Assembly: GCA_963665295.1 (NCBI GenBank)
Contig: OY762209.1
Coordinates: forward strand, 672,001-736,000
Length of the DNA stretch: 64,000 bases
Direction of reading: 5' to 3'
From: Syntrophorhabdaceae bacterium
Lineage (GTDB): Bacteria; Desulfobacterota; Syntrophorhabdia; Syntrophorhabdales; Syntrophorhabdaceae
Shown here: positions 1 through 64,000 of the stretch, piece by piece
Numbering within the stretch: position 1 is the stretch's first letter
Layout of the letters: each line of letters opens with the position of its first letter
Program-made: the position numbers and the translations under genes
The notes under the pieces: generated by a model
What the model was told of the DNA's origin: nothing
Databases searched by the model: none
Seen by the model: the letters and a program-made list of their open reading frames with translations, nothing else

Positions 1-855
1 TCTTTTTATGCGCTCCTTGCCACCATCAACTAATCGAATCTGTTCTTGCATTCTCTCACCAATATGCGCCATCACATCGTCCGGTGTCTTCGTACTAAAC
101 ATGTCCGGTAACGCGTCATCCGCCGTATCAGCTATGAGTTGAGCTATCCTGTCTTGGAGTTCTGTTTTTGGGATTTCGCGAAAATCCTTATGAAGCAATG
201 AATATACAACTCGTTGATGCCACCACTCAATGAGAATTTTAACGATGAAGTCTCTTTTGTCCTGACGCAGTGTATTTTTCAGGCGAGATTTAACCTCGTC
301 AGGTATGTGAGAAATGTCAAACGATCCCGGTTTGATTCGCATATGATCCACGAGCAGCTGGCGATCTGACAATTCTAGTTTGAGAAAAGCTTCAGCACCC
401 TTAAATCTCTTTTCGAATGGCAACTTATTAGCTTTCCTTTCCTCCGCCTCTTTGCGTTTCTGACATATCTTCATAGCCGCTTCTGAAAGGCGTATTGTTA
501 CCAATGACTTATCCGCGGGGTTATCGCAAAGTCGTGCGAGAGCGCTTTCGGGCCTTACACGGGAACAAGTCACAAGGATATAGTGATGATCAATGTCAAT
601 GGGTTTTGAACACCATATTCTCATGGTTTTCCAGAAAGCATCTGTATTTTCAGAGATATCCGGCTGTTTGACTCTGCTGTGTTTTATCTGGAATAATGTT
701 GGGGTATTGCCATGCAAGAAAACATCATCTTCCGTCTCAACTGAGACGACTCCATTATCATCCGCATCCAATAATACCACCAAGGCATATAAGCCTTGGT
801 GTACATACCCAAGATAAGAATCCGTGGCATCGAATAATGTGTTCGTCGTGTCCAT
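1..855 (-). CDS. Putative ABC-three-component/Lamassu-type system effector with N-terminal PD-(D/E)xK-like nuclease (runs off the window edge)
   Basis: Not in ORF track. Manual translation from ATG at 855 (RBS AAGGGGG) is open to base 1: MDTTNTLFDATDSYLGYVHQGLYALVVLL...VETEDDV...FQIKH...FWKTMRIW...LIEWWHQRV. The S-x-L-G-Y-x-x-Q, E-x-x-D-D, Q-x-K and WKT-x-x-x-W pattern resembles ABC-3C/LmuA effectors. Confidence 0.6.
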   Translation of the reverse strand, partial: MDTTNTLFDATDSYLGYVHQGLYALVVLLDADDNGVVSVETEDDVFLHGNTPTLFQIKHSRVKQPDISENTDAFWKTMRIWCSKPIDIDHHYILVTCSRVRPESALARLCDNPADKSLVTIRLSEAAMKICQKRKEAEERKANKLPFEKRFKGAEAFLKLELSDRQLLVDHMRIKPGSFDISHIPDEVKSRLKNTLRQDKRDFIVKILIEWWHQRVVYSLLHKDFREIPKTELQDRIAQLIADTADDALPDMFSTKTPDDVMAHIGERMQEQIRLVDGGKERIKR

Positions 856-894
856 AACCCCCTTAAGGTTCCTTTTAGACAATATAGACGAATA

Positions 895-1318
895 CTCTAT
901 GAAATCTGAATACGGCTGTTATCCGTGCTCACACAAATCCGATAGTAATCAACCAAAGGAGTGAGCACGTTTCTGAATGTATCATTGTTATTATACAAGA
1001 GATTTTCTGAATTACAATCAAAATCTAGAAGGGTTAGTCGAAAGATTCCAAATACTTCCTGTTCCGTCACTTGCAATCATAGGTTATCCATGGCGCCAAA
1101 AGGCACCTCTGAACTTCTCATAATAGTCGATACCACATCTATTGGTCTACTAAAAGGGTCCTAAGCGGCATAATTGACTGTCTTTCTTCATATCCAAATC
1201 CCTTTATCATTAAATCAGTTTCTAAAAAATTCAAGGAGGGAAAATCATGGGGATAACGATTCGCTACAAGGGAAAGGCAAAAAGCATTGAAGCGATCGAC
1301 AGCCTGATCGGGGAACCT
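895..1318 (-). pseudogene. Degraded AT-rich coding remnant of unknown function, cut by the IS66 end
   Basis: Coding-like stretches in different minus frames (RFPDQAVDRFNAF...; VTEQEVFGIFRLTLLDF...IQIS*) separated by stops or frameshifts; abuts the IS66 terminus at 1319. Confidence 0.3.
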
Positions 1319-1511
1319 GTAACAGTTTAGTCCTCCACCTCCGACCAACTCATCAACTTGAATTGCGATACAGAGCCCTCCGTGCGGTCTTCATGTCGGA
1401 AGTGAGAAGTATCTCCAGGAACTCCCTCGGCTTATGTCCCTGTCTCAAGGAGGTAAGCACAAGGCTCGGCAGAATGCTGTGGGTTCTCAATCCTTTTTCC
1501 GAGCGGAAGGA
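1319..1511 (-). mobile_element. IS66-family remnant: transposase C-terminus plus right end
   Basis: 1511->1353 translates SFRSEKGLRTHSILPSLVLTSLRQGHKPREFLEILL...*, resembling an IS66 TnpC tail; terminus GTAACAGTTTAG at 1319 (IS66 ends start GTAA). Confidence 0.65.
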
Positions 1512-1520
1512 ACATAGGGG

Positions 1521-1602
1521 TCACCCATTAAAGGGCCCCTGTCAAGAGATAATATTCCCCCTCACCCATTAAAGGGCCCCTGTCAAGAGGCAATATTCCC
1601 CC
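1521..1602. repeat. Tandem duplication (2 x 41 bp, 2 mismatches) of the IS1111 right end
   Basis: tcacccattaaagggcccctgtcaagag(at/gc)aatattccccc at 1521-1561 and 1562-1602. Confidence 0.95.
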
Positions 1603-1609
1603 GCAGCAA

Positions 1610-1975
1610 AAAACTAAGCATTTTTTGCAGGGTCTAATACGCCAACACCGGTACGTCGCTCCTTGACCCCTGTCTTCTGCGTCTGCTTTTTCTTCTCTTT
1701 CTCGGTTCGCATCTCTGACCTGCACCAGTCACCCATCGGGATTAAAGGTCTCTTATGGACCTCGTGTCTAATGACCCAGAAAATCGTCAGTTCCCTACCG
1801 TGTCCAATGTGTGGTTCTCAGCACCTATGGTTATAAGCCAACCCCTATGTAGGCTCACGGCACGGGCAGATCAGGTTCGCCAGGAGTTTTTCCCTTGGCT
1901 AAAGTTTTAGACGGGATAGGCCTCCCAATCAGCCCTCAAGGTTATAAGCCAACCCCTTTACCGGTTCCGCCTTCC
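1610..1975 (-). ncRNA. Predicted IS1111 bridge/seek RNA (two target-binding loops plus one donor-binding loop); boundaries approximate
   Basis: Repeated scaffold AGGGGTTGGCTTATAACC (1940-1957, 1829-1846), each followed by a target-like xxGxGCTGA; ATGGGTGA (1729-1736) equals the left half of the predicted circle junction. Confidence 0.7.
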
Positions 1976-2205
1976 CGCCGAATAGTTTCATTTCATCATA
2001 GACAACCTGGTCTCGTAAGATATGATATGATGCCCGCGCCAGTTTATTACTGATTGCCTTTATGGCCACTATCTTATTGGTCCTGGCCATTTTCTTCTGA
2101 TAATACCGTTGTACTACGGGATAATATCTCTTCGCAAAGTGAGTTAGGATGGATATAGTGGACACCATATGCGGTACAATATGGATACATAACGGAGGTG
2201 TCCGA

Positions 2206-2514
2206 GTGGCAAAGATTCCCAGAGGAGTGTTTACAAAAGAGTTCAAAGAGGAAGCGGTAAGAATGGTGACGGAGGGCGGTCTCGGCATACCTGAGGTAGG
2301 CAGAAGACTGTCACTTGCGAAGTCAACCCTCGCTCGGTGGGTAGCCCAGGCAAAAAGGGGCGGCCTTGTGGTAACGCGAGGTCAGGCGACGGACCAGGAC
2401 ATGGAAGTGGCCCGCCTGAAGCGTGAGATAGCTGAGCTCAAGATGGAGCGCGATATTTTAAAAAACGCGACCGCGTACTTTGCCAGAGAGTCGCTCAAAG
2501 GTACGCGATCGTGA
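2206..2514 (+). CDS. IS3 transposase OrfA (HTH)
   Basis: GTG start after GGAGG; FTKEFKEEAV...TLARWV...LKMERDILK; A-run near 2460 is a candidate -1 frameshift site. Confidence 0.9.
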   Translation: MAKIPRGVFTKEFKEEAVRMVTEGGLGIPEVGRRLSLAKSTLARWVAQAKRGGLVVTRGQATDQDMEVARLKREIAELKMERDILKNATAYFARESLKGTRS

Positions 2515-3371
2515 AAATCCTGCGACTCAAATATCCCCTTGCCCTTCTCTGTCAGGTACTCGAAGTATCTCGAAGCGGTTACTATGCATGGTTTAACCGC
2601 CCGCTTTCGCGACGCGCCCAGGAGGAAGAACGGCTGGAGATAGAGATAAAAGCTGCTCACAAAAGAACCCGGAAGACCTGCGGTCCCGAGAGACTGCAAA
2701 AGGATCTTGCCGGGCATGGCGTAAAGGTGGGCATCTCAAGGATCAGACGGATAAGGAAGAGGCTCGGTATACGGTGTAAACAAGTGAAGAAGTACAAAAC
2801 CACCACAGACTCGAATCATTCGCTCCCCGTGGCGGAGAACATCCTTGATCAGGATTTTACCGTGGAGGCTCCCGACGAGGTGTGGGTCAGCGATATCACC
2901 TACATCCCTACCGATGAGGGCTGGCTCTACTGTGCCGCCCACAAGGACCTTTTTACCGGGGAGATCGTGGGCTACGCCCTGGGGGCGAGAATGACCAGGG
3001 AGCTTGTGCTTAGGTCTCTCATAAGAGCAGTGGCAGTAAGAAAGCCACCGAAAGGCCTGATCCACCACTCGGATCGGGGAAGCCAGTACTGCTCTACTGA
3101 ATATCAGAGACTACTCCTGCAGTTCGGCATGAAAGCTTCAATGAGCAGAAGGGGCAACTGCTACGACAACGCGCCCATGGAAAGCTTCTGGGGTACGTTG
3201 AAAAATGAGCTTATCCATCACCGTAATTACCATACGAGGGATGAGGCGACCGGGGAGATTACCGAGTATATAGAAGTCTTCTATAACCGGGAGAGGCGCC
3301 AGAAACGGCTCGACTATTTATCTCCTGCGGCATACGCAAGAAGATACTATGCCCAGAAAAGGGCGGCGTGA
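2511..3371 (+). CDS. IS3 transposase OrfB (DDE integrase core)
   Basis: WVSDITYI...HHSDRGSQY...GNCYDNAPMESFW...YNRER. Confidence 0.95.
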   Translation: MKILRLKYPLALLCQVLEVSRSGYYAWFNRPLSRRAQEEERLEIEIKAAHKRTRKTCGPERLQKDLAGHGVKVGISRIRRIRKRLGIRCKQVKKYKTTTDSNHSLPVAENILDQDFTVEAPDEVWVSDITYIPTDEGWLYCAAHKDLFTGEIVGYALGARMTRELVLRSLIRAVAVRKPPKGLIHHSDRGSQYCSTEYQRLLLQFGMKASMSRRGNCYDNAPMESFWGTLKNELIHHRNYHTRDEATGEITEYIEVFYNRERRQKRLDYLSPAAYARRYYAQKRAA

Positions 3372-4353
3372 GAGACATTATTGGTGTCCACTATTGACAT
3401 CGGGGGTCAAAGTTCGCTGCTTCTATATATGCCCAGGAGAGATACCTGTTCCCGTTTCTCCTGTTGCCCTCCCCCTTGTTCTTCCCGTTTGAAGAGCGAA
3501 CACTTCTTACACATCGGCAATAGGAGGAGTAGTCTCCCACCCGGGGAAAGCGCGTGATAGATCCTGCCTCCAGCATGACGGTGAGGCCGAGGATATCTCC
3601 GATGCCGGGCAGGGTGAGGAGGCCTTTGAATTCATCCCTGAGTTTCGCCTCTGCAAGGATCACCCCTTCGATGCGGTCTATCTCTTTGGTGAGCTCACGC
3701 ATAATCGTAACGCTTGCGTTGACGGAGAGAAACAGATGTTCCTCCGGGAAGAGCTTTCTTACCTCAACCTCATCAAACTTCTTTACCACATCTCCCCTCA
3801 CGATAATTCCCAAACTCCGGCTTATGATGTTCTTGATGCTCAGGATATGGGAAGATCGATGACGCACCAGATGCAACCGTTTTCTCAGGAGATCCCGGAT
3901 GGGCCTCTCTTCCCTGGGATAAATATACCCTGTAGGCAATATCCCCAACCGTAAGAGATTGGCAAGCCAGAGGGCGCTTCTCTTATCGTCTATGTTCTTG
4001 AGTCCCTCATATTGTTTGATGGCTGCGGGATTGGCGAGACGCACCGTATATCCATTCTCCATGAGCCCATCCACGAACCAGTACCAGTTGAAGGTAGACT
4101 CCACCGCGATCGCGGACACCTCTTTCCTGAACGGGTCCAATGTGCCAAGAACAGTCGGGAGATCATTATTCAGCTTCTTCTGAAAGATGACCTTATTTGC
4201 CTCGTCAACGATACCTAGATAATTATTGTTTGAATGCAAATCTACTCCTACGTATAATGTCATTGGGCACCTCCTCATGAGTGTTTTGGTCAACCTCAAC
4301 ATAGTACAGCAAACCGTTGACTATGCGTAGGTGGTGCCCTTTAGATGATTATC

Positions 4354-4463
4354 AGCCCTTGACACGGGACAACAGGGCTGGCCCTTGGAGTAAAAGCATG
4401 TATTTCTAATCAGTTGCATCATCGCCAGAGCGTTTTGTCCTGTGTCAAGGGCAGACCCCCATG
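4354..4463. repeat. Remainder of the REP-like palindromic unit interrupted by IS1111 (left part at 1507-1523)
   Basis: Near-identical to 11051-11160; ends TGTCAAGGGCAGACCCC. Confidence 0.85.
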
Positions 4464-4475
4464 TCCCACTACTTT

Positions 4476-4727
4476 CCTGAGTTCCCGAAACAATGTAACG
4501 AGGAATTGAGATAAGTATCTAATAATGCAAGGCTAAAATGCACTTTTGCTTTCATAAATCATCGTTACGATGCCTACTGTTATAACGATGATTGGGAGAC
4601 GTCGTATGCTGGGCTATCCTTTATTAGGCCATTTAAAGAGACTGTAATTATAGATGCATACGGCCTGACCTCCCTTTGATGGGAGGAAAGACCCGCATGC
4701 ATCGTTACAATAACACGGGAACTCAGG
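4476..4727. mobile_element. IS1634-related MITE / internal-deletion derivative, 252 bp
   Basis: TIR CCTGAGTTCCCG...CGGGAACTCAGG; perfect 6-bp TSD TACTTT (4470-4475, 4728-4733); shares the CATCGTTAC...TAACGATG palindrome and TCGTTACAATA tail with the IS at 7083. Confidence 0.85.
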
Positions 4728-4788
4728 TACTTTCGCATCGCCCATAGTCAGCTCGAATTTCGATACAACGCCGCCTGTAGGAACACTA

Positions 4789-4886
4789 AGGGGATGTTGG
4801 TTCAAAGGGAAAACTTATCAGATGAACAACGAAGATCAATTGCTACCTTGAATCGCACGTAAGTTCCCTTCGAACCAACATCCCCT
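4789..4886. repeat. About 98-bp palindromic element (22-bp arms, 21/22 match), REP/MITE-like
   Basis: aggggatgttggttcaaaggga (4789-4810) pairs with tcccttcgaaccaacatcccct (4865-4886); 4833-4872 recurs at 10451-10490 (35/40). Confidence 0.75.
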
Positions 4887-4950
4887 GCGTCAGTGACAGC
4901 TTCTAGGAAGAGGGGGCTAAAGAATTGGGGAAACTTCAGGGAGGTTGGCA

Positions 4951-4979
4951 TTGACAATAGATACCTGTGGGGATAGAAT
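4951..4979 (+). promoter_or_regulatory. Sigma70 promoter of the dual-OB/DUF488 operon
   Basis: TTGACA-N17-TAGAAT. Confidence 0.7.
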
Positions 4980-5024
4980 TTTAGAAAGCGGAGTATTTTG
5001 CCAGGCAGGCAGGAAAGGGGGACT

Positions 5025-5723
5025 ATGGACATTATAATCACAGATCTTACGAGATTTGCAAATCCTGATATACTGTGTACGGCTGGGGTCAATCCTGAGA
5101 CAAATGAATGCGTTAGACCACTGCCCTACCTTGCTACGAGTGAGTGTCGCAGACTGAACATTCTGCCTGGAGCCACTATACGTGGAAATTTCGTTTCGGA
5201 ACGGCGCGCTAATCCACATTCAGAAGACAGAAAGCATGGAAAATTATCTTTTCTGGGGCCGTGCGGTTCAGAAAAGTTTAGATCCATTTTGGAGGCCACT
5301 ACCTGTCCTTCGGTAGAAGCAGGATTTGACATCCCCCTCGAAGAGGGACAGAAGCATGTACCAAACGATACGCCTCCTCGTATTTCCATAATTACTTTAT
5401 CAATTGATCCTACGGAATTGAACATAGTTTCCGATTCTTATACGCCAGGAAAAATAAAGGTAATCTTTACTGATCGTGCCGGAAAATCGTTCCGATATTT
5501 ACCTATTACGGATTTGGGATTCTACAATTACGCTCAGAAGCATGTTAGAAACAACGATATTGAGGGGTTAAATGGTTTCATTCATTCTCAAGAAAAGATC
5601 TTTATTCGTCTCGGCCTGAGCAGGAGTTATAAGGACCCTAACGGAAGATACGGGTTTTGGCTGCAAGTTAATGGTATCTACACGTTTCCGGAATACTTGG
5701 AAGAGATTAGGTGCTATAAATAA
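5025..5723 (+). CDS. Dual OB-fold domain protein (DUF488-associated)
   Basis: ATG after AAGGGG; MDIIITDLT...CTAG...VRPLP...PHSED...YLPITD...IRLGLSR...WLQVNGI resembles the dual-OB family found next to DUF488 genes. Confidence 0.6.
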   Translation: MDIIITDLTRFANPDILCTAGVNPETNECVRPLPYLATSECRRLNILPGATIRGNFVSERRANPHSEDRKHGKLSFLGPCGSEKFRSILEATTCPSVEAGFDIPLEEGQKHVPNDTPPRISIITLSIDPTELNIVSDSYTPGKIKVIFTDRAGKSFRYLPITDLGFYNYAQKHVRNNDIEGLNGFIHSQEKIFIRLGLSRSYKDPNGRYGFWLQVNGIYTFPEYLEEIRCYK

Positions 5724-5744
5724 ATAATAGGAAATATCGAGATT

Positions 5745-6356
5745 ATGATTCATGAGATTTATTCAATAGGATATGCGGCGTTTTCAATCGGAGAATTCGT
5801 AAACGCGTTATTGAAGCATGGGATCAACGCGATAGCCGACGTTCGTTCTCAGCCCTATAGCAGATTTAAACCAGAATTTAATCGTGACAACTTGAGACGG
5901 GTTTTAAGAACACATAATATTGGCTATGTTTTTCTAGGAGATGAATGCGGAGCAAGAATTGGCTCATCTGAATACTATGTGAATGGAAAAGTGAGCTTTG
6001 ACTTAGTAAAGGATGATAAAGGATTTCAGAGGGGGCTGCGGCGTCTCCGGAAGGGGGCAGGGAAGTATCGTCTTGCTATCATGTGTGCCGAAAAAGACCC
6101 AATAATGTGTCACAGAACCATTCTAATCTGCCGCAATTTACGTTCCCCCGATATTGTTATTAAGCATATCATAGAAAACGGATTCATTGAGGACCACAGC
6201 GATACCGAGAAAAGGCTTTTACGGATTCATAACTTGGATCGATCCGACTTATACAGCACTTATGGTGAACGCCTCGAAGAAGCATATAGTCGTCAGGGCG
6301 AAAAGATTGCATATAATCCCTTGCGGGAACCGCAAGAAAGATCATTGGAATACTAA
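5745..6356 (+). CDS. DUF488 family protein (rhodanese-phosphatase superfamily), long form
   Basis: IYSIGY...DVRSQPYS...LG...MCAEKDPIMCHR. Confidence 0.9.
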   Translation: MIHEIYSIGYAAFSIGEFVNALLKHGINAIADVRSQPYSRFKPEFNRDNLRRVLRTHNIGYVFLGDECGARIGSSEYYVNGKVSFDLVKDDKGFQRGLRRLRKGAGKYRLAIMCAEKDPIMCHRTILICRNLRSPDIVIKHIIENGFIEDHSDTEKRLLRIHNLDRSDLYSTYGERLEEAYSRQGEKIAYNPLREPQERSLEY

Positions 6357-6359
6357 CGC

Positions 6360-6797
6360 ATGATTACGCTGTACACAATTGGCTTTACAAAAAAAAGTGC
6401 TGATATTTTCTTCACGAAATTAAATCAGGCTGGCGTGAGCAAAATAATAGATATCCGCCTCAATAATATTTCTCAGCTTGCAGGATTTACAAAGAAAGAA
6501 GATCTAACATATTTTTTGAGGAATCTTTGCAATTGTTCTTACAGCCACCAGCCAATTCTGGCACCCACTAACGATATTCTTGATGATTATAGAAAGAAAA
6601 AGATTGACTGGTCGGAATATGCAATGCGGTTCCGAAGGCTCCTTGAAAATCGTGCGGTTGAAACCATAATACCGGTCAATGAGCTGCAAAACTCCTGTTT
6701 GCTTTGCAGCGAGCCGACAGCCGAGAAGTGCCATCGTAAGCTCGTGGCTGAGTACTTTAGGGAACGCTTTCCCGATATCAAGATTGAGCATTTGTAG
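6360..6797 (+). CDS. DUF488 family protein, short form
   Basis: LYTIGF...DIRL...SQLAGF...LAPT...LLCSEPTAEKCHR. Confidence 0.9.
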   Translation: MITLYTIGFTKKSADIFFTKLNQAGVSKIIDIRLNNISQLAGFTKKEDLTYFLRNLCNCSYSHQPILAPTNDILDDYRKKKIDWSEYAMRFRRLLENRAVETIIPVNELQNSCLLCSEPTAEKCHRKLVAEYFRERFPDIKIEHL

Positions 6798-6807
6798 GGG
6801 ATAGGGG

Positions 6808-7082
6808 TCACCCATTAAAGGGCCCCTGTCAAGAGGCAATATTCCCCCGCAGCAAAAAACTAAGCATTTTTTGCAGGGTCTAATACGCCAACACCGGTAC
6901 GTCGCTCCTTGACCCCTGTCTTCTGCGTCTGCTTTTTCTTCTCTTTCTCGGTTCGCATCTCTGACCTGCACCAGTCACCCATCGGGATTAAAGGTCTCTT
7001 ATGGACCTCGTGTCTAATGACCCAGAAAATCGTCAGTTCCCTACCGTGTCCAATGTGTGGTTCTCAGCACCTATGGTTATAA
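6808..7082 (-). mobile_element. Second, truncated copy of the IS1111 right end / RNA region
   Basis: Identical by eye to 1562-1836; preceded by the REP half ATAGGGGTC; cut by IS1634 after GGTTATAA. Confidence 0.92.
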
Positions 7083-8824
7083 CCTGACTTCCCGCCCCAT
7101 TATAACGAGGAAACCCATCTAACCCATTAATAAACATAAGATTAAGTACGATTTCCCTTGCATTTGGCATCGTTACAAGTTATAGTGTTGTAACGATGAA
7201 GGAGGGAATGCATGGCGATCGTCTATCAGACCAATAAGAAGACCGGGGTCAGGTATGCCTATGAATCGGTCTCATACTGGGATAAGGAGAGGAGGCAGTC
7301 CAGGGCAAAGCGTGTGTGCATCGGAAGGGTAGACGAAGAGACCGGGGAAATCATTCCCACCAGGAAAAAGAAGGTGGGGCCAAAGACGATCAAGCCTGGC
7401 CCGGTGCCCATCACCCGGACTGCCCGGTTGTTCTATGGGGCCACCTACCTCTTCGACTGTATCGGGGAAGAGATAGGGGTGACAAAGGATTTGAGGACCT
7501 GTTTCCCCGATAGCTATCGTAAGATCCTCTCCCTCGCCTATTACCTCATATTGGAGGACAAGAACCCCTTGAGCCGCTTCCCCCGGTGGGCTCACGTTCA
7601 TTGGCATCCACATGGGGAAGTCATCTCCTCCCAGAGGAGTAGCGACCTCTTTGCCGCGATCACCGAGGAAGGAAGACAGCGGTTCTTTACCCTCCAGGGG
7701 AAGCGCCGGGTAGAGAAGGAATATCTCGCCTATGACAGCACGTCCGTGAGCAGCTACTCCCAGTGCCTGCGGCAGGTACGCTACGGGAAGAACAAGGACC
7801 ATGAGCACCTTCCCCAGATCAACCTTGCACTCCTCTTCGGACAGCAGTCACGCCTGCCCTTCTATTACCGGAAGCTCCCGGGTAACATCCCCGATGTGAA
7901 GACATTGAGGAAATTGCTCAGCGACATGAACGCCCTGGGTTATGAGAAGATCAAGGTAGTCCTGGACCGGGGCTTCTACAGTGCGGCCAACATCAACGAC
8001 ATGTATAAGCATCATATGAAGTTCCTGATCGCCGCAAGGCTGCCCCTTAGGTTTGTCGAGACGCACCTTGACCCCGTCAGGGAGAAGATGCGGAGCTTCA
8101 CCCATTACAGTAAGCCCCACGGGCTCTATGCCTATTCTTTGCCGATCGCCTGGGACTATGTGCAGGATCGGCCCTACAAAGGAGACACCCTCGCGGAGGA
8201 CCGCCGGATGTATCTTCATCTGTATTTCTCTCCGGAGAGAGCCTTAGAGGATGAACTGGCCTTCACCACCCGTCTCTCTGATTGGCAGGAAGAGCTGGAA
8301 CGCGGTACTCGCTATCCGGATCATGAGAAATACTATGCGAAATACTTCGAGGTGAAGAGTACGCCGGTCCGGGGGACAAAAGTGGTTGCTAAAGAAGAGG
8401 TTCTCATAGAGGCGAAACGCAATTACGGATACTTTGCCCTCCTAAGCAACGAGATAAAGGACCCCCTTGACGCGCTCACCATTTACCGGAACAAGGACCT
8501 GGTGGAGAAGGCCTTCGAGAATCTTAAAGAACGACTGAACGTACGCAGGCTTGCCGTCTCCTCCGAGCAGAGTCTCGACGGCAAGCTCTTTGTCCAGTTC
8601 ATCGCCCTTATCTTCTTATCTCACATCACCAGGAAGATACAGGAGAGCAACCTCTTCAAAGATTACACGCTGCAGGAAGTCCTGGATGAGCTTGATGTCA
8701 TCGAATGTTACGAAGTACCGGGGCAGCGTCTCATGGCGGGGGAGATGACGAAGAAACAGATGGAGCTTTATGCGAGGCTGGGGGTTATGGCGCCGGGCTC
8801 GTTACAATAGGGCGGGAAGTCAGG
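7083..8824 (+). mobile_element. IS1634-family element
   Basis: 15-bp TIR CCTGACTTCCCGCCC / GGGCGGGAAGTCAGG; flanks TTATAA vs AGGGAA, so no TSD. Confidence 0.9.
7212..8810 (+). CDS. IS1634-family DDE transposase
   Basis: YDSTS...YGKNKD...LPQIN...GNIPD...LDRGFYS...YRNKDLVEKAF. Confidence 0.92.
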   Translation: MAIVYQTNKKTGVRYAYESVSYWDKERRQSRAKRVCIGRVDEETGEIIPTRKKKVGPKTIKPGPVPITRTARLFYGATYLFDCIGEEIGVTKDLRTCFPDSYRKILSLAYYLILEDKNPLSRFPRWAHVHWHPHGEVISSQRSSDLFAAITEEGRQRFFTLQGKRRVEKEYLAYDSTSVSSYSQCLRQVRYGKNKDHEHLPQINLALLFGQQSRLPFYYRKLPGNIPDVKTLRKLLSDMNALGYEKIKVVLDRGFYSAANINDMYKHHMKFLIAARLPLRFVETHLDPVREKMRSFTHYSKPHGLYAYSLPIAWDYVQDRPYKGDTLAEDRRMYLHLYFSPERALEDELAFTTRLSDWQEELERGTRYPDHEKYYAKYFEVKSTPVRGTKVVAKEEVLIEAKRNYGYFALLSNEIKDPLDALTIYRNKDLVEKAFENLKERLNVRRLAVSSEQSLDGKLFVQFIALIFLSHITRKIQESNLFKDYTLQEVLDELDVIECYEVPGQRLMAGEMTKKQMELYARLGVMAPGSLQ

Positions 8825-8845
8825 AGGGAACAGGCTCCCCGCGGG

Positions 8846-10135
8846 TTACTCCAGTCTGAATCGTCCCGAAGCCTTTTCAATATTGTTCGAAAGATTGGCG
8901 AGGAGCTCGGATGCCCGCGCCACCTGGGCGGCGCTCGAAGAGGCATCCTTCGAGACGGAGGCTATTTGTTCTATATCCTTGCTGATGCTCTCCGAGGTTG
9001 CCGACATCTCATCCGTGGCGGATGCAATCTGGTGCACCATGAGTTGGAGCCCGTCCGCGCTTCCCACAATCTCCTGGAGCGCGGAGCCCGCCTGTACCAC
9101 AAGTTCCACCCCGAGACCGACGTTGCTCGTCGCGTAGTCCATGGAACGGACGGCTTCGAGGACCTCTTGTTGGATCGCCCTCGTCATCTTTCCTATTTCG
9201 GAAGTTGACAGCGCTGTTCTCTCCGAAAGCTTCCTTACCTCGTCCGCGACAACCGCGAACCCCCGCCCGTGCTCCCCCGCCCGGGCCGCCTCAATCGCCG
9301 CGTTAAGGGCGAGCAGGTTTGTCTGATCGGCGATGTCGTTAATGACATTGACGATCTCCCCTATCTGTTTTGACCGTTCTCCCAGGGACTTTACGAAGGC
9401 GGCGGAGGCGTTCACTACCTGCGCGATCTCCTTGACCTTCTCCACCGACTTTATCACTATCTCGTCCCCGTTCTTGGCCACCACCACTGTTTTCGAGGCC
9501 GATTCCGCGATATCGCCTACGCTTTTTGCGATGTCGAGAATGGTCTGCGACATTTGTTCCGATGCCGCCGCCACTTGCGAAGATCTGGACGCCTGTTCGC
9601 CCGATCCCATCGACATCTCTCCTGCGCTCGCGGCCAGTTCGCGAGCCGCCGAAGAAATGTCGCCTGCCGCTGATTTCATATCCTTCACAAGGACCCGCCA
9701 TGTGGTCAAAAGCTTTAGCAGTGCATTCTTAATGTCATTGAATTCATCTTTAGTCTGAACACCCAAGTGGGAATCCATCGTGAGATCACCCTCAGCAAGC
9801 CTCGATGTGATGCCGGTAACGGTCCGGATGGGAGATGCAATACTGCCCCGTATCACCAAGGATGCGGCGATACCGAATGCAAGCGACCCGATACCGAGCA
9901 TGAGAAAATACATCCTTATTCCGCTGTTGATATCCAGGATCTCCTTGAGCCTCGCGGTCGCGGTCACGTCCCCCGGCGCACCTGCCTTTTCCGCCGCGCT
10001 GATGGCTTGGCTCGCCTTACTGTCCGCGTTCATCGTGCCCTGAAATCCGACTAAGCCAAGGAGCACGATGACGGCCAAGCAAATTCCGAACCCAAAATTC
10101 AAGCGGTTTTTGATACTGACGTCCCTTATCTTCAT
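8846..10135 (-). CDS. Methyl-accepting chemotaxis protein (2 TM, HAMP, signalling domain)
   Basis: [36 protein letters not shown]. Confidence 0.97.
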
Positions 10136-10187
10136 CCCTTTCCCCCTTCCAAGTAATAGTGGAATGATATCTTTCCTATGTCCGTGA

Positions 10188-10214
10188 TTTTCGACCTGAT
10201 CTGATTTGTCTTAA
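10188..10214 (-). promoter_or_regulatory. Candidate sigma28 (FliA) promoter of the MCP gene
   Basis: TTAAGACA-N11-GTCGAAAA vs consensus TAAAGTTT-N11-GCCGATAA. Confidence 0.45.
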
Positions 10215-11015
10215 GCCAATTCCCGGCAAACACATATGATTTATGGTTATCCATTATGCCCTTTACTGATGGTCATGTGAAGATCGGGACGGGCCCGCTC
10301 CGGAGATAACCCTTTTCTGCGGTAAGTTACATAGATTAATTACTTTTCCAATCTCCATACCGCCTATTTCGAGCGAAAGAAAAGGCACTCCACTAAGAGA
10401 GGGGAGGCGGGGTGCGCCATGGAACCGACGCACCCCAGACGGTTGAACCGAGATCAACTGTTACCTTGAATTGCAGGTAAGTTCCCTTTGGATCTCTGAG
10501 AAGTAATCGGGCAAGTCGCGCCACAAAATGCCGCACTTAATGCGCTGTAAATACGCCATATTCGCGCCAGCAGTCGCTATTTCAGACACGGTACTTGCTT
10601 CTCGGGATCACATTCTCACTTCTACCAGCGATGGAACGCTGAATGCGCTCGTTTTCAAACTAACTTTCTTGATTCTCGCCGGCAGACCGGCTGTTTAGCC
10701 GTACCTGAACGACAAAACCCTTTCCTTCTGCCGTATATCCGCAATATTTTGTAACCGCCCCAACTTCCCGAGGCGGGCGGGGAAGGGTTTTCCCGACGGC
10801 GAGCATCGCGGATGTTTTGGGGACCCTGCCGGTTCCTGTGAACGGTGCCGCGGTTTTTGCGGCACGATGCGCCGGATAGGAGGATCTCGCGGGACAGGAC
10901 CGGCAGGCTTTGCGAGCTGCCAGGGCGCCTTGACATGAAAACTTGCTTCGCACTGAGCATCGAGGGCACTGGAGGCGTGCAAAGGGTCAAAACAGGAGCG
11001 CAGCGTAGTCCACCA

Positions 11016-11160
11016 AAAGGAACATAGGGTCTGAAAGGAACATAGGGGTCTGCCCCTGACACGGGATAACAGGGCTGGCCCTTGGAGTAAAAGCACGTAT
11101 TTTTAATCAGTTGCATCATCGTCAGAGTGTTTTTGTCCTGTGTCAAGGGCAGACCCCTAT
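11016..11160. repeat. Intact REP-like palindromic unit (11042-11160) with a short upstream tandem duplication
   Basis: ATAGGGGTCTGCCCCTGACAC...GTGTCAAGGGCAGACCCCTAT; AAAGGAACATAGGG(G)TCTG twice at 11016-11052. Confidence 0.85.
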
Positions 11161-11163
11161 TCG

Positions 11164-11275
11164 GCACTTGTGGTCAAAAAGCTTAATAATAGACCCAGGA
11201 AGTGCCTCAACTACCGGACGCCCCATGAGGTCTATCGTCAGGCTCTAGGTGGTGCACTTTGAAGTTGAATTCGCC
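11164..11275 (+). mobile_element. IS30-family remnant (transposase C-terminus plus right end)
   Basis: VVKKLNNRPRKCLNYRTPHEV...GAL* followed by TTGAATTCGCC. Confidence 0.8.
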
Positions 11276-11529
11276 CCTACTGCTTTTGAAACGGCATTCC
11301 GGTTGCAATGCAATATTTTCCTTGAAATTTCATATGACATGGATCACAATAGATTCCATACGAGACTTTATGCAACGGTTTGGGGAGGGGTGCGTCGGCA
11401 TGTCATTACTTCACGTACATCCCTTTGAGGTTCCTACAAATAAGAAAGGAGATATGTATGAGCAACCCATGGAAGGACAACGGAAAAAGGGCGTCCCGTC
11501 TCACAAAAGGACCTCGTGAAGAGAATGAC

Positions 11530-13464
11530 ATGGAACCGGTAAGGATGTTCCTCCTCTTCAGTCTTGCCTTCTGCCTTTTTATGCTCCCTCCGTGGATGGC
11601 TTTACCGGTTCACGCAGACCCCCTTCAACCGCAGGCCGCTACCGAACCGAGCGCACGCTACGGGCACACGATGGCCACAGTCGGGGAAAAAGTCTACCTC
11701 TTCGGCGGCAGCGACGGCGCAACGGCCGCAAGTTCTTCGGGGGGAAAGATTCGGGACGAAGTGTTGAATGACCTATGGGCGTTTAGCATAGACGATGGAT
11801 GGGAAAACGTGTTGGCCATCGACGCCCCTGCAACCCGCAAGGGCCATAGCACGGCAGTATACGACGACAAGGTGTTCATTCTCTTCGGCGCGGACAGCAA
11901 TGGCAATGCCCTGAACGACACACAGGCATACAGCGTGACCGACAACTCCTGGAGCCAGGTAAACCCCCAGAGCGCCTTGCCCCCGGCCCGCAAGGATTCC
12001 GCCGCGTCTGCCGTAGACGGCAACATCTATGTCTATGGCGGCAGGAACGGAAGCGGACAGCTTTCCACCGGAAGTGTATGGAAATTGAACTATGCCTCCG
12101 GCATGATCAGGCAATGGACCGAGGGTGCGACCCATCCGGACATGGCGCGCTACGGGCACACGCTTACGAATGTGGATGGAAAACTGTATGTATTCGGAGG
12201 GAGTAACGGCGGTTCGTTTTTGAACGACCTGTCGTATTATGACCCGGAGTCCAATTCATGGACAAAGATCACGCCGGGGTCGGACAAGCCCCCGGCCCGC
12301 GCGTTTCATAACGCTGTACCGGGCACGGGCAAAATTACAGTTTTAGGCGGCACCGGCAAAACCGGTGGACTGGACGATGTGTGGGAGTTCGATATCGTTG
12401 AAAAAAAGTGGGTACGAAGACCCGACCTTCCTGTTCCCCGCGCCGAGTTCTCCGCCGAGGCGCTCCCCTCTTCCTCATCCGGCGGCAAAGGTGCCTCACC
12501 CGGCGGCATCCTCATATTCGGGGGCATAAGTAACGGTCAGGTAGTTGCAGATACCTACATCTACTCACCAAGCGCAACTACCCTCACCGTTGCCAAGTCC
12601 GGCGCCGGTTCCGGTACCGTGAAAAGCAATCCTTCCGGCATCAAATGCGGGTCTGCCTGTTCCGCCTCCTTTGCCGCAGGCACGGTCGTCACCCTCACCG
12701 CAGCCCCTGCCGGCGGCTCCGCCTTCGACGGCTGGTCCGGCGGATGTTCCGGCACAGGTACATGCCAAGTCACTATAACTGACAATATTGCCGTCACCGC
12801 CTCTTTTTCCGTCCCCCCGTCAATCGGCGTGTCCCCTGCGTCCCTTAACTTCAATTCCATGATAAAGGGTGTTTCCTCCACGAAGACGGTAACCATAAAG
12901 AATACGGGGAGGAAGGGGGGCGCTCTTCTCGTGTCCGGTCTTGCCATAACCGGAAATAATGCAGAGGAGTTCTCCTGGATCAGTGATACGTGCACCGCTT
13001 CCCTCGAACCGAAAAAGACCTGCACCGTATCGGTGACCTTTACCCCCGCGTCCTATGACCAAAAAACAGCCACTCTCACCATCTCCTCCAATGATCCCAA
13101 GAAGACATCAGTCGCCGTGAAGCTTGCAGGGAAGGCAGGACCCCCCAAGATGTCGGTCTCCCCCACGTCCCTCAACTTCGGTTCCGTATCTCTTGACAAG
13201 TCCCCCAAACCGCAAAAGACCATTACCGTCAGGAATACGGGTATCTCCGATCTTACCATCTCGTCCATAACCTTAACCGGCGATGTTGCCTTTACCCAGA
13301 CGAACAATTGCGCGACGGTCATTGGGAAGAAATCATGCACTATCCAGGTCGGCTTCGCCCCCACTCTCATCGGTAACTCAGATACCACTACCATTAAGAT
13401 CGATTCTGACGATCCCGCAAAAGGAACAGTGACGGTGAAGGTAAAAGGGACAGGAAAGAAGTGA
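11530..13464 (+). CDS. Secreted Kelch-repeat protein with InlB-B-like repeat and two ASH/choice-of-anchor-D Ig-like domains
   Basis: Signal peptide; repeated R-x-GH...Y-x-FGG...W motifs; TLTVAKSGAGSGTV...VTLTA...FDGWSG; VSPxSLNF...TI-x-N-x-G...L-x-I. Start uncertain (11380-11545). Confidence 0.8.
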   Translation: MEPVRMFLLFSLAFCLFMLPPWMALPVHADPLQPQAATEPSARYGHTMATVGEKVYLFGGSDGATAASSSGGKIRDEVLNDLWAFSIDDGWENVLAIDAPATRKGHSTAVYDDKVFILFGADSNGNALNDTQAYSVTDNSWSQVNPQSALPPARKDSAASAVDGNIYVYGGRNGSGQLSTGSVWKLNYASGMIRQWTEGATHPDMARYGHTLTNVDGKLYVFGGSNGGSFLNDLSYYDPESNSWTKITPGSDKPPARAFHNAVPGTGKITVLGGTGKTGGLDDVWEFDIVEKKWVRRPDLPVPRAEFSAEALPSSSSGGKGASPGGILIFGGISNGQVVADTYIYSPSATTLTVAKSGAGSGTVKSNPSGIKCGSACSASFAAGTVVTLTAAPAGGSAFDGWSGGCSGTGTCQVTITDNIAVTASFSVPPSIGVSPASLNFNSMIKGVSSTKTVTIKNTGRKGGALLVSGLAITGNNAEEFSWISDTCTASLEPKKTCTVSVTFTPASYDQKTATLTISSNDPKKTSVAVKLAGKAGPPKMSVSPTSLNFGSVSLDKSPKPQKTITVRNTGISDLTISSITLTGDVAFTQTNNCATVIGKKSCTIQVGFAPTLIGNSDTTTIKIDSDDPAKGTVTVKVKGTGKK

Positions 13465-13519
13465 AAGGGGGCCGACGGTTGCTTCATTTTCGCAGATACA
13501 TACTGGGACCCCCACTGGG

Positions 13520-15466
13520 GTAGAGTAGAGAACTGGCGCCCCATCCGGAGCCGCTTCTGCACTTTTCGATGCACGCATCTACTGCGGACTATAGCGGTCG
13601 GCAGGGTTTCCAGTTCCCCCTCATCAAACCGTACGTTCAGTTTTCCCGAATACGGCTTTCCAATCATCTTTTTCCAGAGGCATTCGCCGTCCAGGCGGCG
13701 GTGGTCGGGATTCTATAGAGCCCGAGGCGTTCATAAAGGTATGGGGTGGGGTATGCTTTATATCCCCTGCCCTTTACCCGGTGTTTCCGCTTAAGGTATG
13801 TCCGTACCCGTTCTTCGAGATAATCCTTGATCCGGGAGAAGGCTTTGCTGTTGTGACGATAGTAGAAGTAGCCGGACCAGTTCGTTGAGCCTCGCGATGA
13901 TGAACCCGGTCGGCAGGGCGAGATTTCTCCGTATGGTGATCTCCTTTATCTCTTTTCTAATGTGCAGCATTGCTTTCTTCGAGGGAACGACGAGGGGGAA
14001 CGTTTTTCCGGTCCGGCGGTTTTTTGTCACGCGTACCGTGAACCCGAGGAAGGTAAAGCTCTCTTTTGTCGCATTGATGATCTTTGTTTTATCGGCATTG
14101 AGGGTAAGCCCCAGGTCATGGAGAGCGTCCGCCATTTTAATGAATACTTTGTCAACGTTGTATCTGCAGAGGAGCACAAGATCATCCGCGTATCTCACGA
14201 GCCTTGTACCCTCCATGGCAATGTCAAAGAGATTGAGATAGATATTCGCGAGGAGAGGAGAGATTACCCCTCCCTGCGGCGTTCCCTTGTCGTTGCCGGT
14301 ATATCTCCGTTTTCCCTTCTCCTCTTCCACGAATGGAGCTTTGAGCCACATTTTCAAGAGCCTCAGGATATGCTTGTCCACGACCCTTTTGGCCACTGCT
14401 TCCAGTAATCGGTCATGCGGGATGGTGTCAAAATACTTCGTAATGTCCGCATCAATGACCAGGGTGTTCTTGCAATAGAGCTGAAGGCTCACCTCATCCA
14501 TCGCCTTGTGGGCGCTTCTTCCGGGTCTGAAGCCGTAGGAACTGTTTTGAAAGTCTGCCTCGAATATGGGTTCGATTACCATTTTGACCGCCATCCGGAC
14601 GACCCTGTCTTTGATGACAGGTATCCCGAGGGGTCGCTCTGTGCCGTCCGGTTTTGGAATATAGACCCTCCGTACCAGCTGGGCTTTGTAGGTATTGGTA
14701 CATAATTCCTCGGTGATGTGCTCTAAGAATCTTTCCACCCCTTCGCTCTCTATTGCATCGAAGGTCACCCCATCTATTCCCGGGGCACCCTTCTTCGCTT
14801 TGACAAGTTTATAGGCAAATTCAATGATGTCCTTGCGGTAGACCTTGTCATAGAGAGCGTAAAACCTGAACTCTTTCTCCTGCTTGGCCTTCTGGTAGAG
14901 CTTCGTCCGAAGTTCCCGGATCTTGTCTGGAGTTTTTAGCATGAATGCAATCTCCTTTCCTTCCCTTCTTTCAAAGCGTGATGAAGGCATTGCCCCTTCC
15001 CTCTCCCGGAGTTTTGTTGTCTCCTGGGATGATAACGGTACTATGGGCAACTCCGACTCCCTTCAGGGCCAAAGAGAACTTCGTTTCCTTATATCTCTCT
15101 GTTGCCGTTCAGGCACCTTGAAGGGTCTCCCGTGCTCCCCCATATGACTTCTCCTGCGTGTCACCCCTGCCACCCCGGGAGCCCGCCTGTCGGTTCCGGT
15201 AGTTATTGTCAGGACAGACATGTCAGCCTTCCCCCAACGTCCACGGGGTCGGCGGCTCCACATTTCAATTACGAGGCTACCTATAGGTTCGCGTTTCCAC
15301 TGCAACCCGCAGGTTTGCTCAACCCACTTGAATGGGCCTTTGTGAGGGAACTTAGTGCTTCGGGTTACCCCTCACACCTCCCTCGCGCTACATGGGTGAA
15401 CTACCAAATTCCCATGACCGGACTTAAACCGGCAAGTCATACGTTCTACACGGCATACGGACGCTC
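13520..15466 (-). mobile_element. Group II intron (about 1.95 kb)
   Basis: Domain V AAGCCGTATTCGGGAAAACTGAACGTACGGTTT (13659-13626); domain VI ends CTCTACTCTAC (13520); 5' end probably GAGCG at 15466; encodes RT. Confidence 0.9.
13664..14942 (-). pseudogene. ltrA: Group II intron reverse transcriptase/maturase, frameshifted in domain X; no endonuclease domain
   Basis: KGAPGIDG, RPLGIP, SYGFRPGR, GTPQGGVISPLLANIYL, RYADD; the frame shifts near 13872 and the tail GYFYYRHNS...LYERLGLYRIP ends at 13664. Confidence 0.88.
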
Positions 15467-15804
15467 GTTGAATTATCAAATTATCTGCGGTTTGCAGAAA
15501 ACCAAAGGTTTGGGCGTCGAAAAAATCCCTAATGATGCCACCCTTTAACTGTTTCTTCCCGCACACTCCCGGCTGGAACGATGGCCGTGGCGTCACAAAA
15601 GAGACAGTCAAGGTATCTTACGGCACGGTCCTTCACAATTGACATTTGGCACCTTTTCAACGCTGCGCCATACAGGCCCTGTGCGCCCCTAATCTCTTCC
15701 CCGTCATTCAACTGCTTTAAAGGACTTGGGGAGGTCCTTTTGTTAGTCTTCACGAGACGCTCGGGTACGTCAATAGTACCCGGCGCCAGGGCAGGAGCGC
15801 TCCC

Positions 15805-16320
15805 ATGCGGGTACAGTATGATGAAGACACGGCTGAAAAGGCATATCTCGGATGGAAGGAATGCGGGTATAACGCCAGGAAAGCGTCGCGGCGCCTCGCG
15901 GCAGAGGGGCTTGTCATACACAGAAATACGATCTCGGCATGGAGAGACAGATGCGACTGGAAGACCCGCGCCCAGAGAGAACAGAAAGAGGGTACGACAG
16001 TGAAAGAAGCGAACAAGGACGATACCGGGCTTATCGCAGGTCTTGAAGCCCAGAGAAAGCGGTATGAGGGGTTCTTCGAAACCCTCGGGCCTACGGTGAT
16101 TGACGTCCAGGCCACCTATGCCTACACCGCCGTCGTGAAAGCCATCGCGGACGTTCATAAAAAGATGGACCCTAAGCTGGAAATGTACTGCGCGGCCCCG
16201 GCAGTCATGGAGGCGTTCGTAAAGTCCATTCACGCGAAAGCCGAAACCCTCGATAAGGCTTTCGTCCTTCAGGTCTTCAATCTGATAGACGCTTTCTTTG
16301 AGGAGATAGAACCCCAATAA
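15805..16320 (+). CDS. Phage-like N-terminal HTH protein (terminase small subunit / Mu gp27-like)
   Basis: RBS GGAG; A-x-x-L...TISAW...DW motif followed by a helical C-terminus. Confidence 0.4.
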   Translation: MRVQYDEDTAEKAYLGWKECGYNARKASRRLAAEGLVIHRNTISAWRDRCDWKTRAQREQKEGTTVKEANKDDTGLIAGLEAQRKRYEGFFETLGPTVIDVQATYAYTAVVKAIADVHKKMDPKLEMYCAAPAVMEAFVKSIHAKAETLDKAFVLQVFNLIDAFFEEIEPQ

Positions 16321-16533
16321 TTCCGGGAAAACGAAAGGACAACCCCCCCCCTTCACGGTGATTCACAAGAGGCACAAACAGGGAAATGTCGATGGAGGGC
16401 GGGAAAGCGCTTTCGCCAAAGCAGGATGGGGAATTATGGGAAGCACTGCTCTTTGACAATGGCATATCGGGAAAGCTTAGTGTGGGACGTGGGACGTCCT
16501 CTTCGTCCTGTCCAGGAAGATAGCCTTTTGTCA

Positions 16534-16579
16534 TTGATAATTAGATTCTAAGTGAGTATACTGAGTATACCAAGTATAC
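16534..16579 (+). promoter_or_regulatory. TA promoter with three GTATAC operator boxes
   Basis: TTGATA-N17-TATACT; GTATAC at 16556, 16565 and 16574. Confidence 0.7.
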
Positions 16580-16592
16580 GAGGAGATATTCC

Positions 16593-16829
16593 ATGAATAA
16601 GCAGCATTTAAAGAATATTAGCGCAAAGGTGCCGGACGACTTGCTTGTGAGCATCGATGAAATCGCGGTATTGCGAAACAGAAACCGTGGCGAGATCGTA
16701 CGAGAGGCCCTGAACTTTTATATTGATACTATGGCTGATTACCGAATTGCCATTGACCGCCTCGGAGATCCTACCGACGAGATACAAACAGAAGAAGAAT
16801 TCCTGACAGAACTTGGTTGGGATATCTGA
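16593..16829 (+). CDS. Ribbon-helix-helix antitoxin
   Basis: ISAKVPDDL...IDEIA...NRGEIVREAL; acidic C-terminus; TGATG coupling to the toxin. Confidence 0.85.
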   Translation: MNKQHLKNISAKVPDDLLVSIDEIAVLRNRNRGEIVREALNFYIDTMADYRIAIDRLGDPTDEIQTEEEFLTELGWDI

Positions 16830-17089
16830 TGTATGCTCTAAAACTTAAGAGGAGCGTGCAGGGAGATTTCAAAAGGATAGGCCGGGAGGCGGCCAAAACG
16901 GTCTTGGATGTAATCAGAAAGGATCTGTTGACAAACCCAAGAGCAGGGAAGCGGCTGAAAGGGAAAGAGGGCGTATTGTGGAGCCACCGCGTAGGGGACT
17001 ATAGAATTATTTACACTTTCAATGACGAAGAGCTTTTTCTTCTCGTGGTGAGGGTCGGGCATAGAAGGGAGGTTTATAGGGGCATATAG
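16829..17089 (+). CDS. relE: RelE/ParE-family type II toxin
   Basis: NPRAGKRLKG...RVGDYRIIY...VVRVGHRREVY. Confidence 0.92.
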   Translation: MYALKLKRSVQGDFKRIGREAAKTVLDVIRKDLLTNPRAGKRLKGKEGVLWSHRVGDYRIIYTFNDEELFLLVVRVGHRREVYRGI

Positions 17090-17707
17090 GGTTCCTGATA
17101 CCTTCCCGCAACTCTCATCTTTTTCGGGCAGGAACTGGTTTGGCATTTTCACTTTTGCGCGGCGCGGGACGCCTTATGCGCTCGCTTTCAAGCTACGTTT
17201 CCTGGTTCTCCCGACCGTCCGACCTTCTATATCAATAGGTGGAACAGCTTAATCATTGCCTTTTTCCAACTGGCCTCTATTTCCGGCGTCAATTGATCAA
17301 AATAATCTGAAAGCGCCGGGTGGAATAGGTGGGGGCATGGGGCGGGGGCTTCAGATGCGCCCGGCTGTGAAGGGGTGATGGACGGCGGCGTATATCCATA
17401 CGCAAGAGTCCACGCCCCTTTGCAGAGGGGTGCATATGGAGTCTTCGCTCTATGCCCGCGCCTATCCACTGCCCCATCCACACCAACAAGCAACAGGAAG
17501 ACAAGAACCTCCGATCACCTCAAACCCTCGCGGCTCTCGCTCACGCTCATCCTTCAAGCGCTGTTCACCTCCGTACGACGTGACCGTGGCTCCACCTCCG
17601 CTCCCTTCCCAACCCTCCGTGCCTCTCACCGCTGCCCGAATATTTGATTTAAGGCCTTATTTGGTGTAGAGTAACGTGAAAATACGGGTGTTTTTCTTCT
17701 GGTATCT

Positions 17708-18832
17708 ATGCGTATAGGATTGGCTATTCAAAATTTTGACCCTAAAAAGGGCGGCGCGGAAAGGTATACTTTCGACTTGTCTACCCACCTTGCGCGGCGG
17801 GGGCACGACGTGTTCGTTTTTTGCGCGAACGGGGTTTCCGTGCCGGGCGTTACCCTCGTGAAGTGCGCCGTCCAATCCTTTCCGCGGTGGATGCGGTCCC
17901 TTTCCTTTGCCCTTAACCACAGGAAACAATTGAAATTACACCCTATGGACGTGGTCCTCGGGTTCGGGAATACCCTTGAGGCGGACGTGTACCAGAGCCA
18001 TGGAGGGGTGCAGCATGTCTGGATGGAGCGGGAGATCGCGAGTTATCAGGACCCCCGGGAAAGGCGGTTGAAGGCGCTCCTCCTCAAGCACAGCATCAAC
18101 CAGCGGGTGCAGGAATGGCTCCAGGAATACGCCATCAGGAAGGGGAAGTGCAAGAGGATCGTGGCCATTTCCGACATGATCAAGGGACACATGGCCGCAC
18201 ACTACGGGCTCGGCGACGAGGCCTTCAGCGTGGTCTATAACGGCGTCGATACGGAGCGGTTCAAGCCGGGCAAGGCCGCGGCGGACAGCGCGGGAGGTAT
18301 AAAGAAGATACTCTTTTCCGCAGGCAACTTCAGGCTCAAAGGTCTTTACCCCCTCCTTCTCGCACTGGGGGAACTCTCGAAGGAGCGGAAGGACTTTCAC
18401 CTTACGGTCCTCGGCAGGGGCCGGAAGGACAGGTACGCCGGTCTCATAGAGAGGCTTCATATCGCGAACTTCGTCACTTTTCAAGGGGAGACGGCCCATC
18501 CCGAAGAGGTCTACGCCTCTTCCCACATACTGGCCCATCCCACGTTTTACGACGCGTGCTCCCTCACCACCATGGAGGGCATGGCAGCGGGACTGCCCAC
18601 CATTACCACGCGGTGGAACGGCGCGTCGGCCCTCGTAACTCCGGGCAAGGACGGTTATGTCCTCGACGAACCGGGTGACACGGCGGCCCTCGCCTCGGCG
18701 CTCCGGGACCTCCTGGACGATACGCGGAGAAAGGAAATGGGAAGAAACGCGCGCCTCAAGCTCGAAGCCTACACCATTGAAAGGAACGCGGCAGAGATGG
18801 AGAAAATACTGGTCGAGGTAGGAAATGGATAA
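17708..18832 (+). CDS. Glycosyltransferase family 4 (WaaG/RfaG-like)
   Basis: GGAERY...YNGVD...FRLKG...PTFYDACSL...EGMAAGLP. Confidence 0.9.
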   Translation: MRIGLAIQNFDPKKGGAERYTFDLSTHLARRGHDVFVFCANGVSVPGVTLVKCAVQSFPRWMRSLSFALNHRKQLKLHPMDVVLGFGNTLEADVYQSHGGVQHVWMEREIASYQDPRERRLKALLLKHSINQRVQEWLQEYAIRKGKCKRIVAISDMIKGHMAAHYGLGDEAFSVVYNGVDTERFKPGKAAADSAGGIKKILFSAGNFRLKGLYPLLLALGELSKERKDFHLTVLGRGRKDRYAGLIERLHIANFVTFQGETAHPEEVYASSHILAHPTFYDACSLTTMEGMAAGLPTITTRWNGASALVTPGKDGYVLDEPGDTAALASALRDLLDDTRRKEMGRNARLKLEAYTIERNAAEMEKILVEVGNG

Positions 18833-19457
18833 CATATCGGGCGAGTGGTCGAAGCTCTTCGCATACAGGGACAAGATACACAAGAGGTACAGGGACATAT
18901 GGGACGTCCCCCTGGTCAAGAAGAGGTCCCACCTCCTCCGGCGCTACCTCAAGAACGGCATGACCGTCCTCGACGTAGGCGCGGGCGCGAAGGGGATGAA
19001 ATCGGAAATCGCGGGCCTCGGGATCAGCGTGACCTACAAGAGCATGGACATCGACAGGGGCAACGAGCACGATTATTACGATACGGCCGACATCAAGGAG
19101 AAGTTCGACGCAGTGATCATGTTCGAAGTGATCGAGCACATGGGCCTCGAAGAGGGGCTGGAACTCTTGAAGAACCTCCACAAGGTGGTGAAGGACAAGG
19201 GCATCCTCATCTGTTCCACACCCAATATCTTCAACCCCTCGCGGTACATGAGGGACTCCACCCACAGGACATTTTACGGGTACGACGAGCTTTGCGGCCT
19301 TTTCAATCTCGCGGGCTTCGGGATAAAGGACGTGTTCCGATCCTTTAACGACGCCTTTCACCGCTATATCCTGAAGGTCTATATCCTGGGCTTCCTCTTC
19401 CGTATCCTCACCCTCGATTACGCCCTGTCCGTCTTCGTGGTGGGAGAAAAGGAATGA
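18825..19457 (+). CDS. Class I SAM-dependent methyltransferase
   Basis: VLDVGAG...FDAVIMFEVIEH...STPN. Confidence 0.9.
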   Translation: MDNISGEWSKLFAYRDKIHKRYRDIWDVPLVKKRSHLLRRYLKNGMTVLDVGAGAKGMKSEIAGLGISVTYKSMDIDRGNEHDYYDTADIKEKFDAVIMFEVIEHMGLEEGLELLKNLHKVVKDKGILICSTPNIFNPSRYMRDSTHRTFYGYDELCGLFNLAGFGIKDVFRSFNDAFHRYILKVYILGFLFRILTLDYALSVFVVGEKE

Positions 19458-19512
19458 TAACCCACACCAGCCGGCCCCCGGCCGGACCCCTTCCCGCGGG
19501 TGCGGAACCGGC

Positions 19513-20496
19513 GTGAAAGTCGTCTTCTTTATCCAGGGCGTAACGGTGGCGGCGAGCAGGCTGAGGGTACTCCAGTACCTCCCCTGGTTCGACAAAGCGG
19601 GCATCTCCCATGAGGTCCATGAATTCCCCAGGGGGTTCAAGGAGTGGGTGTACATGCTCCGGACCATCGGGAAGACCGACGTGGTCTTCGTTCAAAGGAA
19701 ACGCCTCCCCCTCTACGTGCTCGTTCTACTCAGGCGCATGGGAAACAAGATCGTCTATGATTTCGATGATGCGGTCATGTTCAAAAACTCCCTTTCCCCC
19801 GACCCTTACTCCAAAAGAAGGATGATGAGCTTCAAGAGGATGCTCAGGTTCACCCATCTCGTGATCGCCGGCAACGGGTTTTTAAAGGAAGAGGCGGAGA
19901 AGTACCACGGCCGTGTCCGGGTGCTGCCCACGCCCGTGGACGGGGAACGGTACAAGGAAAAGACCTATACGGAAAGGGACACCGTCAATATCGGGTGGAT
20001 CGGGGACCATGGGAGCATCCATTACATGGAGAGCTACAAAGACGTGTGGGAGGAGTTGGGCGCGCGGTTCGGGAAACGGGTCGCCCTCACCATCATCTGC
20101 GACACCTTCATCGACACGGCCCGCATAGAGACGAGGAAAGTGCAATGGACCTATGACAGGGAGATCGACGACCTTTCAGGCCTCGACATCGGGGTCATGC
20201 CCCTCTTTGACGACCTCTGGTCCCGGGGTAAGTGCGGCTTCAAGATCATCCAGTATCTCGGCGTGGGGGTGCCCGTGGTCTGCACGCCCGTGGGCATCAA
20301 CAAAGACGTGGTGGAAGACGGGGTCTCGGGCTTCTTTGCCTCCGCAAAGGAGGAGTGGGTCGAAAAGCTCTCTACCCTCATCGGGGACGGGGCAATGCGG
20401 ACCCGCATGGGCAAGGCAGGGAGGCGGCGGATCATGGAGGGCTACACCGCCCAGGTCTGCGCGCCGAAGCTCGTCCAATGGGTGAGGGACCTGTGA
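19513..20496 (+). CDS. Glycosyltransferase family 4
   Basis: YDFDDA...IGWIG...DIGVMPL...GKCGFKIIQY. Confidence 0.9.
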   Translation: MKVVFFIQGVTVAASRLRVLQYLPWFDKAGISHEVHEFPRGFKEWVYMLRTIGKTDVVFVQRKRLPLYVLVLLRRMGNKIVYDFDDAVMFKNSLSPDPYSKRRMMSFKRMLRFTHLVIAGNGFLKEEAEKYHGRVRVLPTPVDGERYKEKTYTERDTVNIGWIGDHGSIHYMESYKDVWEELGARFGKRVALTIICDTFIDTARIETRKVQWTYDREIDDLSGLDIGVMPLFDDLWSRGKCGFKIIQYLGVGVPVVCTPVGINKDVVEDGVSGFFASAKEEWVEKLSTLIGDGAMRTRMGKAGRRRIMEGYTAQVCAPKLVQWVRDL

Positions 20497-21446
20497 AAAG
20501 GGCCGTCTTTCTTACCCACCGCAACCCCCAGGGTTACAGGATACAGCAATATTTCCCGTTTCTCGAAACAAGGGGTTTTAACGTCGAGCTTTGCACCACG
20601 GAAATGTCCTTCCTCCATCTCCTGGAGCGGATACGCGGCGTCGATGTCCTCTATATCCAGCGGCTCCTCATAAACCCCCTGAAGCTGCCCCTCGTGCGGA
20701 AGTTTGCGAAGCGCATCGTCTTCGACTTCGACGACGCGGTCATGTACGGGGCAAAGGGCGAGAGCGAGACAAGGCGAAGGAAGTTCAGGAAGATGGTCCT
20801 CGCCTCCGACGCAGTCTTCGCAGGGAACAGGTTCCTCGCCGCAGAGGCGGGGCGCTACCGCCGGCAGGGCGTTTATTATGTCCCTACCGTGGTGGACACG
20901 GGCGAATACCCCGTAAAGGCCTATGAAGGCTCCTCAACGCGGCCCGTTGTCGGATGGATGGGAAGCAGCTCCACCCTCCATTACATTCTCGAAATGTCCG
21001 GCCTCATCGAATCACTCCTTAAGACGGGGTGCTCCTTCGAGGTAGTGGCGGACCGGCCGCCCGAGCCGGGAATTACGGGCATGACATTCAGGAAGTGGGA
21101 AAAGGAGAAGGAGAAGGCCTTCCTTCTCGGCTTTGACATAGGCGTAATGCCCCTCACCGACGACGTCTGGTCCAGGGGCAAGTGCGGCCTCAAGCTCATC
21201 CAGTACATGGCGGCGGGCCTCCCCTCAGTGACTGACCCTGTAGGGGCGGCGATGGAGATCATCACGGACGGCGTAAACGGCTTCCTCCGGGCCGGAAGCG
21301 ACGAATGGAAGGCGGCGATCGAGGAGCTTGCAGGGAATAGCGGCTTAAGGAAAAAGATGGGCCGCCTCGCGAGAGAGACGGTGGAGGAACGCTACTCCCT
21401 CCACGTCTGGGGACCGAAGGTGGCGGAGATTATGGATTCTCTATGA
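20493..21446 (+). CDS. Glycosyltransferase family 4 (paralogue of upstream gene)
   Basis: GTG overlapping the upstream stop; FDFDDA...GWMG...GKCGLKLIQY. Confidence 0.88.
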   Translation: MKRAVFLTHRNPQGYRIQQYFPFLETRGFNVELCTTEMSFLHLLERIRGVDVLYIQRLLINPLKLPLVRKFAKRIVFDFDDAVMYGAKGESETRRRKFRKMVLASDAVFAGNRFLAAEAGRYRRQGVYYVPTVVDTGEYPVKAYEGSSTRPVVGWMGSSSTLHYILEMSGLIESLLKTGCSFEVVADRPPEPGITGMTFRKWEKEKEKAFLLGFDIGVMPLTDDVWSRGKCGLKLIQYMAAGLPSVTDPVGAAMEIITDGVNGFLRAGSDEWKAAIEELAGNSGLRKKMGRLARETVEERYSLHVWGPKVAEIMDSL

Positions 21447-22843
21447 AGGTTCACGAGATAAACGGCATCACATGGCACCTTTCCGATGACGGTCTCCTTC
21501 CCGTGGTCCGGGAAATATCCGGCAGGGAAGAGACGAGGCGCGGCTACACCACCCAGCCCTACGGGAGCGGACAGGTCTTCATAAAATACTTCAGGGAAAA
21601 GGGCATCCCCGGTTTCGTGAGAAACAGGGTCCAGCCCCGGGGCAAGAAGGAATACGACACGGGCCTCACTCTCCTCTCCTTCCCCATTCCCACGCCGAAG
21701 CCTCTGGCCTACGGCATCTCCCCCACGGGCTCCTATGTGATACAGGAGTGGCTCGACGGCATACCCTTCTCCCAAATGTTCAAAGAGGGGGACAAGGCCG
21801 ACCTTCTCATGGGTCTCGCCCGCCTACTCAGGTCCCTGAAGGACCACCACGTGAGGCACAACGACCTTCACCTCGACAATATCCTTGTTTTCCATGGCGA
21901 CCCCTTCCTCATCGACCTTCACAAGATGAAGATAAAGAAGATCTTCGCTGCACGGGACGAGGCCTCCAACCTCTCCCATGCCCTCGTGTCTCTCTACAAC
22001 GACCTGGACGAGGACGAAAAGGTGGCCTTTTTCCTGGAATACGGCTCCATGAGCATCCGCAACAAGGTGGAGACCGAGATCGGCAGGCTCATCTCGAGGT
22101 GGTTCACGAAAAAGAAGAAGAGGGCCTTCGAGGGGACCTCGAAGATCACCGTCACGGGCGACCGCCTCTATGTGACCGGTATGGAAGGCCGCGCCCTCGG
22201 GGACTTCGTGGAGACCATAAAGAATGACAAAAAGGTGCGCGTCGAACGGTACACGGACCACATAAGGAAGATATACCGGGACAAGAGGCGGCTCAAGAAG
22301 GCATGGAAGGCCCACGTCATATTCCTCTATATGAACCTTCCCACCGTGCCCGAGCCCTATTACTGCTCCCTGCCCTCTTCCGGAAAGCCGGGCTATATCG
22401 CCATGGAAGACCTGAAAGGCAAGGGAGAAGAACTGGACAGGTACCTCGACCGGCATTACGACACCATGACCTACGGCGAGAGGAAGCGCTTCATCGACGG
22501 CCTCGCCCGGTTCTTCGACCCCCTGTTCAAGTGGGGCATCGTCCATAACGATATGAAGGGGTGCAACCTTTTCGTGGTAGGAGGCAGGAAGTTCATCCTC
22601 CTCGACGTGGAGGACTTCGCCTTCAGCTCCCTCCATACGGAAAGTCTCAAAACCATATTCCTCCAGCTCAACACGACCCTCCCGAAGAGGATCGTCATGA
22701 GAGACCGGATACGGTTCTTTATCAGGCTCACTGCATTCCTGAGCCTCGACAGAAAGGCCCTCTTCCGGGTGCTCCTCTGGAAATCAGCGGGAAAGGAGAT
22801 CGTCTACGAGGGGAAATCGGGACTCATGAGGGAATCATGGTAA
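21443..22843 (+). CDS. LPS kinase (Kdo/WaaP/InaA family) with two kinase-like domains
   Basis: HNDLHLDN...ID and HNDMKGCN...LD catalytic loops; located in an LPS cluster. Confidence 0.8.
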   Translation: MKVHEINGITWHLSDDGLLPVVREISGREETRRGYTTQPYGSGQVFIKYFREKGIPGFVRNRVQPRGKKEYDTGLTLLSFPIPTPKPLAYGISPTGSYVIQEWLDGIPFSQMFKEGDKADLLMGLARLLRSLKDHHVRHNDLHLDNILVFHGDPFLIDLHKMKIKKIFAARDEASNLSHALVSLYNDLDEDEKVAFFLEYGSMSIRNKVETEIGRLISRWFTKKKKRAFEGTSKITVTGDRLYVTGMEGRALGDFVETIKNDKKVRVERYTDHIRKIYRDKRRLKKAWKAHVIFLYMNLPTVPEPYYCSLPSSGKPGYIAMEDLKGKGEELDRYLDRHYDTMTYGERKRFIDGLARFFDPLFKWGIVHNDMKGCNLFVVGGRKFILLDVEDFAFSSLHTESLKTIFLQLNTTLPKRIVMRDRIRFFIRLTAFLSLDRKALFRVLLWKSAGKEIVYEGKSGLMRESW

Positions 22844-23836
22844 GGGCGTCGAATATGTTCCCTTCCACCGTACGGGACCCGGAGACGATAACAAAGGAAC
22901 CCTGCTCCTGATCGTCCTCAACCCAGCCGACGTCCACGCCTTCCTCCTTGAACCGGTCCGTGTTTGAACGCTTGTAGCCGACAAGGTGGGGCACATCCCG
23001 TGTGTTGATCCGCACCGTTACCTTTCCCGCTAGGGCCGATTCCCGGACCTTTGCGAGGATTGCGAGACGGAAGGCCCAGGTCTTCACCACGTACCCGAAG
23101 GACGGGTGGTAATGGCCCGCCACAACCCTTTCCTTTATGACCTCGTTCTCCGTGAGGCCCATCTTGACCACCGGTATGCCCGCCCTTATGGCGTGAAGGT
23201 AGAGGTAAAGGACCCTCGTCACGGCCTCTTCGAAGGCGACCGGGGTGTACGTCCCTTCCCTGTACATGGCCTCCAGGCGTGTGCCCTTAAGGACCACTAG
23301 GGGATAGACCCTTATGTAACAGGGCGCGAGACCGGCTACGTTCCGGGCCGTCTCCACTATGTCCGCCATGGTCTCCCCGGGAAGGCCCGCCATGACCTGA
23401 AGGGCCACGGAAAACCCCGCCTCCCTGAGCCGGAGGAAACTCCTTCCACGTCTTCCGCCGTGTGCCGCCTGTTGACGGTCCGGAGTATATCGTTGTTGAA
23501 AGAAGGCGCTCCAAGCTCGATCACCTTGACGCCGTTTTCGCTGATGATCCTTATGGTCTCTTCATCCAGAGGCACGGGCTTCGTCGATATCCTGAAACCG
23601 GAGATCCTGTCCCTGTAGGGGTCAAAGCACGCAAAAAGCCGGGTGAGGCCGGCCGGGTCGAGGCCGAAGATGTTCCCCCCGTAAAGGCCCACTTCCACCG
23701 GGCCCCGGACAGGGGCAAGGTATTTTTCTATGGTAGCGGTGAGGGCGCTGTCGCCGATGTGGGTGATATAGACCTGATCGCAATAGATGCACCTGCCCTC
23801 GCACCCGAGGTGGGGCAGGAATATGGGGACGATCAC
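22824..23836 (-). pseudogene. Radical SAM protein (elongator/HemN-like, rnc-linked), one frameshift near 23443
   Basis: VPIFLPHLGCEGRCIYCDQ (CxxxCxxC)...RRHTAEDVE, then the frame switches to SFLRLREAGFSVALQVMAGLPG...IRVYP. Confidence 0.8.
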
Positions 23837-24504
23837 TGCTCTTTCCTGATCTCGTCGAGGAGAAGCTTTGCGGCGTGCTGTTCCGCTTCTTTCTTGCTCT
23901 TGCCCATGCCCTTTGCCTTGAGGGCGGTGCCCACGAATACGACCACCGTGAAACCGTCCTTCGTCTTCCGGGCAAACTTGTATCTCGGGAGCATGCCCCA
24001 TCTCTTCTGGGAATACTCCTGAAGGGTGTTCTTGGGGTTCTTCTCGTTCAGCTTCTCTTCATCGAAGTAAGAGGAAAAGAGGGTCTTGATGATCCCCGTG
24101 ACCTTCCTCATGCCGCCATCCAGGTAGATTGCGCCGATGAGGGCCTCGAACATGTTCGACAGCACCTTCGATTCCTCAGGTACGCCGCCGTCTCCGTTGC
24201 CGTAGCACATGTGCCGGCTGAGATAGATGCTCTTCGCCACTTCGGTGAGGGTCTCTTTCTTGACAAGGCACGACCGCGCATTGCTCAGGAATCCCTCGTG
24301 TTTGTCCTTGTACTTCTTGTAAAGGAGAATGCTGATGACCGTGTTCAGTATGGCGTCGCCCAGGTATTCGAGCTTCTCGTTGTTCGATCTTCTCGATTCC
24401 TTCTTTTCGTTAAAACACGACGTATGGGTGATAGCCTGGTTGAGAAGCTCCCGGTCCTTGAAAGTATATGCGATAATCTCTTCTAACGGGGTCGGATATT
24501 CCAC
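23833..24504 (-). CDS. rnc: Ribonuclease III
   Basis: NEKLEYLGDAIL...FEALIGAIYLD; dsRBD NPKNTLQE...GKSKKEAEQ. Confidence 0.96.
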   Translation of the reverse strand: MEYPTPLEEIIAYTFKDRELLNQAITHTSCFNEKKESRRSNNEKLEYLGDAILNTVISILLYKKYKDKHEGFLSNARSCLVKKETLTEVAKSIYLSRHMCYGNGDGGVPEESKVLSNMFEALIGAIYLDGGMRKVTGIIKTLFSSYFDEEKLNEKNPKNTLQEYSQKRWGMLPRYKFARKTKDGFTVVVFVGTALKAKGMGKSKKEAEQHAAKLLLDEIRKEQ

Positions 24505-24525
24505 TGTTACCGCGTCGTAGGGTTC

Positions 24526-24558
24526 AAAAAGAGGCAGGGCCGGTTAAGGCCCCGCCTC
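24526..24558 (-). terminator. Rho-independent terminator
   Basis: GAGGCGGGGCC-loop-GGCCCTGCCTC followed by TTTTT. Confidence 0.7.
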
Positions 24559-24567
24559 GCTGATTCA

Positions 24568-26148
24568 CTAAATCTTGAACGCTTCCTCCATGCCTGAATA
24601 CTGTTTTCTCAGTTTCGGTTTTTCAATCTTGCCGGTCGGGTTCCTGGGCACTTCGCCGAAGAACACCTTGCGCGGTCTCTTGTATTTCGGAAGAGGCTCA
24701 CAGAATTTCATAACCTCTTCGACGGTCAGGGTCTTGCCCGGCACCACTTCGATAATCACTGCCACGATCTCGCCCAGACGCTCGTCGGGAAGCCCGATGG
24801 CCGCCGCGTCCTTCACGTTCGGGTTGGTGTGGAAGAAATCCTCGACCTCGACGGGGAAGACGTTCTCGCCGCCCGTGATGATGATGTCTTTCTTGCGGTC
24901 CACAAGCCAGATAAAACCGTCTTCATCCTGTCTCGCCATGTCGCCGGTGAAAAGCCATCCGTCGATCAGGGATTTTGCCGTTGCTTCCGGGTTCCTGTAG
25001 TATTCCCTCATTACGCCGTTGCCGCGGACACAGAGCTCGCCCGGGTCTCCCTGGGGCACCACTTTGCCGTTCTCATCGACGATCCTCGTCTCCCAGTTGA
25101 ATCCCGGTATGCCGATGGCGCCGATCTTGTGCTCGTTGCCCATGCCCAGGTGTACGCAGCCGGGTCCCGTGGACTCGCTGAGGCCGAAGTTCGTGTCGTA
25201 ATCCATGGTGGGGAAGTATGACTTCCAGTGTTTGATAAGCGCCGGCGGGACGGGCTGGGCGCCTATGTGCATGAGTCTCCACTGGCTCAATTTGTAGTCT
25301 GAAGGTTTCAATGCTCCGCTGTCGAACTTAAGCAGGATATCCTGCGCCCACGGAACGAGGAGCCACACGATGGTGCCGCCCTCTTCGCTTACCGCTTCCA
25401 GCGTATACTCAGGAGAGACGCCTTTCAGTATGACTGCCTTGCCGCCTACGACAAAGCTGCCGAACCAGTGCATCTTCGCGCCCGTGTGGTACAGGGGCGG
25501 GATAAGGATGAATACGTCGTCCTTTGTCTGTTTGTGGTGGGCATTCTCGGTAACGCACGCTGAAGCCATGTTGTTGTGGGTAAGGAGGATAGGCTTCGGC
25601 TGTCCGGTCGTGCCTGAGGTGAAGTAGAGGCCGCAGGGATCCGAAAAGCTGATCTCCAGGTCGAGGGCCGATGCATCGACGCCTGCCATGAGGGTCTCAT
25701 AGGACTCGGCGAAAGCCGGAGTGTTCTTGCCTACGCAGATGTAGCCTTTGACGGTGGGAAGCTGGTCCTTTATCGCGTCGATCCTTCCCGTGAACTCCTC
25801 GTCGAAAACCAGGTATGCGGGCTCGGCCACGTCGGCACAGTACTTCACGTCTTCCGCGGTAAACCGGAAATTGAGGGGCACTACCCACGCGCCGGTCCTC
25901 ACGATTCCGAAATACGCCACGAGCCAGTCGATGGAGTTCTGCATGAAGTGCATGACCTTGTCGCCCTTCTTGATGCCCTTCTTCGTAAGCAGGTTGGCGA
26001 ATTTGTTTGCCTTGTCGTCAAATTCCTTCCACGTGATTTCAATTCTCTTCTTCTCTGCCGGTATACGCTCCACAAGCGCTATGTCCTGTGGATACATCCG
26101 TGCATTCCGCGCCAAAATCTCTCCAATGTGTACGTGTAAATCTCCCAT
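24568..26148 (-). CDS. Acyl/aryl-CoA ligase (adenylate-forming enzyme)
   Basis: YFTSGTTGQPK, FGLSE, TGD, DRKKD, GKIEK. Confidence 0.93.
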   Translation of the reverse strand: MGDLHVHIGEILARNARMYPQDIALVERIPAEKKRIEITWKEFDDKANKFANLLTKKGIKKGDKVMHFMQNSIDWLVAYFGIVRTGAWVVPLNFRFTAEDVKYCADVAEPAYLVFDEEFTGRIDAIKDQLPTVKGYICVGKNTPAFAESYETLMAGVDASALDLEISFSDPCGLYFTSGTTGQPKPILLTHNNMASACVTENAHHKQTKDDVFILIPPLYHTGAKMHWFGSFVVGGKAVILKGVSPEYTLEAVSEEGGTIVWLLVPWAQDILLKFDSGALKPSDYKLSQWRLMHIGAQPVPPALIKHWKSYFPTMDYDTNFGLSESTGPGCVHLGMGNEHKIGAIGIPGFNWETRIVDENGKVVPQGDPGELCVRGNGVMREYYRNPEATAKSLIDGWLFTGDMARQDEDGFIWLVDRKKDIIITGGENVFPVEVEDFFHTNPNVKDAAAIGLPDERLGEIVAVIIEVVPGKTLTVEEVMKFCEPLPKYKRPRKVFFGEVPRNPTGKIEKPKLRKQYSGMEEAFKI

Positions 26149-26178
26149 TCCTGTAACCCCCTGTTCGTTTTTTTGTTG

Positions 26179-26219
26179 TTGACAAAACCCTGGGCTAAAT
26201 TTATCATGCAATGTATACA
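26179..26219 (+). promoter_or_regulatory. Sigma70 promoter plus TGTATACA palindrome (GntR-type operator candidate)
   Basis: TTGACA-N17-TATCAT; TGTATACA at 26212-26219. Confidence 0.55.
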
Positions 26220-26251
26220 CGAAGCAACACAAAAAAACTGGGGAGGGTTAT

Positions 26252-27847
26252 ATGAACTTTGCAATGTTTTCAGGACTTAACGCAAGTAAGTTTCCAAAAC
26301 GAGAGTTCATCATCGAGAGCTACCCGTCGAAAGGTTTGAGGAGGAGCCTTACGTGGGAACAGTTTGATGACCAGGCAAACAAATTCGCCAACTACCTGAC
26401 GAAAGAATGTGGAGTCGGGAAGGGCGACGTAGTCCTTCATCTTATGATGAACTCCATGGAGTGGTATGCCAGCTATATCGCCGTGCTGAAAACGGGCGCC
26501 ACGGTGACACCGCTGAATTTCCGCTTCGCAAGTGCCGATATCAAGTATGCGGCGGACGTGACAAAGTGCAAGGCTTTTCTCTTCGGCGAACAGTTCCTCG
26601 CAAGGGTAGAGCCCATAATGAAGGATATGGATTACTGCAAGAACTTCATCTGCCTCGGTGCGAACGTGCCCGCAAATATCAAGTCCTATGCCGACATAAT
26701 GGCAAAGGGCGATCCGGCCCCGTGCCTCGCGGACACCAAGGATGACGACATGGCGGAGCTCATGTTCACCTCGGGCACCACGGGAGCACCCAAACCGGTG
26801 TCTCACACGCACCAGACGCTCTTCTACATAGGCATAGGCAACGCCCTTACCTACAACGAGGGGTACAGCAGCGTATACCTCTCACCTCATCCGTTCTACC
26901 ACAGCGGCACTCTCTTCCTTTCCTTCCCCTCCTACATCGCCGCAGGGAAAGTCCTCATGGCCATGGAAACACAGCCGGAATTCTACCTCCGCTCCATGGC
27001 GGACGAGAAATGCACCGGAGGATGGAACACGGTGCCCACATGGTCCGACGTAATCAACGCCATCAAGACGGGAGCGGTCGATCTTTCGAAATATGACCTT
27101 TCCGCCCTCCGTCATATCGAGATCGGCGCCCAGCCGGTCCCGTACATACTCCTGGAAGACTCGAAGAAGATATTCCCGAAGATTCCCATCGCCAACATCT
27201 ACGGTATTACGGAAGGCGGAGGCGGAGGCCTTACGAACTGCTATGACGAGGACATTATGAGGAAACCGGGCTCCATCGGAAAAGCCACGGCCTTCATGGA
27301 GGCAAAGGTTGTCGATGGAAACGACAACAGACTGACCGGCGGCAAGGTGGGCGAGCTTCTTCTCAAGGGTCCGCGCCTCATGAAGGAATACGCCTTCAAC
27401 CCGGAGATGACGGCCAAGACCATAAAGGATGGCTGGCTCTACACGGGCGACCTCGCCTATGAAGACGAAGAAGGGTTCATCTTCTTCGCGGACAGGTCCA
27501 AAGACCTTATCATCAGGGGCGGCGAAAACATCTTTCCCGCCGAGATCGAGGACGCCCTGAGAAAGTTCCCGAAGGTTGCCGACGTGGCCGTTTTCGGATA
27601 CCCCCATCCGCGCCTCGTGGAGATCGTTATGGCCGTGATTCAGCCGAAAGAAGGCCAGACCATCACCGACGAAGAGATCATCGAGTTCTGCAAGAGCAAG
27701 GGCCTCGCAAAATACAAATGGCCCGAGAAGATGGTATATGAAACCATCCCTCGTAACCCCGCGGGCAAGATCGAGAAACCGAAGCTGAGAGAAATCTATG
27801 TGAAACCCGCAAAAGAAGCGATGGAAAAAGAGTTCAAGAAACAATAA
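26252..27847 (+). CDS. Acyl/aryl-CoA ligase (paralogue)
   Basis: MFTSGTTGAPK, YGITE, TGD, DRSKD, GKIEK. Confidence 0.93.
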   Translation: MNFAMFSGLNASKFPKREFIIESYPSKGLRRSLTWEQFDDQANKFANYLTKECGVGKGDVVLHLMMNSMEWYASYIAVLKTGATVTPLNFRFASADIKYAADVTKCKAFLFGEQFLARVEPIMKDMDYCKNFICLGANVPANIKSYADIMAKGDPAPCLADTKDDDMAELMFTSGTTGAPKPVSHTHQTLFYIGIGNALTYNEGYSSVYLSPHPFYHSGTLFLSFPSYIAAGKVLMAMETQPEFYLRSMADEKCTGGWNTVPTWSDVINAIKTGAVDLSKYDLSALRHIEIGAQPVPYILLEDSKKIFPKIPIANIYGITEGGGGGLTNCYDEDIMRKPGSIGKATAFMEAKVVDGNDNRLTGGKVGELLLKGPRLMKEYAFNPEMTAKTIKDGWLYTGDLAYEDEEGFIFFADRSKDLIIRGGENIFPAEIEDALRKFPKVADVAVFGYPHPRLVEIVMAVIQPKEGQTITDEEIIEFCKSKGLAKYKWPEKMVYETIPRNPAGKIEKPKLREIYVKPAKEAMEKEFKKQ

Positions 27848-27867
27848 GCGAACCGGTCCCGCACAAG

Positions 27868-27915
27868 ACGGGGGAGGGCCTGCGCAAGCAAGCGGGCCCT
27901 CCCCCGTAAATTTTT
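27868..27915 (+). terminator. Rho-independent terminator
   Basis: ACGGGGGAGGGCC...GGCCCTCCCCCGT followed by a T-run. Confidence 0.7.
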
Positions 27916-28503
27916 GAGTCGTACCCCGGCCCATGCGCGAATATGCCTGATTCAATGCGTCAATGAATGAAGGCGTGATGCCTTCGTCCCGGCGTCGCGG
28001 CAAGGATATCCGCCTATTCCGGTCCCTTTCAATTATCCTTTCGGCACGCACCTTCCGCCGGTTTCATTGCTTCCGTCCATCGCGAACAGTGTTCTCACGA
28101 CCTTGCTTGAGCAGGTTCTTCTAGACAAGGCCCATGTGCGTGTGTATCTTATATTTATCTGTCGCAACCGGATTCAATGGTTAACTGCCACACAGGCTGT
28201 ATGATTAGGGGGATTCCGTGAGAAGAGGGAAGAATACGGCAGACGTTTTGGGAGTAATAGCCCTTTTCTCGTCTTTTGTTTCTGTGCCGCCAATCCAGGG
28301 TTTACCGACAACCGGCAGGGCATGTTCTATGGCGCCGACGCGATACGCAATGGGGATTACAGGACTGCTCTCGCTCAATTTGGAAAAGCAAGCCGGGGGG
28401 CCGGGAAGATCCATGCCGGCCCGACCTTTTGAGGGCCACGAAACGATGTGATTTTTGCAAGGCCTACTGCCTCGGCCTCATTTAATACAAAAGGAGGAGA
28501 AGA

Positions 28504-31005
28504 ATGAACCGTAATGTATTCGGCACCGGTATCAGCGTTGCCCTGACCGCCGCCTGCGCGGTCAACCCCGCGGTAGCCCAGCAGATCTACGGCACCCCGG
28601 GCTCGCCCAGCTCCACCATGACCATCGAGGGCAGCCAACTGCCGCCTCAGCCCCAGAAGTTCAAGGGTACAATCGGACGCACCGCGGAAGGGTCGAAGCC
28701 ATATTGGCCGGCTCGCGTCGTGCCGCCAAAGGGAGCTCCCAATGTGCTCATCATCATGACCGACGATTCGGGCTACGGGGTCCCAGGCACCTTCGGGGGC
28801 GTGATCCCCACGCCGGCACTGGACCGTATTGCCGCAAACGGATTGCGGTACACCAACTTCCATTCGACGGCCTTGAGTTCTCCCACCCGGGCGGCGCTCA
28901 TCACGGGACGTAATCACCACTCCAGCGGCTATGGGGTCATTGCCGAACAGGCAACCGGCTTTCCCGGTTATGACAGCTTTATTACCAAGGACAAGGCAAC
29001 TATAGGCCGGGTGCTCAGGGACAACGGTTACGCCACATCGTGGTTCGGAAAGAATCATAACACGCCGGAGTTTCAGGCAAGCCAGGCGGGCCCCTTCGAC
29101 CAGTGGCCCATCGGCATGGGTTTCGAGTATTTTTACGGATTCATGGGGGGCGACACAAATCAGTGGCAGCCGAACCTTTTCCGCAACACAACCCAGATCT
29201 ATCCTTTTGAAGGCAAGGAAGGGTGGAACCTCACTACCGCCATGGCCGACGATGCGATCGACTACATGGCACGCATGAACGCGCTCACGCCCGACAAGCC
29301 GTTTTTCGTCTACTATGTCCCCGGCGGAACTCATGCGCCCCATCATCCGACGCCCGAGTGGATCAAAAAAATCAGTGACATGCACCTCTTTGATCAGGGC
29401 TGGAACAAACTCCGGGAGACCATATTCGCGAACCAGAAGCGCCTCGGCGTGCTCCCGGCCAATGCGAAGCTCACCCCGTGGCCGAAGGAGATTCTCAAAG
29501 AATGGGATCAGCTCACCGCGGATGAGAAGAAGCTTTTCATCAGGCAAGCCGACGTGTTTGCCGCCTATGTGGCCTATACGGACCACGAGATCGGCCGCGT
29601 GATTCAAGCGGTCGAGGATATGGGAAAGCTTGACAATACCCTCATCATCTACATTAACGGCGATAACGGCACGAGCGCGGAGGGCCAGATGAACGGCACG
29701 CCCAACGAAATTGCCATGTTCAACGGCGCCAATCCCTCGGTTGAGGAGCAACTCAAATATTTCTACGATGCGTGGGGATCAGACAAAACGTATAACCATA
29801 TGGCGACGCCATGGGCATGGGCCTTCGATACGCCTTTCTCGTGGACAAAGCAGGTTGCATCACACTTAGGCGGCACAAAACAGGGCATGGCGATCTCCTG
29901 GCCCACGGTGATCAGGGAAAAGGGCGGCATCCGCCACCAGTTCCACCACGTCATCGACATTATGCCTACCGTTCTGGAGGCAGCCAAGATCAAGCAGCCG
30001 AAGATCGTGGACGGCATCAAACAGAGCCCCATCGAAGGGGTCAGCATGCTCTATACCTTCGATAAGAAGAATGCGAACGCGCCATCCACGCGCAAGACCC
30101 AATACTTCGAGATGATGGGCGACCGCGCGATCTACCATGACGGCTGGATGGCCGGGACCAAAGTGATGCGCGCTCCCTGGGACGTGACAGCCCTGCCCCG
30201 GGACCCCCTGACCTATCCGTGGGAACTTTACAACCTGAGGGACGACTGGACCCAAACCGAAGACCTTGCGGCAAAGAACCCCGTGAAACTGAAGCAACTG
30301 CAGGCCCTCTTCTGGAAGGAGGCGAAGAAATACAAGGTATTGCCCCTGGACACGACGGTGGTGGCCAGGATTATCACGCCCAGACCCAGCCTGACGGCGG
30401 GCCGCAAGGTCTTTACCTGGACCCGGCCCATCACGGGCGTCCCGAACGGCGACGCACCGAGCGTTCTCAACGCGTCGTACAATTTCAAGGCAGAGATCGA
30501 GGTCCCTGAAGGAGGTGCCGAGGGCATGCTCATCACGCAGGGCGGGAGATTTGCGGGATATGGCTTCTACCTCCTTAAGAACAAACCTGTTTTCGTCTGG
30601 AATTTGATGGACCTGAAGCGCGTGCGCTGGGAGGGGCCCGCGCTCACGCCGGGCAAGCACGTTATAGAGTTCGATTTCAGATACGCCGGCATGGGGGCAG
30701 GCACCATGGCCTTCGGCAGCTATGCCGGACTCGGTCGGGGCGGCACGGGCGTGCTGAAGGTGGACGGCAAGGATGTCGCCACTGAAAGGATGGAACACAC
30801 CATCCCTTTCATTCTTCAGTTTGATGAGTCTCTCGATGTAGGATCAGACACGCTGACCGGCGTTAACGACGCGGACTACAAGCCTCCCTTCAAGTTTACC
30901 GGGAGGATCGACAAGGTTACGCTCACCATCGACAGGCCTCAACTCTCGCCTGAGGATATCAGGAAACTGGAGGCGGCGAAACGCAACAACAAGGTAAGTG
31001 AATAG
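28504..31005 (+). CDS. Exported arylsulfatase (Ser-type) with C-terminal LamG-like domain
   Basis: Signal peptide; PNVLIIMTDD; SSPTRAALITGR; FGKNH; GDNG. Confidence 0.93.
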   Translation: MNRNVFGTGISVALTAACAVNPAVAQQIYGTPGSPSSTMTIEGSQLPPQPQKFKGTIGRTAEGSKPYWPARVVPPKGAPNVLIIMTDDSGYGVPGTFGGVIPTPALDRIAANGLRYTNFHSTALSSPTRAALITGRNHHSSGYGVIAEQATGFPGYDSFITKDKATIGRVLRDNGYATSWFGKNHNTPEFQASQAGPFDQWPIGMGFEYFYGFMGGDTNQWQPNLFRNTTQIYPFEGKEGWNLTTAMADDAIDYMARMNALTPDKPFFVYYVPGGTHAPHHPTPEWIKKISDMHLFDQGWNKLRETIFANQKRLGVLPANAKLTPWPKEILKEWDQLTADEKKLFIRQADVFAAYVAYTDHEIGRVIQAVEDMGKLDNTLIIYINGDNGTSAEGQMNGTPNEIAMFNGANPSVEEQLKYFYDAWGSDKTYNHMATPWAWAFDTPFSWTKQVASHLGGTKQGMAISWPTVIREKGGIRHQFHHVIDIMPTVLEAAKIKQPKIVDGIKQSPIEGVSMLYTFDKKNANAPSTRKTQYFEMMGDRAIYHDGWMAGTKVMRAPWDVTALPRDPLTYPWELYNLRDDWTQTEDLAAKNPVKLKQLQALFWKEAKKYKVLPLDTTVVARIITPRPSLTAGRKVFTWTRPITGVPNGDAPSVLNASYNFKAEIEVPEGGAEGMLITQGGRFAGYGFYLLKNKPVFVWNLMDLKRVRWEGPALTPGKHVIEFDFRYAGMGAGTMAFGSYAGLGRGGTGVLKVDGKDVATERMEHTIPFILQFDESLDVGSDTLTGVNDADYKPPFKFTGRIDKVTLTIDRPQLSPEDIRKLEAAKRNNKVSE

Positions 31006-31086
31006 AGCATGGTGACGACCCCGAAGGTAACGATTGCCCCGGGGTCGTCTGCTTCTTTGTGCCAATCTGAGATAAAGGGGGACTGA

Positions 31087-31398
31087 ATGGCAGGGATGTG
31101 TTGGCTGAAGACTGTATTCGCGGTAGCGGCAATGGTGGGCCTCTCCCTTCCGCTACGGGCGGAGCCGCCTCTCATGCGGATGACCACCCCGATTCCGCCG
31201 GGCATCGCATCGCCCCACAAGGTGGAGACGCGCCTCGACACCCTCAATTTCTTTGACGGTTTCCGGGACCGCGCCACAGTGGACAAGCTCTACGACAACC
31301 TCGATTTCCAACGGGCCGTCCAGACATACCTGTTTGCACTGCCTGTCGTGAGTCAGGCGGCCCCGAGCCGACTGAATGATGCGGGTTTTGCATCGTAG
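31087..31398 (+). pseudogene. Truncated DUF1254-like protein (N-terminus only)
   Basis: Signal peptide plus TTPIPPGI...ETRL-x-TL-x-FFDG...LYDNLDFQRAVQ, then an abrupt end. Confidence 0.65.
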
Positions 31399-32697
31399 AT
31401 GAGACGCATGAGCGACGGGAAGAAGGAAAAGAGACCCAAAAACGGACTTCAGGGTATCCACATGGTGGCGAAACCCATAGGCCCGCGCTGCAACCTCGAC
31501 TGTGAATACTGTTTCTATCTGGACAAGCAGGCCCTCTTCGGCCCCGACGAGAGGTATCGCATGCCTGACGAGATATTGAAGGCATATATCACCGGTTATA
31601 TCACGGGCCAACCCACGCCCTTCGTGGAGTTCGTGTGGCAGGGCGGAGAACCGACCCTGCTCGGCCTCGATTTCTTCAAGAGGGTAGTGGAACTGCAGAT
31701 ACCGTTTCTCGCGAGAAAAACGGTATCGAATTCCCTGCAGACCAACGGAACGCTTCTCACGGACGAGTGGTGCGCCTTTCTCAAGAAGCACCACTTCATG
31801 GTGGGACTCAGCCTTGACGGTCCGCGGAATATCCATGACCGGTACCGCCGCGACCGCACGGGGGCAGGTACGTTCGACCGGGTCATGAACGGCCTCAGGC
31901 TCCTGCAAAAACACGGGGTTGAATATAACATTCTCGCCTCCGTCGCCCGTGAGACGGCAAAGCATCCCCTTGAAGTCTATCGGTTCTTCAAGAATGAGGG
32001 GGTGGAGTTTATCCAGTTCTCGCCCGTGGTGGAGCGTGGCGCCGACGCGTCGGGGATTGCAAAGGGTTTCAGGCTCGCAGGTCCGGCCGCTTTGAACGGA
32101 GAGGAACAGATGACGGAGGTGACGCCGTGGTCCGTAACACCTTCGGAGTATGGCGATTTTCTTATTGATATCTACGAGGACTGGGTGCGTCACGACGTGG
32201 GAGGCACCTTCGTGATGAACTTCGAGTGGGCCCTCAACGCGTGGATCGGCAACCCTTCGCCGGTCTGCGTCCATGGGGAAACCTGCGGCCGGTCGTTGAC
32301 CATCGAGCACAACGGTGATGTCTATGCGTGCGATCACTGCGTCTACCCGCAATACAAGTTAGGCAACATCAGGACCCACAAACTGGCCCGGATGGCGGAA
32401 AAGTCGGTCCGGACCGGGCTGGGAGCGGCCAAGAAGACCGCCCTGCCTGCGCGATGCAGGGAATGCGAGGTCCTCGCCGCCTGCCGGGGAGGATGTCCGA
32501 AGCACCGGTTTGAAACGACTTATGACGGTGAGCCCGGTCTCCATTACCTTTGCGAGGGATACAAGAAGTTTTTCCTCCACATCCGGAAATACTGTCACGC
32601 CATAACCCGGTTGCTTGAAAACGGGCTTCCCCCGTCCCGCATAATGGACGCTATGAAGGGACCTCTCGTGATCAGGAGGAAACAACATTGGAAATAA
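31399..32697 (+). CDS. Anaerobic sulfatase-maturating radical SAM/SPASM enzyme (anSME)
   Basis: KPIGPRCNLDCEYCFY; WQGGEP; YACDH; CRECEVLAACRGGCPK. Confidence 0.94.
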   Translation: MRRMSDGKKEKRPKNGLQGIHMVAKPIGPRCNLDCEYCFYLDKQALFGPDERYRMPDEILKAYITGYITGQPTPFVEFVWQGGEPTLLGLDFFKRVVELQIPFLARKTVSNSLQTNGTLLTDEWCAFLKKHHFMVGLSLDGPRNIHDRYRRDRTGAGTFDRVMNGLRLLQKHGVEYNILASVARETAKHPLEVYRFFKNEGVEFIQFSPVVERGADASGIAKGFRLAGPAALNGEEQMTEVTPWSVTPSEYGDFLIDIYEDWVRHDVGGTFVMNFEWALNAWIGNPSPVCVHGETCGRSLTIEHNGDVYACDHCVYPQYKLGNIRTHKLARMAEKSVRTGLGAAKKTALPARCRECEVLAACRGGCPKHRFETTYDGEPGLHYLCEGYKKFFLHIRKYCHAITRLLENGLPPSRIMDAMKGPLVIRRKQHWK

Positions 32698-32830
32698 CGG
32701 AAACCGCCGTGGGCCGGAAGATAAAGGAACGGAGGGACGCGGGCGGCATCGCGCTCTATGCAATCAGATACAGGTTTTAAAAGGAAAGGCATATATACCG
32801 TACAACATCAAACCAAGGAGGAAAGGAACT

Positions 32831-33502
32831 ATGAAGCTCACAGCAAAAATGGTCGTGGTCATGGCGATAGGGCTTGCCCTGATGATAAGTGCGGGGTGCG
32901 CATCGGGACCAAAGCATTCAGGGTTTCTCGGGGAATATACCCGGAACCTGCAACCCGGTCCCGAGGGCGGGGCGAAAGAGCTCTGGCTCAAGCCGGGCGT
33001 CAATTGGGCGAAGTACGATAAGCTGATGATCGACAGCGTTGTTTTCTTCGTTGCCGACGATTCGGAATACAAAGGTATCGATCCGCAATTCATGAAAGAG
33101 ATGGCGGATAAATTCAACCAGACCCTTATCGACACCCTGAAACCCAGCTACCCCATAGTCGGTGAGCCGGGACCCGATGTGGGCAGGATCCGTTTCGCCA
33201 TCACCGGTATCGAGCAAAGCAGGCCCGTTTTGAGCGGAATCACCACCATTGTTCCGGTAGGCCTTGCGATCAACGTGGTAAAGAGGGGCACGACAGGTAC
33301 GTGGACGGGCTCGGGTGCGACGAGCGCCGAGCTTATGGCGCTTGACTCAACGACCAACGACGTGATTGCGGTGGCGGCCGACCAGAAGTCGGCGGGCTTC
33401 ACCGAAAGGTTCACCAAATGGGGCTCGGCCGACGATGCTTTCAAGTTCTGGGCCGGAAGGATAAAGACGTTCCTGGATAGTTTTCGCCCGAATAAACAGT
33501 GA
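32831..33502 (+). CDS. DUF3313-like lipoprotein
   Basis: Lipobox SAGC; SGFLGEY...L-x-PG...RIRFAIT. Confidence 0.75.
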   Translation: MKLTAKMVVVMAIGLALMISAGCASGPKHSGFLGEYTRNLQPGPEGGAKELWLKPGVNWAKYDKLMIDSVVFFVADDSEYKGIDPQFMKEMADKFNQTLIDTLKPSYPIVGEPGPDVGRIRFAITGIEQSRPVLSGITTIVPVGLAINVVKRGTTGTWTGSGATSAELMALDSTTNDVIAVAADQKSAGFTERFTKWGSADDAFKFWAGRIKTFLDSFRPNKQ

Positions 33503-33762
33503 AAGGGGCCATGGAATATCCCATGCTGAAAAACCGGGAGGCGCGACACGAAGGAAGTGCGGAGGGCTCAATCCCTGTAAACAGGTAGCGGCCGGCGGAG
33601 AGTGCCGAAGACGCTCCGGGAGGGGGATTTTCCACCTCATGGTCTGCTGCGTAAAAAAAGCAATCTTGCGCTTTGCCGGGCCTTATGATACGCCTTTACA
33701 GAGCCGATAATACCCTGAACGTCCGGGCACGAAGGGTGCATCCGCAAGGGAGGGGAGAGAAC

Positions 33763-36700
33763 ATGACATATTTCACGAGAAAAAATCCGGGGATGATTAT
33801 GGGCGCATGGGCCGGCCTTTCCATCTTCCTTGTTTCGGCGTTCGCCTCCCCGTCTTTTGCCGCCCCCTACCAGGACACCATTGCCGAAGGGCGGGCCGCG
33901 GCAGCGGCGGTTATGGATTCCACCGGCGCCTCGTCTATCTCTTTGGCCCTTGTCGATGGGGAACAGGTGGTGTGGGCGGAGACCTTCGGCCTCGCAGACA
34001 GGGAGTCAAAGACCGCGCCCACCACGGACACCATGTACTGCATCGGCTCCACGAGCAAGCTGCTTGCCGCGGTGGCAGTCATCAAACTCGTGGACCAGAA
34101 GAAAGTGTCCCTTAACGCGCCCCTTACACGGTACATTCCATCCTTCTCCATGGCCGTTCCCGGATACCGCTACGGGCTTATCACCGTCAAGGACCTCCTG
34201 AACCACTCCGCAGGGTTCCCCGGCGGTGATTATCGCAACAGCGAGACCGCCTCCCCTGTGCCGGGCTATTCCGCCCAGGTGATGGAAACCCTCAAGGACC
34301 AGCGCCTGAAGCACCCGCCCGGCTTCATGAATGTCTACTGCAACGACTGTTTTACCCTGGTCGAACAGCTCGTCCTCGCCGTTACGGGCAAGACGTACGA
34401 CCGGTTCTTGGAGGACGATATTTTTGCCCCCCTCGGCATGACTCACAGCCGTTACCCCACCGATTACTTCACCGACGGCACCTTCGCGAACAGGTATTCC
34501 GGCGACACACGGCTTCCCCAGCTCTTTCTCAACGCCTTCGGTTCCGCAGGGCTCTATGCCACCCCCACGGATATGGCAAAGGTGGCCATGATGCTTATGA
34601 GAGAAGGCAAAATGGGCGGGACACAGTTCCTCTCAAAGGGCTCGGTCCGCCAGATGACCACGGACCAGACGACCTCGGATTTCAACCCCGTCAAGTCCTA
34701 TGGCTGGAGTTACGGCCTCGGCCTGGATGCGGTTCACCAGCCGGGATTGAAAGCAGTTCATAAACCGGGTTGGGCAAAAGCAGGGGATACCACCCTTTAC
34801 GCCTCGGAGATCATCCTCGTCCCCTCCGAAGGGTTGGCCGCAGTGGTCATGGGGGCTTCCGGCGCCTTCGGTTCGGATTCGGCCAAAATCATTGCCGAGA
34901 GGATATTACTTCGGGCCCTTGTGGAAAAGGGACGGATTCCGGCCATGCCCACGCCCTTAAGCCTCTCCCCCCTCCCGGTGAAGAAGCCCTCCGCAAGGCT
35001 CCTTGCAGCCATGAGCGGCTATTACGCGAGAAGCGGGGCCCTGTATAGGGTTGAGCCCGGGACGGACGACTCCCTTACCATCAGGGTATGGAACACGGGC
35101 GGGCAAGACTGGCAGGAATGGAAAAGCGCCCTCAAACTCCGTAACGACGGCCGCTTCGCGAGCGACGCCGACCCTGCCACCGCCTTTTCGTGCAAGACCG
35201 CAAAGGGGCGGCAGTACCTTGTGATGCGCTCCCTGCAGGGGTACAGCCATTACCAGGACGACTCCCTTTACGCCCAGAAGGTTGCAGGTGAAGGAGCCTT
35301 GCCCGCTCCATGGTCTGCCAGGATCGGACGCACATGGCTCATGACCAACGATAACCCCGAAGGCCCCCTCTGGAAGATCCCCGCCATGCGTTTGCGCACC
35401 GTGGATAACATGCTCTTCGCCGATTGTGTTCTGGGGTTCCAGGTCGTGGACCCCCATGTCAGCGACACACGGGCGGGTATGGTTCTCCTCATTCCCCAGG
35501 AGGCGGGCAGAGACCTTAACGACGTGGTTATCGACAGCAGGTCGGGAGAGGAATGGATACGCTACGGAAGCTACCTTTTCCGCCCTCTGGAGACGGTGAC
35601 AGCCTTGAGCGACGGGGACAACACGGTCACCATCGACGCGGACGGGCTTGCGCAGTGGCGCTCCCTCAACGTGGAAACATCGAAGAGACTGAATATCGTC
35701 ACGAACGGACGATGGCGGATCTACGACAGCGACCTCACGCAGGTAGACACGGGGGACGGCGCAAAGGCCGTGACCTTTGCCGCAGGCCGGTATTACCTGA
35801 TCTTTCACTCCGACGCCCTGGTCAGCCCTTCCGGCCTCACTGCGTTACAAACCATGATCGACAGGTCCGTGTCGGACGACGGCGTGCCCGGCGCCATCCT
35901 TGCCATCCGCAGGCCGGAGGGTACATGGGTAGGTGCGGCAGGAAAGGCGAGCCTCGCCTCGGGAGCGGCCATGACCCCCGACATGCAGGTCAGGCTTGCG
36001 AGCGTAACGAAATCCCTTACCTCCATCCTCGTCATGAAGCTCGTGGAGGCGAATATCCTGAGCCTCGACGACACGGTCGAGAAGTGGCTCCCCGGCCTCA
36101 TTCCGGACGGCTCCTTGATGACCGTGAAAATGCTCCTCTCCCACAAGGCGGGCGTCTACAATGTAACGGAGTTGACGCCTTTCTGGCTCAAGCTTCTTGA
36201 GAACCCCGGGAAAACCTGGGAGTCCTCCGAGATCCTGGACATGGTCCGCAGCCTGACCCCCAGGTTCACCCCGGGCACCGACTTTTCCTACACCAATACG
36301 GGCTACTATGTCCTGGGCATGATCGTGGAGGCGGCCACGGGAAAGACCCTGTCGGAAGAGAGTGAGAACCGGGTCTTCGCGCCTCACGGACTGACCCGGA
36401 CCCGCCTCGCCCGCAACGGTTTCATGGACGAGCCCCGAAGTCACGGACATACATGGCTGCCCACCACGGAGACAGTGGTGGACAACACGGACTGGAACCT
36501 GTCCTGGGACTGGACGGCAGGGGCCGCGGTTTCAACCGGCACGGACATGCTGAACCTCGCGACCGCCCTCTTTTCGGGCGCCATCGTAAGCCCGGTGACC
36601 CTGGAGCTTATGACCACGCCCTCAGAGCCGGGCGGGTACGGCCTGGGAATCGGCAAGACCACGGATACGAGCGTATTCAACGCCACTCTCATCGGCCACA

Positions 36701-36879
36701 CCGGTGAAAACCCCGGCACGGTGTCTTATTGGTATCACTTTCCGGACTATGATACGACCATATTCCTCGCCGTCAACAGGAGCGATACCAGGATCAGCGC
36801 AGAGACGAAGGTCCCGGTCGAGGCGAGCGTGATAGCCAGCCGTATTTTCAGGAACGCATGGGCCCTCGTCCGTCCCTGA
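33763..36879 (+). CDS. Secreted serine hydrolase with two beta-lactamase/PBP-like domains
   Basis: Domain 1 STSK/YCN/KAG; domain 2 SVTK/YTN/HTG. Confidence 0.85.
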   Translation: MTYFTRKNPGMIMGAWAGLSIFLVSAFASPSFAAPYQDTIAEGRAAAAAVMDSTGASSISLALVDGEQVVWAETFGLADRESKTAPTTDTMYCIGSTSKLLAAVAVIKLVDQKKVSLNAPLTRYIPSFSMAVPGYRYGLITVKDLLNHSAGFPGGDYRNSETASPVPGYSAQVMETLKDQRLKHPPGFMNVYCNDCFTLVEQLVLAVTGKTYDRFLEDDIFAPLGMTHSRYPTDYFTDGTFANRYSGDTRLPQLFLNAFGSAGLYATPTDMAKVAMMLMREGKMGGTQFLSKGSVRQMTTDQTTSDFNPVKSYGWSYGLGLDAVHQPGLKAVHKPGWAKAGDTTLYASEIILVPSEGLAAVVMGASGAFGSDSAKIIAERILLRALVEKGRIPAMPTPLSLSPLPVKKPSARLLAAMSGYYARSGALYRVEPGTDDSLTIRVWNTGGQDWQEWKSALKLRNDGRFASDADPATAFSCKTAKGRQYLVMRSLQGYSHYQDDSLYAQKVAGEGALPAPWSARIGRTWLMTNDNPEGPLWKIPAMRLRTVDNMLFADCVLGFQVVDPHVSDTRAGMVLLIPQEAGRDLNDVVIDSRSGEEWIRYGSYLFRPLETVTALSDGDNTVTIDADGLAQWRSLNVETSKRLNIVTNGRWRIYDSDLTQVDTGDGAKAVTFAAGRYYLIFHSDALVSPSGLTALQTMIDRSVSDDGVPGAILAIRRPEGTWVGAAGKASLASGAAMTPDMQVRLASVTKSLTSILVMKLVEANILSLDDTVEKWLPGLIPDGSLMTVKMLLSHKAGVYNVTELTPFWLKLLENPGKTWESSEILDMVRSLTPRFTPGTDFSYTNTGYYVLGMIVEAATGKTLSEESENRVFAPHGLTRTRLARNGFMDEPRSHGHTWLPTTETVVDNTDWNLSWDWTAGAAVSTGTDMLNLATALFSGAIVSPVTLELMTTPSEPGGYGLGIGKTTDTSVFNATLIGHTGENPGTVSYWYHFPDYDTTIFLAVNRSDTRISAETKVPVEASVIASRIFRNAWALVRP

Positions 36880-36922
36880 GGGTCCTTTTCTCCAGGGCGC
36901 GGCCTCTCCACCCGGGCAATCG

Positions 36923-37825
36923 TTACGTCTTCCCGGTCAAAGCGTGGGCGGGCATGGTCCTGTTTGATGACAGGGCGGCTCCCGCGTTGGTGATGGCGAT
37001 GATACCCGCAGCGACCTCGGCCGGGAAGGTGGCGACCGTTTTCGCGCACGCCCTCTCGGGACTCATGCCCGCGGCCATGAGGTCATAGACGGCCCTCGCC
37101 GTCATGCGCCTCACCATTTCTTCCCCGAGGCCCGTCACCCCTACCGCCCCTGCGGGACCTGCGTAGAACCCGCACCCTATCATGGCCGTGTCCCCCACCC
37201 TCCCGAGAAGCATGGGCGACGCCCCTCCCGTCGAGCTTGCCACGGCGAAGAAGCCTCTCCTGTCCATAGCAACCGCCCCCACGGTGTCGCAGAGAAAGGA
37301 ATCCCCAGGGACGGTATCGAAATTCCAGAGCTCTGCCGCATCATGACCCTTCCAGTGGGGGTATTCATCTTCCCATTGCCCTGCCCCCATGATCTTTCTG
37401 ATCCTCTCGTACCGGGAGCGCACCGCATCGGGAATGGGCCCCACGGCCTCGAAGCCCTCCTTTGCCGCGAAATTGGCCGCTCCCTTGCCCGAGAGGGCCA
37501 CATGGGGCGTGGTCGTGACCGCCCGCGCCACGAGAACGGGGTTTTTGATCCCCTCCATGGAGATTACTACGCCCACGTTCCCGCGGGAGTCCATCACCGC
37601 CGCATCCATTTCTCGGGTCACGCCGTCAAGACGGAGTACGGACCCCTTGCCCGCGTTAAATCTCCCGTCGTCCTCCATGATGCGGACCGCCCCGGTTACC
37701 GCGTCGAGGGCCGTGGCCCTGTCTTTGAGCATGGCAAACCCGAAGGCGCAGGCCCTCTCGCAGCCCTCCGTCAATATGTCCGGCGCGCCCGCGCCCCCAT
37801 GCACCACGATCCCATACTCTATCAT
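36923..37825 (-). CDS. iaaA: Isoaspartyl peptidase/L-asparaginase (Ntn hydrolase)
   Basis: VHGGAG; FNAG-x-GS; MDAAVM; D|TVGAVA; STGG; GRVGD. Confidence 0.9.
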   Translation of the reverse strand: MIEYGIVVHGGAGAPDILTEGCERACAFGFAMLKDRATALDAVTGAVRIMEDDGRFNAGKGSVLRLDGVTREMDAAVMDSRGNVGVVISMEGIKNPVLVARAVTTTPHVALSGKGAANFAAKEGFEAVGPIPDAVRSRYERIRKIMGAGQWEDEYPHWKGHDAAELWNFDTVPGDSFLCDTVGAVAMDRRGFFAVASSTGGASPMLLGRVGDTAMIGCGFYAGPAGAVGVTGLGEEMVRRMTARAVYDLMAAGMSPERACAKTVATFPAEVAAGIIAITNAGAALSSNRTMPAHALTGKT

Positions 37826-38157
37826 AGTCCCCTCCCTGTCGGTTGCCCGCGTGATATAAATGTTCTACATTCTCGCCGCATCCTTTTCAAGTGCTTCGGG
37901 GCGCGGACGCCGCGGTCCGCTCCGGTCCGGCGTCGGCGGATATTTTTCATTTTTTAAATTGCCTTTACATAATTCGAAGTATTTTTCAACCCTTCCCGCG
38001 GAGAAGTATGGGGGCGCATCGCTAATACGCGGAAATGGCTCACTATTCTTCCTCCGTATTCATGGCATATGATTTGCGAAGATATCAGTAAAAGCGGTTG
38101 CACCTGATTACCGGAAACCCCTTCAAAAAAGGGCATCTTTTCTTTTTGTGGTTGGCC

Positions 38158-39648
38158 ATGAGAATAAAGAATTCTGCCGAAGTGCAATACCTGGCGGACA
38201 CGGGAATAGAGAAGGGCTATTTCGCGTCCGGCGAGATCAACAGGCTTTTCCACCACGATATCTTTCCCTCTGAAGACACCTATGATCTGCTTTCCGAACC
38301 ACTCGACGTATCCGTAATAATGCGGGAGAAGGCTGATCTGCCCGAGGAGGGCTGGGACGAGCCCGGCAGGAATCCTCCCGATCAGCCGGATAACCTCATG
38401 TGGTCCTACCTGAAGGATATGGGGCGCCTATCGTGCCTTACCCTTGAAGAGGAGCGGGACATAGCGAAGAAGATAGAGGAACGGGAGAGGACGGCAAGGA
38501 ACATCCTCTTCGACCTGCCCCAGGCCGTCCATGAACTCGTCAAGATACGGTCCCGATTGGAAGAAGGGACCATGGACGCGGAAGATGTGGTCGATACCAT
38601 CGATACGGCGGACTGCACCCAGGAAGACAGGGAGAGGTTGACCGGGAAAGCTGTGGCCCTCATCGATACCATCGAAAATCTCCACCGCATGAAAGAGGAA
38701 ATGAGGGCCGCCCCCGTGGATGGGTTACAGGGGAAACGCCACGAGAACGCACTCCGGGCAATCGACCGTGAGGCGGAAGAGGCTTTCCTCAACCTCAGGC
38801 TGAGCAGAAAGATTTTCGATGTTATCATCGGGAGGATCGTGGAACGGATGAAATCCACGGAGCGGTCCGGGGCCGTCAGGGAGAGGTTGAAGGAGCTCAT
38901 AGAGATTGACAAGGAACTGAAACTTTTCAAGAACAGGCTCATTCAGGCAAACCTGAGACTCGTCATCAGCGTCGCCAAGAGGCACATAAACAAAGGGCTG
39001 TCACTTCTCGACCTTATTCAGGAGGGAAATATAGGCCTCATGCGGGCCGCGGATAAGTACGATTACCAGAAGGGTTGCAAGTTTTCCACCTATGCCACGT
39101 GGTGGATCAGGCTGGGCATGACCAGGGCGATTGCCGATAACACGCGGACCATCAGGATACCGGTCCACGTATATGAAACCATGAACAGGATAAGCAGGGT
39201 CCGTATGCTCCTCGTTCAGGAACTGGGGAGGGAGCCGAACCTCGTGGAGATTGCCCTGAAGACCGGCCTTCCCGTGGAGAAAGTCAGGAACACCATAAAA
39301 ATCTCCCATGATACGGCAAGGACGGTGTCCATTGAAACGCCGGTCGGCGATGAAGAGTCCACCCTCGCCGACTTTATCGCGGATTCTGAAGCCCCCTCTC
39401 CTTTTATGGAACTCGCGGGCCGGTGTCTCAGGGAAGAGGTGAAGAAGGTCTTGTCCACCCTTACCCCGAAAGAGGAAAAGATCATAAGGATGAGGCTCGG
39501 CATAGGCGAAAACACCGACCATACCCTGGAGGAGGTGGGCGATATCTTCGGACTTACCCGCGAGCGAATCCGTCAGATCGAGGTCAAGGCCCTGAAGAAG
39601 TTGAAACACCCCTCGAGGAAGTCGCTGCTGGAAAGCTTTCAGTACTGA
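38158..39648 (+). CDS. RpoD-like sigma70 paralogue
   Basis: YLKDMG; ANLRLVISVAK; DLIQEGNIGL; KFSTYATWWIR; RTIRIPVH; TLEEVG...TRERIRQIE. Start uncertain. Confidence 0.9.
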   Translation: MRIKNSAEVQYLADTGIEKGYFASGEINRLFHHDIFPSEDTYDLLSEPLDVSVIMREKADLPEEGWDEPGRNPPDQPDNLMWSYLKDMGRLSCLTLEEERDIAKKIEERERTARNILFDLPQAVHELVKIRSRLEEGTMDAEDVVDTIDTADCTQEDRERLTGKAVALIDTIENLHRMKEEMRAAPVDGLQGKRHENALRAIDREAEEAFLNLRLSRKIFDVIIGRIVERMKSTERSGAVRERLKELIEIDKELKLFKNRLIQANLRLVISVAKRHINKGLSLLDLIQEGNIGLMRAADKYDYQKGCKFSTYATWWIRLGMTRAIADNTRTIRIPVHVYETMNRISRVRMLLVQELGREPNLVEIALKTGLPVEKVRNTIKISHDTARTVSIETPVGDEESTLADFIADSEAPSPFMELAGRCLREEVKKVLSTLTPKEEKIIRMRLGIGENTDHTLEEVGDIFGLTRERIRQIEVKALKKLKHPSRKSLLESFQY

Positions 39649-39853
39649 GTACCCCCAAACCGCCCCGGACACCATGCCTTATAGACCCCTCCCCCCGGGG
39701 CCGACGGTGACCGGCCGGGGAAGTTTTTCCTTGAAATAAGGCCGGAATTGATGGAAAATGGATGAAGGGCGCGAAGACGGGAAAAGGGGTCCCTTGCGGA
39801 AGACCGTTCGCAGGAATGGGGCCCGGTCGCCGATCTATGAGCACGGAGGTGTT

Positions 39854-40090
39854 ATGGACATATTTATCGAGTACTGCATGTCGTGAAATTTCCTTCCCCA
39901 GGCTTCCCGGGTGGAAGCCGAAGTAAAAGCAAAATATCCCCAGTCGAATATCAAACTGATGGAGAGCAGCGGCGGCGTCTTCGACGTGAAATGTGACGGC
40001 ACGCTGATCTACTCCAAACACCGGATCGAAGGGCACCGTTTCCCCGTGGAAGGTGAGATTACGGAGTTGATCGAAGGGAACAAAGGCTGA
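39854..40090 (+). CDS. Rdx (SelW/SelT/SelH) family selenoprotein, 78 aa, UGA at 39884-39886 read as Sec
   Basis: Not in ORF track. RBS GGAGG; MDIFIEYCMS-U-NFLPQASRV...SSGGVFDVKCDGTLIYSK...RFP. Confidence 0.92.
39887..39919 (+). promoter_or_regulatory. Bacterial SECIS-like hairpin
   Basis: GGCTTCC-CGGGT-GGAAGCC (39901-39919) just downstream of the in-frame UGA. Confidence 0.75.
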
Positions 40091-41185
40091 CGCTTCAGGT
40101 AAGGGTGCAAGAAGAGGAGAAGAAGGGAGGACGGTTCAGTAACGCCGAGGGCCTGTCTCTCCTTTTGAACAACGGCCTCGGTCCGTTTTGGTCCGTAATG
40201 TCCCTCAAGAAGATGAGCGTCCGGTAGCCTTAGGGTTGTAAAGCCTCACCTGTTGAGGAGAGTTCCCGCGACATCGGGATTGAGAGCGGCGCTTTATTGA
40301 ATCCGGCCTCTCATGAGTGTTAAATCTCATGCCAACATTCCGTCGCTCTCGCGGCGTTTCACTTCGTTCCTCATACCCATGTGCGAAAAATAGTATAACC
40401 AGAGAACGTTTGCCTTGAAATGAGCGTCAAAGTAAGTGAAAATAGTCCAAAGGGTTGAAAACAGGTTAAATGCGGAAATATGTCCGTGGGAAGAAAACTC
40501 CGCCGCGGCGACGGGGCATATTGATGGGGTAGATATTGAGGCGTGTAGAATTGACTTTGTTCCTTATCGCGGCATTCCGACAAACGATAATCCAGACTTT
40601 TCTCCGGTTAAGGAACCTTCGGACCCAGGCCTCCGTGGAGGAGAAATCCGACAGGACATTATTCACACGTTCCGACCCGGCATCTTATGGCCTGAGGCGG
40701 GCCGCCGCATTATCAATTCACAAACAAAACAGAAGGGGGTGATGAAGCCGTTTCGAAGCGGTCTCGCATGAGGCCTGTTTGCAACGCGATGAGAAGACGA
40801 AGAATGAGAGCCGACCGAGGCATCGTCCAAAACCATATGGCGAAATATCGCCGGGGCGCACCCGGCCAGCCGACAGTATTGTGCAATACTTAAACAAAAT
40901 GGTTTTTCTTTCAAGGAGGTGTTAATGAAGAAGTGTTTACTCATAGCATTATTGACGGCAGTGTGTGTTGGGGCCATACTGACTTCAAGCGCTCAAGCGG
41001 GCAGGTTCTACTGGGACGCGTTTCCACCATGGCCAGCCTGCTGGGATACGAGCCTTAACCTTAAGGGTGTCACTTACGGCAACGGCCGGTACGTGGCTGT
41101 TGGGGAGATTGGCGCCACCTCTTGCGACATCGAAACCTCCCTAGACGGGATAACATGGACACAAAGGACGTGTCCTACCGGCCCA

Positions 41186-42268
41186 CTAGTGTAGTGTCTC
41201 AGTAACGCCTTTACAGCGATTCACTTTTTCAAGTATCTCCTCGGCCTTCCTGGTCCATACGAAGGGTTTGGGGTCTTCGTTGTTGCAGCGAATATATTCT
41301 TCGATGGCGGTCACCAGTTCCTGAACGCTTTTGAAGATGCCGCGACGAATTCTCTTTCGTGTGATCTCCCCGAACCAGCGCTCCACCAGGTTAAGCCACG
41401 ACGAGCTTGTGGGTGTAAAGTGGGGAACGAAACGGGGGTGTTTTTCGAGCCATGCTTTCACATTGGGGTGGGTATGAGTTCCGTAGTTGTCGAGAATCAT
41501 ATGGACATCGAGGCCCTTTGGCACCTGACGGTCTATGGTACGCAGGAACTTAAGAAATTCGGTATTTCTGTGGCGGGGATAGCAGGAGCCTATGACTTTT
41601 CCTTCCAGAACATTGAGGGCGGCAAAAAGACAGGTAGTGCCGTTCCTTTTGTAGTCGTGGGTCATCGTGCCGCAGCGCCCCTTCTTCATCGGTAATCCCG
41701 GCTGGGTCCGGTCCAGGGCCTGCACCTGGCTTTTCTCATCCACACAGAGTACCACCGCTTTGTCGGGAGGATTGAGATAGACGCCCACCACATCGGTCAG
41801 TTTCTCCACGAACTTCTTGTCTCTGGACAGCTTGAAAGTTTCTACCCGATGGGGCTGTAGTCCATGGGCATCCCAGATGCGCTGCACGGTGGCATGGCTC
41901 ACGCCCTTCTCCTTTGCCATGGTGCGGGTGGACCACTGAGTAGCATCTTTGGGAGTTGTATGGAGCGTGGCTTCCACGATGGTGCGCACTATCTCCGGGT
42001 TAAGGCGCCTTGAACTCGGCCCATGGGGTGCGTCCTCCGACAAACCGGAGGGGCCCTGTTCTCTGAAGCGGCCTACCCACAATATCACCGTAGGGCGGGA
42101 GGTATTGAGCCTCTTCGCTATGGCGTTATGGGACATCCCTTCTGCCGCGAGCAGGCAGATGCGGGAGCGTAGAACCACCCTTTGGGGAGTCTTCTTTGCT
42201 TTGACCCATGTTTCCAATGTCTTTCTCTGCTCTTCCGTCATGTCTAGCGTACTGGCTGGATTCCACAT
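41186..42268 (-). CDS. IS630 transposase
   Basis: CVDEK...HDYKRNGT...ILDNY...PTSSSWLNLVERWF. Confidence 0.96.
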   Translation of the reverse strand: MWNPASTLDMTEEQRKTLETWVKAKKTPQRVVLRSRICLLAAEGMSHNAIAKRLNTSRPTVILWVGRFREQGPSGLSEDAPHGPSSRRLNPEIVRTIVEATLHTTPKDATQWSTRTMAKEKGVSHATVQRIWDAHGLQPHRVETFKLSRDKKFVEKLTDVVGVYLNPPDKAVVLCVDEKSQVQALDRTQPGLPMKKGRCGTMTHDYKRNGTTCLFAALNVLEGKVIGSCYPRHRNTEFLKFLRTIDRQVPKGLDVHMILDNYGTHTHPNVKAWLEKHPRFVPHFTPTSSSWLNLVERWFGEITRKRIRRGIFKSVQELVTAIEEYIRCNNEDPKPFVWTRKAEEILEKVNRCKGVTETLH

Positions 42269-42323
42269 GCACTATGATAGCATAGCCAAGGGTAATTGTA
42301 AAGCTATTAGTGAGACAGTACAC
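41189..42323 (-). mobile_element. IS630-family element
   Basis: Ends GTGTAGTGTCTCA / TGAGACAGTACAC; TA duplication in a CTAG target. Confidence 0.93.
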
Positions 42324-44312
42324 TAGCGGCGGTCGCATACGGGAACAACACCTATGTGGCGGTGGGGGGAGAGCATCAAGCAGCAATTTCCACGGATGGC
42401 GGTATAACATGGATATCGACGTCTTTGGCCATGCCGGTAAATTATCCCAAAGCTATCACGTTCGGCAATGGAATGTTCGTGGTAGTGGGTCTTGCAAGCA
42501 CCATCGCCACGTCTGTGGATGGGGTGACATGGGAGACCCGCCTCCCGGCTAACCATAACGCTTCGCTTTATGGTGTCACATACGGCAACGCCAAATTTGT
42601 GGCGGTGGGGGAAGGCGGCTCGATTATGGTCGCGAACGAGTCTGACTTGAACACCTGGCCATTGGTAAACACATCAACCGATGTTAGGCTACAGGGTGTG
42701 GCATTTGATCCGAACGCGGGTTTTATGGCTGTAGGCAATGTGTATTACAAGTCTGTGGACGGGCAGACGTGGACACGCATTGATTCCGAAAATGGAAAAG
42801 GGCAGTGGAATGGAAATGGAATTGCCCATGGGTATGACACCTGGGTACGTGCGGGGGGCTTTCTCTTTAGTTCCTATGATCAGGATGGCTTTACTTGGGA
42901 TACTGACGCTGGGATTGCGACCTTTAATGCCATCACATTCGGTAACAGTTCATTCGTGGCAGTGGGCGGGAGGACGATCGCCCGATCTCTGCCGCTGAGC
43001 CTCCTTACGGTCGTCAAGCCGGGCACGGGAACTGGGACAGTCACCGGCCCAGCAGCCTTCTCAGGCTCTCTCTCCGGCGTCAGCTGTGGGAGCACATGCA
43101 GCTACTTTTACCTTCCGAATCTGCCTGTCACTCTCACCGCCGTTGCGGACACCTGCTCCTACTTCGCAGGCTGGGCAGAGTGGACAGGGTGCGGCACCAA
43201 CAGCGGTTGCGCAATAACAATGCCTGCAACCGGCGAAGCGACCGTTACGGCCGCCTTCGAGTCTCTGGGGTGTCTAAACAAGCCGGTGAGGCTGGTGAGT
43301 ACGGGCCAGGGATACGACACTCTTCAGCAAGCATACGACGTAGCGATAAACGGGGACACCATCAAGGTGCAGAAGGTGGAGCCGTATCTAACGGGCAGTC
43401 TGATCGCGGACCGAAATATTGCGGTGATTCTCACCGGAGGGTACAACTACACTTATACCTCCAATGCAGGCTACATGACCACTCTTAAAGGCTCGGTACA
43501 GACACTACTCGGCGCTGTAACTGTCGGAAATTTCGCAATAACTAATTGATAAAGGGAGAAATATAATGAAAAGAACTTTCATCGCTTTAATATTGAGCTT
43601 ATCACTGATCGGCTTAAGCGACTTCAGCCTCCTCGCTGCGGATGGGGACCTTCTTGTAAACGGCAAAGTTGGAATTGGAACAACAGTGCCGGATTTGGCA
43701 TTGCATGTCAAGGGTCCGTCGTCCGGCATTTCGCTGGAAAGTACCTATGGTACCAATGCTAAATGGTGGATACTGCCGCTAACAAATGATGCCACGAAAC
43801 TCTTCCGAATCTATGATCCCGAGGCATCAGCGGATAGGTTGGACATTACTTCTTCCGGCAATGTTGGTATCGGAACCTCTACGCCCAGTCAGATACTGTC
43901 AATTCAAACAGGAGGCGGAGGGAGTTGGATGTCCGCAGGTGACTCAGTGAACTCGGCAACTCCAAGCCTTTTTGGTTCTTACGGAACAGGTGCGGCGGCC
44001 ATTTATACTCAGTCAACCTATCCGATCAGTTTCTATACGAATACAGTCGAACGAATGAGAATTGGCGCTACCGGTGGCTTATCATTCGGCCCAACGTACG
44101 CAACGACTGACCCGGGGAGCGGCAATGTAATAATAAGCGGTATCGTCGGCATCGGAACAACGAATCCGGTCTACCCGATTGATGTGGTCGGGGATATCCG
44201 TCTTACCGGCAACCTTATAGGCGGCTGCTGTGGCAATTCCGACGTTCGTTGGAAAAAAAACATCGAACCTATCGGAACGTGTCAATGAAAATGAGACACT
44301 TCCATCAGATAT

Positions 44313-45311
44313 TTAGTGTACCCCGCCATCGCTCGTTGATAATGGCTTATTGATCCAGACGGCGTCAGGCAGTGACGCCGGTTTCGGCATCCTCCCCTTG
44401 AACCGTTCCGGATGTTTTTCATACGCAGCCCGCAGTACGTCCGTACGACCTTCAATGATCCTCAACGCTCTTCCATAATGGACGTCCTCGGGGGTGAGAA
44501 GACCTATCCCCGAATGGTAATGCTCGGTATTGTACCAGGGGAAGAATGTCTGGCAAAAGGCCCGGGCATCCTCAATGGAGCCGAACCTTTGAGGGAACTC
44601 GGGCCGGTACTTCATGGTCTTGAACTGAGATTCGGAATAGGGGTTGTCATTACTGACCGAAGGCCTCGAATGGCTCTTGGTGACCCCGAGATCGGCCATG
44701 AGCAGGGCGACGGGTTTCGACGTCATACTCGACCCCCTGTCCGCATGGATCAGGAGCTTACCGGGCTCTATCATTTGCTTCTCGCAGGTCTCCGCGATCA
44801 GTTTGCGAGCAAGGGCGGCAAGTTCCCTGTGGGCCACCATCCACCCCACCACATAGCGGCTGTAGATGTCGAGGATCACATAGAGGTAGTAGTAGGTCCA
44901 TTTTACGGAACCCTTGAGCTTCGTGATATCCCAGCTCCACGCCTCGTTGGGCGCCTTCGCGAGGATCTCCGGTTTTGCGTACCGGGGACGGGAGACCTGC
45001 CTCCTCCTTTCTTTCAGCTCACCTTCTTCTTCAAGGATCCGGTACATGGTGCGCACTGAACAGAGATAGCTCTTCTCGTCCAGGAGGGCCGCGTAGATTT
45101 CCCGGGGTGCTTTATCGATGAAGCGGTCCGAATGAAGGATATCAAGTACATCGTTCCGTTCCCCGAAGGAGAGGGCCAAGGGAGAGAGACGGTTCAAAGG
45201 TTCCTTCTCTTTCGGATGCTGCCACCGGTAAAAGCCCGCACGGGATACGTCGAGGGCGTTGCAGGCAGGGCGGATACCCACTTCATGGGCAAGCGATTGC
45301 GTGATGTTCAT
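44313..45311 (-). CDS. IS3 transposase OrfB
   Basis: WSWDITK...ILDIYSR...HADRG...SNDNPYSESQFKTMK. Confidence 0.93.
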   Translation of the reverse strand: MNITQSLAHEVGIRPACNALDVSRAGFYRWQHPKEKEPLNRLSPLALSFGERNDVLDILHSDRFIDKAPREIYAALLDEKSYLCSVRTMYRILEEEGELKERRRQVSRPRYAKPEILAKAPNEAWSWDITKLKGSVKWTYYYLYVILDIYSRYVVGWMVAHRELAALARKLIAETCEKQMIEPGKLLIHADRGSSMTSKPVALLMADLGVTKSHSRPSVSNDNPYSESQFKTMKYRPEFPQRFGSIEDARAFCQTFFPWYNTEHYHSGIGLLTPEDVHYGRALRIIEGRTDVLRAAYEKHPERFKGRMPKPASLPDAVWINKPLSTSDGGVH

Positions 45312-45706
45312 GACTTCTCCTCGCTCGACCCCTTGAGCAGCTCGGCCACTTTTTTTTGGACCTCGATAATGAGCTCCGCCTGTTTCAGTTTATGGGTGAG
45401 CCTCGTGTTCTCCTTTTCCAGTTCGATGGTGCGACGGATAAGGGGATCAGGCTTTTGTGTGACGGGTCCTCTCTTTTTCGGGATGAGGCCCTGGTGAACC
45501 TGACGCCGCCATGAGGTGAGGCTCGATGAATAAAGTCCCTCTCTGCGCAGAAGCGCCCCTATCTCACCCTTCCCGGTACAGTTCTCCACCTCCTTGAGGA
45601 TACGGAGCTTGTACGCCGCGGTGAATTTCCGGCGAACTGCCTTTTCCGGTACTTCCGGATCGGGGACTACCCTTGGTGATGCCATGACTGATTTCTTTTC
45701 TTCCAC
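45308..45706 (-). CDS. IS3 transposase OrfA
   Basis: RRKFTAAYKLRIL...LLRREGLYSS-x-L-x-x-W...VQKKV; A8G slippery site. Confidence 0.88.
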   Translation of the reverse strand: MEEKKSVMASPRVVPDPEVPEKAVRRKFTAAYKLRILKEVENCTGKGEIGALLRREGLYSSSLTSWRRQVHQGLIPKKRGPVTQKPDPLIRRTIELEKENTRLTHKLKQAELIIEVQKKVAELLKGSSEEKS

Positions 45707-46094
45707 GATCGTTCTTTCCTTCCCGCCCCCAAGAGTCTAAACTATTGGGTGGGAAGTGTCTCACTTATATTGGCACGGAGGGTATGAAGAACGCTATTTC
45801 TCTCATTCAGGGGTTGCAGGCCGTAAGGTTTGATTGGAAAGCCGACGAATTCAAGGCCAAACATTTCAGCAGCGGAAGGCAGATAGGTCTTATCGCACAG
45901 GACGTAGAGAAGACACTCCCTGAACTTGTCAAAACCGACAAGGAAGGATATAAGATGATATCATATGATAAGCTGACGGCTGTCCTTGTCGAGGTCCTCA
46001 AAGAACAGCAGCAGCAAATCAACACCCTGAAGGCAGAGATAGAAAAACTGAAGACCCGTTAATCCTTGTGATAGCTTTGGACGTTTAGCCTACG

Positions 46095-46130
46095 AAAGGG
46101 GAGCGGGCAGCTATGCTTTGCTCCCCTTTC
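46095..46130. terminator. Hairpin terminator between convergent genes
   Basis: AAAGGGGAGC...GCTCCCCTTT. Confidence 0.65.
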
Positions 46131-46365
46131 GCGACTTATCTGGAACACGGTCTCTCTGTCGCGAGAAAATCCGCTCCACCAGTTCGGGACCGCATCAGAT
46201 CGAGGAAACTATATGTGGAAGTGAAACAGGGCGACTGTCGCTGCCCGAATCTTCGCAGGGCCGCCATCCGCGTGCCAGATGTCCGGGAGCGTCCAGGTCT
46301 CTGTCCTGGAAAGTCTATTTCCGTGTCGTATCCGGAGGAGAATTCGGGATGTCCGACCGCCCTTC

Positions 46366-47166
46366 TTAACCCCTTTTCAGGATGTCCGCAAGGCGATGGG
46401 CTTCGGGGAAATAATGGTGCAATGCAAGGGCACCGAACACGGCGACTGCGAGGGTAGCGGCGAAAGGTATCCAGGTAGCCCTGAACACGCTGCCCATCCA
46501 GTCCTCGTCATCGATCAACCGGGTCTTCTTCACAAGAGACGCCGCAAGAAGCCCTTCAAAGGCCGCCTCGGACAGGATCATGGGGGCCTCGAAAATAACA
46601 TAGATGGCGCCCCCCAGAATCACCGCTACCACCACCGCCAAAACCACAAGGACCACGATCCCCGTCAGTCCGGCCTTATCTCCCAATGCATCCGTTGCCC
46701 CGTCAACGGCGTCGCCGATCACACCCGTGCCTACCGACGCCCCCTCTGCAACGGTGGACGCGGAGTCCCCGACGGCAATCGGCACGACCGGGTCAAAGGA
46801 AGCCGAAGCCCCTGCCCCGGAAAACAGTCCTCCTCCGCCGCGAAGAGGAGATGCGCTTTCACCGGGGGAGCCGCCGGAAGACAATGAGGGGCCCGGCAGC
46901 CAGTCAACGGCGCTCGATCTGTCCGTCCTTTTGGAGGAGACATAGAGAAGCCATAGCTTGACGCACAGGAAGAAGACGAGGTAAGAGAGCACCACGGTAG
47001 CCCCATATCTCAGGGCAAAATTGTTCACCTTCAGGACAAGAAGGAGTTTTGAGATCAGGATCCCGGAAAAGAGGGTGGCGAGGAGGATTACGGTCATGTG
47101 GAAACGCAATGCATACCGTCGGCGCAATTCCTTTTGAAACTTCTCTTTCTTTCCCCCAAACATCAT
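46366..47166 (-). CDS. Hypothetical membrane protein
   Basis: RBS GAGGAGG; several hydrophobic segments; Gly/Ser-rich loop. Confidence 0.75.
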   Translation of the reverse strand: MMFGGKKEKFQKELRRRYALRFHMTVILLATLFSGILISKLLLVLKVNNFALRYGATVVLSYLVFFLCVKLWLLYVSSKRTDRSSAVDWLPGPSLSSGGSPGESASPLRGGGGLFSGAGASASFDPVVPIAVGDSASTVAEGASVGTGVIGDAVDGATDALGDKAGLTGIVVLVVLAVVVAVILGGAIYVIFEAPMILSEAAFEGLLAASLVKKTRLIDDEDWMGSVFRATWIPFAATLAVAVFGALALHHYFPEAHRLADILKRG

Positions 47167-47439
47167 CTTCCTCCTCAGGCCTTATGCCCGCCCCCGGAGG
47201 TGGGCCCCACGGTTACGGGAAGGAGCCGCCCGCAGGAAACGGGAGGCCCTGCTCACATGTTCAGTAAACATGCTATAGGAACGTCGTCGAAAAGGCAAGT
47301 CCTTCCCGGTCGTCCGGGGATGGTCCCGCAAAGGCGGCAGCGGGAACGCAGATATCCTCATGGAATTGACGACAGCATGTCGGCAGGAAAGAGTGGGGCA
47401 GGTCCGGTTGGGGGGGGATTGAAACCTGCCCCTGGGGGA

Positions 47440-47637
47440 TTACTCCTTTTTGACGTTTGCCGCAGAGGGGCCTTTCGGGCCGTTCACCACATCAAAGGTC
47501 ACCTTGTCTCCCTCAGCCAGACTCTTGAAACCGCTATCGGCAATGGCGGAATAGTGCACAAACACGTCCTTCCCGTCCTCTGCCGTAATGAAACCAAAAC
47601 CCTTTGCATCATTGAACCACTTCACAGTTCCGTTCAT
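47440..47637 (-). CDS. cspA: Cold-shock protein
   Basis: [15 protein letters not shown]...DVFVHYSAI. Confidence 0.97.
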
Positions 47638-48146
47638 ATTATACTTACCTCTTTTCAGGATGTCGGAGCCTGCACCGCAAAGACGGGCAGGTTCCTTTAT
47701 ATCTGCAACCTAAGGCGTGTCCGCCCCCCAGTCAAGGGGCGGACGGGGCCAAGGCAAACTTTTCATGGTAGATATGGGTGTCCCGGAAGATTGAAAGGCC
47801 CGGTTGTTCCTGGCTGCCTGACGCGAGGAACAACCGGGATGAAGCTGATGAACCGCCGGACACGGCGCGGATTGCCGGCTACCGGCTACCGGGTCTGTCC
47901 TGCCGCGGTGACGATCGTCGTTCTGTTCTCCCCGAAGCCTCCCCGGCCATCCCGTCGGTCCTCATTGGGACACCTGACGTGAGGATATGACGGCGACTGG
48001 GCGTCACGGAACCACGCGGGCGAGCACCGCATGGCGGATTGGTCGAAGCAGGGATTGAATTGGGGTCTGGCGCAACACCTTGCCCTCTTTTTCATAAGGC
48101 CTCCTTTACCTTCACAGGTATCAAATGATGATGAGAGGAGTATCAC

Positions 48147-48485
48147 TTATGATTCCGGTGGCTTGTACGGTGCCTCCTGATAAACGATCTTTAGAGTTAC
48201 CGCCTTTTCCTCCAGGGAATAGAGGGGTTGGAACGGAATAGCGAGGCGGATCTCGGTCAACAAGGTTTCATATGACCAGGCGGCATTGTGTGAACCGGCG
48301 TCATGCCGGCAATTCGAACATGCGGAAAAGACGGCGCATGCCTGCCCGGCCCCCGAGCAGCAATAACAGGCAAGGCCCGCGGCCGCCTTCTGCTTCATGG
48401 CGCTGCACTGCGCCATGGGTCCCATAGGGTAGGAAAGGGTAAACATGAAGACTAAAATGATCGACAAGAAAGAGAGTCTTTTCAT
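48147..48485 (-). CDS. Small Cys-rich exported hypothetical protein
   Basis: Signal-like N-terminus; CYCC...C...CSNC; ends YKPP. Confidence 0.6.
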   Translation of the reverse strand: MKRLSFLSIILVFMFTLSYPMGPMAQCSAMKQKAAAGLACYCCSGAGQACAVFSACSNCRHDAGSHNAAWSYETLLTEIRLAIPFQPLYSLEEKAVTLKIVYQEAPYKPPES

Positions 48486-48486
48486 C

Positions 48487-49032
48487 TCAAAAAAGCGACC
48501 CCGTCATTTTATCCAGTTGATCGGCGTTTATCTCGCCGATAATCTTGAAACTGAGAACGCCGTTCCGGTCGAGCACGTATGTGGTGGGGACGCCCGAAAC
48601 ACCATACCGTCTAGCAGTCGAAAGGCCCGGGTCGAGGAGGATCGGATAGGAAACATTCAGTTTTGCCACATATCTTTCCGCGACCTGCTTGTCCTCGCCC
48701 GCATTTATGGAAAAAGCTATGACTCCCCGGTCTTTATTTCTCCTGCAGAATGATTCGAGGATGTACATTTCCTTCACGCAGTACGAGCAGGAGCTGAGCC
48801 AGAAATGCAATAGTACGACTTTCCCTTTCAGGTCCGTCGGGATGGCCACGGTTTTCCCATCGAGACTGCTGAGGCGGACATCCGGCAGCCTGTCCCCGAC
48901 GGTCAGGCTTGCGGCGACCTTTCCCCTGGGAGTGACCGCAACGATGAGGCACACAAGCATCACCCCACCCAGAACCAGGACAAGGGCGGTGGGGAAGCCC
49001 CTCTTTCTTCCGGAATAAGCCCGTTTTTTCAT
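48487..49032 (-). CDS. TlpA/ResA-family thiol:disulfide oxidoreductase
   Basis: GKVVLLHFW-x-S-x-CSYC-x-x-E; YGVSGVPTT. Confidence 0.9.
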   Translation of the reverse strand: MKKRAYSGRKRGFPTALVLVLGGVMLVCLIVAVTPRGKVAASLTVGDRLPDVRLSSLDGKTVAIPTDLKGKVVLLHFWLSSCSYCVKEMYILESFCRRNKDRGVIAFSINAGEDKQVAERYVAKLNVSYPILLDPGLSTARRYGVSGVPTTYVLDRNGVLSFKIIGEINADQLDKMTGSLF

Positions 49033-49090
49033 ATTTTCCCTATAATCATCGACGGGAAGTAAGTCAACGGCCCGGAGAAAAGACGGTTTC

Positions 49091-50233
49091 TCAGCCTTCG
49101 CCGCTCTCCTCGTTGACCGCTGTCTCCTCCCCGGCGCTGCCCCCGACCCACGCCTTCAGGAGGGTGTAAGCTACCGCGAGCACTACGGGGCCGATGAAAA
49201 GACCGATAATCCCGAAGGCGAGCAGGCCGCCGATGACCCCGGCAAAGATCATGACGAGAGGCATATCGGCCCCTTTTCTGATGAGAACGGGACGGATAAT
49301 GTTGTCGAGGGTCACCGCGAGGACCGCAAATACAAGGAGGATTGTCCCCCACAATACCCCGTCATTGGCGTAGACCCAGATCAGGGCGGGAATGAGCACC
49401 AGGGTCGGACCCGCCTGGGCCAGACAGAGCATGAACATCACCGCAGTGAGGATCGCCACGGCCGGGACCCCGGTTACGAGAAGACCGATACCCCCGATGG
49501 TAGCCTGCATGAGGGCCGTGACCACCACGCCCAGGGCCACGCCCCGGATTGCCTTCTCCGCGAGATACATAACCTCCACCCCGTGCCGCCCTGCCAGGCG
49601 GCGGGCAAAATTACGGATACCCAAGGATGCCGTCTCACCTCTGGCGTAGAATATGGCCGCAATAATCACCGTCAAAAAGAACTGAAGTACCACCATCCCC
49701 ACACTGCCTGCCCGGGCGATAAACCATTTGATGGTCTCCCGGGCATAGGGGGCGAGGTACGTAAACGCCTGCTCCGGGCCCGTGTGGGAAAGCTGTTTCC
49801 AAAGGTCCACAAGCTTCGGGCCGGCCAGAGGAACACCCCCGAGCCACCCGGGAGGCGGCGGCGCGGGTAAAGTCGAGAGCGACTTCAACCAGGCAAAACC
49901 ATCGTCGGCCCCCATGATAATGGCGGTAATGGCGAGGAGAACGGGTATGACGACCACCAGCAGGAGCGCAACCGTCATGATCATCACGGCGAGCCACCGT
50001 TTGTTCCTCAGCCGCCCCTGGAGCCTGAGGAGGACGGGCCAGGTAGTCACCACGATCATGCCTGCCCAGACGATCGAGCTGATGAAGGGACGCATAACCC
50101 ACCCCACGGCGCCGATGAGGACGGCTATGAAAAGGATCTGAAGGGTCGTGCGGGTTACGTCGTGAGACGGCGGAAGCGTTTCCGCAACTGTCTCCTTCGG
50201 GACATTGTCGGCATTCACACTGTTATTGTCCAT
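49091..50233 (-). CDS. ydiK: AI-2E family transporter (YdiK-like)
   Basis: Polytopic membrane protein; DNIIRP...GVIGG...FGIIGLFIGP. Confidence 0.85.
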   Translation of the reverse strand: MDNNSVNADNVPKETVAETLPPSHDVTRTTLQILFIAVLIGAVGWVMRPFISSIVWAGMIVVTTWPVLLRLQGRLRNKRWLAVMIMTVALLLVVVIPVLLAITAIIMGADDGFAWLKSLSTLPAPPPPGWLGGVPLAGPKLVDLWKQLSHTGPEQAFTYLAPYARETIKWFIARAGSVGMVVLQFFLTVIIAAIFYARGETASLGIRNFARRLAGRHGVEVMYLAEKAIRGVALGVVVTALMQATIGGIGLLVTGVPAVAILTAVMFMLCLAQAGPTLVLIPALIWVYANDGVLWGTILLVFAVLAVTLDNIIRPVLIRKGADMPLVMIFAGVIGGLLAFGIIGLFIGPVVLAVAYTLLKAWVGGSAGEETAVNEESGEG

Positions 50234-50763
50234 GATTTCTCCTCTTGGCGAAAGACCGCACCTCTACCGCCGTTTTACGGCCATGGGCCCTTCCGGGCAA
50301 CATGTGTATTATTCTGTTATTGCGCTGCCCCAATGTCAATAGAATTCCGCCGGGACGGGGCAGTGGGAAGATCGGGGAAGGGAAAACCCCTCCGTACTTT
50401 AAGGGGGCAATCCCAAACCGGGGTTCTACTCTTCCATGTACTTTTTGTCCGGGCACCTTCAACACGGTAAACTTCACCGCTGACACGGGAGTTACCAGGG
50501 TAATAATTATTCGGCCCGGTCCCCGGGACCCGGCTACCGTTCCCGGGAACCGGTCTTTGTGCGGACAATAGACTGGCATACATGGTAATCGACAGGCTCC
50601 CGTGTTATAGTATTAATGGGATTAATAGGATTAGATTAAACGTGATTCCCGGAGGCGAAGCGGCAATCCGGGATACAATCAGCCGTCGGTCGGGGAGGAC
50701 TCATGACGCCACGGTGTGTGTCACATCCCTGTTTTTGTTCCGAAATAACCAGGTGGAGGATAT

Positions 50764-52665
50764 ATGCAGTCTGACGATAAGAAGAAGCCCATGGAGGAAT
50801 TGAAGGACAGATTGCATTCTGTCTTCGGCACAGGGGCTCCGCAGCAAAAAGGAAAAGGGGGCTTGCCGCCCAAAACCCATTTCAGCATCTGGTATTTCCT
50901 GATTGCCATGCTTTTGATCATGTACCTGCAACAATACCTTTTCGCCCCCAAGGTGGAAATGATCCCCTACGGCGAGTTCAAGCAGAGCCTCGCCGTAGGA
51001 GGTGTGAGCAAATTGGTCATCGGCCCGGATCAGATCACGGGTAAGTTGAAAGGGAAAGATCAGAAACCGGAGAAGGACTTCACCACCGTCCGCGTCGACG
51101 ATCCCGGTCTGGTCAAGGAGCTTGACGAACGCAAGGTCGGGTACCAGGGACGATACGACAGCAAGTTCCTGAGCGGCATCCTTACCTGGATACTTCCCAT
51201 AGGGATTATGCTCCTCGTCTGGCGGTTCGCCATGAAGAAGATGGGGCCCGGCATGGGGGTCATGTCTTTCGGCAAAAGCAAGGCCAAGCTTTTTGCGGAA
51301 AGTGAGACCAAGGTCACTTTCGCTGATGTGGCGGGAATCGACGAAGCTAAGGAAGAACTACAGGAAGTGGTGGAATTCTTACGAAATCCGGGGAAATTTC
51401 AGAAGCTTGGCGGGAGAATCCCCAAAGGAGTGCTCCTCGTGGGTCCCCCGGGAACAGGAAAGACCCTGCTCGCCAAGGCCGTTGCAGGGGAGGCGAAAGT
51501 GCCTTTTTTCAGCATCAGCGGGTCCGAATTCGTGGAAATGTTCGTGGGCGTCGGGGCATCCCGTGTCCGCGACCTCTTTTCCCAGGCCACGGGGCAGGCC
51601 CCGTGCATCGTTTTCATCGATGAACTCGATGCGTTGGGCAAAGCCCGGGGGATGAATGTCTTCGGAGGAAACGACGAGCGGGAACAGACCCTGAACCAAC
51701 TCCTCGTGGAAATGGACGGCTTCGAATCGAACAAAGGGGTCATCATCATGGCCGCCACCAACCGGCCGGAGATCCTCGACCCGGCCCTGCTCAGGCCCGG
51801 AAGGTTCGACCGGCAGGTCCTGGTTGACCGCCCCGACATAAACGGGAGGGAGGCAATCCTTCGCATACACTCCGTGAACGTCACCCTGGGACCCGATGTG
51901 GACCTTCGGAAGATCGCCGCCCTCACCCCGGGCTTTGTGGGGGCCGATCTCGCCAACCTCGTAAACGAGGCCGCCCTGCTCGCAGCCCGAAAAAGCAAGG
52001 AAACGGTCGGGCCAAAGGAGTTCGATGAGGCTGTGGACCGGGTAGTGGGCGGACTGGAAAAGAGAAACCGGGTGATGAACCCCCAGGAGAAGGAGATCGT
52101 GGCCTTTCACGAGTCGGGTCACGCAATTGTGGCCGAATCCGTGGGACATGCCGACCCGGTACACAAGATATCGATCATCCCCCGGGGCATTGCGGCCCTC
52201 GGCTACACCCAGCAGCAACCCACGGAAGACCGTTACCTCCTCACCCGCACCGAACTGCTCGACCGGCTTGCCGTCTTCCTGGGAGGGAGGGTGGCGGAAG
52301 AACTGGTCTTCAGCGAAATATCGACGGGCGCCCAGAATGACCTGCAGCGCGCAACGGATATCGCCCGGTCCATGGTCACGGAATACGGCATGAGCGACCG
52401 CCTGGGTCTCGTTACCTACGAGCCGTCTCACCGGCCCATGTTCCCTCCCGAAGGGTACGCCTCAAATAAGACCTATAGTGAAACAAGGGCTACCCAGATT
52501 GACGAGGAGATCTCCCGGATGGTCGAAGAAGCCCATAAGAGGGTGCAGAAGATCCTCACGGATCGCAGAAAAATCCTCGATGACCTGGCCCACCTCCTGT
52601 CAAAAAATGAAATCGTGCAGGGCGAAGAGTTGAGGATGATGCTATCCGCATTCACCGCCGCCTGA
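50764..52665 (+). CDS. ftsH: ATP-dependent zinc metalloprotease FtsH
   Basis: 2 [28 protein letters not shown]. Confidence 0.96.
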
Positions 52666-52835
52666 AAAGTGCCTTGTCCGCCCGGGGGGGGGCACCCCCG
52701 GCGGACAAGGCACTCCGGCCGGGCAATGCCTTCGGGGGCGTCCCGGTCCGGCCAGTTTCCCCTCCGGCTCACCCTAAGCATCCGCTACACCGCTGTTGTA
52801 AAAGACCTCTGCCTTCCCGCGGTCGGCGCCGCCCC

Positions 52836-53681
52836 TCAGCACCGTGCCGTTCCGATCACTTCCTCGCAGGGTATGACGATCCGGTCCTCTCCCGAGCGAA
52901 AATGCTCCGCAGTTTTCATGACGGTCACTCTTATTTTCGACGCGACTTCCTCCGGTATGCCGGTGAGCAACATCTGGAGACGGCCGCTTATGCCCACCAC
53001 CCTCTCCCAGTATTCCTCCGCGCTCTTCACTTCGAGAGCAACGGTCGTCCTCCTCGTCGTGATGTCTCGAAAACCGGCGTCGGAAAGGGCCTTTTCGAGG
53101 ACCCCCTCCGCCCCGAAGTCGAACCACATGGGCGCGCCGGGCACTGCGGCCGCGGGCCACAGGTCCCTCACGGTCTTCGCAACTATGCCTATCGTAAGGG
53201 CGCGGTCGGGCGTGCTCCACACGGAAAGGGCCAGCCAGCCTCCGTCCTTCCTGAGGACACGCTGCATCTCCAAAAGGGCCTTTGTCCGGTCCGTGGTATG
53301 CACGAGCCCGTGGTTACACAGGACCACGTCGAAGGAGTCGTCGGCAAAGGGCAGGGCCTCTGCATCCCCTTCCTGGAAAACGACGTTCGTGAGACCTCTC
53401 TCCCCGGCCTTCTTTCGTGCCAGCTCCACCATTCCCGGCGCAAGGTCCACTCCCGTCACGGTCCCGCCAGGGGCCACAAGGCGCGCTGCCATGAGGGCCG
53501 GGATGCCCGGGCCGCAGGCGACGTCGAGGACGTGCCTACCGGGCGCGAGTTGAGCGCCCTCGAGGAGCGGCGTCGCGCACATTTCGAAAACCCCGCTTCC
53601 GAACCTTTCATAATCGGACGCGGTCATACTGTAAACACGGCTCTCAATGATCTTGTATTGTGCAGGATCGAATGTGGTCAT
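52836..53681 (-). CDS. Class I SAM-dependent methyltransferase
   Basis: VLDVACGPG...GVD...GDAEALPFADDSFD. Confidence 0.9.
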   Translation of the reverse strand: MTTFDPAQYKIIESRVYSMTASDYERFGSGVFEMCATPLLEGAQLAPGRHVLDVACGPGIPALMAARLVAPGGTVTGVDLAPGMVELARKKAGERGLTNVVFQEGDAEALPFADDSFDVVLCNHGLVHTTDRTKALLEMQRVLRKDGGWLALSVWSTPDRALTIGIVAKTVRDLWPAAAVPGAPMWFDFGAEGVLEKALSDAGFRDITTRRTTVALEVKSAEEYWERVVGISGRLQMLLTGIPEEVASKIRVTVMKTAEHFRSGEDRIVIPCEEVIGTARC

Positions 53682-53734
53682 CGCGCTGCCTCCCCTTTTT
53701 TCCATAATGTATACCGGGCATGAAGCGCATGACA

Positions 53735-53752
53735 ATCACCCGAATGGGTGAT
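53735..53752. promoter_or_regulatory. Palindromic operator, candidate LuxR/NarL-type box
   Basis: ATCACCC-N4-GGGTGAT between the LuxR gene and the methyltransferase, adjoining a TTGTCA -35. Confidence 0.55.
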
Positions 53753-53762
53753 AGGGCTACAA

Positions 53763-54449
53763 TTATATGAGGTTACGGGATGCCCACACCGCCGCCTGGG
53801 TCCGGTCGGTAACGCCCAGCTTTGAAAAGATATTCCGCACGTGGGTCTTCACCGTGTCGGGGCTGATGTCGAGAACGCGGGCCGTCTCCTTGTTGGAAAA
53901 ACCCCGTGCCATGAGCTTCAGGACCTCCTCTTCACGGGGGGTGAGGGTAATCTGCCCGCCGGCATCCGCCTCCCTTCCGCCTTCCCCGGCCCCTGCCGCG
54001 TTCAGGTCCCGGAGCGCCTCTTCGAGGGATTCCACATACCGCCTGCGCTGGTTCTCATCCTTTTTCTTGTCGTCGATGGGTATCAGGATTTCAAAAATGT
54101 GCTTGACGAGCCCCTGGGCGTCGAAGACGGGGTAGGCCCGGACTTCCGCATGCCGCCGCTCCTTGTTGGGAAGGTCGAGCCACCGCTCCATGACGCAAGG
54201 CTTTCCCGTGTCGGAAACGATCTTCAAAAGGCAGACCGGACAAGGGGTGTCCCGCCTGCGCCACACCTCGTAGCAGGGTTTTCCGATCATCCGGTCCAGG
54301 GGCTGTTCGACCTTTTCGGCCATAAGCCTGTTTGCCCAGAGGACCGTGTAGTCCTTGTTGAGGAGGTTGACGGCGATATCGGGGGCGTTCTCGAAGACCG
54401 CTTTGAAAAGATTCAATGAAGTGTCAAAAGAAAGAGTGCCCTCTCCCAT
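53763..54449 (-). CDS. PAS + LuxR-type HTH transcriptional regulator
   Basis: GKPCYEV...[16 protein letters not shown]...G-x-SNKE-x-A...TVKTHV. Confidence 0.92.
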
Positions 54450-54522
54450 CGTTCCCCCCTTCCTCTCACCGGTTTCCTATCCTGCCCGCCCATGGGCGAT
54501 GCAATTCCTGCTCAGGTCCTGC

Positions 54523-55125
54523 TCATTTCTTCCTTTCCCGTGCCATAAGTTCGATCTCGGAGGCAAGTTTCGCTTCGCACTCCGGACAAATGCCGTGGGA
54601 AAACATGACGCCCGAATGATTGCTTATGTATGATTCGATCTGCTCCCAGTAATTCGTGTCGTTTCGTATCTTCTTGCAATAGGAACAAATAGGGAGGAAA
54701 CCCCGCAGTTGTTTGATCTCAGCACTCCGGGCCTTCTCCAAAGCCTCCTGGGCTTCAATCCTTTCAGTCACATCGACGCAACTGCCGATATAGCCCTGAA
54801 ACCTGCCTTCACTGTCGGAGTAAGGCACGCCCCTGTCGAAAATCCAGCGGTAAGCCCCGTCATGCCGGCGAAGCCTGTAGATCATTTCGAAGATCTCCCT
54901 CGCAGCGAAATGTTCCGTGTATATCTTCAGGCATTGATCGAGGTCATCGGGATGGACCCCTTCCACCCAGCCGTTGCAGGTCTCCTGTTCCATTGTTCGC
55001 CCTGTAAAGGCCAGCCATGTCTCATTGAAGTAGTTACACTCCATCGTAACGGAGGAGCGCCAGATCATGATGGGCGCCTTTTCGACAAGTTGCCTGTATT
55101 CCTCATAACTAAGTTCCTCTTTCAC
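54523..55125 (-). CDS. PAS domain protein with C-terminal zinc-ribbon-like domain
   Basis: VHPDD...YRLRRHDG-x-YRW; LPICSYCKKIR...SHGICPEC. Confidence 0.85.
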   Translation of the reverse strand: MKEELSYEEYRQLVEKAPIMIWRSSVTMECNYFNETWLAFTGRTMEQETCNGWVEGVHPDDLDQCLKIYTEHFAAREIFEMIYRLRRHDGAYRWIFDRGVPYSDSEGRFQGYIGSCVDVTERIEAQEALEKARSAEIKQLRGFLPICSYCKKIRNDTNYWEQIESYISNHSGVMFSHGICPECEAKLASEIELMARERKK

Positions 55126-55238
55126 CGCCGCCTGCCTTGACCAAGTCTTATGGGCCGCCTGCCTGCCCTCGTCCGCCCTCCGGTTTCATCATAGCATCTC
55201 AGCCGCGCCGATTCAAGACGCCCCGGTAACGGGCAAGG

Positions 55239-56615
55239 CTACCGGGATTTGTCCTTCCCGGTCAGCACCCTTTCGCTCACGGTTTCCAGGCCTTCGTTCC
55301 TGACGCCCACGGGGAAGAGGGCTACGAGGATCATGCAGATGAAGCAGGGGATGGAAAAGACCACAAAGAACAGGCTGAAGCTGAACCCCGCCGTCTGCAC
55401 GAGGCCTCCTATGATGGGCCCTATGATGGAGCCCAGCCTCCCCACCGCGTACGCCCATCCGGCCCCGGTGGAACGGAAGCGGGTGGGATAGATTTCACCG
55501 GCCACCACGTGGAGCGCCGCGGGGACGCCCACCATGAAGACGCCTGTCGCCGCCCCCGCCATATAGAGGGACGCGGCGGAGGTGACAAAGCCGAAGAGTA
55601 TCACCGACAACCCTCCCACGAAAAAGCAGAAGCAGAGTCCCAGTTTCCGTCCGAAGGCGTCCATGAGGCAGCCGAGGAGCACTCCGCCCACTGCGGCCCC
55701 GAAGGCCTGCACAATGCCGTAGCTGTAGCTTTTCACCAGGGACAGCCCCGTATTGGCGAGAAGCGACGGGAGCCAGGTGGAGAGTCCGTAAAGGGCCAGC
55801 ATATTAAAGAGGTAAACGCCCCATATGAGGAGGGTCATAGTCCTGATGCCGGGCCGGAAAAGCTCTTTAAACCCCACATTGGCGAGGGTCCCCGACTGGG
55901 CGAAGCTGTCGTGGGTCCACGTGCAGGGCTCGAAGCAGGCCGCCCTCTCAACCTTTTGCAGTTCATCGATAGCCTCGGGATAGCGCTTCTTTCCCGCGAG
56001 AAAACGGACGGACTCCGGCAGGGTCGCCCTTATTACAGGGAGGAGAAAGAGGGGCAGTACCCCGATGAGGAATACGGCGCGCCACCCGAAACGGGGCACC
56101 ACGGCCATGGAAACGAGGCCCGCCACTACCCATCCCACGGTAAAGCCGCCCCCTACCACGGTGAGAAACCTCGCCCTGATCCTCGAGGGAGCGAACTCGC
56201 CCAGGAGGGTTACGGTGAGGGGAATGGCCCCGCCGATACCCAGACCCGACAGGAATCGGAGGACGCAGAATACCTTGAAGTCGGGGGCGAAATAGGCGGC
56301 CCCGTTGAATACGGAGAATACGGCCACGATAAGCAGGATGGCGTTCTTTCTTCCCAGGCGGTCCGACACCATGCCGAGACCGGCCGCGCCTATCATGAGA
56401 CCCAGGAAGCCGTAGGATATCATGGTCCCCGCTTCCAGGGGCGTAAGGTGCCACTCTTTGAGCGCAAGGGGCAGGATGTAGGCGATAATCTGGGAACTGT
56501 ATCCCGCGAAGATGGTTATCAACGTGCCGAGCACGAGGAGGCGCCCGTGGAACCGGCTGAATTTCAGGTTATCGAGCCATTCAAAAGCGCAGACCGGCCC
56601 ATCTTTTGCCCGCAT
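55239..56615 (-). CDS. MFS transporter, aromatic acid:H+ symporter-like
   Basis: SDRLGRK; RFLSGLGIGG; EFAP; LPESVRFL; EIYPT-x-x-RSTG. Confidence 0.88.
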   Translation of the reverse strand: MRAKDGPVCAFEWLDNLKFSRFHGRLLVLGTLITIFAGYSSQIIAYILPLALKEWHLTPLEAGTMISYGFLGLMIGAAGLGMVSDRLGRKNAILLIVAVFSVFNGAAYFAPDFKVFCVLRFLSGLGIGGAIPLTVTLLGEFAPSRIRARFLTVVGGGFTVGWVVAGLVSMAVVPRFGWRAVFLIGVLPLFLLPVIRATLPESVRFLAGKKRYPEAIDELQKVERAACFEPCTWTHDSFAQSGTLANVGFKELFRPGIRTMTLLIWGVYLFNMLALYGLSTWLPSLLANTGLSLVKSYSYGIVQAFGAAVGGVLLGCLMDAFGRKLGLCFCFFVGGLSVILFGFVTSAASLYMAGAATGVFMVGVPAALHVVAGEIYPTRFRSTGAGWAYAVGRLGSIIGPIIGGLVQTAGFSFSLFFVVFSIPCFICMILVALFPVGVRNEGLETVSERVLTGKDKSR

Positions 56616-56633
56616 AGCCGCGGCTCCCCGCCC

Positions 56634-58835
56634 CTACTCGCCCGCCCCTTGACCGGACCCGGCTATGCTGGTGAAGACGGCGGTGACGGTATAGGCCTTC
56701 TCCATGGGAATGGTACAGCCTCCTGTCCCCGGACAGAGGGTGGCGGGTTTCCAGCCGGAGAAGACGGAGCCTGTATCGGCGGTTGGGTGAAGGGTGACGG
56801 AACTGTGGAGAGGGAAGAGCCCGGAAGCGCTCTTGCAGGTCGAGCCGCAGTCAATGCCGACGGGGCTGCTATCGACCGTCCCGGAGCCGCCTTTGACCGC
56901 CTGTTTCTTCACGGTCAGTTTCTGAGGCCCCACGAAGACGGCCTGGATGGATTTCGCCTTGTCGGTGACGACCGTGCAATCTCCTGTCCCCGGACAGAGG
57001 GTGGCGGGTTTCCAGCCGGAGAAGACGGAGCCTGTATCGGCGGTTGGGTGAAGGGTGACCGAAGTCTGGAAGGAGTAAGGCCAGACGGCCTTGGCGCAGC
57101 CCGTGCCGCAGTCTATGCCGACGGGCGAGCTTACCACTCTCCCGTCGCCTTTATCCTTGTTCTGCTTCGATACGGTCAGTTTCTGAGGCCCCACGAAGAC
57201 GGCCTGGATGGATTTCGCTTTATCCATAACCACCGGACAATCCCCTGTCCCCGGACAGAGGGTGGCGGGTTTCCAGCCGGAGAAGACGGAGCCTGTCTTT
57301 GCCGTGGCGGAAAGGGTCACAGGAGTATCCCTGTAATATGAGTTCTTGCATGTCGCGCCGCCGGGCCCGCAATTGACGGTCTGGTCGTGGCTCTGTATCG
57401 TTCCGTCTCCCCCGTTCACTTTGGACCTCGACACGGTAAGGACGACCCGTTTCGTCGTGCTCGGGACAAAGGTCGCACGGACCGTGAGGTCTCCGGTGAC
57501 CGTGACCTTGCATGACGAGAGCGTGCCCTCGCATGCCCCCGACCAGTAATCGAAGGCGTAACCGCTTCCCGTGCTCGCCGTGAGGGTAACCTCCTGACCG
57601 CACGCGAAGCTGTGGCTCGCCGTGATGCAGCCGTCCCCGCAGGAGATGCCTGCCGGGTCGCTCGCGACGGTTCCCATGCCGCTCCCCGCCTTTGTCACGG
57701 TCAGGCTGCACGGGGGGAAAGTGGTAAAGTATGGAGCGTTTTGAGCCTTGTAGGCAACCAGGGTGTTTTTCGCGTTGGTGTTATACGCGAGGGCAAGGTC
57801 CCTCTGCACGGAAGGATTCACTATGGAAAACGAGGCGCCGTAGTTGGTTCCGTCGCTGTTCACTTCCTGGCCGTATATCCCCCCGCTATACCATGCCGTG
57901 AAGAACCTTCCGTTGCCGCTCTGATAAACCACGTCATTGGCAAAATCAACGGTCCAGGAAGGGACAATCACCTGATACGAACCGTTTAAGGTGCCGTCTG
58001 CGTTTACCAACTGACCCCACAGCTGATGGCCCGTGCCGCCGTAGACTTCCCAGATTACGAGAAACCTGGAGTTTACGGGGTCAAAAGCGATTGCGGGCGG
58101 GTAGAGATAGGCGCTCGAATCAAGGATCGTGAAGGGGCTCTTGAACACGGCCATATCGTCCGTTATGATGGTCCCCACCATGCTCATGGGAGGGTAAGAA
58201 CCACCATGGGTGAGGGCGGCGATAAGGAAGCGATGGTTGACGCTGTCATAGGCTATACCGGGAGTCTCCGCATAGCTTGCCCCGGGAATAGCAGTAAAAC
58301 TCTCTCCGTACAATGCCCCGTCGCCGTCTACAAACCGGCCCATCACGTTTATGGGCGATCCCTGTCCGAACACCACCAGGTATCTGCCGCTTGAAGGAGA
58401 GTATGCAATCTTGACGGTGGTCTGGTTGTCCGTGCTGTCCGTAATGGCTATCTCATCACCTGCAAGGGAGCCGTCGGATGACAGGATCCTCCCCCTTACG
58501 ACGAAATCTCCCACACCCGCGTTATATTCGGTCCAGGCCACGAGAAACCTGTCAAGCACCGTGTCATAGGCAACCGCGGGGTTGCTCGCGGAGGTGCTGG
58601 TTGTCACCTTAACGGCGCTTCCCACCGGGGTCGAGGAGGCGTCCACAAGACGGCACTCTATGCCGGTGTATTGCGTCTCCGAAGGGTCCAGGAGATTGTA
58701 TGCAGTCATGTACTGGTTATTTTTCGAGCCATACGAAGAAGCCATCGTATTGTAATAGGCATGAACCACCGGGACGAACGCGGCGAAGACCATGAACAGC
58801 GCCATAACTGCAAGAATCCTGTATATTCTCCTCAT
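56634..58835 (-). CDS. Secreted protein with N-terminal beta-repeat region and four InlB-B-like repeats
   Basis: Signal peptide; P-x-(V/I)AY(D/N) repeats; LTV-x-K...G-x-G-x-V-x-S-x-P-x-GI-x-CG...F-x-GW repeats. Confidence 0.8.
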   Translation of the reverse strand: MRRIYRILAVMALFMVFAAFVPVVHAYYNTMASSYGSKNNQYMTAYNLLDPSETQYTGIECRLVDASSTPVGSAVKVTTSTSASNPAVAYDTVLDRFLVAWTEYNAGVGDFVVRGRILSSDGSLAGDEIAITDSTDNQTTVKIAYSPSSGRYLVVFGQGSPINVMGRFVDGDGALYGESFTAIPGASYAETPGIAYDSVNHRFLIAALTHGGSYPPMSMVGTIITDDMAVFKSPFTILDSSAYLYPPAIAFDPVNSRFLVIWEVYGGTGHQLWGQLVNADGTLNGSYQVIVPSWTVDFANDVVYQSGNGRFFTAWYSGGIYGQEVNSDGTNYGASFSIVNPSVQRDLALAYNTNAKNTLVAYKAQNAPYFTTFPPCSLTVTKAGSGMGTVASDPAGISCGDGCITASHSFACGQEVTLTASTGSGYAFDYWSGACEGTLSSCKVTVTGDLTVRATFVPSTTKRVVLTVSRSKVNGGDGTIQSHDQTVNCGPGGATCKNSYYRDTPVTLSATAKTGSVFSGWKPATLCPGTGDCPVVMDKAKSIQAVFVGPQKLTVSKQNKDKGDGRVVSSPVGIDCGTGCAKAVWPYSFQTSVTLHPTADTGSVFSGWKPATLCPGTGDCTVVTDKAKSIQAVFVGPQKLTVKKQAVKGGSGTVDSSPVGIDCGSTCKSASGLFPLHSSVTLHPTADTGSVFSGWKPATLCPGTGGCTIPMEKAYTVTAVFTSIAGSGQGAGE
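56722..57296. repeat. Three intragenic repeats with 261-bp period
   Basis: Identical block cctgtccccggacagagggtggcgggtttccagccggagaagacggagcctgt at 56722, 56983 and 57244. Confidence 0.92.
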
Positions 58836-58975
58836 AAACCCTCCCTTTCCTTTTCTCCTTCATCCCAAAATGATTCTACGAAATCCGACTAAGCTTGTAA
58901 ACAACTTTTGGGGTCAGGGTTTAAAAGTGGGGGGAAACCTGCTATAATAGGTGGTCCTTCGGGGCAGGAAAGAAG

Positions 58976-59695
58976 ATGAAAGACCATGGCGACGCCCATA
59001 TGACCGACGATACCTTACACGACCGGGGATACTCCGTCTGGTTCGTGCTGGTGGTCGCGGTGTTCGTCACGTGCCTTATGACCGCGAATATTATCGCCGC
59101 AAAACTGATCTCCGTCTTCGGCATGGTCCTGCCCGCGGCCATCGTCATATTCCCCCTGAGCTACGTCTTCGGCGACGTGCTCACCGAGGTGTACGGGTAC
59201 CGCAGGGCGAGGCGGGTGATCTGGCTCGGCTTCCTCTGCAACCTCATCCTCGTGGCCGCCGTATGGGTGAGCGGCATGCTGCCTCCCGCGCCCTTCTGGG
59301 ACGGACAGGCCGCATATGAGCGCATCCTCGGCTGTACCCCGCGCATTCTCGGGGCGTCCTTCGTCGCGTACCTCGTGGGGGAATTCGCCAATTCCCTCGT
59401 TCTCGCAAAGATGAAAATCGCCACCAAAGGCCGCTGGCTCTGGATGCGGACCATCGGGTCCACTGTCGTGGGAGAAGGACTCGATTCCCTCGTCTTCATG
59501 ACCCTCGCCTTCCTGGGACACATGCCCGGCCCTGTGCTCGCCTCCGCCATAATGAGCCAGTGGTTGGTAAAATCGATCTATGAGGCGGCCATCACACCCA
59601 TTACCTATAAGGTCGTCTATTTCCTGAAAGAGAAGGAAGGTATCGATACGTACGACTACGATACCCGCTTCAACCCCCTTCTCCTTACCGAATAG
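58976..59695 (+). CDS. yhhQ: Queuosine precursor transporter (VUT/YhhQ family)
   Basis: ANIIAAK...FPL...GDVLTEVYG...RILGAS...RTIGST...DS; adjacent to queC. Confidence 0.88.
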   Translation: MKDHGDAHMTDDTLHDRGYSVWFVLVVAVFVTCLMTANIIAAKLISVFGMVLPAAIVIFPLSYVFGDVLTEVYGYRRARRVIWLGFLCNLILVAAVWVSGMLPPAPFWDGQAAYERILGCTPRILGASFVAYLVGEFANSLVLAKMKIATKGRWLWMRTIGSTVVGEGLDSLVFMTLAFLGHMPGPVLASAIMSQWLVKSIYEAAITPITYKVVYFLKEKEGIDTYDYDTRFNPLLLTE

Positions 59696-59704
59696 GAGGA
59701 CTTT

Positions 59705-60409
59705 ATGGACGCCACCCTCGGCAAAGCCGCACAATGCCTCGTGATCCTGAGCGGAGGACAGGACTCAACCACCTGCCTCTATTGGGCTAAAGAACATTTC
59801 AAAGAGGTTTATACCCTCGCCTTCGATTATGGGCAGCGCCACCTGGTGGAGCTCAAATCGGCAGAGGCCGTCGCCCGTCTCGCCGGCGTAAAGGACCACG
59901 ATACCGTCAACATCAGGGGAATGATGGAAAGCACCAGTCCCCTTATCGATACGACCCGTCCCGTGGGCACCTATGGAGGCGTCGGGGAGCTTCCCGGCGG
60001 CATCGAGCCCACATTCATCCCCTGCCGGAATATCCTTTTCCTCACCATCGCCGCGAACCGCGCCGTGGTGAAGGGCATAAAGGACCTCGTCATAGGCGTG
60101 TCCGCCGTCGATTACGGAGGTTACCCCGACTGCCGTCCCGGGTTCATCAGGGGCATGCAGGAATCGTTAAGGGAAGGTCTCGAAATGGATATCACCATCC
60201 ACGCCCCCCTCATCACCCTGAGCAAGAAGGATGCGGTCCTTCTGGCCCTCACCCTGCCCGGGTGCATGGACGCATTGGCTCTGAGCCATACCTGCTACCA
60301 GGGCTCCCGCCCGCCGTGCGGCAAGTGCCACGCGTGCCTCCTCCGGGCGAAGGGCTTTCAGGAAGCGGGAGTGGAGGACCCCTTGATACGGTCCTTCAAC
60401 AAGGCGTAA
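59705..60409 (+). CDS. queC: 7-cyano-7-deazaguanine synthase
   Basis: SGGQDS; FDYGQRH; YPDCRP; TCY...CGKCHAC. Confidence 0.93.
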   Translation: MDATLGKAAQCLVILSGGQDSTTCLYWAKEHFKEVYTLAFDYGQRHLVELKSAEAVARLAGVKDHDTVNIRGMMESTSPLIDTTRPVGTYGGVGELPGGIEPTFIPCRNILFLTIAANRAVVKGIKDLVIGVSAVDYGGYPDCRPGFIRGMQESLREGLEMDITIHAPLITLSKKDAVLLALTLPGCMDALALSHTCYQGSRPPCGKCHACLLRAKGFQEAGVEDPLIRSFNKA

Positions 60410-60687
60410 AGATCATCCGCAGCCCGGTCCCGGTCGAGGGAACCGTCATTCATGCCTTTCTCGTAAAGGGCGACGAATTCCCCGAGAGAGCCTTCAGCCT
60501 TCGCCCAGGCCCAGAGCTTGGTGAAATCCTCCGGAATGGAGAAATCGTTGCTTCCGAGGATAAAATTATGGCACTTTTCACAGACATAGGCTATGAGCGA
60601 ATAGGTCATGAGCGGCTTTTCAGGGTCATAGACATGCCAGCACGCGCCCATCGCCTCCGTAAGAAATCTGTCCCGTTGTTCCTTCAA
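60358..60687 (-). CDS. Hypothetical protein (CWH...CxxC)
   Basis: RBS GGAGG; co-oriented with the upstream phosphatase; overlaps the queC 3' end. Confidence 0.6.
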   Translation of the reverse strand: MKEQRDRFLTEAMGACWHVYDPEKPLMTYSLIAYVCEKCHNFILGSNDFSIPEDFTKLWAWAKAEGSLGEFVALYEKGMNDGSLDRDRAADDLYALLKDRIKGSSTPAS

Positions 60688-60704
60688 TCAGAGCCTCCTT
60701 CGTA

Positions 60705-61337
60705 TCAAAAATCCTTGTAAACCCCAGGCGTGTCCGGCCCTTTCAGGTGGCACGTATCGTTGATGTAATGGAATACGTTCCCGTTGCCCTTTACCTCCAC
60801 GAGGGTTATGGAACAAGGGTCGCACCTCATGGTCCAGAAAAGGTTGTCCGGTGCTCCAAGAAGAGCGAGGGTAAGCACCTTGCAGACGACCCTGTGGCTC
60901 ACGATGACCAGATCGCCCTCCGTTGCCGCCATGGCGCTCTTAAGCCCCTTCCTGATCCTCCCCCTCACCTCACGGAGTGTCTCGCCCCCTTGGAGGCGCA
61001 GCTTCTGGGGCGCTTTTTCCCATGTCTCGTATGCCTCCGGCAGAAGGCTTCGGGCCTCGTCCACCGTAAGACCCTCCCACACGCCGAAGCTCATGTCGGT
61101 GAATTCCTCCGCCGCCATAACAGGACATCCCGTCACCCGGCCTATAGGCTCCGCCGTCTCACGGGCCCTCGCCAGGGGGCTTGAAACCACGCGCCCTATG
61201 GGCACGCTGTGAAAGGCCGCCCCTGTCTTCTCCGCCTGGGCGCGCCCCTTGCCATTCAAGGGAAGGTCGATCCTGCCACGGAAGACCGCCTCCCTGTTCC
61301 ATTCCGTTTCACCGTGCCTCACGAGATATATGCGCAT
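60705..61337 (-). CDS. Histidine phosphatase family (CobC/GpmB-like)
   Basis: LVRHGET; SSPL-x-RA; FG-x-WEG; VSH. Confidence 0.92.
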   Translation of the reverse strand: MRIYLVRHGETEWNREAVFRGRIDLPLNGKGRAQAEKTGAAFHSVPIGRVVSSPLARARETAEPIGRVTGCPVMAAEEFTDMSFGVWEGLTVDEARSLLPEAYETWEKAPQKLRLQGGETLREVRGRIRKGLKSAMAATEGDLVIVSHRVVCKVLTLALLGAPDNLFWTMRCDPCSITLVEVKGNGNVFHYINDTCHLKGPDTPGVYKDF

Positions 61338-61355
61338 AATCGGGGAATTCCTTTA

Positions 61356-62936
61356 TCAGATATGACGAAAAGCGTTCCTGATCGTCTCCTCCCTCACAGG
61401 ACGGGTCGAAAGGGAGACCACATAAAAGACGATGAAGGCTATGGGTAGGGCGATCACCTGGGGATCGATCATGGACCACGGGAGGCCGAGAAGGGTATCA
61501 CAGCCAAAGAGCGCCTTGCTGAGGCCTATGGTCTTTGCCTCATTCTCGTGAACGAGGAGCATCCAGATGAGGGAACAAAAGAAACCGCAAAGAATACTCG
61601 CTTTTGCCGCCGCCTTGGTGCCCCTCTTCCAGTAGAGGGCGAAGAGGTAGGCGGGAATGAAAGTGGAGCCGCACAGGCTGAAGAAGAGGGCCGTTGCCAT
61701 GGCAATGCTCCCTTCCGGCAATATGAGCCCGAAGAAAAGGGTGGTGAAGATGCTGAATACGATGCCGAGCCTCGTGACGATCGTCGTTTCCGCCACCGAT
61801 TTCCCCTTGAGGAGGGCCTGTTCGAAGATGTCCCTGCTCAAAGATGTGCCGAGGGTATGAAACTGGCTGCTGTTCGCGCTCATGGCCGAGGCCATGAGGG
61901 TCACCAGGAAGAGGGCGACGAACCACGGGGGATAAAACCTCTCGATATAGAGAGGTATAATCTTGTCCACGTTCCCCTGTACCTCCTGGATGGCCAGTCC
62001 AAGGTAATTATTGTAGAAAAAGACGTTCGTGAGAGGCCCCACCATGAACGCGATCCCCGTGGTGAGGAGGATGAAGAGAGCGGTGAAGGGAATCGACCGG
62101 TTCAGCTCCCTGTCCGTCTTGAGGGTCATGAACCGAATATTGAGCTGGGGCTGTCCTATTACCCCGACCCCCACGCCCATGACCATGGTGGTAATGATAT
62201 ACCACCACAGGGGCGAGGCAAACTCAGGCATGGCGGTAAACCCCCGGTGGCCCGCTTCTTTAAGAAGCTCCGGCACGAGGGGCGCGAGGCTCGTCAGGGA
62301 CTTGTGGCCCATCATGACCCCTCCCGAGGCCGCATAGGTAGTGACACCGATCACCGCCATGACCACGATCATGATGATGCCCTGGAAGGCCGAAGTATAG
62401 AGGACCCCCTTGAGACCTCCCCATATGACGTAACATGCCGTAACGAGAAGAAATACCAGGTATGCCGTGGCGAAGGGCACGTTGAGATAGACCTCCATGA
62501 ACCGCGCAATGGCAATGAGGATGGCGGAGCTGTAGAGGGGCATGAAAATAAGAATGACAAGGGCGGAGAATCCTTGGACAAAACGCGACTCGTAGCGCCT
62601 CCCAAGCAGCTCGGGAAAGGTATGGGCATCCAGGGACTTGCCCATCTTCCTCGTCCTCTTTCCGAAGACGACGAAGGCCACGAAGACCCCAATCATGATG
62701 TTGAGAAAGGCGAGCCACATCATGTCGAAGCCGTAAAGGGCGCTCACCCCGCCGAAGCCTATGATGGCGGAGGTGCTTATGTAGGTGGAACCGTAACTCA
62801 GGGCCATGGTCACAGGGTGGACGGTCCTCCCCGCGAGAAGGTAATCGGACACCGTCGTGGTCCGCCTGTATCCCACGTAACTCAGGTAGATGGTGATTGC
62901 GAGGTAGAGGACGGTGAAGGTAATGAGGTAGGCCAT
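61356..62936 (-). CDS. Sodium:solute symporter family protein
   Basis: DYLLAGR...ST...GG...GQPQ...RFM...MSA; about 13 TM segments. Confidence 0.92.
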   Translation of the reverse strand: MAYLITFTVLYLAITIYLSYVGYRRTTTVSDYLLAGRTVHPVTMALSYGSTYISTSAIIGFGGVSALYGFDMMWLAFLNIMIGVFVAFVVFGKRTRKMGKSLDAHTFPELLGRRYESRFVQGFSALVILIFMPLYSSAILIAIARFMEVYLNVPFATAYLVFLLVTACYVIWGGLKGVLYTSAFQGIIMIVVMAVIGVTTYAASGGVMMGHKSLTSLAPLVPELLKEAGHRGFTAMPEFASPLWWYIITTMVMGVGVGVIGQPQLNIRFMTLKTDRELNRSIPFTALFILLTTGIAFMVGPLTNVFFYNNYLGLAIQEVQGNVDKIIPLYIERFYPPWFVALFLVTLMASAMSANSSQFHTLGTSLSRDIFEQALLKGKSVAETTIVTRLGIVFSIFTTLFFGLILPEGSIAMATALFFSLCGSTFIPAYLFALYWKRGTKAAAKASILCGFFCSLIWMLLVHENEAKTIGLSKALFGCDTLLGLPWSMIDPQVIALPIAFIVFYVVSLSTRPVREETIRNAFRHI

Positions 62937-62939
62937 GGG

Positions 62940-63122
62940 TTAAGGCAGCTTCTCGATCAATTCGATTTCCTCTTTCTCCCAGCGGATCTCTTCCCTGTAG
63001 TCCCCTTCCTTTTCCTCGGTCCCCTTGTGCCAGCAGGCGATGCCGTAGGCAAGGCAGAAAAGCACCGAGCAAATGGTGAGAACATATCCCAGGGTTGTCC
63101 AGATATCCGCGAATCCAAGCAT
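62940..63122 (-). CDS. Symporter small accessory protein
   Basis: MLG-x-x-D-x-W...YG-x-x-x-W; single TM directly upstream of the SSS gene. Confidence 0.75.
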   Translation of the reverse strand: MLGFADIWTTLGYVLTICSVLFCLAYGIACWHKGTEEKEGDYREEIRWEKEEIELIEKLP

Positions 63123-63236
63123 TGAGGTTGAATACACTTTATTGTTTTTGTTGCGGACTTGTCAATGCAAATTGCAGGGGTGATGCGCGGGAGAGCGGAT
63201 ACGGAGAGGGGGCCGTGACTTAAGCCCCCTTCGTGG

Positions 63237-63494
63237 CTAATTCGCCGCAGCGCTGGAAGCCTTCTTCTTTGCCTTCTTGCTCTTTTTCGCCTTCTTTGCT
63301 TTCTTCTTCGACTTCTTTGCCTTCTTGACAGTTTTTTCCGGGGCCGCCGTGTCCGAAGCGGTTACCTTCGCGGGCTCCGCCGCCGGAGCAGCAGCCGGAG
63401 CAGCCGGTGCCGCCTTCTCCTGAGTAAATCCTGCTGACGCGAAAACTACGGTAATAAGTATTGCAACGATAAAAACAAGTGCCTTCTTCATCAT
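63237..63494 (-). CDS. Exported Ala/Pro- and Lys-rich low-complexity protein
   Basis: RBS GGAGG; signal peptide; KKAKKSKK repeats; downstream hairpin at 63207-63230. Confidence 0.75.
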   Translation of the reverse strand: MMKKALVFIVAILITVVFASAGFTQEKAAPAAPAAAPAAEPAKVTASDTAAPEKTVKKAKKSKKKAKKAKKSKKAKKKASSAAAN

Positions 63495-63673
63495 GTCACC
63501 TCCTCTCTTTTTTTAGACATTATAGCAGATTGTAAGCATAAGTACAGTCAAGAGTGTAGAAACAACCGAATCATCTATGAGCCCGATAGCGCCCGGGCTA
63601 TCGTCTGAGTCTTCACCATCAAACATGGAAGATTGCGTCTATTGACGCACGCCGCTCCCGACTGCCGACTGCC

Positions 63674-63895
63674 TCACTTCACGCTGTCCTTGGGCGGGCG
63701 GGCCATCCCCCTCATCACCATAAGCACGATGATCGCCCCTACTATGACGCCCGCGAAAGTGGAGAGGAAAATCGCCAGGGCCAGGGACGCCTCCGTTTTC
63801 CAGAAAAGGAAGGAAAGAGCCACGGGCGCTGCGTTCTGAACCGAGAATATGGTGACCAGACCTACGATAATTACGACGAGTATTACGGTGACCAT
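63674..63895 (-). CDS. LapA-family membrane protein
   Basis: IFSVQN...V-x-L-x-FLFW...SL; 2 TM. Confidence 0.75.
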   Translation of the reverse strand: MVTVILVVIIVGLVTIFSVQNAAPVALSFLFWKTEASLALAIFLSTFAGVIVGAIIVLMVMRGMARPPKDSVK

Positions 63896-64000
63896 CCGTC
63901 CTCCTTTATGGCGGCGAAAGCAAAGGGCAAACCGGGGCCCTCGCTGTACCATAAATATAAGTATACACCATGGCGGGCTCAAAACCTTTGAGGAAATATT

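What the first reader, a model, noticed from the sequence alone, without database searches (positions are those of the whole stretch)
1729..1965. Bridge/seek RNA with two tandem target-binding loops plus a donor loop
Seen (minus strand): loop 1 = AGGGGT-TGGCTTATAACC-TT-GAGGGCTGA (1957-1929); loop 2 = ACATAGGGGT-TGGCTTATAACC-AT-AGGTGCTGA (1850-1818); loop 3 = ATTA...GGTC-hairpin-GACC...ATGGGTGA (1772-1729). The target top strand is AAGGGC-TGA-CCCCTATGT. Loop 1 matches its left half (AGGGCTGA) and complements ACCCCT. Loop 2 complements ACCCCTATGT (10/10) but carries a variant left guide. Loop 3 matches the predicted circle junction TAATGGG-TGA-TAAT. Known: IS110-family RNAs guide recombination through a target loop and a donor loop. 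Inferred: a duplicated, diverged target loop gives one recombinase two programmed specificities (REP variants), i.e. a natural multiplexed guide mini-array. Loop 1 overlaps the final transposase codons, whose TGA stop is the core. I cannot tell whether this architecture is already described.
Basis: partly seen in the sequence, partly recalled or inferred. Interest (0 to 1): 0.85.

Follow-up and report, generated by a model that had tools for sequence, protein, structure and literature searches.

The report
IS1111 guide RNA, two target loops
The tail of a dead jumping gene encodes a guide RNA with two similar target-reading loops plus a loop for the element's own ends; its whole family shares this layout, but both target loops point at the same site rather than at two.

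Summary
On the minus strand, 1979-1715 is the right-end non-coding region of an IS1111-group (ISGsu4-like) insertion sequence. It sits in a REP-like site, GTCAAGGGC-TGA-CCCCTATG.

The element is dead here. An IS3-family element splits its transposase gene, and the genome holds no intact copy.

Three modules are conserved across the family:
- **M1 (1979-1910)** is a separately folded target loop that overlaps the transposase stop codon.
- **M2 (1865-1793)** is a paralogous target-type loop.
- **M3** is the donor loop. It shares one domain with M2, closed by a long-range stem (1874-1715).

Compensatory changes support the stems. Both M1 and M2 were found in 68 of 99 sources, always in that order.

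M1's strands track each element's own flanks. M2 tracks the same flanks more weakly. No insertion or REP variant matches the site M2 would imply in this clade.

So the tandem-loop architecture is real and ancient, but "two programmed specificities" is not supported here.

Seven relatives carry two M1 loops. One genome shows two flank classes that fit the two loops, which is suggestive only.

I found no paper describing a second target loop. Earlier notes of this scan describe IS1111-type guide RNAs on other DNA; none of those listed mentions one.

Verdict: new variant of a known kind.

The parts
1562..4351 (-). IS1111-group (ISGsu4-like) insertion sequence, from left end TAATCATC... (4351) to right end ...TAATGGGTGA (1562). 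It is interrupted by an IS3-family element.
   Evidence: Junctions were read. Homologues end at the position equal to 1562. Pfam finds PF01548 and PF02371.
4352..4363 (-). Left target half GTCAAGGGC (4363-4355) plus core TGA (4354-4352).
   Evidence: The same left flank occurs in L005, L006, L019, L007 and L020.
3410..4263 (-). Transposase gene, 5' part (DEDD and the start of Transposase_20).
   Evidence: It is 78-79% identical to L005, L006 and L007.
2140..3409 (+). Inserted IS3-family element (orfA 2149-2514, orfB 2511-3371). Target duplication CTT at 3412-3410 and 2139-2137.
   Evidence: Pfam finds HTH_Tnp_1 and rve.
1929..2139 (-). Transposase gene, 3' part. The stop TGA at 1931-1929 lies inside module 1.
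1910..1979 (-). Module 1 (M1), a stand-alone target loop. Stem P1 pairs 1979-1969 with 1921-1910. Right-target strand AGGGGT at 1957-1952. Hairpin at 1954-1940. Left-target strand TTGAGGGC at 1939-1932. Core TGA at 1931-1929.
   Evidence: Covariance model R1 scores 60.1 bits, E 4.9e-12. P1 shows changes on both sides in 11 of 11 pairs. Its strands track the flanks.
1715..1874 (-). Bridge-RNA-like domain closed by stem P0 (1874-1866 with 1723-1715). It holds modules 2 and 3.
1793..1865 (-). Module 2 (M2), a paralogous target-type loop. Stem P2 pairs 1865-1856 with 1802-1793. 5' strand ACATAGGGGT at 1850-1841. Hairpin at 1843-1829. 3' strand ATAGGTGC at 1828-1821, then TGA at 1820-1818.
   Evidence: Model R2 scores 83.4 bits, E 4.6e-19, over 1785-1875.
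1729..1788 (-). Module 3 (M3), the donor loop. The 3' strand GATGGGTGA (1737-1729) equals the right-end tip plus core. The 5' strand GACGATTTT (1788-1780) is a candidate partner of the left end. Inner hairpins lie between them.
   Evidence: The 3' strand covaries with the right end in L090, L091, L105 and L070. The 5' strand assignment is unresolved.
1562..1602 (-). Right-end tip. It carries TTGACA (1586-1581), the sub-terminal repeat GCCCTTTA (1577-1570; its partner TAAAGGGC is at 4343-4336) and ATGGG-TGA.
   Evidence: Joining the ends would give TTGACA-17 nt-GATAAT (read from the sequence).
1521..1561 (-). Second, tandem copy of the 41-nt right-end tip, followed by the right target half CCCCTATGT (1520-1512).
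6808..7082 (-). Transposase-less copy, 100% identical to 1836-1562. It starts inside the M2 hairpin and ends TAATGGGTGA|CCCCTATCC.

Best explanation
**What it is.** This is the guide-RNA region in the right end of an IS1111-group insertion sequence. The element is a fossil here: the transposase gene is broken and the genome holds no intact copy. The region encodes three conserved modules.

**M1** is a separately folded target loop. Its 3' strand has the sequence of the target's left half plus the core (AGGGC-UGA). Its 5' strand is complementary to the right half (ACCCCU). M1 is the module whose strands change when the family changes target, so it sets the insertion site.

**M2** is an old paralogue of M1. 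It sits with the donor loop M3 inside one domain closed by a long-range stem. That is the layout of a canonical IS1111 bridge RNA: a target loop plus donor-binding nucleotides in a multiloop.

**M2 reads the same site as M1, not a different one.** It does so with fewer pairs and with frequent mismatches at -2 and -3. In this window its right strand happens to be the better one (10 of 10) and M1's left strand the better one.

**M3's** 3' strand reads the right-end tip plus core.

**How it probably works (inferred, not shown).** By analogy with seekRNA and bridge RNA, transposase dimers load on the loops. M1 acts as a target-loop-only 'seeker'. M2-M3 acts as the bridging unit that holds the circle junction and the core of the target.
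For: **Family and element**
- Pfam finds PF01548 and PF02371.
- The long non-coding region lies downstream of the gene, with sub-terminal repeats TAAAGGGC/GCCCTTTA.
- Empty target sites exist in the genome.

**Conservation**
- The whole region aligns at 73-79% identity in 5 other genomes.
- nhmmer finds it in 74 of 80 loci that encode transposases 47-63% identical.
- Of 99 sources searched, the covariance models find M1 in 72, M2 in 87 and both in 68. M1 is always 5' of M2.

**Structure**
- P1: 11 of 11 pairs changed on both sides; 87.5% of cells paired against 36-55% when slid; 0 of 500 shuffles as high.
- P0 and P2: 95.8% paired against 33-43% when slid; 11 of 23 pairs changed on both sides; 0 of 500 shuffles as high.

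**The constraint is on the nucleic acid, not the protein**
- The GGCTGA of M1 is kept while the stop codon moves.

**Guide against own left flank, positions -1 to -5**
- M1: 49, 48, 50, 53, 44 of 58 (null 26.0, 18.7, 25.5, 33.7, 29.6).
- M2: 47, 34, 28, 37, 31 of 58 (null 23.9, 15.8, 16.5, 27.9, 19.4).
- In 47 insertions with both modules, M1 has the longer contiguous match in 38, M2 in 4, with 5 ties.

**Natural retargeting**
- L020 carries AGGGC-TGA in M1 and sits in AAGGGC-TGA. Its sisters L009-L011 and L021 carry AGATT-TGA. L020's M2 stayed AGATT-like.

**Donor loop**
- GATGGGTGA is constant, like the right end. It changes together with the right end in L090, L091 and L105 (TGG) and in L070 (GGA).

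**Order of strands**
- The top-strand match lies 5' of the bottom-strand match, as reported for IS1111 seekRNAs (PMC11187229, section read).
Against: **No RNA evidence**
- Two metatranscriptome runs gave only contigs of relatives over the right-end part.
- Rfam has no matching family.

**Weak thermodynamics**
- Folding energy alone is not significant: z -1.75 for M1, -0.81 for M2 and 0.07 for the 286-nt region.

**Limits of the flank test**
- The rows compared are related, so counts overstate independence.
- Element ends were called by pattern, and 41 of 88 M2 hits could not be paired with both a flank and an M1 hit.

**Observations that fit the explanation poorly**
- M2's left strand is above the null at all five positions and is the better match in 4 of 47 insertions (L042, L064, L081, L106). 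It may therefore be an active target loop in its own right.
- In the window, M2's right strand (10 of 10) beats M1's (6 of 10). A pure 'M1 decides' model does not predict this.
- The guide-like strands of M2 vary as much as those of M1 (9 distinct 5-mers each in 18 elements). M2 is neither frozen nor obviously free.
- The right donor guide is not identified. L081 and the G064 element share the left end TATTCAT but differ in the candidate strand.
Confidence: 0.65

Rival explanations
1. M2 is a second, independently programmed target loop, so one recombinase inserts into two site variants (AGGGC-TGA-CCCCT and AGGTGC-TGA-CCCCTATGT).
For: - M2 is conserved, structured and variable in its guide-like strands.
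- Its left strand fits the real flank better than M1 in 4 of 47 insertions (L042, L064, L081, L106).
- In the window its right strand is a 10 of 10 match.
- In G064 a three-loop element sits in two left-flank classes.
Against: - M2's strands follow the same flank as M1 rather than a second sequence class.
- Its right strand equals the null beyond CCCC: 12 and 13 of 46 against a null of 12.2 and 14.3.
- None of the 6 insertions of the window's clade and L020 is in a GGTGC-TGA site.
- GGTGCTGACCC has 4 genome hits, none REP-like.
- In G064 the two flank classes fit the two M1 loops. M2 fits only through two U-G wobbles.
Confidence: 0.12
2. M2 is the working target loop of the bridge RNA, as its position beside the donor loop suggests. 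M1 is an accessory: a regulator, a decoy, or a target-loop-only RNA used for a separate step, such as the direct transfer described for an IS110 element.
For: - M2 and M3 share one closing stem, which is the canonical layout.
- M2 was found in more sources than M1 (87 against 72 of 99).
- A target-loop-only RNA cooperating with a full bridge RNA has been reported for CazIS110-1 (preprint 10.1101/2025.10.25.684509; abstract and section 8 read).
Against: - M1, not M2, carries the strands that fit the flanks best (38 of 47 against 4 of 47).
- M1 is the loop that changed in the retargeted L020.
- M2 matches at -3 in only 28 of 58 cases.
- The 19 sources with M2 only are mostly a clade in which a diverged M1 still scores weakly.
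Confidence: 0.1
3. M2 is a decaying duplicate with no targeting role. It survives only as a scaffold, and its likeness to M1 is refreshed by gene conversion between the tandem copies.
For: - The 18-nt identity between the two loops is peculiar to the window. In homologues the two hairpins differ, as a recent conversion would give.
- M2's match to the flanks is partial.
Against: - Compensatory changes keep P2 and P0.
- M2 is present in 87 of 99 sources.
- Its left strand stays above the null at every position.
- Hairpin loops are usually not homogenised between M1 and M2.
Confidence: 0.1
4. The repeats are not RNA guides. They are DNA-level binding sites or remnants of target sequence captured in the right end.
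For: - The left-guide DNA is by definition identical to the target's left half.
- One transposase-less copy (L022) starts exactly after M1's core.
Against: - Compensatory changes in three stems point to a folded single strand.
- The strand order and geometry match the seekRNA and bridge RNA loops.
- The strands change with the flanks while the ends stay constant.
Confidence: 0.03

Closest known systems
seekRNAs of IS1111-family elements ISEc11, ISPa11, ISKpn4 and ISPst6 (Siddiquee et al. 2024, PMC11187229)
   Same: [quoted passage not shown] - The elements have sub-terminal inverted repeats and REP-type targets.
- Short and long RNA forms exist.
- A natural retargeting by changed loop strands is known (ISEc11 against ISXne4; here L020 against its sisters).
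   Different: - Those elements are described with one pair of target matches, in an 82-96 nt RNA inside a 151-172 nt long form.
- Here there are two target-type loops in separate domains, and three in some relatives.
- The first loop can overlap the reading frame.
- The transposases are distant. The closest named family in the plasmid collection is ISGsu4, at about 49% identity.
- I read their non-coding sequences in Supplementary Table 1 by eye only and saw no such tandem loops.
Bridge RNA of IS621 and the predicted IS1111 bridge RNAs (Durrant et al. 2024, PMC11208160; Hiraizumi et al. 2024 and 2026)
   Same: - One loop reads the target and one reads the donor.
- Each loop has a strand for the left half plus core and a strand for the right half.
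- In IS1111 members the RNA lies in the right end, with donor-binding nucleotides in a multiloop (passage read). That is what M2-M3 looks like.
   Different: - This RNA has an extra, separately closed target loop upstream of the bridge domain.
- The loop inside the bridge domain fits the target less well than the extra one.
- The order of strands is reversed relative to IS621.
Target-loop-only RNA cooperating with the full bridge RNA in CazIS110-1 (Sun et al., preprint 10.1101/2025.10.25.684509)
   Same: There are two RNA species or modules that read the target: one stand-alone and one joined to the donor loop.
   Different: - There the stand-alone RNA is a truncated form of the same loop.
- Here it would be a separate, paralogous loop with its own stem and its own strands.
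- No RNA data exist here.
ISPpu9 with MITEPpu9 (ssr9), modular transposition (Pares-Guillen et al. 2025, PMC12288879)
   Same: Transposase-less copies of the RNA-bearing part occur elsewhere in the genome (window 7082-6808; L022, L028).
   Different: - The window's solo copy starts inside the M2 hairpin.
- Its left flank reads GTCAGG, like the target's GTCAAGG, so it looks like a deletion derivative rather than a mobile module.
- No duplicated end boxes flank it.

Membership tests
IS110 family, IS1111 group | DEDD transposase carrying PF01548 and PF02371 | tested here: met
   PF01548 at E 2.9e-12 and PF02371 at E 8.1e-11 on the 5' part of the gene.
IS110 family, IS1111 group | The long non-coding region lies downstream of the transposase gene | tested here: met
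   About 370 nt lie between the stop (1929) and the end (1562). The left end is about 90 nt.
IS110 family, IS1111 group | Sub-terminal inverted repeats with short terminal extensions | tested here: met
   TAAAGGGC (4343-4336) and GCCCTTTA (1577-1570), with extensions of 8 and 5 nt.
IS110 family, IS1111 group | Site-specific insertion at a short shared core, with empty sites recoverable | tested here: met
   Five empty GTCAAGGGCTGACCCCT sites in the genome. Five relatives have the same left flank.
IS110 family, IS1111 group | A circular intermediate with a junction promoter | not testable with these tools
   Joining the ends would give TTGACA-17 nt-GATAAT, read. No circle data exist.
seekRNA / bridge RNA | A conserved folded RNA in the non-coding end | tested here: met
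   Stems P1, P0 and P2 show compensatory changes. Rfam holds no family for it.
seekRNA / bridge RNA | Loop strands covary with the target flanks | tested here: met
   M1 left strand matches in 44-53 of 58 at -1 to -5, against a null of 19-34. M1 right strand matches in 23 and 28 of 55 at +5 and +6, against a null of 15 and 16.
seekRNA / bridge RNA | Donor loop strands match the element ends | tested here: inconclusive
   The left donor strand matches and covaries with the right end in two lineages. The right donor strand is not identified.
seekRNA / bridge RNA | The RNA is made and binds the transposase | not testable with these tools
   Only contigs of relatives' right ends were found in two RNA libraries.
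Multiplexed guide array (two programmed specificities) | The second loop's strands specify a site different from the first loop's | tested here: not met
   M2 follows the same left flank as M1, more weakly. Its right strand equals the null.
Multiplexed guide array (two programmed specificities) | Insertions or genomic sites of the variant type exist | tested here: not met
   None of 6 insertions lies in a GGTGC-TGA site. The 4 genome hits to GGTGCTGACCC are not REP-like.
Multiplexed guide array (two programmed specificities) | In elements with two M1 loops, insertions fall into classes that fit one loop each | tested here: inconclusive
   G064 has 2 copies at AAGGTT-TGA (fits M1a) and 2 at (A/C)AGACC-TGA (fits M1b with one wobble). 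With wobble pairs M1a also fits, and n is 4. In G067, 2 of 2 copies fit M1a.

The most novel reading that the evidence does not exclude
This IS1111 subfamily splits target reading between two kinds of loop.

- The first is a freely reprogrammable, stand-alone target loop (M1). It can be duplicated into small arrays whose members carry different strands and send copies of one element to different site classes, as the 2+2 pattern in G064 hints.
- The second is a bridge domain whose own target loop (M2) reads only the core and its nearest neighbours.

That would be a natural 'seek plus bridge' system with built-in multiplexing. In it, specificity evolves in a module that is uncoupled from the donor-holding RNA.
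Probability: 0.3. Interest if true: 0.8.

Novelty: new variant of a known kind. Interest (0 to 1): 0.6.

Why it matters
Bridge and seek RNAs are described as one RNA with one target loop and one donor loop. Engineering of bridge recombinases rests on that picture.

This is a widespread natural family, found here in records labelled as delta-proteobacterial, Nitrospirota, Acidobacteriota and other MAGs. It keeps a second target-type loop in a separate domain and sometimes a third. That raises three testable questions:
- Are target search and synapsis done by different loops?
- Is partial complementarity in the bridge-domain loop functional, for example for excision or for fidelity?
- Do loop arrays give one enzyme several addresses?

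It also gives a natural template for multiplexed or split guide designs.

For this genome the element itself is an inactive fossil.

Tried and rejected
**Searches that gave nothing useful**
- Rfam at E up to 1 over 1-6000 gave only a mir-548 match to a long inverted repeat at 4790-4885, which has nothing to do with the element.
- Sequencing runs: 2 RNA libraries held only contigs of relatives over 1510-1757. No contig covered M1 or M2 in RNA, and contigs cannot show ends or strand. This gives no evidence either way.
- Earlier notes of the scan: nothing on this genome and nothing on tandem loops.
- Protein search of plasmids for a characterised relative gave only the ISGsu4 family label at about 49% identity.

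**Analyses replaced or flawed**
- The first pattern-based flank test missed M1 hairpins ending AATCC and misparsed some cores (L106, L096, L108). The model-aligned test replaced it.
- In one search one row (L006:560-652) was a wrong stretch inside the gene. The stem counts I cite come from one search, which did not include it.
I resent it with 99.

**Ideas rejected**
- 'ATTA' as right donor guide: rejected.
- GACGAUUUU as right donor guide: 7 of 9 complementary to A|TAATCATC, but covariation is contradictory.
- The solo copy as a mobile MITE-like module: rejected in favour of a deletion derivative.
- Isolated 40-nt right-end units in relatives: the 4 found again, out of 11 loci examined, follow element-like sequence (2 lie near a locus start). 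I did not pursue them.
- M2's strands as more conserved than M1's: not so.
Full report
**1. What is there**

All coordinates are on the minus strand.
- An IS110-family transposase gene starts at 4263. It carries PF01548 and PF02371.
- A 1270-bp IS3-family element cuts the gene at 3409-2140. That element has HTH_Tnp_1 and rve domains and a target duplication CTT.
- The gene resumes at 2139 and stops at the TGA of 1931-1929.
- The left junction reads GTCAAGGGC-TGA|TAATCATCTAAAGGGC.
- The right end reads ...CTCTTGACAGGGGCCCTTTAATGGG-TGA and ends at 1562. A second tandem copy of the last 41 nt follows (1561-1521), then CCCCTATGT.
- The sub-terminal repeats TAAAGGGC/GCCCTTTA and the long downstream non-coding region place the element in the IS1111 group.
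- Joining the two ends would create TTGACA-17 nt-GATAAT, a junction promoter. This is read from the sequence and was not tested.
- The genome has 7 hits to GGGCTGACCCC. Five are empty REP-like sites reading GTCAAGGGCTGACCCCT.
- The element is dead in this genome. The only other transposase match is a 225-residue fragment at C1:818734-819408, cut at both sides. The only other copy of the non-coding region is a 275-bp remnant at 7082-6808.

**2. The observation**

- The 18-nt repeat AGGGGTTGGCTTATAACC occurs exactly twice in 64 kb, even with 2 mismatches allowed. It occurred in none of 100 shuffles.
- Loop 1 carries AGGGC-TGA (identical to the target's left half plus core) and AGGGGT (complementary to ACCCCT).
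- Loop 2 carries ACATAGGGGT, complementary to ACCCCTATGT at 10 of 10. Its left strand ATAGGTGC-TGA agrees with the target only at -1 and -2 before a mismatch.
- Loop 3 carries GATGGGTGA, which equals the right-end tip.
Homologues read CATTA, CGCAA, CGTAA or CGCATGC there, while the left end stays TAATCAT.

**3. Relatives**
- A DNA search of 61 related genomes found matches in 16, counting the window's own genome. Six full-length copies of the non-coding region, in 5 genomes, are 73-79% identical.
- A more distant clade shares the part from loop 2 to loop 3 (L009-L011, L020-L022, L028).
- A protein-profile scan of genome contigs found 591 relatives. The best 80 were kept; they are 47-63% identical, and their record titles span several phyla.
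- nhmmer with a seed alignment found the region in 74 of these 80.
- The closest named family in the plasmid collection is ISGsu4.

**4. Anatomy from comparison**

I call the loops M1, M2 and M3.

M1 is a domain of its own: an 11-bp stem P1, an internal loop and the hairpin GGTTGG..AACC.
- All 11 pairs of P1 show changes on both sides.
- 87.5% of cells pair, against 36-55% when the partner is slid by 1-3 columns. None of 500 shuffles reaches the observed values.

M2 has the same hairpin and its own 10-bp stem P2. M2 and M3 together are closed by a 9-bp long-range stem P0 (window 1874-1866 with 1723-1715).
- For P0, P2 and the hairpin together, 95.8% of cells pair, against 33-43% when slid.
- 11 of 23 pairs changed on both sides: 6 of 9 in P0 and 5 of 10 in P2.
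- None of 500 shuffles reaches the observed values.

The four hairpin pairs never vary, so they say nothing either way.

Folding energy alone is unremarkable: z -1.75, -0.81 and 0.07. P1, P0 and P2 do appear in the minimum-energy fold of the 286-nt stretch.

Two covariance models were searched over 99 sources.
- M1 was found in 72 (E at most 1e-3), M2 in 87, and both in 68.
- M1 was always 5' of M2, with a gap of 9-308 nt and a median of 29.5.
- The 19 sources with M2 only are mostly one clade, where a diverged M1 scores weakly.

So M2-M3 has the layout reported for predicted IS1111 bridge RNAs: a target loop, with donor-binding nucleotides in a multiloop (passage of PMC11208160 read). M1 is an additional target loop upstream.

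**5. M1 is constrained as nucleic acid**

In the window, L006, L007 and L008 the reading frame runs into M1 and stops at its TGA. In L004 it stops at an earlier TAG, in L005 at a TAA inside the hairpin, and in the L009-L021 clade before M1. GGCTGA, or its equivalent, is kept in all of them.

**6. Which loop reads the target**

I took loop strands from the model-fitted alignments and called element ends by pattern. I then compared each strand with its own flanks and, as a null, with the flanks of other elements that have a different site.

| Comparison | Observed | Null |
|---|---|---|
| M1 left strand, -1 to -5 | 49, 48, 50, 53, 44 of 58 | 26.0, 18.7, 25.5, 33.7, 29.6 |
| M2 left strand, -1 to -5 | 47, 34, 28, 37, 31 of 58 | 23.9, 15.8, 16.5, 27.9, 19.4 |
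| M1 right strand, +5 and +6 | 23, 28 of 55 | 15.0, 15.9 |
| M2 right strand, +5 and +6 | 12, 13 of 46 | 12.2, 14.3 |

The first four positions of the right flank (CCCC) are shared by most of the family and carry no information.

Among 47 insertions with both modules and a readable left flank, M1 has the longer contiguous match in 38, M2 in 4 (L042, L064, L081, L106), and 5 are ties.

Rows dropped:
- modules whose aligned strand was shorter than 6 nt (left) or 10 nt (right);
- sources without a recognisable end.

The left flank of L056 was set by hand to the 6 nt available.

The rows are related to each other, so these are descriptive counts and not probabilities.

A natural retargeting points the same way. 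L020 carries AGGGC-TGA in M1 and sits in AAGGGC-TGA. Its sisters carry AGATT-TGA. L020's M2 stayed AGATT-like.

**7. What M2 is not, and what it may be**

If M2 encoded a second specificity, its strands should point to a sequence class different from M1's, and some copies should sit there.
- Its left strand follows the same flank as M1.
- All 6 readable insertions of the window's clade and L020 are in AAGGGC-TGA sites.
- GGTGCTGACCC occurs 4 times in the genome, never in a REP context.

M2 is not junk either.
- Its stems are kept by compensatory changes.
- It is present almost everywhere in the family.
- Its strands vary as much as M1's (9 distinct 5-mers each in 18 elements).
- Its left strand stays above the null.

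The best reading is a second loop for the same site, with fewer pairs, concentrated at the core and its neighbours.

In the window the two loops complement each other. M1 has the better left strand (5 nt plus core). M2 has the better right strand (9 nt plus the core A).

The 18-nt identity between the two loops is special to the window, since homologues differ there. It may be a recent gene conversion.

**8. Donor loop**
- GATGGGTGA is constant, as is the right-end tip.
- It changes together with the right end in L090, L091 and L105 (TGG in both) and in L070 (GGA in both).
- The partner of the left end is unresolved. GACGAUUUU is 7 of 9 complementary to A|TAATCATC. The G064 element has the left end TATTCAT with GACGAATTT, whereas L081 has the same left end with unchanged GAAGATTTT.

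**9. Arrays of M1**

Eleven sources carry two M1 loops. They come from seven elements: L035, L049, L075, L076, L081, the G064 element and the G067 element.

In G064 four identical copies of such an element lie in two left-flank classes.
- Two copies lie at AAGGTT-TGA, which fits M1a (AGGTT).
- Two copies lie at AAGACC-TGA or CAGACC-TGA, which fits M1b (AAGATC) with one U-G wobble.
- With wobble pairs M1a and M2 also fit, the right flanks do not discriminate, and n is 4.

In G067 both copies fit M1a.

This is the only hint of multiplexing, and it concerns M1 duplicates, not M2.

**10. Known systems and novelty**

The element is a member of the IS1111 group, and its RNA is of the seekRNA / bridge RNA kind.

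What I read:
- PMC11187229: abstract, five sections and Supplement 1.
- PMC11208160: passages.
- PMC13626964: abstract.
- Preprint 10.64898/2026.08.31.748434: abstract.
- Preprint 10.1101/2025.10.25.684509: abstract and section 8.
- Preprint 10.64898/2026.10.21.760802: passages and section 8.
- Review PMC13604230: passages.
- PMC12288879: abstract and three sections.

These describe one target loop and one donor loop, short and long seekRNA forms, and, in one preprint, a truncated target-loop RNA that cooperates with the full bridge RNA.

Full-text searches for tandem, duplicated, additional or multiple target-binding loops and for ISGsu4 found nothing relevant. I therefore rate the architecture as a new variant of a known kind.

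The mechanism in which M1 seeks and M2-M3 bridges is inference by analogy. No RNA, binding or transposition data exist for this family.

Noticed in passing
window 2140-3409: A complete-looking IS3-family element (orfA and orfB with a possible frameshift overlap at 2511-2514, imperfect terminal repeats of about 30 nt, target duplication CTT) has inserted into the IS1111-type transposase gene.
   Followed up: partly
window 1521-1602; also L134, L098, L056: The 41-nt right-end tip is tandemly duplicated in the window. Similar tandem right-end tips occur in relatives (L134 has a 35-nt unit that includes the right flank). Repeated half-site events at the right junction are a possible cause.
   Followed up: partly
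window 6808-7082: A transposase-less copy, 100% identical, of the region from inside the M2 hairpin to the right end, next to CCCCTATCC. Its left flank reads GTCAGG, like the target's GTCAAGG, so it looks like an internal deletion of a former full copy.
   Followed up: partly
G000:C1:818560-819640 (outside the window): A second fragment of the same transposase gene (residues 14-238, 99% identical). Another sequence cuts it at the 5' side. At the 3' side it abuts an inverted copy of the REP target. Two empty target sites lie within 100 nt.
   Followed up: partly
L115, L119, L121, L122 (G064): Four identical copies of an element with two M1 loops lie in two left-flank classes, AAGGTT-TGA and (A/C)AGACC-TGA. 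Each class fits one of the two loops.
   Followed up: partly
L022 (G055) and L010: A transposase-less copy of the non-coding region starts exactly after the core of M1 (..CCCATTTGA|TTAGGCG..). This looks as if the DNA that encodes the left guide had served as a pseudo left junction.
   Followed up: no
L066:3525-3700: A copy in which the 5' half of M1 is fused directly to the inner hairpins of M3. It has lost the rest of M1 and all of M2, and is a decayed element.
   Followed up: no
L098:1940-2245: An insertion of about 300 nt lies between M1 and M2. This is the largest spacing seen, and it shows that the two domains need not be adjacent.
   Followed up: no
window 4790-4885: A perfect 22-nt inverted repeat (stems GGGGATGTTGGTTCGAAGGGAA / TTCCCTTTGAACCAACATCCCC, 52 nt apart) lies left of the element. 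Rfam scored it weakly as mir-548 (33 bits against a cutoff of 90), which is spurious. Its nature is unknown.
   Followed up: no
L033, L035, L036, L039, L030: In this clade M1 carries UAA where the target core is TGA (GCACC-TAA against CACC-TGA). This is a fixed mismatch in the middle of the core.
   Followed up: no
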